Shown here piece after piece: positions 1-64,000 of a stretch of 64,000 nucleotides of DNA. The notes beneath the pieces were generated by a model. It saw only the letters and a program-made list of their open reading frames with translations, was not told the DNA's origin and ran no database searches. The translations under genes were made by a program, and so were the position numbers. Positions within the stretch are counted from its first letter, which is position 1; the number at the start of each line of letters is the position of its first letter. Source of the DNA: Octopus vulgaris (Eukaryota); assembly GCA_951406725.2 (NCBI GenBank), contig OX597827.1, forward strand, positions 49,228,001 through 49,292,000, written 5' to 3'.

Positions 1-879
1 GTCACTGTACTGGCTCTCATATCATTATTACTACTATAATTATTCCTACTGAGCATTAAACCGGGAGCGGAAGAGGCTGTGCCTCCGGAAAAAGGTGATA
101 GGGTCTTAGTAAGTAGCCTATTATTATGGGAGGCGATTATCTGGACGAGGTTTTTAGTGTTGGAGAAAGCTATCCTAACTTTATGCGAGTTAACCGTGGA
201 GTAATATTTGGAATTTCTGGGGAAGTTATTGGCGATGGCTTGTCTAAACATGAGGGGGAGGTTAGTTCTAATCTGCTTACCAAAGGGGATTACAAACCAT
301 ATATGCTTATTCCTATCAGTGTGATGGATCGGGACACCAGCTCTCGCATTCGGGTGGGTGATTCTCGGATGAATGACGGGTCTTGGGTTAGTGTAAGACC
401 TCCCGGACCGATAATTATCCTTGTTCGCTAAATTAAATGCGGGAGCGACTACCCCGGCATCCACCGCGCTCCCGTCCTTACTTAAAATGTTAATGTTATT
501 ATATACGGCCCTATCCTGATGACCGAATGATGGCATCGGAAGGGCCGGATCAATATAAATTACCTTCTGCCTATAACCGGCCTTGGATAGTGCGGCGTTA
601 TAAAATTCCGCTTTCTGCATAAAAATATCGGCACTGGCGGACAAGCCAGACAATCTTAGAGAGATGTTTTTAACCAAATTGTCTGTTACGGTTTTGGCAT
701 GATTTGAGAAGACACTGACATACTTCAAATTAGTGGAAGGCTTATGGTAAGGGCAGTATGAGTCGCTATTAAGGTTAAGTGTAACGTCTAGGAAATTGGC
801 CTTGGTGAGTTCATTATCAAAAACTATACTCATGCCCATTCTATTAAAAAACCTAGCTAACCTGCTCTTAGTTTTCTTA
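1..879 (-). mobile_element. 5'-truncated Penelope-like retroelement (Naiad-type), stop-free ORF covering RT C-terminus/thumb and linker, running off the window edge
   Basis: Manual translation of the minus strand is open from ~879 to 1: KTKSRLARFFNRMGMSIVFDNELTKANFLDVTLNLNSDSYCPYHKPSTNLKYVSVFSNHAK...NISLRLSGLSASADIF...FYNAALSKAGY...HIWFVIPFGKQIRTNL...NFPRNSKYYSTVNSHKVRIAFSNTKNLVQIIASHNNRLL. The motifs NFLDVTL, PYxKP, SNH, RLSxLS, ALxxxGY, IWFxxPF and IIxSHN match PLE RT/linker. Probably absent from the ORF track because it has no stop inside the window. Confidence 0.88.
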
Positions 880-882
880 GTT

Positions 883-953
883 TTCGAAACACGTGTAGAA
901 TGAAATAAAACGATTTCTGTTCAATCTGCGTTCAGCTCCATTTCTTCAATTCA

Positions 954-956
<3 letters not shown>
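883..956 (+). mobile_element. Inverted Penelope-type 3' terminus (hammerhead 3' half plus AATAAA) fused to the 5' truncation point of the PLE ORF
   Basis: TTCGAAACACGTGTAG (GAAA, palindromic ACACGTGT, GUA), then AATAAA and CGTTCAGCTCCATT, ending in (TA)n. Clearly similar to 42204-42281. Confidence 0.65.
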
Positions 957-988
<32 letters not shown>

Positions 989-1007
989 TTTTACGAGGAA
1001 AAGTATA

Positions 1008-1049
<42 letters not shown>

Positions 1050-1075
1050 TGCACTTTTACGAGGAAAAGTGTATG

Positions 1076-1108
<33 letters not shown>

Positions 1109-1165
1109 GCACTTTTACAAGGAAAAGTATATATATATATATACTCTTTTACAAGGGAAAGGTTG
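957..1165. repeat. Compound minisatellite: 4 copies of hairpin unit ACTTTTACRAGGAAAAGT separated by (TA)n/(TG)n
   Basis: Units at ~988, ~1053, ~1110 and ~1145 (degenerate); ACTTTT and AAAAGT are self-complementary. Confidence 0.8.
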
Positions 1166-1218
1166 ACAGTGACTTCGACGTTTCTGGTTGCATGGCTTCC
1201 TTAGGTCGAAAAAATTGA

Positions 1219-1525
1219 CCCAGTATCAGTACTTTTTATTTTTAAGACTGGCACTTATTCTGTCGGCCTTTTTTTTTGCCTAACTGCTAAGTTGCAAGGA
1301 CATAAACACACCAGCAACGGTTTTCAAGCCATGATGGAGAGACGAGCACAGGCATAAAGACACACACACACATACACACCTATACGACGGGCTTTCAGTT
1401 TCTGTCTACCAAATCCATTCACAAGGCTGTGATTGGCTCGAGGTTATGGTAGAAGACACAAGGTACCACACAGTGAGACTGATCCCGGAATCAAGAAGTT
1501 GAGAAGCAAACTTGTTACTACACCT
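1219..1525 (-). mobile_element. tRNA-derived CORE-type SINE (family A; octopus OR-like), degenerate
   Basis: Reverse-strand match to the family A copy at 55547-55940 (TACGACGGGCTTTCAGTTTCTGTCTACCAAATCC..CACAAGGCT). Confidence 0.8.
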
Positions 1526-2139
1526 ACACAATTACACCTGAACCTATATATATAACCATATGATCTGTAAACATTAAAAAAAAACATATGTATCTATGTG
1601 TGCATATATATATATGGTCAGGATGTCTCTGTGTGTGCATGTGAACATCTTTACATATAATGAATCCATGCATACATATATATTACACGCACACGGTGCA
1701 GTGACTCTCTGGAAGAGTCAGGATTAATTTCAAAAGGATCTGAAATGACAAAGTAAAACCTGCGTAACATTTTATCTACAAATTATGCCAAAGCATTACC
1801 CTTCTGGGATATATATATATATATACACATATAGATAGATGGATGGACGGACGGACAGAGTAAAACATACTAGTCCTCATAGAATTAATTCCAGGTTTTG
1901 GTCAAGAGCGGGAGTCTAGATTCGTCTTTCGTCGAAATCAATATATAATGCCAATATATTTTCATTAACACCGATCTCACGTTAAAGCTTTCGAATATGC
2001 AATGGCAACCTCTTTCTGCAATTTATCTCCTCTGAGCTGAATTCTTCCACACCTGTTGCGTGAAAAGCAATTTTGGATCAGACTAATTAAGAAATTCCAT
2101 TCCGCTTTCTTTGGCGATTATTGCATCTTGGTTGAGCTT

Positions 2140-2270
2140 TTTCTTTTTTCTTTTTGTTTTTACGTCATTTTAATTTTTTTTTTTGTTTTTGTGTCATTTT
2201 CATTTTCTTTTTTGTTTTTGTGACATTTTCATTTTCTTTTTCTCTGTTTGTCATTTTCTTTTCTTTTGTT
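2140..2270. repeat. T-rich ~30 bp minisatellite
   Basis: About 4 imperfect copies of TTTTGTTTTTGTGTCATTTTCATTTTC. Confidence 0.65.
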
Positions 2271-2604
2271 CCTTTCACGAGTGAAATCAAATAAAACAGC
2301 AAGATTATTTACATAATGGAACCTCTCTTCACATGTGAATAACTCAAACTTGACACTAGCGAGAACAATTGTTTCGTGCCGGTTTCTTTCGTGTTTTTTC
2401 CAACCGAAATTAAAACTAACACCGTGAACATGTTGTATTAGCTGTTTTTCGCCCGAGTAGATCCATGTATCGCCTTTGTTTACGTAGAAATAGAAGTAGA
2501 AATGTCACAGCCAACTAGGTCGTCGATATAGTGTTCAGCTACCACCCGAAACGTAGGCAGTTTGCTGTCATTATTTGTTTTGTTTTGTTTTTGCAGCGCC
2601 GAAA

Positions 2605-2824
2605 ACAATTTCGCTGTCATATTTCTGCTGAAATATACAACCTTTATTTCAATTAATATTAGAAATAATTAAAAATTTAGTAAAATAACTTTGTCATTAT
2701 TAAACTGGTGTATGAAACATAACGTGAAATTTTTATGGTGGATTTTAATTTAAATCTCTTTCAAGCAGATTTGTATCATGAAACCATAGACGGTCTCAGA
2801 CGGTTTGGCATCAAAAAGGTTAAT
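2605..2824. mobile_element. Degenerate MITE, possibly piggyBac-like; second copy at ~32100-32318
   Basis: Shares CATATTTCTGYTGAAATA...ATTTAGTAAAATAACTT...CATCAAAARGGTT with 32100-32318 and ends AAAGGTTAA. Confidence 0.55.
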
Positions 2825-4149
2825 TCCTACTGGCTCAGTCAGTCGAACCGTCACATTGTACCATACATGAGAATAATTCATTGCAAAAGAGCTTCGATGT
2901 GGTTTTTCTATCTGCCAGAAATAGCAGCCACATTTTCTTTCTCTTTTTCTTTGATTATACCACTTCGTTTTTTGAAAACGCTGAATGGGAGAACGCATTA
3001 AATATACTATATACTGTATCCAAAAATATTCTATATCCAAACATTGTATATCCAAAAATAAGAGTTGATCTGATCACTAGAATGATTTTGGTCATAAGTT
3101 CGAGTAATCACCTCTTGCTTGGGGTCAAACTATCACCACCACAACAATACAATCTAACAATGGTATATAGGGTTCGGTAAGATGACTGTAGTTTTAAGGA
3201 GGGTTTCGTTAACTTGCGGCACGAAGTTCGAGTCATTCTGTGGTCTTGATTGATAAGCGAGCGAGAATCTATTAAATTCATTCTCCTTATGAAGACATTG
3301 CGTATAAGGTCACGCATAAATAGTATTTGGTATTTATTTACAGACATTTACACCCTGAGTTCAAACCCTTTCAATATCGACTTTGCCTTCTGTCTTTCCT
3401 GAGTTTGTGTTTCAGTCAAGCAATGGAGTTGCTATCTCTACGCTAGAAATTAGTTTACTCATTTTAAGTTTAATTTTTTTTCTTTCACCAGTCCAGGAGG
3501 TCCGTAATACAATCTTGAGCGCCTCGCTTCCTAGCCCAAAGGATAGGGTCAAATTGACAGATCGCTAAGCTACGAGTTCACTTCCTTGGACCTTGTCTAA
3601 CTGGGTATCAACATATCACATCTGCAGGAAGGTCAGGCAAACAATAGAGACAAGATAGTTAAACTATTGAGATTCTTTTACCAGAGACGTTAGTATTCGA
3701 AAATTCAGACAATAGAAAATGTACACAGACATTTGTAGTTGTGAATCAGAAGTACGGAATAATTATTTCAAACTAATATGAACGAGGCCCAGTCGTTTCT
3801 CGAACTCAGTTAAACGAGTCTTTCGTAGTCAATAAATATATAAAAAGTAACGGTTAGATCTTTGTAGAAATTACAGCCAGGTATTTTAGACAAATGAAAA
3901 ACACGTGGACAAATGAATTTTGGCATAGTGTGCTTAAAAATAGAAGATGAGAAGGGTAGGATCAAAATGCCTTTAGTTATAGATATGCCGATTTGGGGTC
4001 AAGTAATAATGGATATTAATAACTATCTGGTGTTTTTCGGGTGCATAGACACAGTAAGCAATACTAGGCGGGGATGAATTCTACAGGACAAACTTCCATC
4101 TTTCACGAATGTGTATATATACACATATATAAGATATATATACACATTG

Positions 4150-4340
4150 TACAAAGGAATGCTGAAAAGTTCTTGGTTTCTTTGGGTAAAAGAAAATACA
4201 GCATCAGTTAATTGTGATTTTATTCAACATTGTCAGATTCACACACTTATAGCAGCTGTCTTTCAGTGTTTCTAAGCCCTGTAAAGGGCCTCCAACCAGA
4301 CCTTTTGCGATACCCTTAAAGGCAGTAACTTTTTGTCATA
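4150..4340. mobile_element. Mariner-derived MITE; related copy at 6301-6510
   Basis: Both copies have TGCTGAAWAGTT..TGG...GATTTTATTYAACAT...ATTCACACACTTAT.GCAGC...CCTTTTGCGAYACCCTTAAA..AACTTTT, with degenerate inverted ends at TA. Confidence 0.65.
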
Positions 4341-4455
4341 TGGTCGTATATATAAATGTATGTGTTTGTCTATACATATACATGCATACATATTTACTCA
4401 TATGAATATATACATGCATGTATACACATACAGACGTATACATATATATATATAT

Positions 4456-4527
4456 GGAGAATTCACAAAAAGAACAAAAAACGAAGACAGTCGGTGTACA
4501 CAACAAACAGATGTATTAGTATAACGC
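4456..4527 (-). mobile_element. Truncated 3' tail of the CUGU(C/A)GA-hammerhead mini-element family
   Basis: Reverse complement is GCGTTATACTAATACATCTGTTTGTTGTGTACACC...GTCTTCGTTTTTTGTT...AATTCTCC(TA)n, matching the tails at 23860-23932 and 54990-55065. Confidence 0.7.
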
Positions 4528-5426
4528 CATATGTATGCGTATATATATATATATATATACATACATACATATGCCATGGTGTGATATCTGTGTGAGTTTT
4601 GTAGGACATATTTGTGCGTCCATGCGTCACTACAATACTGTACTTGTAGATAAAATATATTTTTGAATTGAAAGGGTAAGATAGGAAACATTAAACACAA
4701 TAGATCCATGACTTTAAAGAGAATTCAATGTAGAATGAAGACATTCCAATAAAGAGCCGAGACTTTGAAGAAAAGCAGAAAAAATACACATGCAGCGAAA
4801 GAGAGACATGGATATTGGAATAAATATTTCAGAAGAAAGACATAATAATGTACTAAAACTATTAAAGCTAGTTCAAGAAACTGAAATACTGTGTACAAAG
4901 TAATGTAATGGATATGAAAGAGTATGGAGTGAAAGAAAGAATATGGAGTGAGAGAGAGAATGATTGTGTGTACGAAAGGGTATGTTTGTAGGAAAACGAG
5001 TTTTTGTATGAATACGTGGGGAAATTAGGCATGTTGAAAGAGTGAAAGCATATATAACTGGAAAAGATGTAGATGTTAAAGTATAGCTGTGGTGATAGAA
5101 ATACATGAGAAAGTGAGAAAGAATGAAGGTAAAAAAGAAATGGAAAGAATGGAAGAAAGAGTGAATGATTCGATGAAAGAAATATAAATATAAAGAAATT
5201 GAAATGAATAATATATGACTGAATGTATCCATGAAATATTGCTTGAATGAGTATGAGAAACAGTTAATTACGCAAGAAAAGAAAGTATTATAAATGTCAG
5301 AATGAAAAATGGTTGGCAGTTTCAGAAGGAAAATGGATGAATGAGTTGTTCGCGGTAGAAAATGAAATATAGAATATGGCGAGGAATCTGAAAAGCAAAG
5401 TTTAAAAGGATGTTGAGGACTGAAAA

Positions 5427-5573
5427 GGCAAGTGGCCTTTGTGGTAAGAAGCTTACTTGCCAAACACATGACCCCGGGTTCCTCGTACTGTGTGGCACAT
5501 ATGGAAAATGTCTTCAAGCCGACCAAAGTTTTGTGTGTGATTTTGGTAGACGGAAACTGAAAGAAGTCCGTCG
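5427..5573 (+). mobile_element. Family A SINE 5' part
   Basis: GTGGCC..TGTGGTAAGAAGCTT...GGGTTC...TTTGGTAGACGGAAACTGAAAGAAGTCCGTCG followed by microsatellite. Confidence 0.8.
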
Positions 5574-5586
5574 TGTGTGTGTGTGA

Positions 5587-5629
<43 letters not shown>

Positions 5630-5810
5630 TATAATTTAGGGTAGCTAAGAGATACCACTACGCTGGAAATAGCTGTCAAAACTTGACTCTAAAACCACAT
5701 TTTGAGCAAACATGATTCTCTGTCATTGTGTTTTCTTTAATGAAGAAGTAATAATGCCAGGTTCTTTTTTGTCTGTTGCTAATGTTGTCAGTGGTGGTGT
5801 CGTGGTGTTC

Positions 5811-6505
5811 TATAATTAAAATATTTCCGGGTAATCAACCTCCACTAACGAACATCTTGTTCTTTAATCATTCCTCTGATACTTAACTCTCCTTCTTGCT
5901 TGCAGCTCCTCCACCCACTGCTTCCAGGACACAATTTCATCTGCTAAGATTAACTGACCTTATGCCTTGGAAACCAAGATAATATCTAGTTGCTATATAT
6001 ATATATATATATATATAACACAAATGGTCTGAGATTCACTACAGCTGTTTCATTAATCAACAAATCAATTACACCATGTAACAAAATCTGTTAGAATAAA
6101 ATTTAAAGTTTATAATTTTTTATACAGATAAGAATAGGATGCATATTGACTCTCTCATCTCGGTACCGGTACCGTAATAAGTATGCGAGTGTCTGCGTAC
6201 TCTGTTAATACCGTTATGCTTTCGTTGACACTTGTAATTACAATACGTCAATTGAACTGGATCCTGAATATGTACGTATACGGTGGTGTACATATGTAAA
6301 CAGGGGTGTGCTGAATAGTTGCTGGTTTTCGGTAACAGAAAATGCCAGAGGACCAGTTGATTATGATTTTATTTAACATATTCTCCTCTTAAATTCACAC
6401 ACTTATTGCAGCAGTCGTCCAGCCTTATAAAAGAGCTAGGAAGGCTGGGCCTCCAGCCAGGCCTTTTGCGACACCCTTAAAGCGGAGAACTTTTGAAAAA
6501 ACCCT

Positions 6506-6558
<53 letters not shown>

Positions 6559-6740
6559 CAACTAGATATTATCTTGGTTTCCAAGGCATATGGACAGTTA
6601 ATCCTAGCAGATGAAATTGTACCCTGGAAGGAGTGGGTGGAGAAGCTGGAAGCAAGAAGGAGAGTTAAGTATCAGAGGAATGATTAAAGAACAAGATATT
6701 CGTTAGTGGAGGTTGATTACCCGGAAATACCTTAATTATA
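5811..6740. mobile_element. Foldback/MITE with ~183 bp inverted arms (5811-5993 and 6558-6740) around (TA)n tracts and nested insertions
   Basis: Left arm CCGGGTAATCAACCTCCACTAACGAA...GGAAACCAAGATAATATCTAGTTGC is the reverse complement of right arm GCAACTAGATATTATCTTGGTTTCC...TTCGTTAGTGGAGGTTGATTACCCGG, with few mismatches. Confidence 0.9.
6301..6510. mobile_element. Mariner-derived MITE nested inside the foldback
   Basis: Homologous to 4150-4340; ends AGGGGTGTGCTGAATAGTT and AACTTTTGAAAAACCCTCG. Confidence 0.65.
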
Positions 6741-6860
6741 CCTATGCATATATAAACATTATGTAGTGAAATATCGTAAATGAGGGTTTAGCGAGCCATA
6801 ACTATTTGTAGGCTCGATATATTGAGCGCTTATCTCGGATACACAGAGATACACAGTAAC

Positions 6861-6863
<3 letters not shown>

Positions 6864-6945
<82 letters not shown>
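6864..6945. repeat. (CA)n-(TAGA)n compound microsatellite
   Basis: Direct reading. Confidence 0.95.
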
Positions 6946-9940
6946 GCAATACACACATATCACATACCCGTGTGTATAAAATACTGCAGATGAAGTTTAA
7001 AGAAAGTAAAAAGAAAAAGATTACATCACAGCAACTACAACATCACCAGAACAAGATATCAACAGCCTAATGAATCGTAGTATTATGTTCGGAAAGAAAA
7101 TGGTGGCGTTTCCGGCGCAGGATGGTGCTGTCTGTCTCGGAAGTTTTGTTACGGTACAAATGAGATAATCGCACCATCCTTTTTTCTATTAGTTCTATAA
7201 ACAACACCCTTTGCAAAAGATTCTTTGACTCTGTTTTAACACCTACAGGAGGCGGAATAGAGTATCAATTACTATTTTTTCATATTGCTTCTTTTGTGTT
7301 CGATATTGTTACTGCATCTTCTGTGGTTGTTCTTGGTGTTGTTTTCATGGTTGACGTTAATATTAATGTGTAGTTGTGCCGCTGCTGCTGCTGTTTTTGT
7401 CGGTATAGCCATTGTATTTGTTGTTATGTATTTTCCTGCCACTTGTATTATTATACGTCTAGATACTGCTTTCTTTTACAGAATATAAATTATTTTCGTA
7501 TGCATTGTTTTGTGTTTTTTTATTTTGCTTTTTGTTTTTTTTTGTTTATATTTATGGCTTCATGTAAATAATACAAGTATTTATGACTAACATATTAATG
7601 TCACGTGCTACATTGGCGAATTACGTCATTTGATGATTTTAATTATCAAAATCATAAAGCAGCGATGGCGGCTGCGACGGTGGTAGCGGGTATAAAGTTG
7701 CGCATTAGGTGCTGTGAGGTGAGGTCAGATGGTATACCATTCACTTTCTTTAAAGAAGAAGTAATAATGCCAGGTTCTTTTTTGTCTGTTGCTAATGTTG
7801 TCAGTGGTGGTGGTGGTGGTGTGGTGGTGTTACTCGTGTTAGTGAAAATGATGAGTATCTCTTAAATCATTTTTTTTTTCACGAATGCAGATCAGTTTAC
7901 TTCAAAGTATTATGTACACATATTAAATTATATTTATTACTCGTGGCTGTATGTTGGGGGATGGGGGTGAATTTTCTATTAAAAGGCAATTTTAATGAAG
8001 AAATAGATGTTTCGAAACGAGCAGAGCTCGGCTTCAGGTTAAATTTCACTCTTATTTGAAGTTAGATCGCCAGACAATTGATGAATTGTTCTATTTTTAT
8101 GTTCTGAGTTCAAATCCATCCTAGATCAATCTTATTTTTCATACAAGCGAGGTCGATGAAGTAACTGTGAAGTGCAATGATGAGACAATCGACCCTAGCC
8201 ATTCCCTTTAAATTTCAGGTCATGCCCCTATGTAAGAAATCAATACGGCTTTCAACAGGCAGTCTGGCGATCATCGGACATTTGCTTGTCAGTTTCTTAA
8301 CCATGACCAGTTGAGCACGTCCCTTAGTTGCTAAGGATATGCGCATCTCTGATCATAAGTATACATAGTGGGGGTGCATCTTAGACATGAGTTATGAATT
8401 ACGTAAACATATATAATATATAGACGGACAATATATGGCTATTTGTCGTATGTTTATTGTTCAATTCTAGTTATTGTACATGCATATGCATGTGCACGTA
8501 TACGATTGTGTGTTTGTATATTTTAATTATTCGCCATTGAACTCTGGTTTAACTATATTTCATCGTCTTCTACACACACTTATTTTAAATATCCACCCTA
8601 CATTTTTACTTCGCATATATTTACCGTAAATCTGCGTTCATATTTATTCACATACGTCGAATATATATATAGATAGATAGAGAGATAGATATCTTTTGTA
8701 GTTTGTCATAATTACTATTTCACTTTCAGGTTCCTACGGTTTCTACCACAAGAGAAATCAAAAATCAGATTCAATATAAACTACTTTTATTTCCGTAGAA
8801 AAGAATTCATTTGCGAATACAAGTGGAAAATATTGAAATGAAATTTTCGTTTCTGTTTTAGTAACAGTAACCTTGGGAGTTCTCAAGTAAATAATACTAA
8901 CTATATTAACTAAGCCACTAAAAACAAACGCAATTTTACAGACAGAAATGTATTAAGATAATAAGATCTTAAATAAATAGAATCGATCATAAATTTAGAC
9001 CAGATGTGTAAGACAATCTTCTTTTTGTTTCTATAAACTATTAATTTTTTGCTCTACTCTATCTTTGCTTGTTGTGTGATGATATTTTTTATAGAAATCA
9101 TGGTTTATAACCATCATTTCATTTATAGATTTTTCCTTTAGCTTTTATTCAAATGATACTTTATCAACAACGATTTACCTCTCGCTTTAGAAATAATATG
9201 ATATTTTATATGAGGAAAGGTTAATAGATTTCATTCAAACACCGATCAGTGACAATTATGTGATTCTTTTTTGCTTACATTTCTAGAAAGTATATAAAGC
9301 TAAGTGCTGAGTCTTCTACAGCCCTATGTTCTAGTAATGGCCAGAAGGACAAAACCTGAGTACCCCCCACACACACACACACACTTGCAGGCATACATAC
9401 GGGCATACATAATTTACTTATGGCATTCAATAGAATCTAGGCACATCAAAACTGAGGACGACAGAAATGGCTTGGCACAATAACATAGGGTTCACAATGA
9501 GGAAAAGCAACCGTGAAGGTATCAGGTGTTGGTAGGATACAGTAGGTATGTAAGTGCCAAATAAAATTTAAACCGTAGGCCCGACTCGGAGCTGGTTCTA
9601 GTGCAGTATGTGTGTGTGTGCGTGAAAAGGCGATAATTGTTCTATAACGTTCTGTCGTCATGAGTTTTGCTTTCTTTTATCTCAAGCCAAAATATCTGCT
9701 GGGTTTAATGACCTTAATGTCTACACCATATCTTTGTACGTTCTCATAAACAGTAATAGGCTACAAACCTAAATAAAACAAAAAGCGTTTGCAATAATAT
9801 AGTTCTTTGATCTCATTGCTTCACGCATGCCCGTTAAAACCACCCCTAATTTCCACAATAAATTTGAAAGTTATTTCTAAAATCCTACTTATCCAACAAT
9901 GTCGGATGGGTTCGTCATAAATATGTTATCTCCCCTACCT

Positions 9941-10039
9941 GTTTAAAATGTTGCCTGAAGATGGTGGATGATGTACTATGATATAATTTATGGATACATT
10001 AATAAAATTCTACCGAAACAGATGTTGTAAATTTTAAAC
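9941..10039 (+). ncRNA. Type I hammerhead ribozyme motif (Penelope-type)
   Basis: Core CUGAAGA at 9955-9961, then an extra U. Stem II is GGUGGA/UCUACC around a long AU-rich loop, followed by GAAA. Stem III is ACA-GA-UGU (near-palindrome) with predicted GUU cleavage. Stem I GUUUAAAAU(G)UUGC pairs with GUAAAUUUUAAAC. Confidence 0.7.
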
Positions 10040-10051
10040 TCCATTCTTGTT

Positions 10052-10206
10052 CAGGCATGACACTGTGGTAAGAATCTTGCTTCCAAACCACATGATTCGG
10101 GGATCGGTCGCACTGCATGACACCATGAGCAATTATCTTCTACTTTAGCCTCTGAATGGCCAAAGCCTTATGAGTAGATATAGTAAGCGGAAACTGAAAG
10201 AAGCCC
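10052..10206 (+). mobile_element. Family A SINE 5' part, degenerate
   Basis: CAGGCATGACACTGTGGTAAGAATCTTGCTTCC..ACCACATG...CGGAAACTGAAAGAAGCCC. Confidence 0.75.
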
Positions 10207-10265
10207 TGTTTCTGTCAAATTAGTTCGTAGTTGTCTCTTGTAAGCAAACTTCTATGTGCTTTCGG

Positions 10266-10418
10266 TGCGAATGGTTTTGTTATATGGTGCCGAGTTTTGC
10301 AATACTGTAAATAATAATAATGTTATGTCCTATTATTAGACTATTTTCCTTAGTCATTGCACGGTGATCGCTATAATTATTTACAGGATTGTAAAACTCG
10401 ACACCAAAACCATTCGCA
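10266..10418. mobile_element. Small MITE with ~50 bp inverted ends
   Basis: TGCGAATGGTTTTG..TGGTGCCGAGTTTTGCAATACTGTAAATAAT matches the reverse complement of ATTATTTACAGGATTGTAAAACTCGACACCAAAACCATTCGCA. Confidence 0.85.
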
Positions 10419-10499
10419 TATATATATTTATAATATAGTAACGTGTGGCTAACTGCTTATGAATTTATTTTTTTATCAATTTTTAGTACCATCAGAGAT

Positions 10500-12110
10500 T
10501 CTGTACCTATATCTAAACACAAACGTAAATTATGCTTTTTTGTACGAATATGGTCGTGTACATTTGGAATTTAGAAGTGTTGTATTAATGGGTTGTGTGT
10601 AGTTCTCATAATTTCAATTGCCATTTCAGTGGATCTTCTGTCGCTTTCATCGACTTTGCTTTTGTTTATGTGTTTGACATTATTTTTCTGAACTTCTTTA
10701 TTTCTATATATTTCCTCATTTGCCAATTCATTTGATACCACAAGCTAATTAATACGTTGTGATATCTATCTTGGAACAGGAAATGTTTGGTGATCATTGC
10801 TAGCTTGTTTATTTGTTTGTTTTTTGGCACTGTATTTGAATAGATGGTGGGCTGAACCAGGTCATGTTTCTTCACTTTACTTATTTTGTTCGTTTATTTT
10901 GCTAATTTTTCTTTAAGCTCCTCCCTTCCGTTTAGATTTCTATATAAAGTGATGCTGCTTTGCCTAATATCGATTTGGATGGGTTTGGGGAGGTGATGAT
11001 ACGGTGGAAATTGCTCTTGCTTACGTTACTAAGTATATTCTTTACTCCGAAAAGGGAGCGATTGAAAAATATTATATATAACATCATTTCCTTAGATTTT
11101 TATGTGAAAAGGAGGATTTGTGCTGTTAGATCAGTGTTTTATTTGGAAACTTTTATTGATTGGTACATTTGTTTCGAGATTGATCGCTTCGAAGGCATTT
11201 CTTCAATATTTTCTGTGTCGAATTTGTCTATCAATGTTTTGGGAAATTGTTGCGCCATCATCTCTGTATAGTCCGATAAAAATGTGTTAAGTATATCCCT
11301 TAGTTCTTCCAATATGCATAGTTCTACTAATTCACATGCCTTTGTAATTTCGGATCATCCATTACATATCCATAATGATAAATGCAACAACACTTAACAC
11401 CAAACACTACCCTATTGAAAACACTCTGTCTAATAACTGTTCAAAAGTTTTCTACAGATGCCCATGAAATCAAAACATATCTGAAACATAAAGAATCATA
11501 TCTAGAAATCCATGGCCCAAAGCCGAATTATGTGCGAACGTTCTAAAGTCGTTGCTACGAAATGGAAATTGCTTAAAAATGAAATAATCTGAAATACAAA
11601 ATAATTGCAAGAGGAACAAACGACAAAAATTACATCGGAACTGCAAGGTAAACATTTAAAACCGGATGTACATAATACATTCACTCGTAACGCCTTATTT
11701 ATATCAGAAATAGCACGTTAATTTGTACATAAGATTGCTAGACGAATACAAACATAAATCTACTATACTATACTGCACTGTAGAATATAGCTATAATTTT
11801 TTTTAAACACAGTAACAAGAAGATACAAACACTGCGGTTTTCACAAATGTGCTGTGGTCTTTCTTGTATAAATCTAAGTCTCTTGGCAACTGGAGATAAG
11901 GTTGGGTAATTGTGCCAATGTCTGTCCTCTTATCTCCAGAAAATAAGCCCGTCTTTTATCGTTTTTTCTAATGACATGTCAACTTGGGAAGATTCTTGAT
12001 TTTTTAAAATTCTCTCCTCTTTTAATATGGAACTGATCTTAATTGCTATTTGGTATTTCTAACATGTCGTCTAGAGGCTTAGATAATTTTAATAAAATTT
12101 CACGATTTGT
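10500..12110 (-). pseudogene. Highly decayed Penelope-like (Naiad-type) RT remnant; edges uncertain
   Basis: Minus strand at ~11340-11250 reads ACELVELCILEELRDILNT / frameshift / FIGLYRDDGA, matching the PLE RT catalytic region (ExCELVGLxxL...GLYRDDG). The surroundings are A-rich, with stops and frameshifts. Confidence 0.6.
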
Positions 12111-12117
12111 TCAACTA

Positions 12118-12177
<60 letters not shown>

Positions 12178-12422
12178 CTTGTTGCAAGCAGGGAAAAATA
12201 TAGATAAAATGAAGAAAAGTAAAGAAACAAAAAGTATCAGAATAAAGCAATCACAGTGATAAGTTAAGTCAGAGAAAGTGTGTGTTTGTGTGTGTGAGCG
12301 CGTGCACGTACATGGTATTAAAAAACTGATGTACAACAAATATTTAATCACTGACGTAGTGCTAACAACATCCATCAGAACATGCGAGATTTTCCTAACT
12401 ACAAGCAATTAGAAAATAAACC

Positions 12423-12463
<41 letters not shown>

Positions 12464-13130
12464 AATGATTTTCTAATTTAGTAGGTACAACATTTAAGAT
12501 AGACGAAATTATTAATAGCAAGATAAATAATTCGAAAACAAAATAATGAGGCTTAATTTCTGTAATCTCGAACCTGTAATTACGTATTGATGTTAGTATT
12601 GCTACAGGGTTTTTCATTTTATTTTATTATATTTTATCTTATTGTTTGTTTGCTTTTTATTATTTTTTTCTTTTTTTCGTTCATGTCGTCTTTGCCTTGT
12701 ATGTTGTTGTGTATGCTATTTATTTCTTATCAATAGCTTTGATCATTTGTCAGCCAATTTAGGCAGCTGTCATTAGGTGATTTTCCTCCCTGCAATCCCA
12801 AACTTATCTCGCGTCTTCTTCCGTCGTTCTTCTCGACAGAAACGTCTGTGCGCGTGCATGTGCATGTGTGTGTATATATATATGTGCATGTGTGTGTGTG
12901 TGTGTGTGATAATCATAATAATCGACTGCCACTGAAAATATACTCTTGTCAGCCGCGTGACTACTTACATACACAAACGTTTTTGTCTCACATTTACTTG
13001 TCAAAACTTCTAAATACTTTCCAATTTTAAACCTTTTAAATCGCATGCAGATTGTTCTCTTCTTGTTTTCTTTCTTTTCTTTCCATAAACAGTTTCTTTT
13101 TTTTAAATTATTCTTATAACTATTATTACT

Positions 13131-13935
13131 GAGGCGGTGAATATTGCGAACTGGCAGAATCGTTAGCGCGCCGGACGAAATGCTTAGCGGTATTTCGTCT
13201 GCCGCTACGTTCTGAGTTCAAATTCCGCCGAGCTCGACTTTGCCTTTCATCCTTTCAGGGTCGATTAAACAAGTACCAGTTACGCACTGGGGTCGATATA
13301 ATCGGCTTAATCCGTTTGTCTGTCCTTGTTTGTCCTCTCTGTGTCTAGCCCCTTGTGGGTAGTAAAGAAATAGGTATTTACGTTCTGAGTTCAAATTCCA
13401 CCGAGGTCGACTTTGCCTTTCATCCTTTCGGGGTCGATAACTTAAGTACCAATCACACACTGGGGTCGATATAATCGATTTAATCCGTTTGTATGTTCTT
13501 GTTTGTCCCCTCTATGTGTAGTTCCCTGTGAGTAGTAAAGAAATAGGTATTTCGCCCGTCGCTACGTTCTGAATTCAAATTCCACCGAGGTCGACCTTGT
13601 CTTTCATCCTTTCGGGGTCGATAAATTAAGTATCAGTTGTGTACTGTGGTCAATCTAATCAACTTAATCCCTTCCACCAAGCTGCCCTTATGGCAAAAAT
13701 TTGAAATCATTATTACTAAGGCTGCGAGCTGGAAGATTCGTTAGCATGCCGGACAAAATGCTTAGCGGCATTTCGGCAGTCTATACGTTCTGAGCGCAAA
13801 TTTCGCCGAGATCTACTTTTCCCTTCATCCTTACGATGTCGATAAAATAAGTTCCATTTGAGCACCAGTGTCAATGTAATCGACTTACCTCCATCCCCGA
13901 ATGTGCTGGTCGTGTGCCAAAATCTGAAACCATTA
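13131..13935 (+). mobile_element. Cluster of four head-to-tail family B tRNA-derived SINEs
   Basis: Repeated TACGTTCTGAGTTCAAATTCCRCCGAGGTCGACTTTGCCTTTCATCCTTTCGGGGTCGATAA..AAGTACCA at ~13207, 13379, 13563 and 13784; Pol III-like heads TGGCAGAATCGTTAGC and GAGTTCAAATTCC. Confidence 0.9.
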
Positions 13936-16900
13936 TCGCCAGTAGTTTAATATATTTTCCCATTCTTTTCTAAAGCTTCGTTTTCTTTTTGATTTTCGCC
14001 TTTTTCACGTCCTCAACGAAATTATGTCTTAAATATCTGCGACTTTTACTTTCAGTCACTCAAATGCAGCTGTTATAACACTAACTTCGAAGGGTTTTCC
14101 TCTCCTTATTATACTGGTCGTCAGTGTTTTTCTTTTTTTTTTTGGGGGGGGGGGGTTACTTCATTCTTGGTTGTCGTAAAATACGAAATGCAAACTGGAT
14201 ATTGTGATGGAGAGAGATAACACAAAGCGACAAGTATCTTCAATGCTATTTCTTTCCTAATATCCTGGTTGCTCACCCTTGAATTATACACGCATGTAAG
14301 ACTTGAACTACAACAAAGGAGAAAGAACATTGATTGGCTACACGCAAAGAGACATTGAAAGACCCATGCTAGAATTACCATTGCGAGATCATATCCGAAA
14401 AGGGGTAATTCGAGAACAGATCGGAGAGGACGACAGAACGACGTGATCGCTAAATAACGAAAGTCCAAGCTACGCTGAGTCTGGCATGTTGCGGGATCCT
14501 TGTACAGCTGCCGACTCTTATCCATGAGATGGGGGAAAGGAAATTCGGAAGATCTCCACAACGATGGGGAGATGACTAAGTTAACCGATTTGTGCCAAGA
14601 TGAGAAGACTGGAGCACTCAAGAAAGGATTGGAAGCGTATTGTGATCAGAGGTGTATAACAGTACAAGACCATTTTTATCATTGGCTCCCAACAGAGGAA
14701 AAGTAATGTTGACGGTGGTGTGATTTGAACACGTTGCATATAATTCGAAAAAATATTGCCAGATAATTTATCCGACACTCTGAATTACTCTGCCAATTTT
14801 TTGCACATAACGTGCTACGTGCACATGTGTTATTGTTTACTAAATTTCACTTACAGAATATTGTTTCATCCGAGGTTATTTTTTCAAAAATCCGTTCTGG
14901 AATAGCGAACCCGAAATGCCCAAAATCTTGTGGTTGTGCACCGATGAGACTTCTTAACCACATTACCATATTTGTATTCAATAACACTAAACGTCCACAA
15001 CGACCAAATTTAATTATTTTACGGATAACGAACGAGATAATTAAATTCTGAGACAGCCACTTTAACACTCTAATATTAAACAATTAATCAACAAGTACTC
15101 ATTGTAAAACTTCAATCGTCTTTTTCCGGCCCTAAATCTAATAAGAGGATTAACTCTTTATATGGGGTGGGGAATAAAGAAGATACAAACTGACAGTTGA
15201 CAACACAAACACAAATCTAAAATCATACATATAAATATTAAGTAAATATCTCTATGAAGTGATGTCTATATGTTTAATGAACCTATATATAGTCTTGTTG
15301 TTAAAGTCAGTCTTGTTAAAGCGGTTTGGAATGAAGAAAATAAACTGACTTGTTTTGGCTTCCATTAATTGCTTATCCCTTTCCTCCAGGTTTAACTGAC
15401 AAAATTTTATCTATAACTCATATCTGAATTGTTTTTCGATAGCTGTTTCAAAACATAATCGTTTATAAAATTACGAAAGTAGAGTACATACATAATTATA
15501 CCTAAAACAATTATAAAACATATAAAATTTATGCTTTTCAGCTATTTACACTGTGTGTGTGTGAATACATCTTTTTCTCTGGATTTCTTATTAGATGAAT
15601 AACCCGTCAAATCTTAATTATTTATTCATGTAATTATAAAAAGGAGTTTTGTTCTTTCATTGAAACAGCTGTTGGAGACAAATTCAATAATACGCAAGAT
15701 TTACGCTCCTTCTGCTGTTTGCTATTCTGCTTTCAACTATCGCTTTAACCCCCTATAAATATATACAAGTTTATTCCACCAATAAATAGTAATAATGTAT
15801 AGGACTTTGATGATGTTAATCTTTGAGCTCTTAAATTATTATGAATAAATTTTATGGTGGTTATACTTCTTCTCGTTAGGTAGAGATTAAGAAGTCTAAC
15901 AGCTATTTAAAGAAAGTGGAAACAAGATTGTTGGTAGCACCGTTTAATTTACATAATGGTACCGTGTTAACGATTGAAAATTGAATTAATAACTACAAAA
16001 CCAACACAGCCAGTGCAATGTGTGTATATTCGTAGTTGTGCGTATATGATTTATAAGCATTCTTTCAAAAACCTAACGTTCCGAAAAGTCTAATAAGTGA
16101 GATGAATAACAAGTTGTGGTGGTCATACGTTTCTCAAAGTACGTTGGCAGTATGAGGGAAATATGTGGTCAAAGAGGAAGACCAAAGTTTGCAGAAAGCA
16201 GTTTAAACAACCGAATAAGTAGAAGCATATTTACAATACAGATGAAATCATTGAAAAAGGGGTGTCTATGAAGTCCATACAAATAGTAGAAATAAGGGCC
16301 AAATCTCTCTTAAACCACACCCCTATCTTCTAAAAACAAAATATAAGGCACATTGTATAATGTAATCACTCAAACAAAAGATTTCATCATGACTGGAACC
16401 TCTTTGGTCCTAGGTCTTTTTGATTACAGTTTACTCGGTGCTAAACAATATCGGCAGGGGACCTACTAGTAATAGCAGTCGAATCTCCGCAAATCTCACA
16501 CTTAGATCAGACCTGAGCTAATGCTAAGAGATATATAAAACCAGCAACATCAACGATTGAAATACAACCCTATAATAAATGTATTGCATAATATCAGTAT
16601 TTCGACTCGATAACATTAATTGAATTAGACAAGCAATATGGTGGATGTCACACTCAAATGATAAAAAATAAAACAAAAGCGAAAACTTCAAAAAACAACG
16701 TTTTTTTTATATGTCTTTATCAAAGAATTAGTCCTGGTTATTTCGTTATTTGACGGCAACGTCATCAGAAATTAATTCATTCATTGAACATGTATACATC
16801 ATCAATCAGGAAGAGTTGGCTATTTTATGACAGAAACTGTGAGGAAAATGCTATCTATTGCTATAAACAGCTCAAATATTTATGACCTAGAACGAAATTT

Positions 16901-17269
16901 AATAGTATCCGATTCACTACACAACTTGTCAATGTGCATAGCATATCGAAATAGTTCGTTACTTTTCTTTCTATTGAATTGTGTTGCATGCTTTATGGTT
17001 TTACTTTTTCTATACCAATGGTCGTGTCATCGGCTGCAAAATATTTTTTTTTCCTAACCGCATCTTCAAAGCGAGTACGTTTGAAAGAACGGGGAAACAT
17101 TGTGTATGTATGTGAAAGGGGCGACAGGGAAGACAAAGAGTGAGTGTGAGTGGGAAGGAGAGATCGGATGTTTATTGCTCTTTAGCTTTGAGGTTATCCA
17201 TGATCGAACCATCCTTTAAGATCAAAGATATTCCAGCCGTGATCATCACGCCTGTTTTCTTCAGACTTA

Positions 17270-17325
<56 letters not shown>

Positions 17326-17814
17326 CTGCATTATCCAATTTCTAACAAGTCCAGCAACCATATAAAAATTATCTCATTTCCTGCGAATAGTCGTAGTTGT
17401 TATTTAACTCTAGATCAAACCTGGTTATCTCCACTTTGATGACACGCAGTTTCTCTATCTATCTATCTCTCTATCTCTTCTCACTCTTTTATCTATTTAT
17501 CTACCTATCTGTGTGTGTATGTGTGTGTGCGCGCGTGCTCGCGTGTATATGTCTTTCCTTATAGTGCTGATACCTTTCTGACAATTGCAAGTATTTTCGT
17601 TCATCACGGATTAACAACACACATTAAATTCAATGATATGATAAATAAGTTACATTACAATATTGCATTGACCACATTTGTTTTCCTAATGTTTATAAAA
17701 TCAAACTTGTATACGTAATAGTCTTGTAAAGTTAGCTAAGTTCCTATAACGTGGAGAAAAAAGAATCTTAAGGTTGCGAACAAAACTCTTTGCTGAGAGA
17801 GAAAGAATATTATA

Positions 17815-18300
17815 TAATAATAATAATGAAATTATTGTATACAGTGCTCAGGTGCACCATAACTTGTCAAAAGTGCGTATAAAGCATATGCAGTAATGTA
17901 CAAATGTCTAGAAAGTGAACAGTGTATGAGTCAGATACATGCTTGCGTGTGTATGGAGGGGAGAAAGTCAGGTGTAGTGTTGGCGAATCTCAAGAAGCAT
18001 GGAAGTTTTGAAGGATGCAGTGATCTGACAACAACTGATGCCGGCAGTTTGTTCCATGCTTCAGCAACTTGTAGGGTGATAAAATGTTTCCGAAAGTCAT
18101 GGGAGCTGTGCTGTTTTCTGACTTTGTAAACATGTCCACGGGTATTAGACAGGTGGAGTTTGAAAAGGTGCTCAGAGTTATTGTTTGTAAGATGGTTAAT
18201 CATTTTATGGGTGCCTGCCAAGTCAGCTGCCAGACGTCGGAGTTTCAATGTGTCCATGCCCAGGGAAGTAAGGCGTTCAGAATATGGCAAATGCCTGATG
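17815..18300 (-). mobile_element. CR1-clade LINE 3' end (RT C-terminus, 3'UTR, (TAT)n tail)
   Basis: ORF 17931-18290: PYSERLTSLGMDTLKLRRLAADL...TRGHVYKVRK...RKHF...AWNKLPASVV, the CR1-type YxxRLxxL..RR..DL..TRGH..WNxLP pattern. Confidence 0.88.
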
Positions 18301-18447
18301 GAGGATATTATGTTTGGTTTGGGCTAGCTAAAACAAAAGTCACAAAATTGTATTCTTTGAACTACAATGATCCTGTTGAACAGGGTTGAATATGTTAAAT
18401 ACAATATATGTGGGTGAAAGAGTTATTGTAGGAATTGTGTATATTTA

Positions 18448-19106
18448 CAATATTTTTTTACTTTATCTAACTGAAACAATGAATTACAGAAAGAAATCCT
18501 GTCCAATACATGGAGAGTAGTTTTATTAAAGTAAAATAATAGGACCTTGAGCTTATGCAGGGTATCTGGGGGATCTTTTCGGTTTCACTGGTAGTTTTTC
18601 AAAATAATTTCCACGTAACTAAACACTTTTAAACTTCGTATACTGATAGAATGTGTTTATAAAACATCATTTTCTCTTGGCTTTATTGACAAAATTCTAT
18701 AGTTTGTAAGATATTTGTTGTTTTTTTCTTCAATTTCTGCAATTTCAACCAATCACTAACGTCTATTGAGTTAAAAAAATATTCTGTGCCGTATGAATAT
18801 GTCACTCGTTTAAGAAACAGATTGGATTTATTTACATCTCTGAAGAAAAAAAGATACCCTTCCCCAACAACTGACCCTAACCCTAAAAGAGATTGAAATG
18901 CAATAGATCGATACTAGGGTCATAATTATGGGTGACAATTTCATATGACACCGCTAGAAAAAACTGCCGTTCAAACCGAAAAGATCCCAATATTTTTTTA
19001 CTTTATCTGACTGAAGCAATGCATTACAGAAAGAAATCCTGTCCAATATATGGAGCGTAGTTTTATTAAAGTAAAACAATAGGACCTTGAGCTTATGCAG
19101 GGTATC
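18448..19106 (+). repeat. ~118 bp direct repeat (18448-18566 and 18988-19106) flanking the MITE
   Basis: CAATATTTTTTTACTTTATCT...AGGACCTTGAGCTTATGCAGGGTATC on both sides, about 6 mismatches. Confidence 0.92.
18570..18988. mobile_element. MITE (~420 bp) with ~30 bp TIRs starting GGGATCTTTTCGGTTT
   Basis: Left GGGATCTTTTCGGTTTCACTGGTAGTTTTTC; right GAAAAAACTGCCGTTCAAACCGAAAAGATCCC; internal CCCTAACCCTAA. Confidence 0.85.
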
Positions 19107-19736
19107 CGTGAATACATAGATGCTTGTACGGAAGAAATCAAATAACGACGGGCTGTTACTTAGTTCTGTGGTGAGCGGTATCTTTTGTGAAAATGGCACA
19201 AACTCAAGTGTTCCCAAAGAAGTCAATCGCTAAAATTTGGGCACGGTTTCGATTTTTATTCTGTGTATTCTGTCAAAAGACTACTTTCCACGATAAATAC
19301 TAAGTAGACATGTCGGTCAATTACAATCTTCTTAATTATATCTCATTGCAATTATTTATTTTAAAAAAACACGATATTAATAAATTCGCATAATTGCCAT
19401 CACATATAAACGAATAACAATATAATTAGCAGTAATGGAGCACAGGAATATTTTTATAGTTTATGATATTGATTCGGTACGCTGTATGCTATTGATGGAA
19501 TATGTTTCGTGTTACAACTCAAAGTGCTACGATATAAATACCAAATAAACATTTAAAGAAACGGCTGCAATAATTTAAGCTTAAGATCCAAATACACACA
19601 AAGAAAAAGTAAATTCATGTTGAGAAACTGAAATATGTAAATAAAATCCGATTATGCAAATTGCACACACATACGCACAAGGTGCGGAAGATATTTGAGG
19701 ACACATTTATGTTTATAAAAAAAAACATAACTTTTT

Positions 19737-19855
19737 TTCCTGATTTTCTTTTACTTTTTCTGACAAATGAACCTTTCCTCATCATATAAGACTTATATTC
19801 GATGTCTTCGTAGACAACATTTCTGACTGTTCCATTTGACACATGGAAATCTTTA
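19737..19855 (-). mobile_element. Short maT/Tc1-like transposase fragment
   Basis: FHVSNGTVRNVVYEDIEYKSYMMRKGSF; DNA is nearly the same as 53350-53445. Confidence 0.65.
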
Positions 19856-19859
19856 TTTG

Positions 19860-20335
19860 TCAAAAAATGCCATGAACCAGGTATCATTCTCAAATAATTT
19901 TCAGTTTCTTTTTGATCATTCCAAATGCTCCTACAATCACTGGTATTGTAACCATCTTGAGAGGCCACATCTTTTCGATTTCGATTGGCAAATCTTTATA
20001 TTTTCTGAGCTTATCAAGTTCTTTTGCCGAGTTACTACGATATTATGGATGCTTATGTCAATCAATAAACGGACTTAATTTTACTGTTCTTTCAGAACAA
20101 TATCTGGATTATTGACTTTGGTAGTCCGGTCTGTACATACTGGCAAATCCCAAAGAATCATATTTTCTCCTTCAGTTACAGCCTTAGGGTGATGCTTCTA
20201 CCATTTGTCAGCAGTTTTGATTTTATAATGTCGACATATTATCCTGTCTAGATATTGACCAACTCTGCCATGCCATACACCCAGAGATTAGGTGGGCCAC
20301 TGTTTCAATCCCATTGTTCTTTTCTATAATGTTAT
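19860..20335 (-). mobile_element. R4/Dong-like non-LTR retrotransposon C-terminus (zinc knuckle plus restriction-like endonuclease), decayed
   Basis: Minus strand, across frameshifts and stops: ETVAHLISGC...HHPKAVTEGENMILWDLPVCTDRTTKVNNPDIV...LLIDISI...KLRKYKDLPIEIEKMWPLKMVTIPVIVGAFGMI. Confidence 0.8.
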
Positions 20336-20349
20336 TCAATAAAACCACC

Positions 20350-20520
20350 TTTTTTATTGTTGGGGGGACAAACACAGGTACACAAATACACACACATATA
20401 TGTATATACATATATACGACGGGCTTCTTTCAGTTTCCGTCTACCAAATCCACTCAAAAGGCTTTGGTCGGAACCATGTGGTTGATAAGCAAGCTACTTA
20501 CCACATAGCCCCTCCTCTGC
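20350..20520 (-). mobile_element. Family A SINE, internally deleted
   Basis: TACGACGGGCTTCTTTCAGTTTCCGTCTACCAAATCCACTC...GGAACCATGTGGTTG..AAGCAAGCTACTTACCACATAGCC. Confidence 0.85.
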
Positions 20521-21413
20521 CTATGTATGTATGTATGCATATATATCTTTCTATGTAAATATATTTATTAATATATGTTATGAAAATTGAGTATGTGTTC
20601 GTGTTGTTATATCTATACGCATTATCGCGGTGCTACTTCGCTGGCTGAGATCGGTTGTCTCATTGTGCATGTCAGTGCTAATACTGCTAGTACAGCTATC
20701 TTTATCATCATCATCATCATCATACCTTGTCATGATCATTACTATCACACTCCTCATCACCATCGTAATCGTTACGATCACTGTCGTTTTCTTCTTGGTG
20801 ATCGTTGTCACTGCGTCTGTTAACAATCTGCATGTATCGATTGTCCAAGTAATCATTATCGATATCAAAGGTTTATTCTACAACAAACACACTGATATCT
20901 CTTTTTTTTTATTACCCTTCAGCTATTTTGGCAAAGGTCCAGACAGAATGAGTTCCCGCAAAGGCTCGTAGTTCAAAACTGTGCTTCTATAAATCCCCAC
21001 CATGAACCATCGCTGCAGACGACAACAGCAGCAGACGTTCTACGTTAAATGTTTTCATAGGAGTGGTGTGGGGAATAGTTAGTTGTGACAGGGACACAGT
21101 TTGATGTAAATAATGTATTCTTACATTGGCACAAGGCCAGAACTGCTACAGAAAGGAACATGGCGGTTGATATTGGCCACCAATAATTGATTGGTAGTCG
21201 TTTTATAGACTCTGAGGGGGGAATATAAACTCAAACTGTCATGTGCAGATTCGAACCTCAAACCTAAAGAGACGTTGTACAATACTCTTTGCTTTATTTA
21301 TATTTTATTGTTATATATGACTTCTTTTTAGTCATCATGGTTGATTTTTCTTTTTTTTTTCTTTTGTTCAGTAATATTTACCTCACTTTACGCGGATAAT
21401 CTATTGTCTAATT

Positions 21414-21880
21414 AGTGGAAGCTTAATGCTTAATGGCCCAGTGGTTAGCACAGCGGACTCGCGGTCATCGAATCGCGGTTTCGAGTCCCAGACCGGGTGT
21501 TGTGTGTTTTTTGAGCGAAAACACCTAAAGCTCCACGATGCCCCGGTATTGAGCGAAAACACCTAAAGCTCCACGATGCCCCGGAATTGAGCGAAAACAC
21601 CTAAAGCTCCACGAGGCTCCGGCAGGGTGAGGTGGCGAACCCTGCTGTATTCTTTCACCACAACTTTCTCTCACTCTTTCTTCTTGTTTCTGTTGTACCT
21701 GTATTTCAAAGGGCCAACCTTGTCACACTCTGTGTCATACTGAATCTCCCCGAGAACTACGTTAAGAATACACGTGTCTGTGGAGTGCTCAGCCACTTGC
21801 ACGTTAATTTCACGAGCAGGCTGTTCCGTTGATTGGATCAACCGGAACCCTCGTCGTCGTAACCAGCAGAGTGCCACCAT
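21414..21880 (+). mobile_element. tRNA-derived SINE (family C) with an internal 38 bp triplication
   Basis: A-box-like TGGCCCAGTGGTTAG and B-box-like GGTTTCGAGTCCC; unit TTGAGCGAAAACACCTAAAGCTCCACGATGCCCCGGWA at 21511, 21549 and 21587; possible TSD ATTRTCTAATTA. Confidence 0.8.
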
Positions 21881-22276
21881 TATCTAATTAAAAGTTATAA
21901 TGTTCGTCACATTAAGTGTTAGTGCACACATCACTGTGCAAGACATTTTCATAGAACGAATCTATCGTTTCTGTCAACCGTTGCTTATGAGTAAGAGACG
22001 ATATAGAAATGAATACTTAGGTTATCATAGAGGCATAAATTTGTTGAAAGATCGGATTATGTTTAGTAAATCCATCCACAGTAATTCACTGGTACTTACT
22101 TCCTTAAATGTATTTAAAATTAGAACTAATATGTATGCAACAAACTGCCTACAACAGCAATATATACAGTGTGTGTGTATACAAATGGAACAGAGTGGAC
22201 TAGAGAGTGGGGGACACAAGGAACAGAAAGTCACAGAAGAAATCTCGGGATGTGGGGCGAAAGAACTCTGAGAAAC

Positions 22277-22314
<38 letters not shown>

Positions 22315-22844
22315 TAATAATAATGAAGTGAAGATTATATAAACAGTGCGTGTGTTCATTGGCAAAATGACCGTCCCCAAATATAACTATATATCGTTTT
22401 CTATTAAAATCGAAACTTAGAGTATATCTAACAACATTAGTTTCGGTACAAAACACTCCTCTCGTTTATTCAACATAACTCGCTAATCACTGTTTGATAC
22501 AGAAGAGGTTCGTGAATATAGACACGTACCTGTAGCTCATTGACAGAGCCATTCCATACCGGTCATCAGTGAAGTCAATTCTTTTGGTCAAGACAGATTT
22601 CGTGACATCGAAAACCGTTCTGGCACTATGTCTGGACCAACTATGCTTTAAAGATCTCAACAGAAGTGCTTTGCGTTCTGAACAAAACCAATGTCTTTGC
22701 TTGTACTATACTGGTTATCTACTACACATTCTGTCGTACTCTGTCGCTTCACTCTAGCCTGAAACCAGCCTCTTCTTTAGCATTCATGAGGGTATTCCTC
22801 GCGCCTATCAACTAACACACGTTCTGTATATATACATATACATA

Positions 22845-22877
<33 letters not shown>

Positions 22878-23038
22878 GTAACGTGTGTGCGCGTGCAGTG
22901 TATTTGTGCTGATAGTTAATTTGGAGAGAATGCGTGATTCCCTTTTATCTTTGTCGTTTTTCTTACGATACATGCTAAAGATATTTTTGTTTGTAATTAT
23001 GAATGTCTGACATATGTACGTACACACATACACACACA

Positions 23039-23070
<32 letters not shown>

Positions 23071-23639
23071 TGTATATATTATATCACTGCTTCTTTCTCT
23101 ACCATCAAAGAACGAATATCTGGAATCGGGAGGAGGGGACGAAATAAATGTCCATTTAGAGAGATGCATTGGAATTTGGATTAAAAGACAAATATAGATA
23201 TACAAAATACAACCACACAATAAAGGAATATCAAAAGACTTGAAATGACACGCGAAGTCGCTGGGGAGTAGCCAAATTGGTTTGTGGGAAACGTTAAACA
23301 GGAAATCTCCCAATTTCTAGCTGGTTTGAAACAAGTTGTATGTATGGATATATGTTAATACGTGTGTACATGTAAAATATAAATATATGTTTCATACATA
23401 CATACATACATACATACATACATGTGTGTGTGTTGTTGCTGTTCATGTATGTTTGATGTTCCTCTGTGTACACGTGCTAGTTTTGGTCAAAGGCCAACAG
23501 CCATTCTATAGCAACGCCTTGATGGGATTGATAGGAGCATATCTACTCCAGTATTTATTTCAGTCAGGTACTTATTCTATCGTTCTCAAATTGTCGACCT
23601 TCTACGTTACGAGATTTAAATATATAAGCAGAAACATAT

Positions 23640-23677
<38 letters not shown>

Positions 23678-23751
23678 CCTATTTTTCATATAAGTAAAAA
23701 CATACAAACGAACGCATACTCTCACACACTTACATGCATACATACATACAT

Positions 23752-23929
23752 GATAGATCGTTAGCCACTACACACATTTTTTTCTCCTTGTTTTTTTTCT
23801 GTGTCCCTTTCTGTAGAAGAGCGTAGGCTCGAAACGCAAAAGACTTTTTCTATTCCTCAACGTTATACTAATACATCTGTCTGATTTGTTCACCACCTGG
23901 CTTTGTCTTTTGTTTTTTTCGTAAACTCT

Positions 23930-23932
<3 letters not shown>
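23752..23932 (+). mobile_element. Hammerhead-bearing Penelope-type mini-element (CUGU(C/A)GA family)
   Basis: CTTT-CTGTAGA-A-GAGC-GTAG-GCTC-GAAACGCA-AAAG, shared tail ...CGTTATACTAATAC..., ending at (TA)n. The cleavage-site U is mutated to C. Confidence 0.75.
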
Positions 23933-23979
<47 letters not shown>

Positions 23980-25026
23980 CTCAGATAATCTAATCAAGGA
24001 AGTATCTTAAGTCATGCAAAAAGATGGTAGTTCTATTCTAAATTGTTCTGTCAAGAATTTAACTCTTTCAAAGTTGTCGTTTATGAGATAGAAAAACTAT
24101 TCAATAGTGATACCTTATTATCTATAAACGTAGTTTCAGCGAATTTTGTTTTCATGTTTTCATCGGAGTTCTAAAGGAAGGATCTGTAAGCAAACCAGGT
24201 TAATCATTATTATCTCCTTTGAAATAACTAACCGAACAAAAAGAAAGGATAATTCGGTCGTTAAACAGCATTTATTCGGAAAAAGATTAAAACTTCTAAG
24301 GAGAATAAATTATGTCCCCTAAACTTGATAACATTATATATCAATAAGTACATAAATTATGGTGATTGTTGCATGTATATACAAACATATATCTATAAAG
24401 AGTAAATACTAAGTCGTCGTCTAAAACTGAACTGAAACAGTTATTATGACTTCGGAATTATGATTACCGTCTGTGCGATAAAAGTTTAAAATCATAAAAG
24501 TGGATATATTCCAAACAAAGTATTTGTGAGAAATACCTTATTTGTTTTAACTATATACGTAGATTTAACGAATTGTTTTCTCCTTTATTCAGAAGGAGTA
24601 ATTTGTCTGCAAACCAGCCTTATATAACGTATACTAGTTAGCAGCCGTCATATGATCATAGATTGTATTAAAAAAGCGTCGATTCGAAAACACTTTCTTT
24701 GACGGATAGTGTGAGCTCTCTAAAATGTTCAAGCTTCATAATAATGAGCTGATATACTCTCTCCCTCTTTCTGTCTCTCTCACACACTCGTGTGTGTGTG
24801 CGTGTGTGGATATATTAGGTTTCGTTATAATACATAGAGAGATAGGTAAATATACATGCCTACAAATAGATTATACTGACATAACACTCACACAAACAAC
24901 CATTTCTTTGTAAAACTTTAATAATCTCATACTCTTCGAAAAAGTATTGAATAACACTTTTGTTTAATCTTAAATTGTTTTTATACATAACTTGACATAA
25001 AGACAAACATACATTTATGTGTGTGT

Positions 25027-25094
<68 letters not shown>

Positions 25095-26151
25095 TGCTTT
25101 GCATGTGTGTAAGTGTGTGTACGTGTGAGAGAAACAAAGAGAGAATGCATGTATGTGTGTGAGTGTTGGTGTGTGCACTTGTTAAATTTCTTCCAAATGT
25201 TTTGCAATATTTAGGTAAAAAAGAATACTTAAAGATGAAATGCCTTTTGTATTTAAAGATATATAAATATATATAAAAATTGAAAAGGAAAGAAAGGATA
25301 AAAGAAACAAACAAACGAAATAAGAAACAGTGAAAGAAAGCGAATGAAAGAAAAGCCTAAAGGATTTTAATATGTATTTATTTTATTTTATATTTTATTT
25401 TTCATTCGTATTTTTCGCTTGCTTTTTTTTTTGTTATTGAATTTTTTTGTAGTAATCTGCATTATTGTTGTTTTGGAATGTTTTGAACATGTCAGAACAA
25501 CACAGTGATTGTCAGCTTGAAATTAATTCAACGTTCCAAGCCTGAACTTCAATCAGCCTCATTTGTGTTTATAGATGTTTAAGAAATAAATAGATGTTAA
25601 GCTAAACTCAACTAAATACTCTTATTTAGAAGAAGAAAAGCCTAGCGCGCACGCACACAAGTGTGTGTGTGTATGCATTTGTATGTGTGTGCCTGCGTGC
25701 GTGCTCGTACAGACATGCGTGTCCGTTATGTCGGCATCGAAGCGACTATCAACTCTGTACAAGAGAAAAAGCTAATATTCTAATTCTTCTCAGTCGTAGT
25801 TTAAAGAGGGGTGAAACCTTGCCGTTTTCCTCTCATGCAAGAATACACATAATTTAAGCTTTTAAACTTATGGTGGATTTCGCATTGCAAACAGTTTAAA
25901 ACTACGGATGACATATAAAGGAAAAAGTTCGACGCGTAAAACCAAGCAGAAATTTTAGTTAAATGTTGGATAATAATTGAAGTACGAATGCTGCAATACA
26001 ACAACGAAAGTTAAGTATATTTCTTATTTGACTCTGTGAAAGACAAGGAGATCTAGAAACCTACTCGAACACCTGAGTTGCGTGCGAAGCTAACAACCAA
26101 ATTTTACTATTAAACTGAGCTGAGTTTCGTCGCCTAGAATAGATTTCCATT

Positions 26152-26159
26152 TAGTAATG

Positions 26160-26190
<31 letters not shown>

Positions 26191-26352
26191 AATTATTGTA
26201 TACAGTGATCAGGTGCACCAGGTGCACCACAACTTGTCAAAATGTGCGTATAAAGTATATGCAGTAACGTACAAATGTCTGGAAAGCGAACAGTGTATGA
26301 GTCAGATATATGCTTGCGTATGTATGGAGGGGAGAAAATCAGGTGTAGTGTT
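26152..26352 (-). mobile_element. CR1 LINE 3'UTR copy
   Basis: Near-identical to 17815-17985 (GAAATTATTGTATACAGTG.TCAGGTGCACCA...GGAGGGGAGAAA.TCAGGTGTAGTGTT). Confidence 0.85.
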
Positions 26353-26501
26353 ATTGTCTTTCACGAATGACTTGCCTGCTCTGTGTTAGACAATGAAGCA
26401 GTATGGTACTAATACCATCTTTTTTTCTCTTATAATCCAGTATGAGCGTCTAACTGACGGAGCATTCTCTTTTCCGTTGTGCAAATATATATGTTCGTAC
26501 G

Positions 26502-26591
26502 TGGAGGAGGCATCAGATTTAAGTATTTCAGCAGTGACCATCCCATCTATTTTTCTACTTATAATATAACAATACTACATTATCCAATGTA
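26502..26591 (+). repeat. ~90 bp dispersed repeat, second copy at 31351-31441 (probably an old SINE tail family)
   Basis: CATCAGAYTTAAGTATTTCAGYAGTGACCATCCCATCTAYTTTTCTAYTTATAAT..ACAATACTACATTATCCAATGTA in both. Confidence 0.8.
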
Positions 26592-26789
26592 AGAAAGCAA
26601 GTATAAGGTCAGACAGACAGACAGATAGATAGATAGATACATAGACAGACAGACAGACGGATGGATGGATGGATAGACAGACAGACAGAAGACAGATAGA
26701 TAGTTATTGCTATTAGAGTTGTTGGAGGTCTATCGACGTCAGAGAGACTAACATTAAGTCTCCTTCCTTCACATTAGGCACTACTCTTT

Positions 26790-27153
26790 TATTCTTTTAC
26801 CTCAGTCATTTGACTGCAGCCATGCTGGAGCACCACTTTTAGTCGAGCAAATCGACCCCAGGACTTATTTTTGGATGCTTAATACTTATTCCATCATTTC
26901 TTTTGTCGAACCGCTAAGTTACGGGGACGTAAACACACCAGCATCGGTTGTCAAGCGATGTTGGGAGGACAAATACAGACACATAAACATATACACACTC
27001 ATACATATATACGACGGGCTTCTTTACGTTTCACAAGGTTTTGGTCGGCCCAAGGTTATATTAGAAGATACTTGCCCAAGGTGCCACACTGGGACTGAAC
27101 CTGGAACCATGTGGTTGGTAAGCAAGCTACTTACTACACAGCCACTCCTGTGC
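26790..27153 (-). mobile_element. Family A SINE, near full length
   Basis: CAGTCATTTGACTGCAGCCATGCTGGAGCACC...GGAACCATGTGGTTGGTAAGCAAGCTACTTACTACACAGCCACTCCTGTGCC. Confidence 0.9.
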
Positions 27154-27171
27154 CTACTGTCTAATATATAT

Positions 27172-27340
27172 AGGCACAGAAGCGTGGCTGTGTGTTAAGA
27201 AGCTTGCTTCCCAACTACATGGTTCTAGATTTCAGTTCTACTGCATGGTACCTTGAGCAAGTGTTTTCTACCATAGCCACAAGCCGACAACAGCCTTGTA
27301 AGTGGATTTCGTAAATGGAAACTGAAGGAATCCCGTCGTG

Positions 27341-27394
<54 letters not shown>

Positions 27395-27492
27395 TATCCA
27401 GGTTTTTGTGTCGTTGAATCTTGCTTGCCCCCTGCTTGATAACTGGAGTTAGTTTTTACGTTTTACGTCCCCATAGCTTAGCATTTTAGCAA
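27172..27492 (+). mobile_element. Family A SINE, head-to-head with the previous copy
   Basis: GGCACAGAAGCGTGGCTGTGTGTTAAGAAGCTTGCTTCCCAAC...GGAAACTGAAGGAATCCCGTCG, microsatellite and partial tail. Confidence 0.85.
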
Positions 27493-27507
27493 TGCATGTG
27501 TGTGTGT

Positions 27508-27549
<42 letters not shown>

Positions 27550-28204
27550 TCTTTTAACACATCATGTCTCTGAAAAGGTTTTCTCTCAAAGAAAAACCAC
27601 TGCAGCAGGCAGTTCTGCGGAGCGTATACGTTTAAGTATAATACATAAATGTTTGAAGCAAGAATACTTTTTATCTGTAAATCTACTAGATAAGGGCATA
27701 TTTAGAAGAGACCCACAAGCGGAACGACACACACACACTATATATGTGTGTGTGCGTGAGTGCGTGTGTGTGAGTATGCATATACACACCATTGATTGCA
27801 ACATCACATTCATTTCTCGTATATTGGCAAACAATTTTAGAAGGTATTTATAACAAAGATGATTGATGTGTTATTTAATATCCATAATCATCTGACTCAG
27901 CTCTATCTAAAAACCGTAAAAAGCAATTCGAAATCTAATAACCAGAGACGATCTTTGCCACAAACAAACAAATACACACACGCACGCACGCACGCACGCA
28001 TATTCTCACAAGGGATTACGTTAGCAGTGATATTAAATTCAACCCTACCATTCAGCACTTATCGTAGGGATTTATCAGGATTAACTTCAGATAGATAAGA
28101 TATATATATATATATAAACTGACTTTATATATCTATCTGTATGTATTGTTGCGTTCACAGTAATGCTATATACTCACGCACACATATATATTCACGTGTA
28201 TGTG

Positions 28205-28246
<42 letters not shown>

Positions 28247-31200
28247 CAATACGTGCATACGTATACATTAACTTCATGTATCTATATATAAAGTTGCGGA
28301 TTCTCAATAGAATTCACATAGAAGAAGATAATTCATGTTATTTCAAAATGATGTTATATCATCCGTTGTTAAACAAATTATTACAATTATCGTTATTGAT
28401 ATTATTATTATTATTATTATTAATATTATTATTATTATTGGTATGCTAAGAAATGATTCTTCAGATTCCAAGACATTAATATATTATTGTCTGTGAGGAT
28501 TCTTTTTCCCAACAATAACCTTTTAGTACTAACATCTATGCAGTCCCCTTTTACATTGCATAAACGTCAATTTCATTACGAAATTTCTTTTAAGATTCAG
28601 AGTAGAATGGCTTGCATTATTTAGTCACGTTACTTTATATTCTGAGTTCAAATATAACCGAGGTCGACTTTGTCTGTCATCGTTCAGGGATCGATGAAAT
28701 AATATATCAGTTAAATACACTGATCGATTAAACCTAATATCTCTTCCCAGAATTATGTGATCTTTTATCTGCCTTAACATATATTATTATGATTCAATCA
28801 AGTAAATATTTATCTTAGGATAGTTCAACATACATCAACAGTTGCAGTTCTGGGACACACCAGTAGTGTATCCTGAGATGATTGGGTGTGTCATGTGTTA
28901 CAGCATACATCATCAACCAGTTGACACCAACTAGGTTGATCAAACTCAGGACTATATACAAACAGCATTTACTGACACCGTAGACACCCTCTTTTCAGTT
29001 AGACCAATCTAGACATTTTTCGACAGCCTCTTGGTGGTTTTTTCCTTACCCAGCGTTCTATAGATTTTATATCGGATGAAACTGAGCAACCGGGTTTATG
29101 AACAAAGGCGTTCAAGCCATGATCATTCTGTTATTGCTATAGACATGACTGCCCTGTTCAATGAGTCTTTCTTTTCTTTTTTAAGATCCTGTTTCAAAAA
29201 TATTTACCGTGGTTCACATGTTGCAATTAGTAAAAGAATAAATAAAATCCGAAGACATTCCAGAAAACATAGAAAGTAGAGTGACCGACATTAATAGCAT
29301 TGAATAAAATATATGTCAATGTCGACCATACTTTGCTCTCATTTGTGCGTTGTGTACGCTAAAAACAGCGAAATTCGAGTGTAAACCAATTCAATGGCTG
29401 AAAATAGAATTAATCAAGACTAGGGATATAGTAGGGTTTCATATATGTTAAAATGAGTTGAGGAACATCGTTTAATAGACGCCGACAAATAGTTGTAAAT
29501 CAGGCTTTAAAACGAAGTCAAGTATACTTGAAGTGTTTGCGATGTAGTCGTTATGCATATAAGGGTTGGGTAGTGAAGTTAAAACCAATTCAGCTGTTAT
29601 CACGATGAGGCTGGCTGATGGTGGAGGTAGTCGTGGAAGGAGCCTTTGGTGGCGGCGGCTCTGTTTGTAATAGTGATGCTGATGTAGTAATTGTGATGGT
29701 GGTAGTGATAGTTCTTTAAGTTGGTGCAATTAGTTTGTGTATTTAATGGTGTTGATCGAATGGATGTGATATTGTCATAGATTTTTTTTTAGTAGTAGTA
29801 GTAACAGTAGTAGGTATAATGGACGTGTGTAGTCTTGGTGCAAATGGGGAGGTGTGTTTAGCAATGTGGGAGCGAAAACATCAAAGTAAATTCAAAGATT
29901 TTTGTGGGGATGGTGGTGGTGATGTTGGTTGAATTAGTCGTTTTGATAATGGCTGCGGTGCGGTGCAGTAGTAGTGGTGGTGATTGCGGAAGCTGCATTG
30001 AAAACCTTGCCTGGGGCAGGTGAGATGGTTGTGTCCGTTGTGATATATCTCGTTACATTTCTGAATATCTACGTTATCCTAAGATGGAATTCTGGACTTA
30101 GAAATTTAACTTCCAAAGAGAGAGAGAGAGAGAGAGAGAGAGTAATGGCCTTAGATAGAAAAGAAACCTACATTATGTACCCATTACTGTCTGGGTATGT
30201 GGTTTATTGTTATTATATTTCATAAATAAAGTTACTAAACAATGCTACATCCTGAAACAAGGAAATGTCTTCAAGTATATAATGATACACAAGATAGAAC
30301 CGATCGAAACGTAATGTGAATTTGAATATTGTTATTTTATATCAATGAAGTATTATTTATATGAGCATCAATGTCACGGACTGTCTTTGAATCTCTTGTG
30401 TAAGATATGAAGTCATTAGGAATATAATCAAAATTAAATCAATATTATTCTGAAGTAATTAGCATCACAATCATTGATCAGGAAACTGTCTAACCTGTTT
30501 AACTCATTTAAAGTATAGTATTAATTGCTTTGGAATGGATATAGACGATTTCTATTTGTTAGACCCTTGTCCTAAGGGCGGTGTTTGGTGAGTTCCAGAA
30601 AAATGCTGAAATAACCATCCAACAAAGTGGTGGGTCCGTCTTTGTTTTGATTTTCAATTGAAAGCGTTGGACTTCTCTTGAAATATCTATCTATCTATAG
30701 ATAGATAAAAATCACGCCCATAATATGAGTGCAATTTGAGGAAGCGAGCCAACAATGAAGTGTAGAATGGAGCTTAAAACGCCGAGATAAAAACTAGCGA
30801 ATCTGTTTCTGGTGATCCCTTTTTCAATGAGAAAAAAAAAACAATAAAAATAATTTAAAGGCAAGAGCAAGTGAATATATGTACGATACTCAAAACAAAA
30901 ACGAATGTTAACATAGCAGCTTTCAGGTAGAGATATATATTTCCCATATATCTCACATATGTAGGTACTATTGCTCAACGCACCGAAGTAAACTTCGCTT
31001 TTTTCAAACTTTCATTGTCCATAAACGAAATATAAAACTTCTTCCAGCAACTCTCACATAATGGATGCTTTGGTGTGTGAAGATTGGTAAAGTCAAGAAG
31101 GTACTCGCCAATCCCTAAAATTATAAGAGTCTTAAGTTACTTATAAGTTACTTATTTAGATAACATCATATTAGGTACTAATTTGTCCCTAAAACTTTGG

Positions 31201-31299
31201 AATACGTCCTTTCAAGTTCCTTCTCGATTGCAAATGTTGTCAGTTTTATATACGTTATCAACAAAGCAGTGCTGTTGTTGTTCTTGAATATTTATTGCA

Positions 31300-31364
31300 T
31301 GGAGTAAATATCTGGAGTAGACATCTGGAGTAAATATCTGGAGTAGACATCTGGAGTAGACATC
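31300..31364. repeat. 13 bp tandem repeat (TGGAGTARAYATC) x5
   Basis: Direct reading; the last unit runs into the 90 bp repeat. Confidence 0.9.
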
Positions 31365-33544
31365 AGACTTAAGTATTTCAGTAGTGACCATCCCATCTAC
31401 TTTTCTATTTATAATGCAACAATACTACATTATCCAATGTAGTATTGATACTTCTATTCAGGCAAAAACATTGTTTTTGAGGTAAGCCTGACTGCCATTT
31501 CGAATGACCATGTACAAGAAGTTCTTCCACTGGTTTGCATTATCCATAGGTACATGGCATCAAAATTTGTACGAAGGAATAATATGACAGCTGCTGACTT
31601 TATGTTAAATAACACTACTAATCAACCATCCCTATATTAAAGATGTGATCATCCCGTCGTTTTTCTTTTGGGAGAGACAAAGTAATATGCCAAAGATTAT
31701 AATATTTAGTGTATCCTACTTTTGCTGAGTCAGTGGGGTATATATTTGAATGATGTCTGGTCGTTAGCGAGTCCACTAACCCGGTTCTGGCCCCTGCGTT
31801 GGATCATTACCATAGAAAATAATATGCAACTGTACATCTAGGTGGCGTGTATTTTTAGGCCTGTGTTTAACTTGTAATATAGCTCTGTACCTAGTGATGA
31901 ACTTGAACTAGGGGAACTTAATTTTAAGTCAATCATGAAACCGAACTGACCCCACCAGTAAAAGTCGCTGATAAAATCCGCTTCGGTATTTTTCAAATTT
32001 ATGTTCGAGCACTGCTGTGTTCAGTTGAGAATGTACAGGGTCCCTACTCAGTAAAAAAGTAGCAACCAAATCTCCCTGAAAACTCATCTTACTGCCACAT
32101 CTTTTCGTTAACATATTTCTGTTGAAATACCCTGCTTTTGTTTCACTTAATTTTGAAAAGCATGAGGAATTTAGTAAAATAACTTCGGGATATTTTTAAG
32201 CTGGGGGTTGGAGCTTAATATGAAGGAATAATTTAATTTAAATCCTTTGAAAGAAAGAAAATTTTTCTTTTTCATAAAACCAGGAGTGGACTGGAGCTGG
32301 TTAACATCAAAAGGGTTTTGAAAACAGAAGGGTGGCTTTGGATTTTGCAATTCTGCGTACATTATACTATGTCAGGTAAAATAATAGGATCGTCATTCTT
32401 AAAAAGCCTTTAGTCATGGAGGTGCTCGGGGTCAGGTTTGACATGGGGGTTAAACAGCAAAAATAACTGTGGATTTTTCTCTTCCAGATTCCTTAAAATT
32501 CTGATATGGTTTCTATAGCAAAAATCATTATTTATTTTATAACTTTTAATTATTTCATCGTAACAAACTGGGTCATTAGATCTGCTTATGCCGCACATTC
32601 CTACTAACAGCCATATTATTTCCCTTCAAGGTATTCCTCTTAATTAAAAAAAGGAAAAAATATCCTGATTTATAGAAATTTGAATTTTAAATATCACGAA
32701 ATCATTAGGAATACAAGATATCGCTGCTCTTTCTTTCTCTCTCCTTCTCTCTCTGTCTCTCTACCGTTTTACTTAACTACTCTCTAAACTACTCCAGTAA
32801 AACGTGGAAGCCTTTAATAGTGATCGATGATTAGTCAACGAAGATTATGTTTATCAAAAATAATATCCGCTAAATATTGACTAGAAGATTATTATGAAGT
32901 AGTTAAGGTTATGGTTATTATTGCAAACGATGTATTATAATGGAAGTAATCAGTGACATTAGTATAATAATTATATGATGCGAACGTATTTTCGGTAAAA
33001 GATAATGAAGAAAAAAGCCGAGTGGAAACGAGGCTAAAGAAAAATGTAGTTGGTTTTCGACGACAGAAATAATTATGGAAGGAGGATGAAATCCGTTGCT
33101 TTGAGAAGGAAATGAGGCAATCTGGAGAGGGTACAGAAGATTTATTGATGTGAGTTTTTTAATGTTTGTGTGAGTGTAAATGTGAGGTGCGTGAGTGTGG
33201 AATGAAAATATGGATGGATGCATGTTGACATGAGCACAAATAAAAAAAAAAGCAAATATACCGCGCGCCACTAATGTGCCACTCTGTAGGACTGAACTTG
33301 GGACCATTAGGTTAGAAAGCAAGCGTCTTACAACACAGCCACATATATACATGTGTGTGTGTGTAGTGTGTAACACATAGGGGAAATATATACTGATCTA
33401 TAGCAATCTATATTTTGAGAATTTTAATAGGCAGAGAGTTATATATAAAAAAAAATTGGACGGACGAAATCTCTGGTAGTATAACAGGAACGAAATTCTC
33501 GTCACTTGAGTCCGTTATGTAACGTTTTGTTGAATAATGCATAT

Positions 33545-34503
33545 ATATATATGTAAAACAGTGGTTTCAGAAATTCGAGCAGGAAACTACAGCCTAGAAG
33601 AGAAGCCTCGTCCTGGAAGATCTGTAAATCTCGATGAGAACGTCCTGGTGGAACAAAATCCCATCGTAACTGTTGAGAGACTAACAGAGAAGCTTGGATT
33701 TGGTCATTCAAGCATTCATCGACACCTACGTGCCATCGGAAAAGTCAGCAAATTGGGTCAATGGGTTCGTCACAAACTTTCTGAGTCTAATCACGCGCAG
33801 CGAGTGAATGTGTGCTGTTCTTTGCTGTCACGTCTCACGAATGAACCTTTTTTGGACCGAATAGTGACTGGTGACGAGAAATGAGTTCTCTACAAAAATG
33901 CCGAGTGCCGAAAACGGTGGGATGGGAAAGGAGAAACATCGGCATCCCAGGCTAAATAAGGTCTTCACCCACGTAAGGTATTGTTATCTGTTTGGTGGGA
34001 TATGAAAGGTTTAGTGCTCTTTGAACTTTTAAACCCAAACCAAACGATATCAAAGATCTACTGCGAACATATTGAGCAGATTAAGTCAGCGCTTGAAGGA
34101 AAACAACTAGCTTTGGCTTCAAGACGAAAGGTGTTCTTCCATCAGGATAATGCTCAGCCACATAACATTCCAAAGGCTGGAGTAGTTTGAAGAGGAAACG
34201 ACGCCCCACCCCTATATTCGCCGGACATTGCCCCATCTGGTTATCATTTATTCCGCAGTTTTCAAAACCATTTAGAGGGGAAAAATATGAATTCTTTAGA
34301 CGAGGTCAGAACAATACTGGTGGAGTATTTTTCGTCACGAACTAGTGAATTCTAGAAGAGGGCCCTTACAAGTCCACTAGATAGAGACGGACATTGTAGA
34401 AAATGAAGGAGAGTATATTTTTGATCAAAAAAGAACGTTATCTTAATTTTGAAAAATAAAAGAAGTATAAAGAAAAACTAGATTATTTATGAGATGACCC
34501 AAT
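33545..34503 (+). mobile_element. Mariner (DD34D-type) transposase pseudogene, 5' end lost
   Basis: LEEKPRPGR...GKVSKLGQWVRHKL (WVPHEL motif)...FLDRIVTGDEK*, LSVWWDMKG, FHQDNAQPH, PHPLYSPDIAPSGYHLF; right TIR-like end TTATTTATGAGATGACCCAA. Confidence 0.92.
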
Positions 34504-35758
34504 GCATAGCTGACGACATGGATATTCTACGAAGAGTCTCTTTCGGCATGTCAATACACGCGTATCTAAATCATCCATTTGGTCTATTCATTCACATAGC
34601 CTCTCATTTATCGTTTCCATATTACCTAATAAAACTTCAGCCAATGAAACATGGTTCTCAAGAGATATTTCTTCTAACAAATTTTCCTGAGTTAGCAGAT
34701 TAATTAGCAAGCCGCAGACATACAAGTGGAACAAAAGAATGAAAGTTAAGGAAGAGAGGGCGGGAGAGATTTACTCAAGATATACTTAGATATTTCGATT
34801 CAATCAAGGAATAGAATTAGCTTCAAGAAAGGAGTGAAAATGTACATATATATGTGTAGGATTGTGTGCGTGTGCGTATGTGTGTATATGCATGAACATG
34901 TATGTGTGTGTATATATGTGCGTGAATATGCATATGTATACGTGTGTAGGTATATATATAAATAAATATGTGTGTACATGAATATATGTCTATGTATACG
35001 TGTATATGTATATATATATAAATGTATATGTGTATACATGTCTATGTATATTTGTATGCGCGTGTGTGTGCGTGTATGTATGTAAGTGTGTGTGTGTGTG
35101 AATAGGAAGTGAGAAGGCCTTGTGTCCTATATCATTTTTCCCAAATAATTTTTTTCAGTGTCTGTTTAGCTGTGAACAGACAGAGACACCCACACTCGGC
35201 CCTCCCACCCTTCGACCCAACGCTACATGGTGGATGTGATAGCTCGGAGAGAGAGAGAGAGAGAAAGAGAGAGCTCCATTAACACTCAGCGATTCTACTC
35301 ATACACATAGATATTTATATATACATATGCATACATTCTGTATATATATATATATGGAGAGAGAGAGAGAGAGAGAGATGAACATGCTTATGCATCTATG
35401 CTTATGTTTCATGTGCATGTTTATATACATACATGTGTGTGTGTGTTTGTGCGTGCGTTTATGCATATATACATGCGTATACAATACATTTGAATATGCA
35501 TAATTTGTGAATATGTATATTTACATAAATGCATATATCTACATATATGTATATTATATACGAGAGTTTAATCATACATATACGGGTGTGAGAGTAAGAA
35601 AGTAAGGCAATCAAAATTTGCATTATATTGACTCACCCTCGTATGTCATATCAAATGCATGTGTGTGCGCGCATACATGTACGCACATGTAGATATAGAG
35701 ATAATTTTATGCATACTTACATATATCTATGCAAATATACAAAGCCGCATGCACTCCC

Positions 35759-35792
<34 letters not shown>

Positions 35793-36872
35793 GTGTGTAT
35801 GCATATACACACACACATAAATGCATATACTTCTGTATGTTGGTAGGTTTGTTTGTATGAAAAGCCACATGGATATGGGAGTACATGAGCGTTGGTGTGT
35901 GTGAGCAAGGGTCTGTGTATATGTATATATATATATATCTTAGTATGTATGTGAATGCATTCTATTTAAATTTTGTATTAAAATATGCATAATTAGTGTT
36001 ATAAGTGCGTGATGACGTGTGCTATCTTTTGATGGTATATATAGATAGGCTTGTGTGTGCGCATATAATATGTCTTATGCTTTATGAATACGGTGTGTAG
36101 ACAGGCATAGAGGTCAGTTTGGCATGCGTCTGAATGTAAACTATCTGATTAGTCAGAATGGAAGTGTGCCCATCTTAAATTAATCTACAATCTTGTGGAA
36201 GTAAATAGAACGTTTGCATTTGTAATCTAGCCGAGCGAAATGGGGTGAAGTTATAAAGACCATTGACAGCTAAGTCGAAGACTCTCCATTTAATTTGAAA
36301 AGATTTCGGCATCAAAAGCAATGGCAGAATAAAGTAATCCTCCCGGAAGCAGATTCATTCGACCGGAAGTAAGTATTTTAATTTCAGAAGCATTGCTGAA
36401 ATGTAGTTAGATGTGAAGGGTTATTGAAATGGAAGTAATGGAGTTAGTGAAGAGCATATTGGAATCGGGGAATTAGTGGGAGAAAGTATGTTTGTGACTA
36501 AATCGTGCTTCGAACTCCTACAAACGATACAATTCTACTGTTTTACCTTCTCAATAGTTTTCATGATCAACCTTACAACATTCAGTTTTGTACAATTGTT
36601 TTGTACACCCCCGGTCTTTTTTTCCCTCACGGTATGTGTGTGTCTTCGCTTATTCAAGAATGTATTACAATTAATGAATTGTTTATGTAGGATAAAGCTT
36701 TTTGATAAACATACAAGTTTTCCTTCACTATATACCTAAAGTGATTGCATTATTTTGCCCGCACGAATGTATGTATGTCTGTGTATGTGTCTGAAGATTC
36801 GAGCCCAGGGTGAAGTCAATAAAAACTTTGCTCTTCTTTCCTTATAATCTTACACAGTATGTTGCTCTTGAG

Positions 36873-37071
<199 letters not shown>

Positions 37072-37915
37072 GCATCTAAGTGTATATGTATACATAGATG
37101 TGCATATATATATACATGAGTATTTATATCTCTGTGTGTTTGGTGAGGGAGGGGACGAGAGAAGGAGGGAGGGGGAGGTGCAGATGCATGTTGCCATACT
37201 TGCATGTCTGCATATTAATCATATCATAAACCTACCACATTCCTAAAGTTAGAATTTTATGCAGACTGGATAAGTGATGACTGAAACTATTTAAAGATTG
37301 ACAAGATAAATATGTAAACCTGGAAAAGTCGTTTAAAGGAATGACCGACATTTATCAACCTGCTCAGACATCTGTCTACACCATAATTACTAGCAGCCGA
37401 CTTGGGTGTTTGCTTTTGAACTAAACGAAGATCTAGAAAGCAAATCAGAAAGAGAGAGGGCGAGCGAGAGGTGGAAGGGTGAAGTTAAAGAGATTGAGAG
37501 AATGAGGGCAAAGCAGCTCTCAGAACAGAAATCCATAATTATGAATAGAAATAGCGACTAATATCGATCTGGTCGGAGAAAATCCATGACTACTTGAGCC
37601 AAAGAGTGATTTCCACTATAATTATATTGATTTCTGGCATAGATATAAGGCCAAAAATGTTGGGAGAGAACCAACCGATTATATATTCCCAAGTACATGA
37701 CTGATATTTTATTTTATTGGCAACAGAAAATTAATGGTAAAGTTGAACCAGATGATATTTGAACTCAGAATGTATAGATTCGTAAATGTTATCGACGCGA
37801 CAACGGTTTTTAAAAAAAAAAACGCCGCCCGTCACGTCCTCTACTGTTGTAAGTTCTTTGCTAGAAAACAAATAAACGATGATATTTCATTCAGTAGTAC
37901 AAGTTTACATCTTGG

Positions 37916-38149
37916 GAAGGCGGCGAGCTGGCAGAAACGTTAGCGCGCCGGGTGAAATGCGTAGCCGTATTTCGTCTGCCGTTACGTTCTGAGTTCAAAT
38001 TCGGCCGAGGTCGACTTTGCCTGTCATCCTTTCGGGGTCGATAAATTTAGTACCAGTTACGCACTGGAGTCGATATAATCGACTTAATCCGTTTGTCTGT
38101 CCTTGTTTGTCATTTCTGCGTTTAGCCCCTTGTGGGTAGTAAAGAAATA
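37916..38149 (+). mobile_element. Young full-length family B SINE with a 20 bp TSD
   Basis: GGCGGCGAGCTGGCAGAAACGTTAGCGCGCCGG...GTAAAGAAATA, flanked by perfect AGTACAAGTTTACATCTTGG at 37896-37915 and 38150-38169. Confidence 0.93.
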
Positions 38150-39715
38150 AGTACAAGTTTACATCTTGGTGAGAAATAGACTCACGAAAGTACATCAGCC
38201 TCCATCTGTCACACTGTAAACTCTCTTGTTTTCTCTCTCCTTGTCTTTTTCTATCTTTCCCTTTCTCTTTATCTCTCACTTTTCTTTCTTTCCCACGCTT
38301 CTCGTTGTGTGTGTGTGTGTGTGTGAGTGTGTGTGTGATGTGTGAGTATCTGGCTCTGAAAACGTTATCTCGACCTGGTACTCGACTCTACGCACTCTCT
38401 AACATATAGCAGAAACAGATGTAACCTAATAAATAGGATTATGTAAAAATCTCTTTTCTCGTGCTTTCATTTAATCAATATAAAGCTCTGTACTGACTGC
38501 TAGCTTACTGAAAAGTATACGTGTATGGGATTCTAATAACTCGTGAGTGTAGCTTGGGCAAAACAGAAACGTGACATCTATGTGTGTGTGTTTCTGCTTT
38601 CACCGTATTTCGTTTCGGATATTACCGCATCAAAAAATATATAACTTCAGTTCAAATTTCTAGCAGACAATGACCTTCGATATATTTATCCGATCGGTTA
38701 TCAATGATGAATATCTTGTCTTTTTTTTGTATTGGTTTTTTTTCCATCGTATAGAAGATTAATTATTTTCAAAGCCGTCCGGTCATTTAGTCTCTTAGAA
38801 AGCTAATTTAATAATGCTGTTTAGGAAAATACTTACATTAATCTTATACCAGTAGTGCTTTTTGATATATGTGAGCTTTTTTTCTGATTTATAAAGCCTT
38901 TTAACATTCATTTGTCTCAGTCATTAGTCTACGCCTATGCTGGGGCACCGTCTTGAAGAATTTTTAGTCGAATGGATGGAAACCTAGTCATTGTAATTTC
39001 TTAAAGCTTCGTGATTGTTCTATCGGTTGCTTTTGCTGAACCGCTATGTTCAGGGGACGTAAACATACCAACACCGGTTGTCAAGCGGTAGTGGTGAACA
39101 CAAACTGACACACACTCACGCAAACACACACACACACACATACATATATATATATACATATATACCACAACTGTTTGCATAGCCTTTCACTCGCGAGACA
39201 CCGGTGCACAATGGGTTAAAACGATCGTAATGAATAATAGTCACAGGAATTCCATTTTATTTCTCTCATACATATATATATTCTAGCATTAAGCTGAAAG
39301 ATTACTCAGCACATTTTAGTAGAATGCATCTATATTAGTTTTAAAAAGGACAAAGTTGACAAGGACTTCAAAGTTTTATTTTCTTTACCATGTAAACGGA
39401 GAAATTCTTTCAAAGAAATTCTTTATATATCTCAGGCACAAAATCTCATCATCAAAAGTGAACGGATTATAGAAATTCAGATCGTGAAGATCAATATGGC
39501 CTGATCGGCAGAGACACTTCTTTAGTCCATTCGCTTCCGATGGTGAGCCAATGTGCCTGAAATATATAAAGTTCATTTAACTCTCATTGTTCGCATGGTA
39601 AAAAGCTCTCTTTATTCTATGTTCTTTTACTTCTACATTTCAGTGCCTCTAACAAAGTACAACATGCTACATCCTTCCATCCATCCATACATACATGCAC
39701 ACACACACACATATA

Positions 39716-39879
39716 TCATCATCATCATCATCATCATCATCACTTAGCGTCCGCTTTCCATGCTAGCATGGGTTGGACGGTTCAACTGGGGTCTGTGAAG
39801 CTGGAAGGCTTCGTCAGGCCCAGTCAGATCTGGCAGTGTTTCTACGGATGGATGCCCTTCCTAACGCCAACCACTCCGT
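39716..39879 (-). mobile_element. SINE 3' part with V-domain-like core and (GAT)n tail
   Basis: Minus strand GGTTGGCGTTAGGAAGGGCATCCATCCGTAGAAAC...CCGTCCAACCCATGCTAGCATGGAAAGCGGACGCTAAGT(GAT)n. V-domain assignment is from memory. Confidence 0.65.
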
Positions 39880-39987
39880 ATGTGTGTGTGTGTGAGTGTG
39901 TGTGTGTGTGTGCCGGGAGTAATTACTCAGGGTAGGCAGTTGGGGACGTTTATGTAGAAAAACACAAAATATATATATTTGAGCATG

Positions 39988-40091
39988 AATATTATTAACA
40001 GTGACGTCGAAGTTTTGGTCATTTAAGCCATTGTCGGTCTGTCTGATGATAGCTTAAGTGGCCGGAACTTTGAAGTCGCTGACATTATTCT
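39988..40091. repeat. Inverted repeat made of two divergent, decayed hammerhead motifs
   Basis: Plus arm CTGATGATAGCTTAAGTGGCCGGAACTTTGAAGTC; minus arm CCGACAATGGCTTAAATGACCAAAACTTCGACGTC. Confidence 0.7.
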
Positions 40092-40218
40092 TATTTAGGG
40101 GTAATAAAATTGTACTTTAACAAAAGTAGAGAATAACCCATCAAATTAATGCGAAAATCGTTTTGTTATAACTGAACACAAAAAATCAGGCATTAATGTG
40201 TGTCTGTGTGTTTGTGTA

Positions 40219-41066
40219 TACGAGTGGGTACCCAAAAGTAAACAAAAGTAAACGGAATCGTTCTCTGTAGGATAAGTTCGTTGTAGTTCAGACGTCCACC
40301 GTTAGAAGCCAGTTGATGCGACTCTCAGGCATCAGTCTGCTAACCAGCGTTCTCCGGTCAGATCGTACAACTACATGATGCGTCTTTGTTTCGCAGTGCT
40401 TCTCCCCTGTTCATCGATTTTTGCTATGGCTGAAACGAAGGAACAGCGTGCTTCCGGAAAAATCTGTTTTTGAACTATGGCAGCTGTATCGGTGGCCGTT
40501 TTCCGAAACAGCTGCCATAGTTCAAACGGCTTACAAGGATGCCGTCATGGACAAAACACAAGTGTATGAGCAGTTTTCACGTTTTATGGATGGTCAGTTG
40601 CCGCTTGAAGACCAACCTCGTTCAGGCCGACCGTCGACCTCCCGAACGAATAAAAGCATCAGGAAAATTAGATGACCGTCACCGAACAATTGACGAACTT
40701 GATATAACTGGTGTGTCCCGCACTTCCTGCCAACGAATTTTAGGTGAGGATTTGCGAATGAAAATAGTTGTTGTGTCTCGCTTGCTCACGGAAGATCAAA
40801 ACCATGGCACGATTGAATGCGTGACGAAATCTGGTGCTACGAAATTTTCAGATGTGGAAGAGGTGAAGAAAAAAAAATCGACGGAGGCGTTAAAAGGCAT
40901 CACTTCACAAGAGATCCAGCATGCTTCGAACAGTGGAAAATGCGCCTGGACCGATGCATTGCTTTAAATGGAGAATACTTTGAAGGCAATAAAAGTGTAA
41001 ACATGTATAACTAAGTGAATAAAATAATATTGCAAAATTCCGGTTTCTTTGATGTATCCCCTTGTA
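40219..41066 (+). mobile_element. Internally deleted mariner element with both TIRs
   Basis: SETAAIVQTAYKDAVMDKTQVYEQFSRFMDGQLPLEDQPRSGRPSTS and CFEQWKMRLDRCIALNGEYFEG; ends TACGAGTGGGTACCCAAAAGTAA and CCGGTTTCTTTGATGTATCCCCTTGTA; the catalytic DDD region is missing. Confidence 0.88.
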
Positions 41067-41067
41067 T

Positions 41068-41098
<31 letters not shown>

Positions 41099-41414
41099 TA
41101 AGGGATTCAAGATTTGCATGTCAACTACTTCGTGTTTCGTTCCAAATCCGACACCCACTCTTGCGATAGCGAAAATCCGCGAAGTAGAAACAGTTCTGTA
41201 CTGTATATATATATATTTTAATAATTTGTAGATATTTAAGAAGCAGCACACAACAGTTTTAGTAGTACATATATATTGTTATTTAAAACAGTTTCATTCA
41301 GTACCATGCAACCCGTCACAAGAACCTAGCTGGTCGAACGCCGCTCGTTGAACTACGGCTCTGTGGGGAGCCTATGGTACTTTCCGTTGGTTAGGGCCGA
41401 ATCCAACTGTTTAA

Positions 41415-41612
41415 ATAATAATAATAATAATAATAATAATGGTCTCAAATTTTGGCACACGGTCAGCAATTTAACTGGTACTTATTTAATGGACCTCGAA
41501 AGGATGAAAGACAAAGTCGACCTCGGCGGAATTTGAACTCAGAAGTAGTGGCAGACGAAATACCGCTCAGTTTTTCGCCTGGCGTGCTAAAGATTTTGCC
41601 AGCTCCCCGCCT
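41415..41612 (-). mobile_element. Family B SINE with (TAT)n tail
   Basis: AAGGATGAAAGACAAAGTCGACCTCGGCGGAATTTGAACTCAGAA...TGCCAGCTCCCCGCC. Confidence 0.88.
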
Positions 41613-41640
41613 TAATAACAATTAGAAGAAAAATTATATA

Positions 41641-41718
<78 letters not shown>

Positions 41719-41844
41719 AGCGACCAAATGTGAATAGGAGTAGAGAATATATTTCAACAACATACTGTATTTGTGAATGGTTTATACGTGCTGTAGATCA
41801 GTATGCACGCGCACGCGCTTGTCAGGGCGCGCTTGAGACATCTT

Positions 41845-42047
41845 TACTGTATTTTACTCGTTTCAGTCATTTGATTGCGGCCATGATGGAGCACCGCCTT
41901 TAATCGAGCAACTCGACCTCGGGACTTATTCTTTGTAAGCCCAGTACTTATTCTATCGGTCTCTTTTGCCGAACCCGCTAAGTGACGGGGACATATCGGT
42001 TGTCAAGCAATGCTAGGGGGACAAACATAGACACACAAACATACACG

Positions 42048-42081
<34 letters not shown>

Positions 42082-42548
42082 AATAAATGAAAGAATGGAG
42101 TTGAATGACGAATAAATATATGTGTGCGTATAAATATACATACGTGTGTTTCGAAGGCTGCATATTCCTAATTTCGAACGAATAAGGGCTGCAATATGCA
42201 GCTTTCGAAACATATGTCGAAAATAAAATAAAGGAATTTTGTTAATTCGTCGTTCAACTCCATTCTTTCATTTATTTGTATTTAAAAAAACACACAAATT
42301 TCCACACGATAGCACGTAATCTCTGCCCTAGGCATGTAGCTTCAACCGTGTTTTTCTGACGTGAATTTGCTACCCAGATATATATACATATATACGACGG
42401 GCTTCTTTCAGTTTCCGTCTATCAAATCCACTCACAAGGCTTTGGTCGGCCCGAGGCTATAGTAGAAAACACTTGCCAAGGTGCCACGCAGTGGAACTGA
42501 ACCCAGAACCATGTGGTTGGTAAACAAGCTACCTACCACACAGCTACT
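41845..42548 (-). mobile_element. Family A SINE split by an insertion in its internal (TA)n
   Basis: Tail half at 41845-42050 and head half at 42390-42548, with unrelated sequence at ~42077-42378 between them. Confidence 0.85.
42077..42281. mobile_element. Hairpin Penelope-type terminal element (inverted tails around a hammerhead stem II)
   Basis: Outer arms ATACAAATAAATGAAAGAATGGAGTTGAATGACGAAT and ATTCGTCGTTCAACTCCATTCTTTCATTTATTTGTAT; inner arms TGTTTCGAAGGCTGCATATT and AATATGCAGCTTTCGAAACA; GAAACATATGTC on the right. Confidence 0.8.
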
Positions 42549-42929
42549 CGTATATTAAGAATATCTATCTACCTATCAATCATATATATATATATATATG
42601 TATATCCTTAAAATCCTTTAAAATGTTTTAGCCCGAAGGCCGCGGCCATGCTGGGGCACCACCGATATATTAAATTGATAGCAACATACATATGTATATA
42701 ATTATATTAAGGGAGTAAGGGCGAAAACGGCATGCTTGAAGTGCAGATACCATCAAATAACTTTACCCGTGTACTCCTGTGCGTGTGCGTATATGTAATT
42801 GTGTGCGTGCGTGCGTGTGTATGTATATGTTTATGCATGTGTACGTGTGTGTGCGCGCGCATGTATGTGTGTGTGTGTGTATGCATGTACGTACGTGTTG
42901 TGTGTGTGGTGTGTATGTAAGAGATATAT

Positions 42930-43160
42930 ATTTCTTTACTGCCCACAAGGGGCTAAACACAGAGGGGACTAACAAGGACAGACAAAGGGATTAAGTCGAT
43001 TATATCGACCCCAGTGTGTAACTGCTACTTATTTAATCGACCCAGAAAGGATGAAAGGTAAAGTCGACCTCGGCGGAATTTGAACTCAGAGCGTAACGGC
43101 AGACGAAATACGGCTACGCATTTCGCCCGGCGTGCTAACGTTTCTGCCAGCTCGCCGCCT
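42930..43160 (-). mobile_element. Young full-length family B SINE with a 14 bp TSD
   Basis: Reverse complement of the 37916 copy; TGTAAGAGATATAT at 42916-42929 and 43162-43175. Confidence 0.92.
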
Positions 43161-43385
43161 GTGTAAGAGATATATGAGCATTGATGCGTGCTCGTGCGTG
43201 TATTTGTACGTGTGTGTATATACGTAAGTGTGCGTGAGGTTGTGTTATGTGGACGCATATGTGCATTCCTGTGTGTGTGCGCGTGTATCCATGTATATGT
43301 ATGTATATGTATACACATTGTACCTCTGTTATCATCTTAATCTTGTTAGGTGTATAAATTGTATGCTTGTCTCTTTTGTCTTTGT

Positions 43386-43454
43386 TATCTTTCATACTTG
43401 TTTTTCCTTATTAAGCCTTGCTATCTTTCATATTTGTTTTTCCTTATTAAGCCT
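43386..43454. repeat. 36 bp tandem duplication
   Basis: TATCTTTCATAYTTGTTTTTCCTTATTAAGCCT twice. Confidence 0.85.
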
Positions 43455-43660
43455 ACTTCAGTCTTAGCCGTATTTATTAGGCAACAACAAGGTTTTCCTT
43501 CTGATGTCTGTTTTGCGATCTTTTAATGATCTTAACGATTCTCGCTTTTAGCTTCACGTGCTATTGTTATCCATCGTTGTTTTCAGGTTGTAAACATAGC
43601 GTCCTCATTGATAACGTTATGAGTTTTCGTATTTGCTTATAAACTCCTTCCCCACCGAAT

Positions 43661-43695
<35 letters not shown>

Positions 43696-43799
43696 CATAT
43701 ATACACGCATATGTATATATATGAGAGAGAGAGAGACAGACAGACAGATACACGCACATATAGATAGATCGATAGATAGATAGATACGTATATGTAAGC

Positions 43800-43886
43800 A
43801 TATATATGTATATATATACTTATATATGCATATATATATATATTTATATATATATACATTATATTATATATACATTTATTTATATA

Positions 43887-43958
<72 letters not shown>

Positions 43959-43964
43959 TATATA

Positions 43965-44013
<49 letters not shown>

Positions 44014-44301
44014 TATTTATATAAATATATTTATATATATATATATATTTATTTATTTATATAAATATATTATATATATATATATATTTATTTATTTATT
44101 TATATAAAATATATATATATATATATATATATTTATTTATTTATATAAATATATTTATATATATATATATTTATTTATTTATATATATATATTTATATAT
44201 ATATATATATATTTATTTATTTATTTATATAAATATATTTATATATATATATATATTTATTTATTTATATAAATATATTTATATATATATATATATTTAT
44301 A

Positions 44302-44336
<35 letters not shown>

Positions 44337-44515
44337 TTATTTATATAAATATATATTTATATATATATATATATATTTATTTATTTATATATATATATTT
44401 ATATATATATATATATATTTATTTATATTATATATTTATTTATATATATATTTATTATATATATATATATATATATTATATTTATATATATATATTTATA
44501 TATATATATATATAT

Positions 44516-44593
<78 letters not shown>
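43800..44593. repeat. ~0.8 kb (TA)n array with TTTA/TAAA interruptions
   Basis: Direct reading. Confidence 0.97.
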
Positions 44594-44595
<2 letters not shown>

Positions 44596-45119
44596 AACAA
44601 GATATTATTATGTTAATCTACTTGATACGACCATTCCCATATAGATATAAAAATATTTTAGTATATTAGCGTGTCACCGTGTATTAATGTTTATCTAAGT
44701 GAGTATGAGGAAGTACGTCATTGTGTGTGTGTGTGTATTCTTATTTCATCATATTATTTTTGAGAACTTACTTTCACATCAGCAATCCAAGAGATATTCT
44801 TAATACCCGAATCATACCCCCCCCCCCCTTATATATTTACTCTCGTTTATTTGTTTCCTTTGTTCTTCGCAAATTATCGAAAACTCTTTTGAGTCTTGTC
44901 TTGATGATCGTTAATGTAGCAATAACGGTTTCACTCATAATGAGTGAAATCACCATGCAGAAGGAAGAAGCGTAAAGTATGTAGCCAGCTCTATTGCCTT
45001 GTATACCGTGCAAAGACCCATTTGTGTATCTGTGTGTGTGAGAGAGAGAGAGAGAGAGACGAACGGACGGACGAACTAGACAGAGGAGGAAAAGTACATC
45101 AAATGTATATAATCATTTA

Positions 45120-45500
45120 TTTATTTCAGTCGTTCGTCTGTGACCATGCTAGAGCACAACATTTTAGGGTCGGTCGAAAAAATAGACTTCAGTACGAAGT
45201 TTGGCGCTTATTTTATCGGTTCAGTTTACGGAACCGTTAGTTTATGGGGTGTAAGCGAACCAACGTAGGTTGTCAAGCCCTAGAGAGACAAGGAGAAAGA
45301 CAGTCACACTCAAATATACACAGATAGATAGATAGATAGAGAGAGAGCGATGCAATATACAAAGGGCTTCCGTCTACCAAATTAATTCATAAAGCATTAA
45401 TAGGTTTGGTGCTATAGTAAAAGATATTACCCAAGGTGCCACGCGCTATGACTAAACCCGAAACCACATGGTTACAAACCGAACTTCATAAACTTACAGC
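45120..45500 (-). mobile_element. Family A SINE, degenerate
   Basis: TTTCAGTC...GACCATGCTAGAGCAC...CCGTCTACCAAAT...CCCAAGGTGCCACGC...AAACCACATGGTT. Confidence 0.75.
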
Positions 45501-45619
45501 ATTTCTATATATTTTTTAGGAATCTTATTGATTTTTAAAAACCATTACTATTAGCAATATAATTTTCATATTATTTCCTATAATATATAATTATCATATT
45601 AGTTCCCGTCAAATACTGG

Positions 45620-46140
45620 AAGCAATCGATTTTATCGACTAATCCATTCCCCTAAAAATTACTGACCTTGTGCCTAAATCATAAGCCATTAAGTACAGCG
45701 AGGTAGCAGAATCATTACCATACACTAACGATTCTGCTTTACGTTCCAGCTTTAAGTTCCGCCAAGGTCGACTTTGTCTTTTATCCTTTCGGAGCCCATG
45801 AAATAAGTACCAGATAAATACAGGGGTCGATGTAATCGACAACACACCTACTCCCAATTTCCAGGCCTTGTCTGTAATAGATTGGATTACTGACGAGCCG
45901 ACAGAATCGTTAGCATTCCAGGGCAACACGCTTAGCAGCATTTCGTCTGTCTCAATGTTCCGAGTTCAAATTCACCGAGGTCGTCTTTGACTTTCATCCC
46001 TTTCGGGTCGATTAATTAAGTACAAGTTGATCACTCGAATCGATACAATCGACTTACCTCCTGCACCGAACTCGCAGATCGTGTACCAAAATTTGAAACC
46101 ATTATTATTATTATTATTATTATTATTATCATTATTATTA
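45620..46140 (+). mobile_element. Tandem degenerate family B SINEs
   Basis: Two GGTCGWCTTTG.CTTT.ATCC cores at ~45765 and ~45980, with an (ATT)n tail. Confidence 0.75.
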
Positions 46141-46838
46141 ACGCTACCACTACTACTATTGATGACAAAATTAATGATCGTGATGGTTATTGTGGAGCCA
46201 CTTCTCGGTTCCCAGGTTTCCAGGAATCCGTACAGCAGAGATGATAAGTGAACAAACATAGAAAAAATACGTGTTCTACTTGGAGACTACTTGTGTGTCA
46301 GTTAGCAAAATCATATTTCATTTCCTGTGCAACCAGTGAAATATTCGTATTCATTAAATAACACTAAACGCCCAAACAAACCGCCTCTCTTCACACTCAG
46401 CTACCACACATCTCAACACTTCTTCCCTACATTGGTTCAATATGTCAACTTGTTTGTTAGGCAGACAAATTGGTGTTATAAACCAACCCACCCCGCTACA
46501 TACCACTTTTGAAACTCAACACCTCCTCCATATTCTCCCATAATTCGTTTTCTTTCATTCGTTTCTTCTTTCTTCTCTTCACCCACTTAATCTTCTTGAA
46601 AAAAAAAATCTTTCTCGATACCATCCTTATCATTCATCTTTTGTTTTTCTCACTGTTGCTGTCATTAATTATTTACCAAGATTTCGTCTCTAAATTCCAT
46701 TGTTCAGAGTTTCAAATCTCGCAGAAGTGATTTTTACGCTATAAGCCTATCTTATTTGAAGAAATTGTATATCAAAAACTATTATTGAACTAATGAGCTC
46801 TGCGATTCAACCGAACGTTGGCTGAACAAGAAGAAGAA

Positions 46839-46874
<36 letters not shown>

Positions 46875-48397
46875 CATTATCATGTTTTTCCTTCTTTCTT
46901 CAGATTTTTTTCCGTTTCTCGCCGAGTGTTTTCCATACACCTAGGGCAGAAATTATTATTATCATTATTATTATCATTATTATTATTATTATTATCATCA
47001 TCATCATTATTATTATTATTATTCACCTTATAGCAAATGTCCTAGATATAAAACAGCATTTAAATGACAGCAACGTTGTCTTGCAAATGGAGCAGCTGCT
47101 ATTCTGAACTAGAAGTTTTAAATTGTTATCCCTCAGTGTATCTGACAAGATACTTGAACAGATTTATAGATGATTCGTGTTCTGTTACAGATGTGACTCG
47201 TGCTGCGTTCGACCCTTGGTTGATGCTGCATCAGTCTAGTTTCGGTTATATATATCCCATGTGTAATATATTCATCCCATGTGTAGATAAAAACATGTGT
47301 CAACACAGATGCCTCTGCTTAGTCTCTACCTGCTAGAAATGAGGATCAAATCTCACTGAAATTTAAACTACCTTCTAAAATATGGATGGTCGTATTAGCT
47401 AACGTAAGCCATGATACTTATCTAAGAGGGAAAAGCAGAATGGTCTCGTAGAATGATCTTCCACCCTCGAATAACAGTCGAACGATGGAACGTTACTACA
47501 AGTAATCAATTGGTTTTGATGTTTTCGTTATTATCATTACTGCTGCTGCTAACTCGCTCATCCTGTTTTATAAGATATTAAAAGATACATACATCGAAGG
47601 ATAGGCGCCGAGTTTAATTATTTTGTATCTTTCGAAAATTCTCTATTAATGGATAAATTCCGTATTAAGTCAACTTTTGAATTGTTTAATATCCTGTAAC
47701 ACCTGTATATAATAATTGCGGATATAAACGTTGGTTGGTTGGTTGGTTGGTTGGTTGGTTGGCTGATTTCTCTGGTCACGCTTTACAGCGTTGAAAATAG
47801 AGAGGGAAGTGAAAGTAAAAGAGGGATACAGAGAGAGTTAACAATAGGTGCAAGATAAGTGCTTATTCAATTTGGAGCCCTGTCAACTATTTTGATTCTT
47901 ATAATTTTATTAAAAATAGAGGTTTTTACGAAGAATTTTAGAGACATGTTCTCGATGATATTGTTGATGAAATTTACTAAAAGTACAACATATTTACTAC
48001 ACCTATACAAACGTGAGATTTGTTTAATTTTCAAAGGAGAAAATATTTTCTACATGTCAATAAAATTAAATGAGTCTTCATCCCATCATTTTCTATAAGC
48101 ACCAAGAAATTTGATAAATTACAATTATTGCACCTTTGCGATATTTCCTGATATTATCCATGCTGGCAAATGGGTGTTTCCAAAGTTACCCCTCATATGA
48201 TGGTTAACACTCTAGTACTATATCATTGAATAAATCCTTGGGTTTTTAAAAACTATACAACTCAAAATAAAATATTGGTTATCTCATAGAACTTACTACT
48301 TTGGGAAAAGTTCTCTTAAGGGCGTGGCATCAATAAAATGGATACTGGTATTTGCATCACCGTGGCAATGTTATCAAAACATATAAAATAGATTATC

Positions 48398-48830
48398 AGG
48401 CATGGCTGTGTGGTAAGCAGTTTACGTCCCAACCACATGGTTCCGTTTTCAGTTTCAGTGCGAGGCACCTTGGGTAATTCTCTTCTACTATAGCCTTGTA
48501 GATGACCAAGCTTTTTTAATTAACTTGGTACACGGAAACAAGACGCTAGTGTTGTATAAATGTGTGTGTGTGTTTGTGTGTGTGTCATTGTGTGTGCCTG
48601 TTTATCTATGTGCGTGTTTTCATATGTTTAACTTTGTCTTTGTGCCCCACTACCACTTGACAACTGGTGTTGGTTTCTTTATGTCTCCATAAGTTAGTTG
48701 TTTGTCAAGAGAAACCGATACAATAAATACCTGGCTTTAAAAAATAAGGGCAGAGTCGAGTTGTTCGACTAGACCCTTCGAGACGGTGCTCCAGCATGAC
48801 TGCAATTAAATGACTGAAACAAGTAAAAGA
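48398..48830 (+). mobile_element. Family A SINE, full length
   Basis: AGGCATGGCTGTGTGGTAAG...GGCACCTTGGG...CGGTGCTCCAGCATGACTGCAATTAAATGACTGAAACAAGTAAAAGA. Confidence 0.85.
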
Positions 48831-48948
48831 TAAACGATAATTCTGTCACTTTTCTGTCCTACGATGTTATCACTGAATTCATTTGAGGTTTCATCGTCTA
48901 CATCACCGACGTCTATAATGTCAAGTGTGCATACACACACACATACAC

Positions 48949-48985
<37 letters not shown>

Positions 48986-49016
48986 TATACATATATATAC
49001 ACATACACACACGCAC

Positions 49017-49050
<34 letters not shown>

Positions 49051-49057
<7 letters not shown>

Positions 49058-49187
49058 GGACATTACTATACATAAATGTCTCACGCTAGGAGGGACACTT
49101 ACATTCAAAACTACCATATATTACGATAGTTTCGAATGTAAGTCCCTCCTGGCGCGAGGCTTTTATGTATAGTAATGCCCTTAATAT
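49051..49187. mobile_element. Almost fully palindromic ~135 bp MITE
   Basis: ATTAAGGACATTACTATACATAAATGTCTCACGCTAGGAGGGACACTTACATTCAAAACTA matches the reverse complement of TAGTTTCGAATGTAAGTCCCTCCTGGCGCGAGGCTTTTATGTATAGTAATGCCCTTAAT; TTAA at both ends. Confidence 0.9.
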
Positions 49188-49605
49188 AAATATATATATT
49201 TAAGAGGAATAATTTATGGATTTTCCCTTATGAAGTTTTTCACGCTACTTGATAAATTCTTATAAAGATTTTATCCTATTTTTCAATTATATACATGTGT
49301 GTGTGTGTGTGAGTACTGTTTTTGTGCATATTTCCTTTTATCTAATCGAAGAACCATGTTTATGTCTTTGCAGATTTCTCTTTTACTTAGTCTGTAAAAA
49401 TGATGCCAGGCTTGTTTGCCGTGATCGTTTTAATGTCGTTTCATTGAGCTGCTTATATAAATGGTGTCTTGATCATGATTGCAGGCTGGATCAATGTTGT
49501 GGTTGCATCATATACCTAAGCTCAGGGAACATATTTTTTACCAAATTTAGTTAGTAGACGTATAGGCATAGCATCTTACTTACGTTCTCTCCCCTTCTCT
49601 CCCCA

Positions 49606-49640
<35 letters not shown>

Positions 49641-49645
<5 letters not shown>

Positions 49646-49880
49646 GAATTTAGAAAGAAAACAAAAGACGAAGACGAGTGTATAAACAACAAACACATGT
49701 ATTAGTTTAATGCTCAGGAAGTGAGAAAGTCTTTTATGTTTCGAGCCTACGCTCTTCGACAGAAAGGAACACAGAAATAAACAGGGAGAGAAAATAAAAA
49801 AAGGTTTAGTGGCTAGCAATCTAACATGGCGAATGCCGGACAGGGAGGGGCGCACAGGAGGGCTAGGAAGAAGTGGGGAT
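49641..49880 (-). mobile_element. Hammerhead-bearing mini-element (CUGUCGA family), longest copy
   Basis: Minus strand CTTT-CTGTCGA-A-GAGC-GTAG-GCTC-GAAACATA-AAAG at 49766-49731, the same tail, and TA-repeat at both ends. Confidence 0.8.
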
Positions 49881-50319
49881 ATATATAATTATGTTCTGTT
49901 ATGAGTACTCAGCGGAGATCATTATTATAACATATGGCGATACAGTCACAAATCTCTTCATGATGTCCGATATATACGTTGGCATATTGGTTGGTTGATT
50001 TCTCTAGTCACTCTTTACATCGTATAGAAAGAGAAGAGAGTAAATGGAGAGTGTGAGTAGAAGCGGTTCAGGACGAATGTCTTGTAACGTTCAGAAAAAA
50101 TATACATAATCTGTAACATTTTGCAGAGACATTAGAAAAATAATAACGTATTGCAAAGATACAAAAAGAAATTTATTTATTTAATTATATTTTACAGTAA
50201 AAATTCTCTTTTACAAAATTAGTATTCATTTCACCAATTCTTATAAGCTTATAAGCTTTTAGGTATTTGATAGAAGTTAAATTATAATTACCGTATGTTT
50301 TCCATGATTTTTTATATAT

Positions 50320-50719
50320 GGCGCTGGATTAACGATTAAACAGAATAAGCACGTGCTCAGAGCTTCAACGACGTGTGGCACCACAAAAATGATAACTGGT
50401 TTAGGACACAAAAGAAATCACTTTAGACTTGCTAAAATATTATTCGATGTGGTTTATATGATCGGAAATATAATTTCAAAGTGTTTATAGTGATCAAAGA
50501 ATTTTCAATTAAGAAAAAAAGTAAGAGAAAAGTTTTCAAATATAAAGTGGAAGTATACAAAAATATACATTATTTTTCAACTTACTGTTGTTTTCGTTTC
50601 ATTTTGAAAGCTAAAAAATTATTTTATGGCTTATTACTCTTTGCTTTAAATTATATACACATAGGAGCAGTAAAATATTTTATGAAGTTAGGGCCTCTAT
50701 CGGTCTTAATCCAACCCTA
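50320..50719. mobile_element. Possible hAT-type non-autonomous element
   Basis: Ends GGCGCTGGATTAA and TTAATCCAACCCT resemble CAGGGCCGGATTAA-type TIRs; no TSD confirmed. Confidence 0.5.
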
Positions 50720-51444
50720 CTGATATTACTCACGATTTCAAAAGTATACCTCCAAAGGTAGCCATCACGTGACGGATAACATTCTAGTACTGATATAAAA
50801 CAGTTGAACTAAAACGCTGATATGGAAGTACTTATCATGTATAAAGTTCCTTTTCTTTTTTGTTTTCTTTGCTTTGCCATCGCTTTTAAGGTAGATTGAA
50901 ATAAATACCAGTAATATACCAATTGTATTTAAGTCGATAAAACCATCCGAAAAAGTCAGTGACCAACAGTATGACATGCAACGTGTCTGTTGTTTATCGT
51001 CTAAATTCAAAAGCTGGTGTAGATTGTTCATGGTTCAGTTAAGGGAAGGCAAGTTCTTAATTATGTCCAACGGAGCGTGAGTACGAAAAAGAGAAAAACA
51101 TGATGTTGATGTCCTGCTGAGACTAGTGCCATTGATTTATGCATTGGAGAATATATCATTAACGACATACGAATATCCAGGCGCAGGCGAATATATTCTG
51201 CTCTTGTAATTTGTCAAGTTATTGGATTCTAATATATTATAACAATATTAATGCTCAAGGCACATCATGGTTGCTTGTGAAACTTGAAAACTATTATCAA
51301 TTTACTCCTTATTCTTCTCCTCACTCCCACTATCTCACTCTCTCTTGTGCTTATTCTCACTTATATCTATATAATAGATAGATAGATAAGTAAATAGATA
51401 TATTTATAATTTTATCTATATGAATATATACATTCAAATAAGTT

Positions 51445-51475
<31 letters not shown>

Positions 51476-51509
51476 GCGTGTGTAAAATATATATCTCTAT
51501 TTCTCTTTA

Positions 51510-51578
<69 letters not shown>

Positions 51579-51646
51579 AGGTTGAAAAGGAACACACGAA
51601 AAAAGTCAAGGTAGAAAATGCTAAAATAATTTTATAAAAAACATTT

Positions 51647-51682
51647 CAGTACCGGTTTCAGCCATTGAGACTTTTTCAACTG
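51647..51682 (-). ncRNA. Minimal type I hammerhead, U3-A8 core variant
   Basis: CAG-UUGAAAA-AGUC-UCAAU-GGCU-GAAA-CCGG-UA-CUG: stem I CAG/CUG, stem II 4 bp, palindromic ACCGGU stem III, GUA site. Confidence 0.65.
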
Positions 51683-51821
51683 TAAGTACGGAAAACAATT
51701 AAATTTTGGAAAGACAGAGACAGGCATATGTGAAGGAAAATGTCCCTTGTATTTGAATACTATGCAAGTATTTTTTTAAATCTATTCTTTTAATTTTTCC
51801 AAAATTTGTTTTCTATACTTA

Positions 51822-51857
51822 CAGTTGAAAAAGTCTCAATGACTGAAACCGGTACAG
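51822..51857 (+). ncRNA. Minimal type I hammerhead, U3-A8 core variant (stem I mismatch)
   Basis: CAG-UUGAAAA-AGUC-UCAAU-GACU-GAAA-CCGG-UA-CAG. Confidence 0.55.
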
Positions 51858-52614
51858 AAATGTGTTTTTATAAAATTATTGTAGCATTTTCTACCTTGAC
51901 TTTTTCCATATATATATATATATACACTAAATGAGAAATACATTTCGAGAACTATCGACTTATAAACAGAATGATTTCGACACTATCAGCCCAACCAGCA
52001 GTTTCAAACAGCATGACGCTGTCACAGAATATCCGTATTATTTTGGTTCTGACTGCAGCACGTGTTTCCTCCTTGTCGCCATCACAGAGAACTATTTTAT
52101 GCCTAAGCAACACCAGCCATACAGCAAATAATTTGTTTCACCACTTCCTCAGGACTTTTTTCTTTGCTCTCAGCATTTTTAAACAGGCAGTCTGACATAT
52201 CCAGTATAAAGGTCTTCTCTCATACCTCATGCTATCCCTTTCTGGTCCAACGCATGTCACATATACGTAAATTTCTAACTTGTTCCACTTGAATCTAATT
52301 GCAAACCAACGGCTTTCATCGTCTGCGGAAAGTACTGTATATTATTTTCATTGTCTTACATAAGTCCTATGTCATGTCGGCCCCTCATTTTATGTAGACA
52401 TACATAAGTTGAGATTTCAAGGCATTTTAACTCAACAAGATCGTCTCTGCCATATCGACCATCCGCCGAATCCACCTGTATCTTCAAGTCACAAACAGAT
52501 GCGCGCGAGCGCACACACTTATGTGTGTGTGCGTGTGTTTGGGTGTGTGCGTGTGTTTGGGTGTGTGCGCATGGGTGTTTGGGTGTGTATATATATATAT
52601 ACATATACACACAC

Positions 52615-53450
52615 ACAGGGTACGTAAGATATTCGAGGACAGATTTATAAAACAGATATAAAATAATAGATAACATTATTTATCAAAAAAAATGTTGAGG
52701 ATAAAAATAAACCTTTTCCATAATGTTATTCAGTAAAGCCACCTTCAGATTCAACAACTACTTCTATACGAGATATAAATAATCTCCATGCTCGAATCAA
52801 GTGCTCCTGGTTCATTTTTGACATTACTATGACTGACAGCTTTCAAAGAATCTTTGGTTTTATGGGCGTGTTCATTGACTTCTCTCTCAAAAATGTTCCA
52901 CATATAATAGTCCAATGGATGGAGATCTGAGGAACTAGGAAGCCAAATGTTACGGGTTGTGTGATCATGAAAATTTTCAGCCAGCCATTTCTGTATTAGT
53001 AGAGCCATTTATGATAGTGCAGAGTCTTACTGAAACATATATGGCCACTGTCTATCCAGGGCTTAACAAATGTTTCCAGGACCTCAATGTAGGCGGTAGA
53101 GCTAACTCTAAGGCCTTGTGGAAAGAAGTAAGGAGGCATCATATGTCCTTCATTGCTGACAACCCCTAAAACCATGACAGTTGCAGGAAATTTTGTGTGT
53201 ATAACACTTAGAACTTCAGAAGGGTCTGCACATAGCTATCTGTCATTTCTTCTGTTAACTTTTTATCTTGGTCGAAGTTTTTCTCGTTTGCGGAAAACCA
53301 AATTAAATCTAGATTTTTCAGTTTGTTTAAGAATCTTTCAGATCTCATGTAATGATTTTCTTTTGCTTTTTCTGACAAATTGGCCTTTCTTCATCATATA
53401 AGATATATATCTGATGTCTTCGTGGACAACATTTCTGACTGTTCCTTCCC
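52615..53450 (-). mobile_element. maT (DD37D) transposase pseudogene
   Basis: FQ*DSALS*MALLIQKWLAENFHDHTTRNIWLPSSSDLHPLDYYMW has 37 residues between the 2nd and 3rd catalytic D; upstream VRNVVHEDI. Confidence 0.85.
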
Positions 53451-54865
53451 ATAGAAACACAATGCTGATTAATGAAACATTATAATGCAATAGTTAGGAT
53501 GGGTAGACTTTTTCTTGGTCAGTATATTAGTATATTTAATATAAATCAGTATATACAATCACATGGTTTTTAATCATTTTCATTGCAGTAATTTCCTAAT
53601 TATTACTTCTTAATTACTTTTAATTATATATAGTATTTTCTTAATTTTTTAAATAATTCTTTAAATATATTAATATTATTTTTATTAGTTTAATTATTTT
53701 TTGAAATAATTTATAACTATAATTTTTTTAATTATCTTTGAATTTTTAATTTTATTTTAAATTTAATTTTAAATTTAATTTTTTAAAAACTTTTAATGAA
53801 ATATATATATATATTTCTACGTAGGATTAGCTTACGATATACTTCATAATCTAATTAAATGACAAGAATCAATTACAGTAATCTGATTTAATTTAGTCTC
53901 CTTATTTAGAACTTTATTTTCATATCTTACAATTGCTTTATCTGATGTATCTTGCCTTCATTTGGAATATAATTATTCATAGGAAATTATAGTTTTCTTA
54001 CTTGAAATACTCTCCCTAATGAATACCATCTTTAATATTTTTCCTTTACAATTCTCATTAATCCAGCTTGTGTTATTCTATTCTCTTTGTTCTTATATAG
54101 GTGTTCATGTATGTGTATATGTTTTTGTATATATGCATCTATATACATGCATATATATGTACGTATGTGTATATATACATATATATATATATGTGCATGT
54201 GTAAGTATATTTGTGTATGTATATGTATTTCTGTATATGTATATATATATATATATAATTATATTCGTGTGTAAGTGAATGAGCGGAACAAGAAAGTACC
54301 ACTCATGACATTTCATCATAGCTATATGTATTTCAGAATATATTGACTTAAATCTACGTTATTGTAAGATTCTTGGGCGCATAACACGTCCATCTCATTA
54401 GATGTTCGGAGGCTCTGTCTCAGGACATGTCATGGGATACAGAAATCTTATGTCCACGAAACGTTAAATAATCGACCAACATGTGTCCCCGCTACCGAAA
54501 CGGTAATTATTTCTACGCCAGCTATGTTGTTGTTGTTTTTGTCTCATTTGGTCTAAAGTCGTATGACAACCATCGTTATATATATTTTGTTTATTCATTA
54601 CTGTTTTCAATTTCGTTTTCGTCTCTTGTATTTACATCCGTCTTGTGCGTTCACATTCCTGTCTTCTACCAAGAAATCTAATGCTTACAGCTTAGTTTTT
54701 TTTCTTGGGGCTGGCCGAGTTGGAGCAAATATCAGAATTGAACAGCCGAAATTTGCTATGATGATTCGGTGTCTGACTGAAGATTGAAGGCTTCGAATGA
54801 TTTGTCTGTGTTCCGTGTTCGTCCCTTCCTGTATTTCACGTTCATTATATATAAAAACATTCATT

Positions 54866-54897
<32 letters not shown>

Positions 54898-54898
<1 letters not shown>

Positions 54899-55061
54899 TA
54901 CATGCATTTTTTCTCTCCTTGTTTTTTTCAGTGTATCTTTCTGTCGAAGAGCGTAGGCTCGAAACGTAAAAGACTTTTTCTATTCCTGAGCGTTATACTA
55001 ATACATTTGCTTGTTTGTGCTCCACCTGCCTTCGTCTTTTGTTTATTTTCGTAAACTTTCT

Positions 55062-55065
<4 letters not shown>
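54898..55065 (+). mobile_element. Hammerhead-bearing mini-element (CUGUCGA family) between two (TA)n tracts
   Basis: Homologous to 23752-23932 and 49641-49880. Confidence 0.8.
54936..54973 (+). ncRNA. Minimal type I hammerhead, A6U core variant
   Basis: UCUUU-CUGUCGA-A-GAGC-GUAG-GCUC-GAA-ACGU-A-AAAGA: stem I 5 bp, stem II 4 bp, palindromic ACGU, GUA site. Confidence 0.6.
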
Positions 55066-55102
<37 letters not shown>

Positions 55103-55546
55103 GCTTGTTTAATGTATATAGTATATAGTTATGAGCTGCTAATAGTATTATACATTGAGGAAATCAGCTAAGCAGTTTTTAAAACACGCTTAATGCCTCC
55201 AAGTAATCTCAGGCGCTGTTTTCCACTTCGCCTGGAGAATTGGAGAACATCCAATCCAGATTGAACAGCTGTATATTGAAGACTTTGTGCCACTTGTGTT
55301 GATTATACAGCATCTTGCCTTACGGCTCTTCTGTCAAAGAAGACATAACTCTGATTCTTCATTTTTTTTCACCATTCGACATTTTGAACCCATCTTCATT
55401 TCGTTTTTTGATAGTGATTTCGTGTGTTCTATTGACCTGATTTGTTACTTGTATAGGCCATGAGCCCAGAGCCTGTAGATAGATAATTTGGGGACACTAG
55501 GCATGATTTCTTCAATATAATGAACCGATTAGTATTTCTTAAACAT

Positions 55547-55940
55547 AGACGCAAGAGTGGCTGTGTGGTAAGTAGGTTGCTCCCCAACCACATGGTTCTG
55601 GGTTCAGTTCCACTGCGTGGCACCTTGGGCAAGTCTCTTCTACTATATCCTCGGGCCGACCAAAGCCTTGTGACTGGATTTGGTAGACGGAAACTGAAAG
55701 AAACCCATCGTATATATGCATATATATATGTGTGCGTGTGTTTGTGCGTCTGTGTTTGTCCCCCAACATCGCTTGACAACCAATGCTGGTGTGTTTACGA
55801 CCCCGTAACTTAGCAGTTCGGCAAAACAGACCGATAGAATAAATACCCGGCTTACAAAGAATAAGACCTGGGGTCGATTTCCTTGACTAAAGGCGGTGCT
55901 CCAGCATGGACGCAGTCACATAACTGAAACGAGTAAAAGG
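55547..55940 (+). mobile_element. Family A CORE-type SINE, best-preserved copy
   Basis: tRNA-like head GAGTGGCTGTGTGGTAAG...GGGTTCAGTTCCAC; CORE-like GTGGCACCTTGGGCAAGTCTCTT; internal microsatellite; tail GGCGGTGCTCCAGCATGG...ACTGAAACGAGTAAAAG. Confidence 0.92.
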
Positions 55941-56474
55941 GCATAAACTGTACATTAAACAGTATATTTCTATCACCATTTTGTATACACACACACATTT
56001 TGCATACTCTCATACACACAGACTATAATGAGAATATGAAAAAAAAAACATACAATATTTCTGTAAATACTATTCGATATGTGTGTATGTGTGTTTACAT
56101 GATTTATCTGCGTGTATGTATGTGGTGTATGTGTATGTTGCATTTTTTATGTGCACCTGCGTTTTCTCACCTAAGATGTATCGCTATCTAAATGTATGAC
56201 TACCCCCTATGTGGATGTGTTGGTGGGGGTAAATTTGACACACATAATGTTGGAAATTGTTTCGAAGATCTCATGTGTTAATATGACTATCGAAAAATAT
56301 TTGTAGAAAGAGCGGTGGCATTTTGGGAAGATATCGGCTGATAAATAAATTATCACTCTTAGGAACACAAGCATACATTTGCTCAAACACATGCGTACAT
56401 AGAAAAGTATACTCATAAGTCTTTGCACACACAAACATACAAACATACACACACATATATATAAATATTGGTTT

Positions 56475-57951
<1,477 letters not shown>

Positions 57952-58292
57952 GAAATCAAGTGTTTTGACTTCATTTACAAAAGAAACGTGTATATAACAC
58001 TTATGTTATTTTTTACACTAAAAGCTCTTTTCACTCAAAAATATATGTCAGTTTAGAAGTGCCTTATATATACGTGTGTGTATGTGTGTTGGTGTGTTTA
58101 TATATGTATATAAATGTATGTATACAAAGTTTCTTTTAAGCCATTATGAATATGCTAAAGCATGCGTTGAAAAGAATCATACTAAAGAACTTACCGTTGG
58201 GTCGATGTATATATGTATGTTCGAACTGAAATATTTATTCTGAAATGTATTGAAATGTATAAAAACCTTAACCTACCTACACACACACACAC

Positions 58293-58360
<68 letters not shown>

Positions 58361-58723
58361 ATGTATATATATATATATATACACACACTTAACTACAGAA
58401 GTACAATAATGGGAAATGACATTTTTTTTGCTCTCATCATATGAACTACGTTAACCCGAACACTGTAGGTTTCAGGAAAACTATTAACTATTGGAAATAT
58501 ATAAATGAAGAGATGGGAAGGGAAAGAACTTAGACAGCGAGGTAGTAGAGGCAATGAAAGTGTCTCGCAATTTAAGAGTTTGGAAGTGAATTAAATTTAT
58601 CGTTTAGTGGGAAACAATTTGAAACGATATTTTGATAAAATATATTTATATTGGAATTAAAGAATGGCGAATTTAATTGCTTGCCTTTAGAAAAAGTTAC
58701 AGAATTTCAGCTAATTCTTGAGA

Positions 58724-58937
58724 AGTTGTTAGTTGTCGGAGCACTGCATCCTTCAAAACTTCCATGCTTCCTGAGATTCGCCAACACTACACCTGATTTT
58801 CCCCACTCTATACACACGCAAGCATGTATCTGACTCATACACTGTTCGCTTTCCAGACATTTGTACATTACTGCATATACTTTATATGCACTTTTGACAA
58901 GTTGTGGTGCACCTGAGCACTGTGAACAATAATTTCG

Positions 58938-58940
<3 letters not shown>
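58724..58940 (+). mobile_element. CR1 LINE 3' end copy
   Basis: GTTGTTAGTTGTCGGAGCACTGCATCCTTCAAAACTTCC...GGTGCACCTGAGCACTGT..ACAATAATTTC, the reverse complement of 17825-18040. Confidence 0.88.
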
Positions 58941-58979
<39 letters not shown>

Positions 58980-59310
58980 CACCTTAGGTCATGTCTGATC
59001 AAGGGATGCAGCTATAAAGTCATCCTCCGAGGCATAAGTCTGGACCAGGTTGTTTATGGACAGCCAGCAGTCGCCTATGAATACCAGCCTGCCCTCTACA
59101 CATCACCTATTCTATCCAGGGGAAAGGCAAAGACCGATACAGCTTGGCACTAGTAACGTCGCAACTCATTTCCTACAGCTAAGTGAACAGGATCAACTTG
59201 AAATAAAGCGTCCTGCTCAAGAACACAACACACAACCTGGTCTGGGAATCGAACTCACTACCTCATGATTGTGAGCCCAACGCTCTAACCACTTAGCCAT
59301 GGTCCTTCCC
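58980..59310 (-). mobile_element. tRNA-derived SINE (family E)
   Basis: Minus-strand head TGGCTAAGTGGTTAGAGCGTTGGGCTCACAATCATGAGGTAGTGAGTTCGATTCCC with A and B boxes, then GTTGTGTTCTTGAGCAGGACGCTTTA. Confidence 0.85.
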
Positions 59311-59419
59311 TACACACATGACCCGTCCTTGTTTTCTTTGTATCGTCTATCTGGATGTTTTGTTGTCCCTTTTTGTATCACCTAGCTGTCTGGAGATTTT
59401 GCGTTCTTGTCCCATTTTG

Positions 59420-59515
<96 letters not shown>

Positions 59516-59516
<1 letters not shown>

Positions 59517-60004
59517 TATAGAATGCAATAATAATTAATGACACCGCAACAACCTTGCTTAAATGCTGAAAATAAATGCCAAATACGTCAAGCCACTCAA
59601 AATCTTTACTTCAAAATATATACAGGTTGAAATCGGGAAAATTGGACTAACCAAAGATTCACAAAATAATTCAGTTTTATATTGATCAAGTTTTGGATTA
59701 GTTTAACAACTTTTCCTTCGTCAGCAAAACGTACTGAGCAAAACAAATGAAACTATTTATACATACAAATATTCACAAATATATATTCGCATACATACAA
59801 ATATTCACAAATATATATTCGCATCAAAATTATTTCTGGTAGAGTGAATTGTGCCATCTGAATTTTGGTCAATCCACTTTTCCCGATTTTAACATGTGTT
59901 TATCGTAAAGAGAAGATTTTGAGTGGCTCGACGTATTTGGCGTCTATTTTCAGCATATAAGCAGGGTTGCTTCTGTGCCCTTAATTAATATTCTATTCTA
60001 TACA
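59516..60004. mobile_element. Foldback/MITE with ~145 bp imperfect inverted arms
   Basis: Left ...TGCTGAAAATAAATGCCAAATACGTCAAGCCACTCAAAATCTT... and right ...AAGATTTTGAGTGGCTCGACGTATTTGGCGTCTATTTTCAGCA...; internal 32 bp tandem duplication at 59761-59824. Confidence 0.85.
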
Positions 60005-60210
60005 AGAATATATATTTCTATATATGAATTTTACCTAAAGGGATTTTTATATATGTTGGCCACTGATATAATTCATTAATTTCAATGGTTTATCCTTTAT
60101 ATATATATACATATATGTTTCTCTGTGTGTGTGTGCGTGTGTGTAGATATAATGTGTGTATGTATATATAAATATATGTATATATATAATGTATGCATAT
60201 ATATATAATG

Positions 60211-60258
<48 letters not shown>

Positions 60259-60526
60259 CTTTACTGGTAATAGCCGGCTGTAGTTGTAACTGGGCTTCAT
60301 GTACCTTTGCATGTCGTTTAAGCCCTTCTGCCGAATTACACTCTCTCCCACATGCCCGACAGATATGATTAGTAGTACAAGACATTGTAGATCTTTAGCT
60401 GGGTTAAAAAGTCACATTCGATCACAGCACCAGTAACAGTTAAGTTTCGTGCAATGGCCATACTCGATAACGAGGGAGCAGCCATAATATATATATATAT
60501 ATATACATATAATGTATATATATATA

Positions 60527-61410
60527 CACACGATGTGATGGGTAAATTGTCGCCATTTTATATTTTTATTGCGCGCATGCGCATTGTTTTTTTATGGTTT
60601 TGTCGACTATGCAATATAGTAGTGTCAGTTGGGTACCATCTGTGAGTAAAACAGCTCCATGACGCAATTCACCCTGCCAGAAATTTGGGAAATTCTTTGC
60701 TGTACTGCTTGGCATTCGCGCGAGAAGCTCCAATGCGAACATTTCAGAGTGTTCGGGTGTCAATCTGAAGACACGTACTGAGATTGATAAAAATCAAACA
60801 TCCAGTCAACATCATGGTGTTTGGAGTGATTTCTAGTGATGACGACATTATGGCTCCATTTATCTTCCCACACGGCCTGAGACTGAACAGGGAGGCCTAC
60901 ATCAAGTGCCTGGAGCGGAGTAGCGCTGCGCTTCATAAAGAGGGTGGCTGCTGGAAGACCCTATGTGTGACAACAGGACTCTGCACCTTGCCGCACAAGC
61001 AGGAGTACTCACTCATGGCTGTCAGACAGTTTCTGCGACCACATGACCCCTAACATCAGGCCACCTAACTCCCTAGATTGCAACCCTCTTATTATGCTTC
61101 GGGAGCAGTTGAACGAGAGACCAACAAAACTTCTTGTAACACCAAAGATGAACTGAAGGCAAGGATTGTGGCAGCATTCACAAACCCAAAGAAGGTGACT
61201 ATCAAGAAGAGTTGCAGGAGATTCCCAAGTCATCTGGAGACCGTGGTTGAAGCCAATTTGTATTGTATTGTATTTAGATTGTATTGAATAAATTTACTCA
61301 TTAATATTTCAAGATATTTTTATCAAATTTATGTAAATATATCTCTTAAAATGAGACGTCAGTTTTTTTTTATTTCTGCGTAATTTAGACGACAGTTTAT
61401 TCACTGCACC

Positions 61411-61412
<2 letters not shown>
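60527..61412 (+). mobile_element. maT (DD37D) element, internally deleted and frameshifted
   Basis: KHPVNIMVFGVISSDDDIMAPFIFPHGLRLNREAYIKCLE; RPYV*QQDSAPCRTSRSTHSWLSDSFCDHMTPNIRPPNSLDCNPL (37-residue spacing, third D frameshifted); ELKARIVAAF...LETVVEAN. Confidence 0.87.
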
Positions 61413-61507
<95 letters not shown>

Positions 61508-61587
61508 TATAATACATAAATATATATATATATATATACATACACATATATACATGTATACATATATACATGTACACATATACATAT

Positions 61588-61626
<39 letters not shown>

Positions 61627-61698
61627 CATATATACATGTATACATATATACATGTACACATATACATATACACACATATATATATATATATGTATATA

Positions 61699-61731
<33 letters not shown>

Positions 61732-61996
61732 CTGCGTGTGTGTGTGTATACATATGTATATAATTTAGAAAAAAAAATCCATTAAACAATTCAATTATGA
61801 AAGATGTTATTCACATCATATAGAAAACATATACTATAAGAACCTTATTCTAATTGTTTAATAGAGGTTTTTCTCTACATTATTTACATATAGTATATAT
61901 TGTGAAATTTTATTTAGAATTGCTAAATTGAATTTTTCCCTGTAAGTTTGGAATTGTATTCACTACTAGCATATATATATATATATATATATATAT

Positions 61997-62100
61997 ACCG
62001 GAGTAAACACATAAATGTGAAACAAGGTGGAAAAAAGAGAACTCAAATACCAGTGGTAGAGTAATATGCTTTATTTAAAGCAGCAGAAAATTAAACAAAA

Positions 62101-62102
<2 letters not shown>
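61997..62102 (-). mobile_element. Short insertion in (TA)n, probably a retroelement 3' tail
   Basis: 106 bp island between two (TA)n tracts, with minus-strand AATAAA and a T-rich end. Confidence 0.4.
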
Positions 62103-62135
<33 letters not shown>

Positions 62136-62223
62136 GAAAAGTGTATATATATATACACGCACACATCATATATAGCAATAAGGGCGCACTTATATACATA
62201 TAAATACATACATACACGCTTAT

Positions 62224-62266
<43 letters not shown>

Positions 62267-62526
62267 CATGTTCATGCGCTTCGCTACATAGAAATAAGTG
62301 TAAATGCCGACAGCGGATGAAGACCACATTCTGCAAAAGTTTATTGTTTCATGTCACAACCTATTCGCCTGTCTGACCACACATAGACATACGACTAATA
62401 CGTATATCCTGTTAACTAGATTTTACTCTAGCGATTTCTATATATCTGTCAATGCTATATGTTATATATCTATTGAATTATCCCTCTGTGTGTGCATGGA
62501 TGCGTCTGTCGATATATTTATATAAT

Positions 62527-62759
62527 GGCTGTCTATTTTTCTTCCTATATAGCTGTTTTTCTCGTGTGTACCGTTGGCGATTTTTTTCCCTCTGTCTTCC
62601 CTTCTCTGGATCTTTCCTTCTCCTATGTTTCCGACGAAGAGCTCCGCTCGAAACGTTAAACCCTCCTTCTTTCCTTCTTTCCTGAGCGTCCAATAATACT
62701 ATATTTGTTCCACGTCCTCGCGTTGTTGTGTTTTTTTGTGCTTTCTTGTTTGGATTAAC
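62527..62759 (+). mobile_element. Hammerhead-bearing mini-element (CCGACGA family) ending in (TA)n/(TAGA)n
   Basis: Pyrimidine-rich leader, hammerhead, then TTCCTGAGCGT..TAATAC, also seen after the CUGUCGA-family hammerheads. Confidence 0.75.
62627..62661 (+). ncRNA. Minimal type I hammerhead, U4C variant
   Basis: GUUU-CCGACGA-A-GAGC-UCC-GCUC-GAA-ACGU-U-AAAC: stem I GUUU/AAAC, palindromic AACGUU. Confidence 0.68.
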
Positions 62760-62772
62760 TATATATATATAT

Positions 62773-62847
<75 letters not shown>

Positions 62848-64000
62848 TTACTCTCTTCATCTCTATATCAATACATGGTAACATATACATGCACGTACAC
62901 TTGTACTTGAACATAGAAATATAAACATTCACACGTGCACACTCACACATATATACACACATGCACATTTATGCATGATTTCATCTGCACTCAAATCCAC
63001 AGTTTCCCCCAGTTATTAACACCAAAACATATAAATGTATATGCTAGTACGCACATACACATATGTGTGTGTGTATGCATATCTATATGCTTGCACATAT
63101 GTGTATATATATGTGTGTGTGTGTGTGTGTAGATACGCACTCGCTTGTGTGTACGTGCGTGCGTACATCTCTATTCTGTCATACATAGGGACGTAGACTC
63201 AAGCACAAACGTGCGTATATATGCTTATATTTGCTCAGAAACATGCACACACATATTTACGGCTCGTATACATATATACATGTATACGAGTGTTTGTGTT
63301 TATACGCCTTTGAAAAGGAATGAATTTATTGACAATAATAATAAAGATATAGCGTGCATATATGGTAATAATAAAAGGAGTAGGGACTAAACAATAGAGG
63401 GATTTAAAATAATAGCATAAAAGCATAAAATATCTGATATAGAATTTAGAGTGTGCGCTAAATAAGTGTGTGTGTGTGTGTGTGCCTATGGTAAAAACAA
63501 ATGGAAAATACGTATGAAAATTATAAATAAAACTGATAAGAAATTATATATTATAATATGACGAAATGATGGATATACATAGAGTGCTAAAAGAGGTGAT
63601 AATGAGTACCTCTTTCTACTAAAGAAATTTCTCATATTCAATGAAGGTATCCATATCACTATATATATATAATGAGAGAGAGAAGCGACAGAGAAACATG
63701 CAGAAGTTTTGTAGAATAAAAATGAAGATAATGAGTGAGGAATAAAACAGTAATAAAATAGTTTTTTTAAAATTCGTCTTTGTGAAAACGAATATTATGA
63801 AGGTGAGATGTTTCATGTCAGGTTTTATGGGACAATTTTTATAAAATGTGTATATTGTGAAAAGTCTATACAGAAAGAAAAAAAGTAGGCTAAATAGAAA
63901 CCTTTGGAGAATAAATATAAGATCACAATCAATATCAATATGAAGGTTGTTAATTTCCTGATATCTTAAGAAAGAATTATAGTTTATTAAACAAAAATTC

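Follow-up and report, generated by a model that had tools for sequence, protein, structure and literature searches.

The element at positions 51598–51907 of the window (the whole stretch of 64,000 nt of Octopus vulgaris DNA analyzed here) is quite probably an aged copy of an abundant repeat that abuts, in head-to-head orientation and next to microsatellites, a shorter inverted copy of the same repeat. In this reading the repeat unit is likely the end of a terminal repeat (pLTR) of a Penelope-like element (PLE), carrying a hammerhead of the already published U3-A8 kind that is predicted to be inactive at this site. Most likely, the element is ordinary genomic debris. Both the swap in the ribozyme core and the hairpin arrangement are already described in the literature.

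Architecture of the inverted element

The element consists of two copies of a single repeat unit. The long arm (51713–51907, + strand) comprises ~195 nt of the unit and is joined, with no spacer, to the short arm (51598–51712, − strand), an inverted and 5′-truncated copy whose 3′ end points outward and whose first position is 51598. When the arms are aligned, 102 of 108 letters are identical, with two gaps, and both 3′ ends lie 53 nt beyond the predicted cut site of the hammerhead. An earlier note on this DNA, made from the sequence alone, had described an inverted-repeat element. The likeness of the arms stands; a spacer between them does not. Indeed, contigs that continue past 51712 run into sequence resembling 51770–51795 (31, 17, and 26 contigs in runs X1, X6, and X8, among the loose ends listed), and therefore the presumed spacer (51713–51795) is the 5′ part of the repeat unit. 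The element is not built of two equal arms around a spacer.

On its right side, the 3′ end of the long arm directly abuts a (TA)n run (51908–51923), and the ends of other family members also enter TA-rich sequence. The left flank (51510–51597) is composed of a (TC)n(TA)n(TG)n compound microsatellite (51510–51575) followed by a stretch of 22 nt (51576–51597). The latter is rare in the family, with a depth of 16–333 at positions 51577–51588 versus 37,000–594,000 at positions 51601–51612; it contains GTTGAAAAGG, which is similar to the core region of the hammerhead motif. Any TA duplication would be masked by the microsatellites on both sides, so that a target-site duplication cannot be delimited for the element; nor is a tail of 30–40 nt evident at this copy. 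The window as a whole has a GC content of 13–41% and is rich in microsatellites and dispersed repeats. Its region 56400–58000 consists of ~1.6 kb of almost pure TA-type microsatellite, with 13% GC in the bin 56001–58000.

Hammerhead motif and its frequency by chance

The hammerhead-type string reported for both arms is present at 51650–51679 (− strand) and 51825–51854 (+ strand). These are the only two matches in the window with up to three mismatches, and 100 shuffles of the window produced none at this threshold. We confirm that, compared with CUGANGA, positions 3 and 8 alone differ, and that helix II (AGUC/GRCU) is preserved as described, closing a loop of 5 nt in both arms. In the left arm, a complete type I hammerhead motif extends from 51647 to 51682 (− strand), with a 3-bp helix I (CAG/CUG), the core UUGAAAA, helix II AGUC/GGCU, and GAAA; U3 corresponds to 51679 and A8 to 51674, helix III is the palindrome ACCGGU, and cleavage is predicted after GUA (51650/51649). 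In the second motif copy (51822–51857, + strand; U3 = 51825, A8 = 51830), helix I is broken by an A at 51856, so that the right arm reads CAG instead of CUG past the cut site and retains one contiguous pair, with a predicted probability of ~0.01. The 3-bp helix I proposed earlier for both arms is thus found in the left one and fails in the right one, and the complete hammerhead is restricted to the left arm.

The frequency expected by chance was estimated with a type I descriptor that required a core with C3-G8 or U3-A8, at least 4 bp in helix II, GAAA, NUH, and a 3-bp helix I. Across 2000 dinucleotide shuffles of the 64-kb window, the descriptor produced 32 matches (0.25 per Mb), a number that fell to 3 (0.023 per Mb) once helix III had also to be palindromic; the real window contains one match, in the left arm. 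The motif thus goes far beyond chance expectation. The looser rate could be reached somewhere in a large repeat-rich genome, the stricter one hardly. Rfam gave no match in the window at gathering scores; relaxing E to 10 brought up long-hairpin miRNA models and noise but no hammerhead family, which bears out the expectation that searches limited to CUGANGA would miss the motif.

Most properties of PLE-type hammerheads are found in this motif. A paired 3/8 core, GAAA, and NUH are present in both arms (UUGAAAA, GAAA, and GUA), helix II falls in the class of four or more pairs (AGUC/GRCU), and the short palindromic helix III (ACCGGU) would permit dimers. Helix I falls within the range of 2–5 pairs in the left arm (3 bp) and is intact (T at 51856) in 96.5–99.5% of the family depth, the A of the right arm being a private change. 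On the other hand, the bulge after position 9 and the G10.1-C11.1 pair are absent, the main form being A10.1-U11.1 without a bulge. By all testable sequence features except the G10.1-C11.1 consensus, the motif would belong with the type I hammerheads of Penelope-like repeats.

Other hammerhead-like repeats occur in the window. A solo repeat located beside (TA)n is found in two copies, 84% alike, at 54909–55050 (+ strand) and 49653–49794 (− strand); the core of both reads CUGUCGAA, in which U replaces the A of position 6, perhaps throughout the family. At 62560–62760 (+ strand) there is a related minimal repeat of hammerhead-like type, which has the core CCGACGAA (C at position 4) at 62631 and ends in (TA)n.

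Abundance and variation of the repeat family

The run index contained 20 rows with part of the stretch, from 13 studies and under five coded organism labels, and no RNA runs were listed among these rows. Four DNA runs from among the best-matching rows (labels A, C, D, and E; X1 without a recorded kind) were aligned at 80% identity or better and yielded 3197, 3774, 1305, and 2514 contigs. Abundance of the family therefore extends to at least four organism labels. Summed depth does not equal copy number, but so many distinct contigs, in the thousands, imply that copies are very numerous.

Inversion joints are found also at other places of the unit, accounting for 5 of the 15 joints listed: the joint 51633/51830 was seen in two runs, and 51681/51734, 51688/51731, 51639/51712, and 51646/51710 in one contig each. 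For the remaining 10, internal deletions or a switch of mapping from one arm to the other are the better explanation. Central deletions in a palindromic DNA element might also yield variable joints, most joints being represented by one contig. The ends of the family pile up at 51598/51599, after which TA-rich DNA follows. The loose ends at this point fall into two classes, one passing straight into (TA)n (27–45 contigs per run) and a larger one (46–136 contigs) with a weakly shared A/T-rich extension seen in all four runs; agreement within the end classes is 0.46–0.62. The A/T-rich extension is possibly a PLE tail.

Sequence variation was scored at positions where it reached 3% or more of the depth, and 40 of the 58 resulting variant rows were listed. 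Among these, no variation was found at positions 3, 8, or any other of the 12 core positions in either arm, and U3-A8 looks like the family norm. Given that the pair appears fixed, covariation at 3/8 cannot show within the family. The conservation peak at the motif that the earlier note called for receives a mixed answer. In unit coordinates, 0 of 12 core positions vary as against 7 of 24 other motif positions (one-sided p = 0.04, from the 40 of 58 variant rows listed and excluding nine positions where the window copy differs from most of the family), while comparison with the whole arms gives, from the same rows, p = 0.28 (left) and p = 0.10 (right). The peak is therefore weak at best.

The single difference between the arms in helix II had been taken as a sign of selection, being U-A in one arm and U-G in the other. 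This argument falls away, as the U-A form at the wobble pair of the left arm accounts for 83–99% of the depth and U-G is a minority letter or a private change. C11.1 is found in 2–23% of the depth, and G10.1 in one loose-end class as well as in some contigs and RNA reads. These letters, whose phase is not visible in the data, hint at a G10.1-C11.1 subfamily.

Predicted folding

On either strand, the transcript of the whole element is predicted to fold as one long hairpin (−153 and −164 kcal/mol) in which helix II has a probability of 0.0. A read-through transcript carries one sense and one antisense motif and, because the arms pair in one duplex, the ribozyme fold is predicted to be removed from this RNA. 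A dimer in cis between the two arms is ruled out, as the motifs lie on opposite strands and no single transcript carries both in sense. The working twin hammerheads claimed earlier are thus not upheld, the right arm being without helix I and the arms being predicted to lock each other. From these models, the hammerhead in the element at 51598–51907 is predicted to be inactive and, being locked in the prediction, the locus does not make the role of PLE hammerheads easier to test.

Isolated motifs were folded with models that leave out tertiary contacts and protein. As monomers they fold no better than their shuffles (z = −0.48 and −0.19); as dimers they reach pair probabilities of 0.6–0.74 for helix II and 0.5–1.0 for intermolecular helix III. 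In the left-arm dimer in trans, these values are 0.7 for helix II, 0.5 for intermolecular helix III, and 0.39 for helix I, the last mostly accompanied by additional pairing of U3 with A17 (0.33); the energy of the cleavage-type fold exceeds the minimum by 2.2 kcal/mol. A C3-G17 pair is the presumed cause of the G17 block in minimal hammerheads (PMC3884650) and, by analogy, U3-A17 might be its counterpart. No account of a U3-A17 pair was found in the literature searched.

RNA reads and a splice-acceptor-like site

In the raw RNA runs X23 and X24, of which about 6 in 100 were read (~1.9 and 1.8 Gb), 88 and 76 reads from both strands matched the element; none of them is 99% alike to it and most are below 90%. 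Decay is frequent in these reads and affects the palindrome (G>A at 51851 in 17/32 and 9/30) or the cleavage triplet (T>C at 51853 in 9/29 and 5/30), in keeping with old copies embedded in other transcripts. No pile-up of molecule ends was listed in X23, X24, or the contig runs X17 and X15; depth is shallow, the libraries are fragmented, and the reference differs from the family near the cut site, so that this search is uninformative. A like absence of such ends is reported for the active PAc ribozyme (PMC11167929).

Immediately upstream of the core, positions 51810–51824 (+ strand) resemble a 3′ splice acceptor, with 10 pyrimidines out of 12 followed by CAG, the same CAG that forms the 5′ strand of helix I; the arrangement is mirrored at 51680–51694 (− strand). 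By this crude score the site is in the top 2% of the window, where 126 of 6409 AG sites are CAG preceded by at least 9 pyrimidines out of 12. In Penelope of D. virilis, the end of an intron maps to the 5′ end of helix I (PMC4209133). Across 51818–51825, the depth of read pairs with the first mate on the minus strand increases from 13 to 21 (X23) and from 8 to 13 (X24), while in the opposite orientation it is steady at 17–18 and 15–16. This step involves a handful of fragments from libraries whose strandedness is not on record, and no loose ends at 51818–51825 appear among the rows listed. As such, it gives a faint hint of splicing.

It is conceivable, albeit decidedly improbable, that the ribozyme of the family is both splice-gated and self-locking, i.e., that pairing of U3 with the cleavage-site A17 keeps it off until protein binds and that helix I supplies, in its CAG, a functional 3′ splice site. 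In that case, an upstream exon ending in CAG would rebuild the ribozyme exactly at the junction, and thousands of copies could trap and cut host transcripts. Were the U3/A17 combination and the acceptor overlap confirmed, splicing would be linked to the control of a ribozyme in a high-copy repeat.

Origin of the element

The hallmarks of PLE insertion provide the best explanation of the element. Endonuclease-bearing PLEs are described as leaving an inverted 5′-truncated copy at the 5′ end of their insertions and as having a bias toward microsatellites (PMC8557442). The purified PLE protein of Anolis (PAc) cuts AT-rich DNA on both strands, and reverse transcription starts at fixed internal sites downstream of the hammerhead, thereby fixing the 3′ ends; the PAc ribozyme requires protein, and insertion in vitro proceeds without this ribozyme (PMC11167929). 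Here, an inverted 5′-truncated copy is joined head to head to the long arm, 5′ truncation is variable and the 3′ ends are shared across the family (5 of the 15 joints listed), and the target is AT-rich or microsatellite DNA. A plausible course of events would start with an enzyme of the Penelope-type reverse transcriptase/GIY-YIG kind nicking AT-rich DNA. The RNA of the element would then be copied twice from one internal start, 53 nt past the ribozyme cut site, and the two rounds would stop after ~115 and ~195 nt, giving the short and the long arm. In the parent RNA, the motif may work weakly, through a dimer formed by the ACCGGU palindrome or with the help of protein as in other PLE hammerheads, and U3-A8 would substitute for C3-G8.

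As for the PLE parent suggested by the earlier note, a Penelope-like origin is likely and the parent itself was not found in the searches made. Motif pattern scans gave 0 loci in metagenome contigs (two scans) and viral contigs (one scan), Pfam gave 0 matches in the 48 of 193 candidate frames scanned, and no RT or GIY-YIG frame linked to the repeat family was found in the collection scans and the Pfam-scanned frames. The element contains a 23-codon frame (51839–51907, + strand), whose ATG lies in the loop/helix II region and which is open to the end of the right arm. This frame may be a relic of the first codons of the parent; as a lead to the parent it was discarded, since it does not match the PLE protein of the window and, in the left arm, meets a stop at codon 15.

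That PLE protein is encoded near the start of the window. At 3–956, an open frame of 306 codons (3–920, − strand) runs off the window start and stands head to head with a short inverted arm, which contains the 3′ half of a hammerhead (886–897) and terminates, 59 nt beyond the cut site, in (TA)n. A full HMMER search with the frame found 2255 relatives at E up to 0.001, and a word index of longer proteins gave no match at 1e-10. Of four relatives examined, the three full-length ones carry an RT-type YRDD motif, and one of ten scanned relatives matches GIY-YIG weakly (E 0.0009, short of the curated cut-off). The 3–956 element has the same build as the element at 51598–51907, plus a PLE-type coding arm. 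It was rejected as the parent, as it has no DNA similarity with the arms at 51598–51907.

Other origins were weighed against the same data. The repeat unit could be a fragment not of a pLTR but of a non-autonomous retrozyme, that is, a hammerhead monomer of 300–500 nt arranged in tandem elsewhere and mobilized by the enzymes of PLEs. The derivation of retrozymes from pLTRs has been argued (bioRxiv 10.64898/2026.07.22.740005), and the short palindromic helix III with a 4-bp helix II is that of the canonical metazoan type I motifs (PMC4209133). In addition, the loose ends before 51733 agree over ~21 nt and then differ between runs, as could be the case if a fixed 5′ end lay near 51712. However, there is no tandem copy at 51598–51907 and no clear head-to-tail joint among the 15 joints listed, helix I has 3 bp and not 6, and the RNA is scarce and derived from both strands (88 and 76 reads from ~1.9 and 1.8 Gb), which makes this origin unlikely.

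Even less probable is the insertion at TA of a MITE or DNA foldback element, in which the hammerhead would be a captured or chance passenger without a role in the spread of the repeat. Such an element would have equal terminal inverted repeats and a fixed interior, but here the arms are unequal, the supposed spacer is more of the unit, and inversion joints occur at other places and vary. Chance would supply the motif at a rate of ~5e-6 to 5e-5 per 200 bp, and the acceptor-like site at helix I recalls Penelope (PMC4209133). What speaks for a DNA element is that both arms end on the same base in TA-rich DNA with no tail, that the conservation peak is weak, and that decayed cores occur in expressed copies (T>C at 51853 in 9/29 and 5/30 reads). 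Finally, we give almost no credence to the idea that the hairpin-GAAAC-NN-GUA part is a retroposon 3′-end signal and UUGAAAA an A-rich tract: tails at 48811 (+), 55923 (+), and 41869 (−), of a repeat that we take to be SINE-like, do share TGACTGAAAC-NN-GTA (one with two changes), but they are without core or helix I, and the motif lies 53 nt inside the unit and not at its end, with helix I and the palindrome left unexplained.

Comparison with known hammerheads and Penelope-like elements

The swap of C3-G8 for U3-A8, presented in the earlier note as a surprise, had been published by 2011 and again in 2014 (PMC3088659; PMC4209133). Several natural hammerheads in which C3/G8 covary to U3/A8 are active in vitro (Perreault et al., 2011; PMC3088659). 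The compensatory change is the same as in our element; that survey spans the domains of life and, in its accessible part, the U3-A8 cases are not tied to a PLE-type repeat like the one described here. The search under the names of a hammerhead C3U and G8A double change found nothing, and the U3-A8 naming led to PMC4209133 only. A description of this particular repeat family was not found, most subscription papers being out of reach, nor did the partly available literature on octopus, Penelope, and hammerheads contain one. A 2017 paper in RNA Biology reportedly found that small PLE hammerheads cleave as dimers, and it may list this variant or similar ones.

The closest likeness is with the Cercyon PLEs of Schistosoma, which account for ~1,300 U3-A8 hits and include dual motifs on opposite strands, 100–700 bp apart (Cervera and De la Pena, 2014; PMC4209133); in our element, the distance between motif starts and between motif ends is 175 bp. 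The core of the Sm4 family, which reads UUGAAAAA and has a 3-bp helix I, is identical to that of the element. With the S. mansoni Sm3 and Sm4 families the element shares the U3-A8 core, the 3-bp helix I, a U-rich 5′ flank, the palindromic helix III, and scattered copies. It differs from them in its 4-bp helix II with A10.1-U11.1 closing and no clear bulge, in its helix III with a CG loop (ACCGGU), and in residue 17, which is G in Sm3 and U in Sm4 but an A able to pair with U3 in the element. In the same paper (PMC4209133), a Saccoglossus row has the intermediate U3-G8, a Marsupenaeus PLE row combines A10.1-U11.1, a palindromic helix III, and A17, and minimal PLE motifs cleave poorly and only as multimers. 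The PLE consensus given there has, at >80% but not universally, G10.1-C11.1 and a bulge after position 9; the U-rich 5′ flank, 3-bp helix I, and palindromic helix III of the element fit this consensus, whereas its A10.1-U11.1 pair does not.

With respect to the insertion itself, the element resembles the PLE copies described by Craig et al. (2021; PMC8557442) and PAc of Anolis (PMC11167929) in its unequal head-to-head arms, in the shared internal 3′ ends past the hammerhead, and in the AT-rich or microsatellite target with no definable duplication. Unlike those insertions, its arms are non-coding and there is no clear 30–40 nt tail. Animal non-LTR retrozymes (Cervera and de la Pena, 2020; PMC7229834) are likewise non-coding and low in GC, with a type I hammerhead and palindromic helix III; compared with them (see also bioRxiv 10.64898/2026.07.22.740005), the element has no tandem array, a helix I of 3 bp, and no sign of abundant RNA. 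Descriptors confined to CUGANGA, as well as Rfam, undercount U3-A8 hammerheads, and the element adds one abundant family to a class already described, that of the U3-A8 hammerheads of Penelope-like repeats.
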